This document shows positions 1 through 25,923 of a DNA stretch of 25,923 bases, in pieces; positions within the stretch are counted from its first letter, which is position 1, and every line of letters begins with the position of its first letter. The notes below the pieces were generated by a model, which did no database searches, was not told the DNA's origin, and saw only the letters and a list, made by a program, of their open reading frames with translations. This DNA comes from an uncultured Lachnospiraceae bacterium. GTDB lineage: Bacteria > Bacillota > Clostridia > Lachnospirales > Lachnospiraceae. Both the position numbers and the translations under genes were made by a program. The stretch spans positions 5,951 through 31,873 of the forward strand of contig CAPACI010000001.1 of assembly GCA_948576075.1 (NCBI GenBank), written 5' to 3'.

Positions 1-227
1 AACATTTCTTTTGCATCTTCTTTTCTGACGGATTCTAAAAGCGAAAGGACTTCGGCTTTTACTGTTTTTTGCCCAAACGCGATTTCTATAATATCCCCAA
101 CTTTCACCTTTACGGAAGCTTTCGCCGGCTTGCCGTTTATAGAAACCCTTCCAGCATCACACGCTTCATTTGCAACTGTGCGGCGTTTGATTAAACGGGA
201 TACTTTTAAAAATTTGTCAAGTCTCAT
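1..227 (-). CDS. RNA-binding S4 domain-containing protein (Hsp15/YabO-like); 3' end runs off the window
   Basis: Not in the supplied ORF track because it is truncated by the window edge. I translated the reverse complement from the ATG at the complement of 225-227. It gives MRLDKFLKVSRLIKRRTVANEACDAGRVSINGKPAKASVKVKVGDIIEIAFGQKTVKAEVLSLLESVRKEDAKEM... and stays open to position 1. The pattern LDKFL..SR..A......G.V.ING is the S4 alpha-L RNA-binding motif. The RBS AGGAGAAAGAAAG sits directly upstream (complement of 228-242). Confidence 0.65.
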   Translation of the reverse strand, partial: MRLDKFLKVSRLIKRRTVANEACDAGRVSINGKPAKASVKVKVGDIIEIAFGQKTVKAEVLSLLESVRKEDAKEM

Positions 228-249
228 CTTTCTTTCTCCTATTCCTTAG

Positions 250-280
250 ATAAAAATACAGAGGGCATGCCGCCCTCTGT
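250..280 (-). terminator. Rho-independent terminator downstream of hup
   Basis: Perfect 9-bp inverted repeat acagagggc (258-266) / gccctctgt (272-280) with a 5-nt loop. On the minus strand it is followed by ATTTTTAT (complement of 250-257). It lies 22 nt after the hup stop. Confidence 0.55.
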
Positions 281-302
281 CAATGTTATCAATGAACCAA
301 AC

Positions 303-578
303 TTATGCGTTCACCATATCTTTTAATGCCTTTCCGGCTTTAAATTTCGGAGCTTTCGAAGCCGGAATCGATATTTCTTCCTTTGTATGCGGATTGCGGC
401 CGATTCTTGCAGCCCGCTCTGATACTTCAAACGTGCCAAAGCCGACCAACTGAATTTTTTCACCTTTTTTTAATTCTTCAGTTACAACATCTGTAAATGC
501 CTTCAATGCTGCTTCTGCATCTTTTTTCGATAATCCGGTCTGCTCAGCCATAGCTGCAACTAATTCTGTCTTGTTCAT
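303..578 (-). CDS. hup: HU family nucleoid-associated DNA-binding protein
   Basis: 91-aa ORF. Contains the HU/IHF signature arm GFGTFEVSERAARIGRNPHTKEEISIPASKAPKFKAGKALKD with the RNP motif. RBS AGGAGGAATTTTT before the ATG. Confidence 0.9.
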   Translation of the reverse strand: MNKTELVAAMAEQTGLSKKDAEAALKAFTDVVTEELKKGEKIQLVGFGTFEVSERAARIGRNPHTKEEISIPASKAPKFKAGKALKDMVNA

Positions 579-629
579 TAAAAATTCCTCCTGTGGATTG
601 TCATTAATTCAGGTTCTTTTTACCTATAT

Positions 630-663
630 GAATATATATACTTGTTTTACCTATATTTGTCAA
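630..663 (-). promoter_or_regulatory. Candidate sigma-A promoter for hup
   Basis: Read on the minus strand: TTGACA (complement of 658-663), a 17-nt spacer, then TATATA (complement of about 635-640). This sits about 55 nt upstream of the hup ATG. Confidence 0.4.
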
Positions 664-694
664 GGAAAAGTCTTGTTTTTTCTGATTTACCGGA

Positions 695-2431
695 CTAGAT
701 CAGCTTTTCTACCATCTCAAGCGTGGCCGCCCCTAATGCTTTTACCTGTTCTTCTGATTCCTGAATTGATGATCCTTTTACGCCAATATAAAATTTTACT
801 TTTGGCTCTGTCCCTGAAGGACGGACGCATACCCATGCATCGTCTGTGAGTTCGTAATATAACACATTCGACTTCGGCAGTCCGGTCGGACGCGTCTCTT
901 TTGTCTTCGCATCAGTGATTATGCCCTCGCTGTAGTCACGGATGGCAAGCGCGTCATACCCTCCAATTACAGCCGGAGGATCTTTGCGGAGTGAGCTTAA
1001 GATATTCTTAATTTTCTCTAAGCCTTCCATTCCCTTTAACGTAATGGATTCGACATGGTCCTGATAATAGCCGTATCTCTCATAAAGGTCAGACATCGCA
1101 TCCCAAAGGGTTTTCCCTTGTGTTTTATAAAATGCCGCCGCTTCGCACAAGAACATTGTCGCCGCCACTGCGTCTTTGTCCCTCGCATATGTGCCCGGCA
1201 GACATCCATAGCTTTCTTCCATCCCAAACAGATACGTCCCTTTTCCTGTCCGCTCAAATTCTAAAATCTGCTGTCCGATAAACTTAAATCCGGTCAGCAC
1301 TTCAATCAGCTCCACTCCATAATAGTTTGCAATGGCATCCGCCATATTCGTCGTCACAATCGAGCGGATATATGCGCCGTCTTTTGGCAGGCTGCCTTTG
1401 ACCGCTTTGGTCTGCCCAATAATATAATCCGCAATTAAACATCCGGACATGTTCCCCGTAAGCATATGGTATCCGCCGTTCGTTTGATCTTTCACATAAA
1501 CGCCGAGACGGTCTGCATCCGGATCAGTCGCAAGCACAAGATCCGCATCTTCTTTTTTTGCAAGCGCAAGCGCAAGCTCATACGCTTCAGGCGCTTCCGG
1601 ATTCGGATAGCCGACGGTTGGGAAATCCCCATCGGGCAGTTCCTGCTCTTTTACGACAAATACATGTTGAAACCCTAAATCCTTTAAAATCGCGCGCACT
1701 GGGATATTTCCGGTTCCATGAAGCGGCGTATAGACGATTTTTAACTCATCTTTCACAGCGTCAATGGCCTCCTGATGAATAACAAGCTTTTTAATTTCTT
1801 CCATATAAGAACGGTCAATTTCTTCCCCGATTACGACATAGAGCCCTTCTTCTAACGCTTTCTCTTTCTCCATCGTCAAAACGGATGCGTAATCCGTAAC
1901 GGCTTTTACTTCCTCCATAATTCCCGTATCATGCGGCGGCGTAATTTGAGCCCCGTCTTCCCAGTACACCTTATAGCCGTTATATTCTGCCGGATTATGG
2001 CTTGCCGTAATGTTAATGCCTGCCGTACAGTTTAATTTACGGACTGCATAAGACAATTCCGGCGTTGGACGAAGCGATTCAAACACATATGCCTTAATGC
2101 CGTTTGCCGCAAGGCAAAGAGCGGCTTCGTCAGCAAATTCCGGTGACATGCGCCTTGAATCGTAAGCGATTGCCACGCCTTTATCTGAAGCGTTTACTTT
2201 TTTAATATAATTTGCAAGCCCCTGAGTCGCTTTCCGGACCGTATAGACATTCATACGGTTTGTCCCTGCCCCGATAATGCCGCGGAGCCCTGCTGTGCCA
2301 AATTCCAGTTCCGTGTAAAATCTTTCTTCCTTTTCTTTCTCGTCTTCTGCGATTCCCCTTAATTCCGCCTTCACTTCCTCGTCAAAATACGGATTTGTAA
2401 TCCATTCCTGATAAGTTTCTTTGTAATTCAT
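695..2431 (-). CDS. pgcA: Phosphoglucomutase / alpha-D-phosphohexomutase
   Basis: 578 aa. Active-site phosphoserine loop TASHNPAEYNGYKV. Metal-binding loop ATDPDADR. Sugar-binding GMEESYG motif. N-terminus resembles Firmicutes PgcA. RBS AAAGAGGAGGAAGCAG before the ATG. Confidence 0.85.
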   Translation of the reverse strand: MNYKETYQEWITNPYFDEEVKAELRGIAEDEKEKEERFYTELEFGTAGLRGIIGAGTNRMNVYTVRKATQGLANYIKKVNASDKGVAIAYDSRRMSPEFADEAALCLAANGIKAYVFESLRPTPELSYAVRKLNCTAGINITASHNPAEYNGYKVYWEDGAQITPPHDTGIMEEVKAVTDYASVLTMEKEKALEEGLYVVIGEEIDRSYMEEIKKLVIHQEAIDAVKDELKIVYTPLHGTGNIPVRAILKDLGFQHVFVVKEQELPDGDFPTVGYPNPEAPEAYELALALAKKEDADLVLATDPDADRLGVYVKDQTNGGYHMLTGNMSGCLIADYIIGQTKAVKGSLPKDGAYIRSIVTTNMADAIANYYGVELIEVLTGFKFIGQQILEFERTGKGTYLFGMEESYGCLPGTYARDKDAVAATMFLCEAAAFYKTQGKTLWDAMSDLYERYGYYQDHVESITLKGMEGLEKIKNILSSLRKDPPAVIGGYDALAIRDYSEGIITDAKTKETRPTGLPKSNVLYYELTDDAWVCVRPSGTEPKVKFYIGVKGSSIQESEEQVKALGAATLEMVEKLI

Positions 2432-2452
2432 CTGCTTCCTCCTCTTTGCATT

Positions 2453-3805
2453 TTATTGATCTCTCAAATCATCATATCCATTGCCTGATGATGAGCTGTT
2501 ACTGTTGTTTTGGCTGTTCTCGTTTTCCTTTTTATTGGCAGAAGTTAATAAATTATACAATGTCGTCAGATAATCCTGCTGCTGGGCCGCATTGTTATTA
2601 TTCTGGTTATTGTTGTTCTGGTTATTATTGTTATTGTTTTGGTTATTGTTATTCTGATTATTATTGTTATTGTTTTGGTTATTCTGATTATTATTGTTAT
2701 TATTTTGGTTATTATTGTTGTTTTGATTATTCTGGCTTCCGCCGGTTTCATCTGAAGATGTGTTTTTTGAAGGCGACGTAAGCGCAATTTCAATTTCCGC
2801 CTCTTTCGAATTTACGACTAATTTCTTCGTTACCCTTTCATACCCTTCCGCCTCTAAAGCAATCGTATGCGTCCCGTACGCCAGCTCAAGAGGCGCAGAG
2901 TAATCGGCCTGTTTGCCGTCTATAAATAAAAGGGCGCCTTCCACACCGACCCGAAATGTAATCTTACACAGTTTCGGCCCTTCTCCTTTTAGTTCGTCGA
3001 GGTTTAGGCTAAGCGTCTGATTTCTCTCAATAACGACTTCCTTGCTCCCGCCATACCCATTATTTGCCACTGTCACAAGATGGGCGCCTTCCGGAACTTC
3101 AATCTTCATGTTCTTTTCAACTTCCTGAAATATTTTCTCGCCAATGCAGATAAAGCTGCCTTCAAACAGCTTTGTATTGGAAAGCGCCAGATACCCATGC
3201 CCCTTTGTCACTGCAAGGGAAAGGATTTTTTTATCTTGTCCGACAGCCCGTAACACATCTTCTGCCCCTAAACTTCTAAATTCAACGGAAGAATCTCCGG
3301 AAAATATTTTCATATCCGGTTCATAGGAAAAAATCTTCTGCCCAATCGTCACTGCATGGATTTCCTCATCCACAGAATAATTCACAATATTCTCCTGAAC
3401 CCAGACTTGATCCGACAACTGTACGGCAGTAAGACGCTGATCTCGTTCCTCTATCTGAAGCTCTACGGCGTCGCCGGACAAAAAGGATTCCGCAGATTTC
3501 GTATTTCCATATTTATCCAAAAACTGCGTTCCGGTATCGTAAGCGTACTGCGCCGCCCTGCCGTTTGAGGCTTTTTTTACATCTACTGTTTTTTGCGCGG
3601 CATCCACGCCCGTCAAGATATAAAGCTCCGCTGTTTCTTCTGCATTAGAATCGGCTGTTTCCGTTTCCAGAACGGCTTGTGTGTCCGCTCCGGTTCCTCT
3701 CCGCCTTGTAACTATGCCGCTGTCTGAAGAACTGCCACAGGCGCAGACGGTCACGGAAAAACAGATTGCCGCCAATATCATAAAACTATTCTTTCGTATC
3801 CTCAT
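2453..3805 (-). CDS. Secreted/lipoprotein with a PEGA-like beta-sandwich domain and a C-terminal poly-Asn/Gln low-complexity tract
   Basis: I prefer the ATG at the complement of 3803-3805 (MRIRKNSFMILAAICFSVTVCACGSS, a signal peptide with Cys, preceded by GGAGAG) over the track start at 3826. A PEGA-like segment is ITFRVGVEGALLFIDGKQADYSAPLELAYGTHTIALEAEGYERVTKKLVV. It is followed by about 70 aa made only of N and Q. Confidence 0.6.
   Translation of the reverse strand: MRIRKNSFMILAAICFSVTVCACGSSSDSGIVTRRRGTGADTQAVLETETADSNAEETAELYILTGVDAAQKTVDVKKASNGRAAQYAYDTGTQFLDKYGNTKSAESFLSGDAVELQIEERDQRLTAVQLSDQVWVQENIVNYSVDEEIHAVTIGQKIFSYEPDMKIFSGDSSVEFRSLGAEDVLRAVGQDKKILSLAVTKGHGYLALSNTKLFEGSFICIGEKIFQEVEKNMKIEVPEGAHLVTVANNGYGGSKEVVIERNQTLSLNLDELKGEGPKLCKITFRVGVEGALLFIDGKQADYSAPLELAYGTHTIALEAEGYERVTKKLVVNSKEAEIEIALTSPSKNTSSDETGGSQNNQNNNNNQNNNNNNQNNQNNNNNNQNNNNQNNNNNNQNNNNQNNNNAAQQQDYLTTLYNLLTSANKKENENSQNNSNSSSSGNGYDDLRDQ
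2590..2745. repeat. Imperfect tandem repeats of roughly 15-30 nt (ATTATTGTTATTGTTTTGGTT-type) encoding the poly-N/Q tract
   Basis: The near-identical 30-mers attctgattattattgttattgttttggtt (2651-2680) and attctgattattattgttattattttggtt (2681-2710) are flanked by further degenerate copies. The whole region lies inside the CDS 2453-3805. Confidence 0.8.
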
Positions 3806-3860
3806 CGATTCTCTCCATTTATCCATTCCATATTATCCGAAACATTATACCACATTTTTT

Positions 3861-4862
3861 TTAATTTGTGAAATGAAACAATAGTTTTAAAAACTGTTCT
3901 CTCTGTGGTTCCTGCTCCATTACTTTTTCCAGTTTTTCAATATCTCTCCCAGAAACCCATGATTTTCGGGAACTACAGTAGTGATTGGCGATTTTCCAAT
4001 ACTTTTTGGGATACGCAAGCCGCAGATAAAGCTGTTCCAATTCCTCCGGCAGAAGCTTCCTTACGCTGTCATACGCTGAAATAAGCTCTATGCCAAGCCC
4101 TGTGTTCCAGTTGTATTTTTCCAGAATTTTACGGACAAAATTGGCAAGGTCACGCGCCAGCATATCGTAAGACATCTGCTCAAAATTAATTAACGCCCAT
4201 TCTCCCTGTGAATACACTACATTATGCTGGTTATAGTCCCCATGGCAAAGCCCCCGCATTTGGCATAATGTGTCTTCGCTAAGCCGCCCAAACTGGTTCC
4301 TAAGCTGTATTGTCACTTCATTTGCCTGTGTCCGGTACTTTTCATATACCTTCATAAACAGCATTTCAAATTCATTCTTTTTGTTCTTATTGCGGATATA
4401 ATTTTTAACCTTATTTAACTCCCTGTTATGGCGTTCGTATTCATTTAACAGGCTGTATCGATCCGCCTTTAAAAATTCCGGAATCTCTTTTTCATATTGT
4501 TTCGTCAGTTTATGTAACTGCGCCAGCTTTTTTATAGCGGCTAAAATATCGTCCCGGTTTTTCACGTCGCATTCCCTGCCCAGATACCAGTTCTTTAACA
4601 GGTAAAACGTATCGTTTATCTCATCTTTTACGAGGATTTCTCCGGTTTTTGCAGGAAATGCCGTCTCTACGGCAATCCCCTGCTTATTTAAATATTCCAA
4701 TATATCATATAAAAAAGCCGCCCGTTCTTTTGAGCCGCGAAATTCCCGTAAAAGCATCGCGCCTTTGTCAGTATCACAGTTCAGGGCTCCGCGTCCTTTT
4801 GCCGTGCTTCTGACTTCCACTTCATATTGTTCCAGAATTTCTTCTTCCCGATTATACACCAA
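3861..4862 (-). CDS. CotS-family / aminoglycoside-phosphotransferase-like kinase-fold protein (putative spore coat protein)
   Basis: 333 aa. Brenner-type catalytic motif LCHGDYNQHNVVY. Size and layout match CotS/APH-like proteins. The track start is TTG (complement of 4860-4862). A GTG one codon downstream is better spaced from GGAGGGG and is the probable start. Confidence 0.5.
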   Translation of the reverse strand: MVYNREEEILEQYEVEVRSTAKGRGALNCDTDKGAMLLREFRGSKERAAFLYDILEYLNKQGIAVETAFPAKTGEILVKDEINDTFYLLKNWYLGRECDVKNRDDILAAIKKLAQLHKLTKQYEKEIPEFLKADRYSLLNEYERHNRELNKVKNYIRNKNKKNEFEMLFMKVYEKYRTQANEVTIQLRNQFGRLSEDTLCQMRGLCHGDYNQHNVVYSQGEWALINFEQMSYDMLARDLANFVRKILEKYNWNTGLGIELISAYDSVRKLLPEELEQLYLRLAYPKKYWKIANHYCSSRKSWVSGRDIEKLEKVMEQEPQREQFLKLLFHFTN

Positions 4863-4953
4863 AACCCCTCCATATGATTCTATTCCACTTCATCTACCAT
4901 TTCCGTACAATCCGTGTCTTTTAAACATATGAAAAGAGTTTTGATTTTATGCT

Positions 4954-6282
4954 CTATTTGACTTGCTCCAAAAGATATTCTTTCGTATTCTTCTTTGGGT
5001 CGTCTATAACAAGTTCCAAAAGTTCCTTTAAGGTTTCCCCTAATGCCGGCCCTTCCGCCATGCCCGCCTGAATTAAGTCGCTTCCGCTTACTGCAAGTTC
5101 TTTTAACGTTAAACAGTCTTTCGCTTCGATTATCTTTCTGTAATACATTTGAAAGCCGTCCAAATACTCTAGTTTTTCCTGTCTCTGATAATTGCTCTGC
5201 GCCAGAATGTCCGCCCGTTTTAACGCAAACAGCGCCGGAAACGCATCTGTCCCAATCCGCATAATGACACGCCGGACGCTTCTTTCCGTTAAAGGCGGAT
5301 TGTCGTCATGCGCCGACACAAGGCGGCAAATGCTTTGAATTGAACAGTTGTCAAATTTCAGACGGCGCAGTATCCGTTTCGCCATCTCCCCGCCTAACTC
5401 CGGATGGCCATGAAAATGGGAAACGCCTTCTTCGTCCACAGTTTCACAGAGCGGCTTCGCCACGTCATGCAGTAAAACAGCCAGCCTTAAGATCTTATCC
5501 TTTTCCACGAAACTTAAAGCGGCAATGGTATGCTCCCCCACCGTATAGAGATGATGCGGGTTCTTTTGTTCCGTCTGCATCATCGCGTCAAATTCCGGCA
5601 ATATGACGCTTGTAATGCCTGACTCATACAATGCGCGTATTTTTTCCGGATAATCTGAAACCAACAGCCCTACAAGCTCCGCCGCAATCCTTTCCACACT
5701 GATGCGCCGTAAGTCCCCCGCCATTTCACAAATTGCCGCATACGTTTCCCGCTCTATGGAAAATCCAAGCTGCGCCGCAAAGCGGACAGCCCGCATCAAG
5801 CGGAGCGCATCTTCTTTGAACCTTTGTTTTGCATCTCCTACGCACCGGATCAAGCCCCGCCGTAAATCTCCCACTCCGTCAAACGCATCCACAAGGCCGT
5901 CTTTCTGATTATATGCCATAGCGTTAATTGTAAAATCCCGCCGCTTTAAATCTTCCAAAAGGTTTGGCGTAAACGTCACTTCCTTTGGGTGGCGGGAGTC
6001 TTCGTATTTTCCGTCGATGCGGTAAGTCGTCACTTCAAATCCTTCCCGCTCTAACAAAACGGTCACCGTCCCATGTGAAATCCCCGTATCGACCGTATGC
6101 GGAAAAAGGGATTTCACTTCTTTTGGCGTGGCAGACGTCGTAATATCCCAGTCTTTCGGCTCTTTGCCTAACAAACTGTCGCGTATGCATCCGCCGACCG
6201 CATAGCCTTCAAAACCCGCTGAATGGAGTGTGTCTAAAATATAGCTCACCTTATCCGGCAGTGTCAGTTCCATCGTATCCAC
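4954..6282 (-). CDS. cca: CCA-adding tRNA nucleotidyltransferase
   Basis: 442 aa. Pol-beta-type head motif GGCIRDSLLGKEPKDWDITT. RRDFTINAMAY element. HD domain (AVLLHDVAKP). These are typical of Firmicutes CCA enzymes. Confidence 0.85.
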   Translation of the reverse strand: MDTMELTLPDKVSYILDTLHSAGFEGYAVGGCIRDSLLGKEPKDWDITTSATPKEVKSLFPHTVDTGISHGTVTVLLEREGFEVTTYRIDGKYEDSRHPKEVTFTPNLLEDLKRRDFTINAMAYNQKDGLVDAFDGVGDLRRGLIRCVGDAKQRFKEDALRLMRAVRFAAQLGFSIERETYAAICEMAGDLRRISVERIAAELVGLLVSDYPEKIRALYESGITSVILPEFDAMMQTEQKNPHHLYTVGEHTIAALSFVEKDKILRLAVLLHDVAKPLCETVDEEGVSHFHGHPELGGEMAKRILRRLKFDNCSIQSICRLVSAHDDNPPLTERSVRRVIMRIGTDAFPALFALKRADILAQSNYQRQEKLEYLDGFQMYYRKIIEAKDCLTLKELAVSGSDLIQAGMAEGPALGETLKELLELVIDDPKKNTKEYLLEQVK

Positions 6283-6294
6283 TCCGTCCTGAAT

Positions 6295-7737
6295 TTAATA
6301 TGCTTTTCCCCAATAGACTAATTTCTTCGCAGGCTTGCCACAGCAGACGCATACCTGTGAAATTTCTTCCTGATCATGAAACGGCATACAACGCGCCGTC
6401 GCCGCAAAGTCTTCTTTTATTTTATCTTCACAATCCTGATTCCCACACCACATTCCGCGGATAAATCCCGCTTTCTGTTGAATCGTTTCCGTAAATTCTT
6501 CATAATTATGGGCATCGTAAATATGCGCATCCCTGTGTGATTTTGCGCGTTCAAACATACTTTTTTGTATGGAAGCGAGCAATTCTTTTGCCGTTTCGCC
6601 AAGCTGATCAAATGGAACGGCCGTCTTTTCCCTTGTATCCCGACGCGTCAAAATGCACTGTCCCGCTTCCATGTCTTTTGGCCCAATCTCCACACGGAGC
6701 GGGATTCCACGCATCTCCTGTTCAGAAAACTTATAGCCCGGGCTTTTATCTGTTTCGTCTATTTTTACACGGATTCCCGCTTTCGATAAAGTTTCTTTTA
6801 ACTTACGGGCCATTTCCAATACGCCTTCTTTGCGTTGCTGGATCGGAATCACCATAACTTGAGTTGGCGCAATTTCAGGCGGAAGCGCAAGCCCAAAATC
6901 GTCCCCATGCACCATAATCACCGCCCCAATCAAACGGGTCGTAACGCCCCAAGACGTCTGATGCGCGTATTGCAGGCGGTTGTCTTTGTCTGTGTACTGA
7001 ATGCCAAACGCCTTTGCAAATCCGTCCCCGAAATTATGGCTTGTGCCGGACTGCAATGCCTTGCCGTCGTGCATCAGCGCCTCTATTGTATACGTCGCCT
7101 CTGCCCCGGCAAACTTTTCCTTTTCCGTCTTTTTGCCGCGTATCACCGGCATTGCCAAAACTTCTTCACAAAAATCCGCATAGACGTTTAGCATCTGAAC
7201 GGTCCGCTCCTCTGCTTCTTCAGCCGTCGCATGGGCCGTATGGCCTTCCTGCCATAAAAACTCCCTCGACCGCAGGAACGGCCGCGTCTCTTTTTCCCAA
7301 CGCACCACAGAGCACCACTGATTGTAATTTTTGGGCAAATCCCGATAGGACTGTATCACATTTTTATAAAAATCGCAGAACAAAGTCTCTGACGTAGGAC
7401 GGACGCAGAGACGCTCCTGAAGCGGGTTTAACCCCCCGTGGGTTACCCATGCCACTTCCGGCGCAAAGCCTTCTACATGTTCTTTTTCTTTATTTAACAG
7501 GCTTTCCGGTATAAACATCGGCAGATAGACATTCTCCACTCCCGTCTCTTTGAAACGCCTGTCCAATTCTTTCTGGATATTTTCCCAGATGGCGTATCCG
7601 TCCGGCTTTAAAATCATGCATCCTTTTATGGAAGAATAATCAATTAATTCTGCCTTTTTTACAACATCGGTATACCATTGCGCAAAATCTTCCTCCATCG
7701 AGGTAATGGCTTCCACTAATTTCTTTTCTTTTGACAT
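6295..7737 (-). CDS. proS: Prolyl-tRNA synthetase, archaeal/eukaryotic-like type (no bacterial editing insertion)
   Basis: Class II aaRS motifs are present. Its short length, C-terminal zinc-ribbon-like [10 protein letters not shown] and terminal ...WGKAY (the invariant C-terminal Tyr of archaeal-type ProRS) support the type. I prefer the start [11 protein letters not shown] at the complement of 7735-7737, which follows AAAGGAAATAAACCC, over the track ATG at 7761, which has no RBS. Confidence 0.88.
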
Positions 7738-7775
7738 GGGTTTATTTCCTTTCTGTGTCATAGTTTAATGAAGTT

Positions 7776-7805
7776 ATTATAGACTGCGCTATTTTGGTTC
7801 GTCAA
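7776..7805 (-). promoter_or_regulatory. Candidate proS promoter overlapping the stop of the upstream MATE gene
   Basis: Read on the minus strand: TTGACG (complement of 7800-7805), an 18-nt spacer, then TATAAT (complement of 7776-7781). This is about 40 nt upstream of the preferred proS start. The leader is far too short for a T-box. Confidence 0.45.
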
Positions 7806-9136
7806 GTTTTTTCCTCACTGTTTCTGATTTTCAGGTATGCGGCTGCGCAGACTGCCACAGACAACAACGACCCCGCAGGCGCGGCAAGCCCCATCGGAAA
7901 AAGGCTGGCGGCAAAATACTCCGATGCAAAATAAGCTCCCGGAATGCGGATTAAGACAATCGACAAGATATTATGCAGAAATGAAATGCCGGATTTCCCA
8001 CACGCATAAAAATATCCGCTGAAACTAAAATGTATGCCCGCAAATACACAATCCCAGATATAACTGCGCAAATACTGCCCGCCGGATAAAATCACGTCTG
8101 AATCTTCCGTAAAAATCCCAACCAACTGCCCATATGCAGACTGGACAAAAACAGACATGGCAATCCCGAAACCAACCGTGATAAAAATGGCATACCGAAG
8201 CGTCAGTCTTGCGCGCCCTTCCTTTTTTGCCCCTATGTTCTGCGCTGACAAAGCAGAAACGGCAGAAAGCATAGTGGACGGAACCAAAAACACTACGCCT
8301 ATGATTTTTTCCACAATTCCGACTGCCGCCGCATCTACAAGCCCCCTGCGGTTTGCTATAATTGTAATGACAATAAATGCAACTTGTATAAAAGTGTCCT
8401 GCAAGGCTACGGGAACGCCTATCTTTAAGATCCGTTTTAAGGTTATAGGAGATGGCTTAAAATCTGCTTTTTGCAGTTTGATTCCGGCTGAATGCTTTAG
8501 AATCACAAAAAGGGCAAACACAACGCTAAGAGTCTGGGATATAACAGTGCCAAGCGCCGCTCCAGTTGCGCCAAGGGAAAAATAACGGATAAAAATATAA
8601 TCCAATAAAATATTTGACACACACGCAGCCGCCACGAAATACATCGGGCTCTTTGAATCCCCAAGGCCGCGGAATATGGAACTGATGATATTATACGCCG
8701 TGATAAATGGAATCCCAAGGAAGCATATGGTAAGATACGACGCCGTTCCCAAAACCGCTTCTGTCGGAGTTGCCATAATGGCTGTGATCGGGTTTACCAA
8801 AAAAAGCAGCGCTGCCGTAAACCCAATAGAAAGCCCTAAAAACAACACGGCAGTGTTTCCAATGGCTAAAGAAGCTTCCTTTTCCTTCTTCGCCCCAACC
8901 GCTTTTGCGATTGTCACAGTCGCCCCCATCGCAAGTCCGACAATCATCACAGTCAGCATATGCATCACCTGACTGCCGATAGAAACCGCTGTGATGTGGT
9001 TTACGCCGCTATACCTGCCTACCATATATAAATCTGCCATTCCATACAGGGTTTGAAGAAAATAGGAAAATAAATAGGGAATCGAGAATTGTAAAATTGT
9101 TTGAAACACACTGCCAGAGGTTTGATTTTTTTCCAT
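7802..9136 (-). CDS. MATE family efflux transporter
   Basis: Polytopic protein. The N-terminal MATE signature QTILQFSIPYLFSYFLQTLYGMADLYMVGR is present. I prefer the start MEKNQTSGS at the complement of 9134-9136, after AAGGAAGGCAACCGGAAAC. The track extends to 9205 using an upstream alternative start. Confidence 0.8.
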   Translation of the reverse strand: MEKNQTSGSVFQTILQFSIPYLFSYFLQTLYGMADLYMVGRYSGVNHITAVSIGSQVMHMLTVMIVGLAMGATVTIAKAVGAKKEKEASLAIGNTAVLFLGLSIGFTAALLFLVNPITAIMATPTEAVLGTASYLTICFLGIPFITAYNIISSIFRGLGDSKSPMYFVAAACVSNILLDYIFIRYFSLGATGAALGTVISQTLSVVFALFVILKHSAGIKLQKADFKPSPITLKRILKIGVPVALQDTFIQVAFIVITIIANRRGLVDAAAVGIVEKIIGVVFLVPSTMLSAVSALSAQNIGAKKEGRARLTLRYAIFITVGFGIAMSVFVQSAYGQLVGIFTEDSDVILSGGQYLRSYIWDCVFAGIHFSFSGYFYACGKSGISFLHNILSIVLIRIPGAYFASEYFAASLFPMGLAAPAGSLLSVAVCAAAYLKIRNSEEKT

Positions 9137-9232
9137 GTTTCCGGTTGCCTTCCTTTGCGCTTTTATGGATCTACTATAGCAGGGATTGAAAAATGTGTAA
9201 AGCAAACGTCACTTGCATTTTCAGAATAACGC

Positions 9233-9278
9233 TCCTAAAAAAGCGGCCTTGCCAGATTTCCATCTGCAAAACCGCCTC
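9233..9278 (-). terminator. Rho-independent terminator after the YhgE/Pip-like gene
   Basis: Read on the minus strand: GGCGGTTTTGC, a 13-nt loop, GCAAGGCCGC, then TTTTTTAG. This makes a 10-bp stem including two G-U pairs. It lies 13-58 nt downstream of the stop at 9291. Confidence 0.5.
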
Positions 9279-9290
9279 TTTGCTTTCCCC

Positions 9291-11732
9291 TTATTCCGCT
9301 TTGATTTCGCCTGTTCGAATGATAAATTTCACGCTTCCCGCCGTATCTTTTGCTTTTCCGCCAAACGATTCATAGGAGCCGCCTAAATCCAAAACATTCT
9401 GAATCCGTTCCGTAAATTCTTTAACGTCGCCCTGATAAGCGTTTACCAGCTTTTCAATTCCTTCTTCGTCAAACTTCACTATTCCGTCTTTTAGTTCAAC
9501 CGATCCATCTTTTAATTGACGGGTTCCGTCTGAGAACTGGCTTACGCCGTCTTTTAATTTTGAAACGCCATTATTTAATTCCGTATTTTTGGAAGCAAGC
9601 GTCTGGCTTCCATTGTATAGCTGGTCAATTCCCGACGTCAGTTTCGGCAATTTATCCGACATTCCGTTCACCGCTTCATCTAATGCCGACATTCCGGAAA
9701 CCAGACTATATCCTGACTCTTTATCCTTTTTTTCAATGTTTCCGGCAATCTGCTTTTTCGCAGACTGCGCGCCTTCGACTGCCGCCACCCCTGCCGCCGT
9801 TTTTGCGCCTTGCTTTACGCTGTCCGCTACAGATGTCCCAACCGTTTCTTTTGCCTGTTCCGCTACGCTTACTACCACTTTAGGCGCGGTCTGTTCCGCT
9901 ACGCTTCCCGCCGTCTGTTCCGCCACACTGCCTGCCACTTGCGCCGCCACACTGCCTGCCACTTGTTCCGCTACGCTGCCTGCCGCCTGTTCCGCCACGC
10001 TTCCCGCCACGTTTGACGCTACGCTTCTGGCTGTCTGATCCGCCACTGCGCCTGCCGCTGTCTGAACTGTCCCGATAAATGCCGAAAGCTGTGTTTCCGC
10101 CGCCTGTGCAACAGCCGCCGCAATCGACGCGTCCGCCATTGCCTGTTCTACGGTAATCCCGTTCGCCTGCGCCGCCTGAACAAAGCCTGCCGCCTGAAAC
10201 GCCGCCTTCAACTGCGCTTTCGTTTCCTCCGAAACCGCGCCTGCAACTGCGGCTGCTGCCTGATCCTTCGCCTGCGCCGCAATAACCGGCTTTTGTGTCT
10301 GTATTCCCGCCACTGCCTGATCCTTTGCCTGTTCCGCAATGACCGGCTTTTGCGACTGTATCCCCGCCACTGCCTGATCTTTCGCCTGCGCCGCCGCCGT
10401 CTGTTTTACAGAGTCGCTTGCAACGGATGCATAAAATGCCTGCGATGCCTGCGATTTGATATTATTGTAACTTTGCGGGTTCGCGTCATCTGCAAACTGC
10501 GTTTCCACTGCCTGCGCCGCCGCTGTTTTTGCCTGCGCCATGGCCGCCTCTTTTTCGCTGTTTCCCATTGGGGCGTTTAGGGCATTATCAAGCGTTTTCA
10601 TGCCATTGTTTAACGTATGGATGCTCGCCGTCAAATCAGCTACGCCGCTGACTAACAGGCCTGTTTCTCCTTTCAATGCGCTGATTCCGTTCGCTAACTG
10701 TCCGGCGCCGTCCGTATATGCCGCAACCCCGTTTTTCAAGGAATCAACCCCTCCCGCAAATTCACCCATTTTCTCATCTAATTCGCCAATCCCGTCAGAA
10801 AGTTTCTCTGAACCGTCTCTTAACTGTCCCGTGGCAGACGTTAAATCTTCCATTTTTTCGTCCATTTCCGTCAAATCAAACGTATAATCTCCGGCAAATT
10901 CCGAAGGCTGCGCCACAACCGTCATTGTCATATCTAAAGAAAAATCCTTTACGTCAGCATTTACTTCCACATAATCCGGAATGGATATGTCTTTTTCTAA
11001 ATCGCCATTCTTTAAGTTCAAGCTTTCCTTTAAGCCCGGCGCCGCCATGCCAACCACAATCATTGTATCCCCGTTTGATATGACTTTTCCATTTTTTACT
11101 TCCACATTTGTAAAATTATCTTTTAAAAGCATACCCGACACAGCCGCAAACGGAACATAGTAATCTCCGTCTTTCTCATGGTTTGTATAGTCAAAACGTA
11201 TTTTTACGTTTCCGCTTTTTCCCGCCAAATCTTTCGGGGAAATTTTTTTCCCGTCCAAATAATAGGATACATTGACGGTAACCGGAGCTTCTTTTGTCGT
11301 CACGCCCTGATAGTAAATATCGTTTCCATCTGCCTGCCATTCAAGGACGTTGCCTTTTTTCTCAAATGTCTCCCTGCCTTTTACGTTTTCTATGTCTTTT
11401 AATTCCGAAACGTCCGAAAGCGCATCTAATTTTTCCGGATTTTTCAGCCATTCGCTGACAATCGCCGATTCTGCGTTTCCATTTGCATCAGCAAGGATAT
11501 AGACGGTTTCTTCTTTCCCAATAGGCGTTTTTTCACTTTCCTCCTTTCGGGAAAGGAAATCTCCCAGTTCCATTTCCTTTGAAACGCTCTCTGTCTTAGC
11601 TTCCCCGCTTTTTGCGGCATAAACGCCGCATATGCCAGTGCCGCCTGTCAAAAGCGCCACCGTCAATACGCCTGCCGTCATGCGGATTACATATTTGTGT
11701 TTGAACCGTTCTTTTAATTTTTTAAACTTCAT
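9291..11732 (-). CDS. YhgE/Pip-like membrane-anchored protein with X-X-X-Leu-X-X-Gly heptad repeat domains and internal Ala/Gln-rich tandem repeats
   Basis: 813 aa. N-terminal transmembrane or signal segment (IRMTAGVLTVALLTGGTGICGVYA). Two blocks of L..G heptads: LRDGSEKLSDGIGELDEKMGEFAGGVDSLKNGVAAYTDGAGQLANGISALKGETGLL... and LDEAVNGMSDKLPKLTSGIDQLYNGSQTLASKNTELNNGVSKLKDGVSQFSDGTRQLKDGSVELKDG. This is the pattern of YhgE/Pip N-terminal-domain proteins. The central repeats are GSVAEQ.A x6 and AEQAKDQAVAGIQ.QKPVI x3. RBS AGGAGGAATTATT before the ATG. Confidence 0.65.
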   Translation of the reverse strand: MKFKKLKERFKHKYVIRMTAGVLTVALLTGGTGICGVYAAKSGEAKTESVSKEMELGDFLSRKEESEKTPIGKEETVYILADANGNAESAIVSEWLKNPEKLDALSDVSELKDIENVKGRETFEKKGNVLEWQADGNDIYYQGVTTKEAPVTVNVSYYLDGKKISPKDLAGKSGNVKIRFDYTNHEKDGDYYVPFAAVSGMLLKDNFTNVEVKNGKVISNGDTMIVVGMAAPGLKESLNLKNGDLEKDISIPDYVEVNADVKDFSLDMTMTVVAQPSEFAGDYTFDLTEMDEKMEDLTSATGQLRDGSEKLSDGIGELDEKMGEFAGGVDSLKNGVAAYTDGAGQLANGISALKGETGLLVSGVADLTASIHTLNNGMKTLDNALNAPMGNSEKEAAMAQAKTAAAQAVETQFADDANPQSYNNIKSQASQAFYASVASDSVKQTAAAQAKDQAVAGIQSQKPVIAEQAKDQAVAGIQTQKPVIAAQAKDQAAAAVAGAVSEETKAQLKAAFQAAGFVQAAQANGITVEQAMADASIAAAVAQAAETQLSAFIGTVQTAAGAVADQTARSVASNVAGSVAEQAAGSVAEQVAGSVAAQVAGSVAEQTAGSVAEQTAPKVVVSVAEQAKETVGTSVADSVKQGAKTAAGVAAVEGAQSAKKQIAGNIEKKDKESGYSLVSGMSALDEAVNGMSDKLPKLTSGIDQLYNGSQTLASKNTELNNGVSKLKDGVSQFSDGTRQLKDGSVELKDGIVKFDEEGIEKLVNAYQGDVKEFTERIQNVLDLGGSYESFGGKAKDTAGSVKFIIRTGEIKAE
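9855..10045. repeat. Roughly 30-nt in-frame tandem repeat, 5-6 copies (encodes GSVAEQxA)
   Basis: Unit of the form ctgttccgc(c/t)ac(a/g)ct(g/t)cc(t/c)gcc(a/g)c.. reiterated between about 9880 and 10015, inside the CDS 9291-11732. Confidence 0.8.
10248..10390. repeat. Roughly 57-60-nt in-frame tandem repeat, about 2.4 copies (encodes AEQAKDQAVAGIQxQKPVI)
   Basis: Unit gcctgatcc(t)ttcgcctg(c/t)(g/t)ccgcaat(a/g)accggcttttg(t/c)g(t/a)ctgtat(t/c)cccgccact at 10248-10304 and 10305-10361, then a partial third copy. Confidence 0.8.
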
Positions 11733-11743
11733 AATAATTCCTC

Positions 11744-13831
11744 CTAATTTTTATTCTTTATTTTAGGCAAAAAGCCGATGCTTGTTTTCACGATACATTT
11801 ATCTAACATCAAAAACATTGCCGGAAGCAGAAACGCTACGACGAGCAGGCTTATCACCGCGCCCCTCGCCAAAAGCATACAAAGCGAACTAATCATGTCT
11901 ATGCTTGAATAAAGCGCCACGCCAAATGTGGCGGCAAAGAAACTTAACGCGCTGACGGCGACAGATTGTAAAGAGCTGTTTAACGCCGTAATAACGGCTT
12001 CCCTTTTTCCCGCGCCGCGGCTGCGTTCCCGTTTATATTTATTCGTCATTAAAATCGCATAATCTACCGTTGCGCCAAGCTGAATTGTCCCGATTACAAT
12101 CGAAGCGATAAACGGAAGAACCGTGTTCGTAAAATACGGGATTCCCATATTGATAAAAATTGCAAACTCAATCACCAGCACCAGTATCACCGGAAGGGAC
12201 GCAGATTTTAGGACAATGGCTATAATCAGGAAAATCAGGACAATCGACGCCGCATTGACTATTTTAAAATCCCGATCAGTAATGGTAATTAAATCCTGCG
12301 TACATGGGGCTTCTCCAATTAACATAGCGGTTTCGTCATACTTTTTAATGACTTCCCGAATGGCATCGCACTGCGCGTTGACCTCGTCCGTCCCTGTTTT
12401 ATATTCAGACAAAACATAAATCATCTGGTATGTCCCATTGTTTAATTTCTCTTTTATCCTGTCTGGGACAAATTCGGCGGGCGTTAAGGGCCCTGTCAGC
12501 GCATCTAACCCCAATGCAAGTTTCACGCCGTCCACTTCTTTTAACTCTTTTTCCATTTGAAACGCTTCGCTTTTCGGCAATTCACTGTCCGCTAAAATAA
12601 CATGCGCCGCTCCCATGCCAAATTCATGTTCTAAAGCGTCCCCCGCTTCTACGCTTCCCAACTCTTTCGGCAGCGTCCCCACTAAATCATAGTACACTTC
12701 GTTGTGCCCCTGCGCATAATACATCGGCCCGATTCCCGCCAAAAACAGGACAATAAAAACCGGATAATGCTTTGCCACAAAACCGCCGATTCTCCCAAGG
12801 TCAGGCATCAGTGGCTTATGCTTTGTTTTTTCCAGCCATTTATCCATTGCAAGGATCATCGCCGGAAGAATTGTCACACAGCCTATCACCCCAAAGACTA
12901 CTCCCTTTGCCATCACAATGCCTAAATCCATGCCAAGGGTAAATGTCATAAAGCACATAGCTAAAAATCCCGCAATCGTCGTAATGGAACTTCCGACAAC
13001 AGAAGTGACCGTCTGGGAAATTGCATGCGCCATCGCGCGGTTTTTATCGTCCGGATAACGCTCTTGGTTTTCTTCATAACTGTGCCACAGGAAAATGGAA
13101 TAATCCATCGTCACTGCAAGCTGTAAGACTGCCGCAAGCGCCTGCGTAATAAAGGAAATTTCTCCGGCAATCCGGTTCGTGCCAAGGTTATAGACAATCG
13201 CCATTCCAATGCTGAGCAGGAAAATAGCGGGAATCAAATAAGAGTCCATCGTCAGCGCCAACGCCAGCGCCGACAATAACGCGGCAATCACCACATACAT
13301 AACCGCCTCACTGTTGCAGATTTTTTTTATGTCCGTGACAACTGCCGACATTCCACTTAACAGACACTTTTTGCCTGTTAATTCTCTAATTTCTTCAATC
13401 GCATCAAGCGTTTCGTCCGAAGACATTGACGTGTCGAATGTAAGAATTAAAAGGGAACTTTTTGTATCTGCGTTTTTTAACGTCTCCGCAAGTTCATCCG
13501 GAAGAATATCCATCGGCACAGATAAATCCGCTATACTTCCATACCAAATCACATCTTTGACATGGCCCACTTCTTTTAATTCGCCCTCGAGCGTTTGTAT
13601 GTCTTTGTCCTCCAATCCCTTCACAACGCAGACGGAAAACGCGCCCGTGCCAAACTCCTCAAGCAAAATCTCCTGTCCCTCCATCGTTTCAATGTCTTTC
13701 GGAAGATAAGAAAGTATATCATAATTGATTCTCGTGCTTAAATATCCAATCACGGCGGGAATCAGAAGCAGAAAACTTGCGGTTAAAATCAATTTTCGCA
13801 GTTGAACCACTTTTTTTCCAAATTTTATCAT
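11744..13831 (-). CDS. MMPL family (RND-superfamily) membrane transporter
   Basis: 695 aa. Two clusters of about six TM helices, each after a soluble loop. Characteristic MMPL segments: LSGMSAVVTDIKKI..., FLAMCFMTFTLGMDLGIVMAKGVVFGVIG..., AILMTNKYKRERSRG. Strong RBS GGAGAGGGACG before the ATG. An 11-nt gap separates it from the downstream YhgE-like gene. Confidence 0.85.
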   Translation of the reverse strand: MIKFGKKVVQLRKLILTASFLLLIPAVIGYLSTRINYDILSYLPKDIETMEGQEILLEEFGTGAFSVCVVKGLEDKDIQTLEGELKEVGHVKDVIWYGSIADLSVPMDILPDELAETLKNADTKSSLLILTFDTSMSSDETLDAIEEIRELTGKKCLLSGMSAVVTDIKKICNSEAVMYVVIAALLSALALALTMDSYLIPAIFLLSIGMAIVYNLGTNRIAGEISFITQALAAVLQLAVTMDYSIFLWHSYEENQERYPDDKNRAMAHAISQTVTSVVGSSITTIAGFLAMCFMTFTLGMDLGIVMAKGVVFGVIGCVTILPAMILAMDKWLEKTKHKPLMPDLGRIGGFVAKHYPVFIVLFLAGIGPMYYAQGHNEVYYDLVGTLPKELGSVEAGDALEHEFGMGAAHVILADSELPKSEAFQMEKELKEVDGVKLALGLDALTGPLTPAEFVPDRIKEKLNNGTYQMIYVLSEYKTGTDEVNAQCDAIREVIKKYDETAMLIGEAPCTQDLITITDRDFKIVNAASIVLIFLIIAIVLKSASLPVILVLVIEFAIFINMGIPYFTNTVLPFIASIVIGTIQLGATVDYAILMTNKYKRERSRGAGKREAVITALNSSLQSVAVSALSFFAATFGVALYSSIDMISSLCMLLARGAVISLLVVAFLLPAMFLMLDKCIVKTSIGFLPKIKNKN

Positions 13832-13876
13832 CGTCCCTCTCCTCTCTATGTGTCAGATCTGTTTTATCGTTAGTAT

Positions 13877-13910
13877 AAAAAAAAAGACTGAACCTGAACA
13901 GATTCAATCT
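13877..13910 (-). terminator. Rho-independent terminator between the TetR gene and the MMPL gene
   Basis: Read on the minus strand: AGATTGAA, a 10-nt loop, TTCAGTCT (8-bp stem with one G-U), then nine T. A possible -10 TATACT begins on the last T of the run, pointing to the MMPL ATG 45 nt downstream. Confidence 0.6.
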
Positions 13911-13994
13911 TTTCGTTTTGTTTTCCTTTTTATACAGATAAAGTGATTTGTCGTTTTTTTCAGAACACCGCATTTACATTGTATGGAGTTTAAA

Positions 13995-14555
13995 CTACCC
14001 TAATAATACTTCCTCAATGGAATGTTTCATTATGTAGTCATAAATTTCAGCCAGTTCCTTCGCCGAAACCGCAAGCCCGCTTTTAATCCAGACAAGCGCC
14101 ACAGAACAGATTGACTGCGCATAATATTCCGCAATCCGCTCCGGCGTAAGCCACTGGAATTTCATGATTTTATCCTTCGGATTTTTCTCAATAATTTCCA
14201 GCAAAATCCCCTTCACACAGCTTCTGGCAATGAGTTCGAATGAATTTTGCCCTTCTAACTTTGCCGCTTTTATATAGAACTTTTTCTCCTTTTCTATATT
14301 CATAAATAACAGCAAAAGCGCCTCGTCCATCATCTGGTTCTCAATTAATGGACGGATTGGCTCTAGCAGATCCGTCCATATAATCCACTCCAAAAGCTCA
14401 TATTTATCCTGAAAATGATTGTAAAACGTCGGGCGTATTACGCCCGCTTTGTCCGTGATTTCTTTTACCGTGATTTTTTCAATCGGATTATTTAACGCAA
14501 GTTCTTTCAAACTTTCCGCAAGCAGAGTATCCGTTTCATTTCTGAACGCCGCCAT
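13995..14555 (-). CDS. TetR/AcrR family transcriptional regulator
   Basis: 186 aa. N-terminal HTH ITVKEITDKAGVIRPTFYNHFQDKYELL. RBS GGGAGGATCT before the ATG. Its start is 9 nt after the MATE stop. Confidence 0.85.
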   Translation of the reverse strand: MAAFRNETDTLLAESLKELALNNPIEKITVKEITDKAGVIRPTFYNHFQDKYELLEWIIWTDLLEPIRPLIENQMMDEALLLLFMNIEKEKKFYIKAAKLEGQNSFELIARSCVKGILLEIIEKNPKDKIMKFQWLTPERIAEYYAQSICSVALVWIKSGLAVSAKELAEIYDYIMKHSIEEVLLG

Positions 14556-14564
14556 AGATCCTCC

Positions 14565-15929
14565 CTACTTTCTCGCCGCTATCATAGACTCCAAATTTTT
14601 ATTCACCTTCTTCAAATAAACGCATGTGACCGCCAAAGCCGCAAGCTCCGCGAGCGGGAACGAAAGCCAGACCGCCTCTAATATTCCCGTCAGGGAAAGC
14701 AGATATGCCGCCGGAAGCAAAATCACAAGCTGGCGTATAACCGACAATACCAGACTGTATACGCTTTTCCCCAATCCCTGAAACACCCCGCTCGCCACAA
14801 TGGAAACGCCGGCAAAGAGATAGCATGCGCTTAAAATCCGAAGCGCCGGAACGCCGATTTCAATCATCTGGCCCGATGCATTAAAAAGCATTAAAAGCTG
14901 TTTCGGCATTACTTCCGCCGTCAAAAACCCTGCAATCATCAACACAACCGCCGCTATCATGCTGCTTTTCATCACCTTCATAATCCTGTCTTTATATCCG
15001 GCTCCGTAATTATACGCCACAATCGGGATTAACCCGTTATTTAACCCAAACACAGGCATAAAGATAAAACTCTGCAATTTAAAGAATACGCCGAACACAG
15101 CCGCCGCCGTTGAAGTAAACCCAAGCAATATCTTGTTCATAAAAAATGTCATAACGGAACCAATCGACTGCATTAAAATCGCCGGAACCGCAACTTCATA
15201 AATCTGCAACAGCGTCTGTTTGTCCGGACGGATTTTTGAAAGCGTAAGATGGATTTCCGTATTTTTTTTCTGGTTGTAATAAAAACCAAATACCATCGCC
15301 ACGATCTGCCCGAACACAGTCGCCGCCGCCGCGCCTGCAATTCCCATTTTCGGGAAGCCAAACAGCCCAAAAATCAATATCGGGTCAAAAATCAGGTTAA
15401 TCACTGCGCCCGTCGTCTGCGTAATCATCGTGCAGACCGTCCGCCCCGTCGCCTGTAAAAGACGTTCAAAACAAAACTGCCCATACAATCCAAAACTTGC
15501 CGCCGTACAAATCAAAAGATACGTCTTTCCATACGCTATAATTTCCGGTATATCTGTCTGTAGTTCAAAATACAGACCGGAAAAGCATACGCCGATCAGC
15601 AAAAACAGCAGATAATTTGCCCCCGCCAGTATAACGGAATTGCCTGCCGCTTTGTCCACTTCCTCAAACCGCTTTTCGCCCAGCCGTTTCGAAAGGAGCG
15701 CGTTTACCCCGACTCCCGTCCCCGCCGCGACCGCTATCATAAAATTTTGAAGTGGGAACGCCAGAGAAACTGCCGTCAGCGCATATTCATCAATCTGCGC
15801 GACAAATATACTGTCCACAATATTATACAATGCCTGAACCAGCATGGATATTACCATCGGCAGCGAAATATTAACTAACAGTTTATTAACCGGCATCGTC
15901 CCCATCTTGTTCTCTGTCTGCGCTTCCAT
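14565..15929 (-). CDS. MATE family efflux transporter
   Basis: 454 aa. MATE N-terminal signature MPVNKLLVNISLPMVISMLVQALYNIVDSIFVAQI. Twelve predicted TM helices. Its ATG is 5 nt after the stop of the upstream DUF308 gene. Confidence 0.85.
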   Translation of the reverse strand: MEAQTENKMGTMPVNKLLVNISLPMVISMLVQALYNIVDSIFVAQIDEYALTAVSLAFPLQNFMIAVAAGTGVGVNALLSKRLGEKRFEEVDKAAGNSVILAGANYLLFLLIGVCFSGLYFELQTDIPEIIAYGKTYLLICTAASFGLYGQFCFERLLQATGRTVCTMITQTTGAVINLIFDPILIFGLFGFPKMGIAGAAAATVFGQIVAMVFGFYYNQKKNTEIHLTLSKIRPDKQTLLQIYEVAVPAILMQSIGSVMTFFMNKILLGFTSTAAAVFGVFFKLQSFIFMPVFGLNNGLIPIVAYNYGAGYKDRIMKVMKSSMIAAVVLMIAGFLTAEVMPKQLLMLFNASGQMIEIGVPALRILSACYLFAGVSIVASGVFQGLGKSVYSLVLSVIRQLVILLPAAYLLSLTGILEAVWLSFPLAELAALAVTCVYLKKVNKNLESMIAARK

Positions 15930-15934
15930 TTCTT

Positions 15935-16576
15935 CTACATCTCACTTTCTTCCGTAACATCAAGTTCAACAGCTTCCGCCACTATTTCCGCATCTGCATC
16001 CACTGCCTGAAACCCTTCCATCTTACTCCGCATCTCTTTTGCTGTTTTCGTCACTTGGAAAATAATCCAAAGATCCGTAATCCCGTCATAAATTAGCGCC
16101 ACGCCCACAAACGCCAGCGCTACGGAAATTACGCCAAAGCAATCAAAGATGCAGGCGATCCCAAGCCCCATTCCAAATACTGCCATAAGCAGGATCACCC
16201 AGTAAAATTCATAACCGCCGCGCCTTGTTTCAAGCGCATACTTAAAATCTTCAAACCCATGCACAAACAGCACAACGCCAATCCCAATTAAAAGCATACT
16301 CTGGATGCTGTACGGCTTTAAATAGATCCATATGCCCACAAACAAAAGAACAAGCCCAAGCGGCAGGTTAATCCCATGTCTTTCCTGCTTATTCATAATA
16401 TAGCTAATGATTCGGATTAAGCCCAAAACGGCAATCACTGCCGCAATCGCCTTACACGCAATCGTCGTCACTTCTGTCGGCCATATCATCAACACTGTTC
16501 CAAATACAATACAGCACAGCGCGCTGATAATGACGTCCAGCTTTATCCTTTGAAATAATTCTTTCATTCTATCCAA
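15935..16576 (-). CDS. Small six-TM membrane protein, DUF308/HdeD-like, with an acidic C-terminal tail
   Basis: 213 aa. Six hydrophobic helices with repeated G...I..G motifs. Acidic tail VDADAEIVAEAVELDVTEESEM. Only loosely recognisable, so the family assignment is tentative. Confidence 0.4.
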   Translation of the reverse strand: MDRMKELFQRIKLDVIISALCCIVFGTVLMIWPTEVTTIACKAIAAVIAVLGLIRIISYIMNKQERHGINLPLGLVLLFVGIWIYLKPYSIQSMLLIGIGVVLFVHGFEDFKYALETRRGGYEFYWVILLMAVFGMGLGIACIFDCFGVISVALAFVGVALIYDGITDLWIIFQVTKTAKEMRSKMEGFQAVDADAEIVAEAVELDVTEESEM

Positions 16577-16585
16577 TGCCTCCTT

Positions 16586-17929
16586 TTACGCTTTTTCTTT
16601 TACCACAATAGAAGGAAGCGCAATTTCACTGTACTGCGTTGAAATAATCTTCCCTCGTGACGCCCGTGAATAAATTCCCTGAAACCTGCCGCCATAAACA
16701 AATAATCCAGTCAGGTTTGACACTTCAATAAAGTCCGCATCCTCCCCTTTTGAAAAATCTATATTTTTCGTCTGGTACGGGACGCAAAATCCCTGAACCA
16801 AAAACCCTTCTTTCCTGTGGGCGTCAACCATTTTTTTCCACTCCTCCACAGAAGAAAACTCCACGCCAGCAAACACGCCCTTAGAACCATAAGAATCTAA
16901 GGGTTTTATAATATAACGGTCTTTTTCGGCTATCATCTTATCATATGGAAGATAATCCGCCGTCATTAACGCCGTGTACGGCACATGCGCCTTGACATAC
17001 GCGCGTTCTGCATCCGTTAGAAACTCTTGCGTCATTGGGTGATGCAAGATCTGGTACAAAACTTTATTATGCGCAATCTGCGTCGTAAAATCCCCGATCA
17101 GGCAAACGGCGTCCGCTTTCACTGCCGCAATAAAATCCGTCACTTCACTGTAATGCTCCATAATATCACTTGTCACGGCGCGGCGGTAAATTAAGTCAAT
17201 CGGTTTTCCCTCTTTCCCATAAAGCCTTTCGCCGTCAAATTTCATATCCCGTATTTCACAGATTTCACAATCTATGCCATGCGTTCTGTAACTTTCGGCA
17301 AAAATTTCAAACTCATTATTCGTCGCGCTCTCCATAAAATCTACGATTGCAACATTCGGCTTTTTCACCGCCCCTTTGATTGTCTGATAAATCCGAAGCG
17401 ACGTTTCCACCCATGTGTCAAATAATTCAAATGTCTGGATTTCATATTGTTTGGCAAGCTCTTGATAGCCTTCCGTCAATTTCAACGCATGGTTTAATTC
17501 ACGGTCTTCGTTCATGGCGCTTGAGCCGTCCGTATTAAACTCGCAAAATTTAAAGTCTTTTGTTTCTTCATTATAAAATAGATCAATCCGCGCAATCGGG
17601 ATATTGCCAGAATAACGTTTTTCACGCAGGATTAATTCCTCTAACTCTTTCGAAAAGCCAAACAAAGAGCGGTATGTTTGGTTTTCCCTGTATTGCGCAG
17701 TCACTTTATCAAAAATTCCATACAAAACGTCAATTAACTCTGTAAAACACTCAATATCCGCTTCCGTAAACATCTTCGGAATATACAATGTGCTAACGCA
17801 TCTTCCATGGTATTTCGCTGAGGAATGATTCATATAATCAATTTCTTTTAATGCGCTTTTCGCATGGATTCCTTTATCTTTTGCAACGCTTTCACAATAG
17901 GCTTGATTTAATTCACAAAGCTTTAGCAT
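16586..17929 (-). CDS. Glutathionylspermidine-synthase-family (YgiC/YjfC-like) ATP-grasp amide ligase
   Basis: The pre-ATP-grasp motif ARIDLFYNEETKDFKFCEFNTDGSSA matches R.D....g..K.LE.NaDTPts of the GspS family. Later motifs are YIIKPLDSYGSKGVFAG and GLFVYGGRFQGIYSRAS. I prefer the start MLKLCELNQ at the complement of 17927-17929, which follows AAAGGAAGAAAAACC. The track start at 17947 lacks an RBS. Confidence 0.6.
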   Translation of the reverse strand: MLKLCELNQAYCESVAKDKGIHAKSALKEIDYMNHSSAKYHGRCVSTLYIPKMFTEADIECFTELIDVLYGIFDKVTAQYRENQTYRSLFGFSKELEELILREKRYSGNIPIARIDLFYNEETKDFKFCEFNTDGSSAMNEDRELNHALKLTEGYQELAKQYEIQTFELFDTWVETSLRIYQTIKGAVKKPNVAIVDFMESATNNEFEIFAESYRTHGIDCEICEIRDMKFDGERLYGKEGKPIDLIYRRAVTSDIMEHYSEVTDFIAAVKADAVCLIGDFTTQIAHNKVLYQILHHPMTQEFLTDAERAYVKAHVPYTALMTADYLPYDKMIAEKDRYIIKPLDSYGSKGVFAGVEFSSVEEWKKMVDAHRKEGFLVQGFCVPYQTKNIDFSKGEDADFIEVSNLTGLFVYGGRFQGIYSRASRGKIISTQYSEIALPSIVVKEKA

Positions 17930-17960
17930 GGTTTTTCTTCCTTTCATTATAGTAAAATGT

Positions 17961-17996
17961 ATTATAACACACTTATTTTAAAAAGCAATCTGATAA
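17961..17996 (-). promoter_or_regulatory. Candidate promoter for the ATP-grasp/DUF308/MATE/TetR operon
   Basis: Read on the minus strand: extended -10 TGTTATAAT (complement of about 17959-17967) with a weak -35 TTGCTT 17 nt upstream. It lies immediately 3' of the hairpin at 18011-18068. Confidence 0.4.
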
Positions 17997-18010
17997 AAAA
18001 AGAAAATTGG

Positions 18011-18068
18011 AAAAACCCATATTTCTATGGCAATACGCCACGATAGGCTCTGCCTGAAATATGGGTTT
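18011..18068 (-). terminator. Long hairpin (13-bp perfect stem, 30-nt loop) followed by a T-rich tract; probable terminator of the giant surface-protein gene
   Basis: aaacccatatttc (18013-18025) pairs with gaaatatgggttt (18056-18068). On the minus strand this is followed by TTCCAATTTTCTTTTTTTATCAG. Confidence 0.45.

Positions 18069-25923: not shown

Follow-up and report, generated by a model that had tools for sequence, protein, structure and literature searches.

The window, that is, the whole stretch of 25,923 nucleotides analysed here, carries on its minus strand a run of four genes, followed by a transporter gene and a gene for a repeat protein. In the direction of transcription, the genes and signals are:

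17961..17988, minus strand: putative promoter of the four-gene run, with a -35-like TTGCTT (17988..17983), a 16-nt spacer and an extended -10 element TGtTATAAT (17969..17961)
16586..17929, minus strand: ATP-grasp amide ligase, 447 aa (the open reading frame 17947..16586, with an upstream ATG, gives 453 aa)
15935..16567, minus strand: DUF308/HdeD-like membrane protein, 210 aa (Pfam match and hydropathy)
14565..15929, minus strand: MATE-family efflux transporter, 454 aa (PF01554, TIGR00797)
13995..14555, minus strand: TetR-family regulator, 186 aa (TetR_N and TetR_C_8)
13932..13952, minus strand: degenerate copy of palindrome 1, a candidate TetR operator with the consensus ATACAAA-N6-9-TTTGTAT
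13881..13914, minus strand: hairpin with T-run, coinciding with palindrome 2 (GATTGAATAT-N4-ATATTCAATC), then TATACT and the next gene
11744..13831, minus strand: MMPL-family (RND-type) transporter, 695 aa (PF03176, 178.6 bits; synteny)
9291..11732, minus strand: secreted or anchored protein of 813 aa with xxxLxxG-like heptads and Ala/Gln-rich repeats (synteny)

Do the four genes form one transcription unit? The earlier note had placed all of them in 14565-17947, but this range spans three and leaves the TetR gene outside. Read from the sequence, the gaps are 18 or 9 nt between ligase and DUF308, 5 nt between DUF308 and MATE, and 9 nt between MATE and TetR. The spacing of 5-9 nt given in the note is thus right if DUF308 starts at TTG 16576, while the likelier start, ATG 16567, makes the first gap 18 nt. 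For the ligase, the second ATG (17929) was taken as the start, which agrees with the 447-aa homologues and with the ribosome binding site AAAGGAAG. Scanning inside the run gave weak promoter- and terminator-like matches, none convincing and at a density not above that of shuffled sequence. Given the gaps of 5-18 nt, the lack of a convincing internal terminator and the hairpin with T-run after TetR, all four genes probably share one transcript.

The putative promoter was recognised by direct reading of the sequence; the consensus scan missed it because its -35 element matches just 3/6 positions. A similar -10 element, TGTTATACT, lies 5' of the ligase gene in several relatives, and a -10-like box is the only feature common to the upstream regions of 18 relatives. 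A search of the whole window against Rfam at gathering thresholds gave no match to a riboswitch or leader RNA.

At the other end of the run, the intergenic sequences of 16 loci were compared. Two conserved palindromes are concentrated in the gap between TetR and MMPL, palindrome 1 with 15 matches in 1.25 Mb of loci. Both palindromes are degenerate in the window, and its copy of palindrome 1 was assigned by position in the aligned spacer because it falls below the 3-mismatch search. When a candidate TetR operator was sought at the ligase promoter, neither palindrome was found elsewhere in the window above chance. The sequence of palindrome 2 is kept ahead of the MMPL gene from 55% to 100% ligase identity, which speaks for a site bound by protein, a terminator-promoter junction or both. 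The clean terminator described in the note after TetR needs qualification: a hairpin and T-run do exist, but the stem (13914..13881) has just 3 G-C pairs, and its conservation across species as a palindrome before the next gene makes a function beyond termination probable.

The ligase family and its partner GCS2

To which family does the ligase belong? The motif ARIDLFYNEE...EFNTDGSSA is indeed present in this ATP-grasp protein. It reaches no Pfam threshold, its sole match being CP_ATPgrasp_2 (25 bits, cutoff 32), and it does not match GSP_synth (PF03738, gathering threshold 29.3 bits) at E<=0.01. Two relatives do pass PF03738 (L019 with 37.5 bits, P0417 with 35.1 bits), so the ligase family lies at the edge of PF03738. 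The eukaryotic glutathione-synthetase families of Pfam gave no match for the window ligase; three relatives searched at E<=1 gave none either. Against the PDB by sequence, the sole match is trypanothione synthetase (TryS) over a 75-residue motif region, so the assignment rests on the predicted structure. In an AF2 model (pLDDT 90.3) the pre-ATP-grasp and ATP-grasp fold of GspS/TryS/YgiC is predicted. The best Foldseek matches are glutathione and homoglutathione synthetases from human, plants and yeast (E 3e-18 to 3e-16), followed by GspS, YgiC and Cp1B; overall, the modelled fold is about as close to YgiC and GspS as to eukaryotic glutathione synthetase.

Residues R114, D116, E130, N132 and S137 of the window ligase align with R328, D330, E344, N346 and S351 of TryS and are invariant across the ligase family; the distal K513, K548 and R613 of TryS are not alignable by sequence, and the match covers the five others. 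These five are Mg-ATP or acyl-phosphate catalytic residues in TryS (PMC2427367). With 447 aa the ligase has no further domain, and the N-terminal CHAP amidase of the bifunctional GspS/TryS is absent. Membership in the GspS/YgiC-YjfC family, as proposed in the note, is borne out by fold and catalytic residues, but not by the PF03738 score.

For the gene neighbourhood, relatives of the ligase were collected from 102 loci and grouped at 90% identity into 60 clusters, 19 inside the clade of the window and 41 outside it (39 evaluable). Genomic coupling to the glutamate-cysteine ligase gamma-GCS, which catalyses the opening step of glutathione synthesis, here in its plant-type form GCS2, is found in 35 of these 39 clusters, with GCS2 immediately upstream in 24 and fused to the ligase in 11; four are without it. 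In an exhaustive search, about 34 of the best 150 representatives are 700-1070 aa long, and all seven long representatives tested have an N-terminal GCS2 domain. Starting from GCS2 genes, the ligase is again next downstream in two sampled cases. The partner proteins match the plant-type gamma-GCS TIGR01436 with E 1e-55 to 1e-61. The family is large and Clostridia-centred, and its members almost always stand directly after GCS2 or are fused to the C-terminus of GCS2. It also appears to be uncharacterised. No other neighbour of the GCS2-ligase pair recurs in more than 4 of the 41 clusters; the recurrent families, including polysaccharide deacetylase, bactofilin, ArgJ and alcohol dehydrogenase, are all unrelated to thiols. 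Weak hints come from a DJ-1/PfpI protein near GCS2-ligase (in L022 and L041/42) and, in L115-L118, from a protein with a metallo-beta-lactamase fold and the size of glyoxalase II.

The window clade, 19 clusters of Roseburia-like Lachnospiraceae, has no GCS2 in the ligase neighbourhood, and tblastn searches of the window and of 31 clade loci (426 kb) found no GCS2 remnants. Has the ligase itself changed? Mean ligase identity is 49% between the clade and the GCS2-linked group and 47% inside that group. The two groups share 71 invariant positions, and a single column is group-specific (Y214 against F). On sequence comparison, the clade is nested inside the GCS2-linked diversity. Its ligase shows no divergence in the active site and has a dN/dS of 0.07-0.11 within the clade, a sign of strong purifying selection. 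In the window the reading frame is intact and has a good ribosome binding site. One metagenome-assembled genome carries a split copy (P0340/P0341).

The DUF308, MATE, TetR and MMPL genes

The annotation of the other three genes in the note stood up well. DUF308 matches PF03729 with 53.2 bits over two stretches, and it has roughly six hydrophobic segments by eye (five clear peaks in the hydropathy scan) and the acidic C-terminal tail DADAEIVAEAVELDVTEESEM. The MATE protein scores 163.4 bits for PF01554 over two stretches and 206.7 for TIGR00797, whose cutoff is 147.4. The TetR family is supported by matches to the N-terminal HTH domain TetR_N (32.3 bits, cutoff 24) and to the C-terminal ligand domain TetR_C_8 (41.6 bits, cutoff 26.1).

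How constant are these genes as neighbours? The gene next after the ligase is DUF308 in 18 of the 19 clade clusters and in none of the 41 outside. A divergent DUF308 adjoins DJ-1-GCS2-ligase in Absicoccus (L022), and an HMM search for further DUF308 genes near GCS2-linked ligases found none beyond it. MATE is present in 13 of the 19 clade clusters, where the order ligase-DUF308-(s76)-MATE-TetR recurs. It is missing from six, four of which have an HD-domain gene in its place, while L028 has both; loci without MATE include L006, L010, L026, L027 and L038. In the neighbourhood of the GCS2-linked loci it is absent throughout. The pattern of occurrence indicates that MATE is a lineage-specific insertion between DUF308/s76 and TetR in part of the clade.

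The constant partners of TetR lie downstream, namely MMPL and the 813-aa gene, which has no Pfam family and always follows MMPL. MMPL comes after TetR in 11 clade clusters, in two clusters outside and in the ligase-less loci L111 and L112. Three loci have DUF308-s76-TetR without a ligase, with MMPL and the 813-aa gene next in L111 and L112, and an HD gene included in L110 (DUF308-s76-HD5-TetR). Conversely, GCS2-ligase-s76-TetR-MMPL-813aa occurs without DUF308 or MATE (L043-L067). The arrangement GCS2-ligase-s76-TetR-MMPL is also carried by an abundant human-gut species.

Two modules or one operon?

What, then, does the run represent? Our best explanation, with a probability of about 0.55 as a whole, is a mosaic of two unrelated evolutionary modules that are now adjacent, not one synthesis-and-export system, in which the window ligase is an orphaned gamma-Glu-Cys-dependent, glutathione-synthetase-like enzyme beside a TetR-controlled MMPL/MATE efflux block. 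The ligase, as the first module, would act on gamma-Glu-Cys by the standard ATP-grasp mechanism, in which the C-terminal carboxylate is phosphorylated and then joined to an amine. Glycine is the most likely amine and a polyamine a possible one, which would yield glutathione or a close analogue. The adjacent GCS2 would have been lost or relocated in the lineage of the window. Since the ligase is under strong purifying selection with its active site unchanged, it presumably draws on gamma-Glu-Cys from uptake or from synthesis encoded elsewhere in the genome. The second module would be DUF308-(s76)-TetR-MMPL-813-aa protein, into which MATE was inserted in part of the clade. The conserved palindromes between TetR and MMPL are most likely the sites through which TetR represses its own gene and the MMPL operon. 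The two modules may be functionally linked, considering that ligase and DUF308 are paired in nearly all clade clusters with very short gaps and that, in lineages down to 55% identity, the ligase keeps its place beside the s76-TetR-MMPL block.

One may ask whether the clade ligase instead acts like E. coli YgiC/YjfC or GspS, joining gut-derived peptide or glutathione to spermidine or another polyamine, with no glutathione synthesis. We regard this as unlikely, though it is the strongest of the alternatives. YgiC and YjfC, whose substrates the note had called largely unknown, were reported in 2023 to be peptide-spermidine ligases (Pederick et al., as cited in PMC12568646), which makes that statement dated. 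The TryS match in the PDB, the relatives passing the GSP_synth threshold, the alignment of E141 with Glu-355 of TryS (proposed to position polyamines) and the lack of GCS2 nearby speak for such an activity. However, there are essentially no residue changes between the clade and its GCS2-linked or GCS2-fused relatives, so polyamine specificity would have to hold for the whole family. Where GCS2 is the partner and no glutathione synthetase is present, the acyl donor is more likely to be gamma-Glu-Cys than glutathione, and glutathione synthetases rank first in Foldseek.

The earlier note favoured a produce-and-export or self-resistance operon, in which the ligase forms a peptide- or polyamine-type conjugate, MATE exports it and TetR senses it; DUF308 would then be an accessory membrane component. 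The short gaps, the absence of convincing internal signals and the recurrent gene order in 13 of the 19 species-level clusters are what such an operon would have. The gene-neighbourhood analysis proposed in the note confirms the joint linkage to MATE and TetR inside the Roseburia-like clade only. MATE is missing from some clusters even there and may give way to an HD-domain gene; outside the clade no ligase adjoins a MATE gene, and the TetR-MMPL block is kept with the ligase in just two clusters. The conserved partners and cis-elements of TetR sit downstream with MMPL, DUF308-s76-TetR also occurs without the ligase, and the conserved partner of the ligase is glutamate-cysteine ligase, a cytoplasmic thiol-pathway enzyme. 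Once the comparison goes past close relatives, MATE and TetR as dedicated exporter and sensor of the ligase product fail the refuting test that the note itself had set, and this reading is improbable.

Slightly more doubtful is a functional pair of ligase and DUF308, the latter replacing GCS2 by supplying substrate (e.g. by import of gamma-Glu-Cys or a dipeptide) or by anchoring the ligase at the membrane. The mutually exclusive pattern of DUF308 and GCS2 fits it, as does the divergent DUF308 in Absicoccus. But the 19 clusters are one shallow clade, so this correlation may reflect a single ancestral rearrangement. Moreover, DUF308 goes with s76-TetR-MMPL in ligase-less genomes, and we know of no transport function for DUF308. 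Finally, that the ligase is a decaying relic without current function after the loss of GCS2 is very improbable, since the missing pathway partner and the one split copy stand against the low dN/dS across the clade, the retention of all 71 family-invariant residues, catalytic ones included, and the intact reading frame with its good ribosome binding site.

The low-molecular-weight thiols of strictly anaerobic Clostridia are poorly defined: glutathione has been reported absent from anaerobic clostridia, with unidentified thiols present (PMC6336425), and Eubacterium rectale is reported to make glutathione with no canonical gshA/gshB found (2026, PMC13445673). By its genomic distribution the GCS2-coupled family, which comes both as gene pairs and as bifunctional fusions, seems widespread in gut Clostridia. 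We tentatively suggest that bacteria may have in it a third type of glutathione (or gamma-Glu-Cys-amide) synthetase that has so far gone unrecognised. The window clade would then be a derived state in which the second enzyme is kept without the first, beside DUF308, and gamma-Glu-Cys is made elsewhere or salvaged from the host. For the missing thiol pathway in gut Clostridia, the pair of GCS2 and ATP-grasp ligase, which is often fused, offers a concrete candidate that can be tested cheaply, and its structural closeness to the eukaryotic glutathione synthetase bears on the origin of the eukaryotic enzyme. Experiments guided by an export-operon reading would look for a secreted conjugate. The comparative data instead suggest that the ligase serves cytoplasmic thiol metabolism and that the TetR-controlled envelope or efflux module stands apart from it.

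Comparison with known systems

The synthetase domains (PF03738) of E. coli YgiC/YjfC and of GspS/TryS have about 15% identity to the window ligase. The bifunctional GspS/TryS carry a CHAP amidase domain, which the window ligase does not, and the conserved partner differs as well. YgiC and YjfC presumably adjoin YgiB and YjfM, while the partner in the window ligase family is GCS2, so its acyl donor is probably gamma-Glu-Cys, not glutathione or a peptide. With the eukaryotic glutathione and homoglutathione synthetases (human 2HGS, soybean 3KAL, potato 5OES, yeast 1M0W) identity is 13-16%, and the likeness, seen in the model, is structural only.

In architecture there are bacterial parallels. GshF (GshAB) of Streptococcus, Listeria and Clostridium perfringens carries its ATP-grasp domain after the gamma-GCS domain, and C. 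acetobutylicum has separate gamma-GCS and GS (Kino et al. 2007, as cited in PMC2940859). The GCS2-ligase family has the same order, either fused or as adjacent genes. The rest of the run recalls the TetR-regulated MmpL/RND and MATE modules (mycobacterial TetR-MmpL, MepR-MepA), with TetR beside MMPL and MATE and with palindromes in the spacer between regulator and transporter. It differs from them in the C-terminal domain of the regulator, which is TetR_C_8/DhaS-like, and in that MMPL is always followed by an uncharacterised repeat protein of 750-830 aa.

The four-gene run and the fold of its ligase

The locus is best explained as a composite of two separable parts, a ligase module and a TetR/MMPL efflux block, and we put the probability of this reading at roughly 0.55. 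All ORFs longer than 100 aa in the window are on the minus strand.

Genes in and around the four-gene run
within 18253-25909, minus: CHAT-domain protein, cut off by the end of the window (886 aa in locus L001)
within 18253-25909, minus: 797-aa protein with eukaryote-type Major Vault Protein (MVP) shoulder domain (PF11978, 75 bits)
within 18253-25909, minus: 1390-aa surface protein (Big_2/Flg_new/CarboxypepD_reg)
17947..16586, minus: ATP-grasp ligase, 453 aa (447 aa from 17929)
16576 or 16567..15935, minus: DUF308 protein, 213 or 210 aa (PF03729, 53 bits)
15929..14565, minus: MATE pump, 454 aa (PF01554, 163 bits; TIGR00797, 206.7 against a cutoff of 147.4)
14555..13995, minus: TetR regulator, 186 aa (TetR_N and TetR_C_8)
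13831..11744, minus: MMPL transporter, next downstream after TetR and a hairpin
11732..9291, minus: 813-aa protein without Pfam family, after MMPL
9205..7802, minus: second MATE (PF01554, 176 bits), just downstream of the MMPL/813-aa pair

The earlier note had placed four co-transcribed genes at 14565-17947. The genes exist, with gaps of 9 or 18, then 5, then 9 nt, but that range was wrong and left TetR outside. AAAGGAAG precedes the second ATG (17929) of the ligase ORF, and a start there gives 447 aa, the length of all ligase homologues. Upstream of the ligase, a weak -35 accompanies an extended -10 (TGtTATAAT, 17969..17961). Between the 1390-aa gene and this putative promoter lies a long imperfect hairpin (18002-18079) with arms of 24 nt, a loop of 30 nt and a T-run after it; it is probably the terminator of the surface-protein gene. 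An Rfam search of the whole window, this hairpin included, gave no RNA family. The ligase region is 100% identical to that of the mouse-gut Lachnospiraceae MAG MGBC163558. The first three genes listed form a tight run upstream of the ligase, and an MVP-shoulder protein beside a CHAT protease is unusual for a Lachnospiraceae genome.

What kind of enzyme is the ligase? It stays below every Pfam threshold (CP_ATPgrasp_2, 25 bits where 32 are required; no match to GSP_synth) and matches no NCBIfam model, and the sole match in a PDB sequence search was a 75-residue motif region of trypanothione synthetase (TryS), with E 0.038 for the single sequence and 7e-4 for the family profile. Some relatives at 45-50% identity pass the GSP_synth threshold. 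With a confident AlphaFold model (49 homologues as input; pLDDT 90.3, pTM 0.89), Foldseek ranked eukaryotic glutathione and homoglutathione synthetases at the top (E 3e-18 to 3e-16, TM 0.60-0.66), followed by E. coli GspS, the CP-ATP-grasp protein 3N6X, YgiC, YjfC and the E-64 ligase Cp1B. TryS residues R328, D330, E344, N346 and S351 contact Mg-ATP and the acyl-phosphate (PMC2427367); R114, D116, E130, N132 and S137 of the window ligase align to them and are invariant throughout the family. Given this ranking and these residues, the GspS/YgiC superfamily assignment of the earlier note holds at the level of the predicted fold. In current terms YgiC and YjfC count as peptide-spermidine ligases (Pederick et al. 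2023, cited in PMC12568646). That the window enzyme is itself a YgiC-like peptide/polyamine ligase is conceivable, if doubtful; YgiC and YjfC are among the Foldseek matches, ranked after the glutathione synthetases.

GCS2 as partner of the ligase family

Is there any constant partner of this family? Loci were collected from reference genomes (23), from metagenomes through the family alignment (80) and, for several, by exact-protein look-ups, and were annotated by phmmer with reference proteins. The ligase domains of 102 loci were clustered at 90% identity into 60 clusters, 41 of them outside the window clade, that is, outside the closest relatives of the window ligase. In 24 of these 41, a gene for GCS2, a plant-type glutamate-cysteine ligase, directly precedes the ligase gene in the same orientation, and the two often overlap at the ligase start; in another 11 they are fused. 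GCS2 is missing in 4, and 2 could not be judged at contig ends. The partner proteins match the plant-type model TIGR01436 over their full length at E 1e-55 to 1e-61, under the equivalog cutoff, with EgtA second best.

When 1.84 billion representatives were searched exhaustively with phmmer, 274 ligase-family representatives came out at E<=1e-30. Among the best 150 of these 274, about 34 are 700-1070 aa long with the ligase C-terminal, and all 7 long ones tested have an N-terminal GCS2 domain. Sampling from the GCS2 side found 2 further GCS2 genes, each followed by a ligase, and many GCS2 matches are on contigs of equal size to those carrying ligase matches. No other neighbour of the GCS2-ligase pair recurs in more than 4 clusters. 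Glutathione synthesis (gshA-gshB, GshF) is organised as gamma-glutamylcysteine synthetase with an ATP-grasp peptide ligase after it or in fusion with it. The GCS2-ligase pair is this organisation assembled from different families.

Some neighbours and fusions should also be noticed. Apart from the fusions with GCS2, the ligase is also joined to a C-terminal GNAT acetyltransferase in representative protein P0507 and to a methyltransferase-like region in P0504, a hint that the product may be modified further. DJ-1/PfpI proteins adjoin some pairs (L022:6127-6726; L041/L042 about 7495-8046), and a 262-aa metallo-beta-lactamase-fold protein of glyoxalase-II size stands beside others (L115-L118 about 6544-7338); such neighbours point weakly to electrophile or methylglyoxal detoxification.

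The window clade and the efflux block

Members of the window clade, 19 clusters in all, share at least 64% identity with the window ligase; their sources are Roseburia zhanii and MAGs of Roseburia, Eubacterium and Lachnospiraceae, largely of mouse gut. None of the 19 has GCS2 within 6-8 kb of the ligase, and no GCS2 remnant was detectable in 426 kb of its loci. The clade is nested in the GCS2-linked diversity, with a mean identity of 49% between the groups against 47% within the GCS2-linked group. What, then, stands beside its ligase?

Gene orders in relatives
window clade, ancestral order: ligase-DUF308-s76-(MATE, HD-domain gene or nothing)-TetR-MMPL-813aa
abundant human-gut lineage (24 loci at 55% identity): GCS2-ligase-s76-TetR-MMPL-813aa, without DUF308 and MATE
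L111/L112, distant DUF308 homologues: DUF308-s76-118aa-TetR-MMPL-813aa-like, without ligase
L110, distant DUF308 homologue: DUF308-s76-HD-TetR, without ligase
s76: L029:7381-7611; L026:7963-8193; L028:7954-8184; L111:6582-6812; absent from the window

The conserved protein s76 (76 aa, cysteine-free, without Pfam match; MEFKMERMGLLEVGD...FFVTVEFDE) is encoded in most relatives, ligase present or not, with the ligase or DUF308 on one side and TetR on the other, and was lost in the window lineage. On the simplest reading, TetR would regulate MMPL together with the 813-aa gene, probably also itself; MATE would be a later insertion. A homologue of the second MATE lies between TetR and MMPL in L009. 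At its N-terminus the 813-aa protein, always encoded after MMPL, carries a signal or anchor. It also contains xxxLxxG-like heptads as well as tandem repeats rich in Ala and Gln, with several AGSVAEQ-type units and about three AEQAKDQAVAGIQSQKPVI-like ones; the GC-rich patch at about 9500-10500 is due to these repeats.

The TetR-to-MMPL spacer (window 13832-13994; L003-L068) is conserved in sequence across lineages with ligases only 55% identical. It holds two palindromes, ATACAAA-N6-9-TTTGTAT and GATTGAATAT-N4-ATATTCAATC, the latter with a T-run and TATACT after it. In 1.25 Mb of loci both are concentrated in this spacer, and the region upstream of the window's ligase contains neither. They are candidate operators over a terminator-promoter junction. 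The "clean terminator" once read after TetR does have a hairpin and T-run (13914..13881), but in the window this is where the second palindrome stands, in degenerate form.

The earlier proposal of a dedicated exporter and sensor for the ligase product is not supported: MATE is found in only 13 of the 19 clade clusters, the modules are separable, with DUF308-s76-TetR also occurring without ligase, and the partner of the ligase is GCS2. Dedicated synthesis and export is accordingly quite unlikely. DUF308 directly follows the ligase in 18 of the 19 clusters, which favours a functional ligase-DUF308 pair, a reading we nevertheless consider improbable. A relic is barely credible, with pairwise dN/dS of 0.07-0.11 within the clade and the catalytic residues kept. 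Moreover, 71 positions are invariant in both the clade and the GCS2-linked group, and the sole group-specific column is a conservative one, Y214/F. Such purifying selection and unchanged residues indicate that the orphan ligase is functional, with no sign of new specificity. Returning to the two-module reading, the locus is a derived, orphaned copy of the ligase set beside an efflux block.

Possible reaction and known systems

By the ATP-grasp mechanism of TryS/GspS and glutathione synthetase (PMC2427367), the ligase would phosphorylate a C-terminal carboxylate and join it to an amine. Since the family is coupled to GCS2, the carboxylate donor is probably gamma-Glu-Cys; glycine as the amine would give glutathione, and a polyamine or other amino acid an analogue. 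For the window ligase, gamma-Glu-Cys would have to be supplied by a gene elsewhere or taken up.

Two published gaps make the GCS2-coupled family worth testing. Surveys of anaerobic clostridia report unidentified thiols and no glutathione (PMC6336425), and work from 2026 on Eubacterium rectale measured glutathione from this species, did not find canonical gshA/gshB, and invoked bcp and ArgC (PMC13445673). Human-gut metagenome loci L043-L067, with protein cluster P0109 of 1577 members, represent a very abundant Lachnospiraceae lineage with GCS2-ligase-s76-TetR-MMPL, its GCS2 often called as fragments of 120-290 aa. If this lineage is E. rectale, its GCS2-ligase pair would be a candidate for the pathway reported missing (PMC13445673).

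Full-text searches turned up no description of a GCS2 and GspS-like pair or fusion; the amidoligase survey of Iyer et al. 2009 may note related associations. The GCS2-coupled family is uncharacterised, and is a more interesting result than the window locus itself. The known Firmicute glutathione routes are GshF and C. acetobutylicum GS, and both use a D-Ala-D-Ala-ligase-like ATP-grasp. The enzymes of C. acetobutylicum are reportedly treated by Kino et al. 2007, cited as reference 39 of PMC2940859. GspS and TryS act on glutathione and spermidine, and eukaryotic glutathione synthetases on gamma-Glu-Cys and glycine. Judged from its predicted model, the ligase belongs to a distinct family, at about equal distance to GspS/YgiC and to eukaryotic glutathione synthetase.
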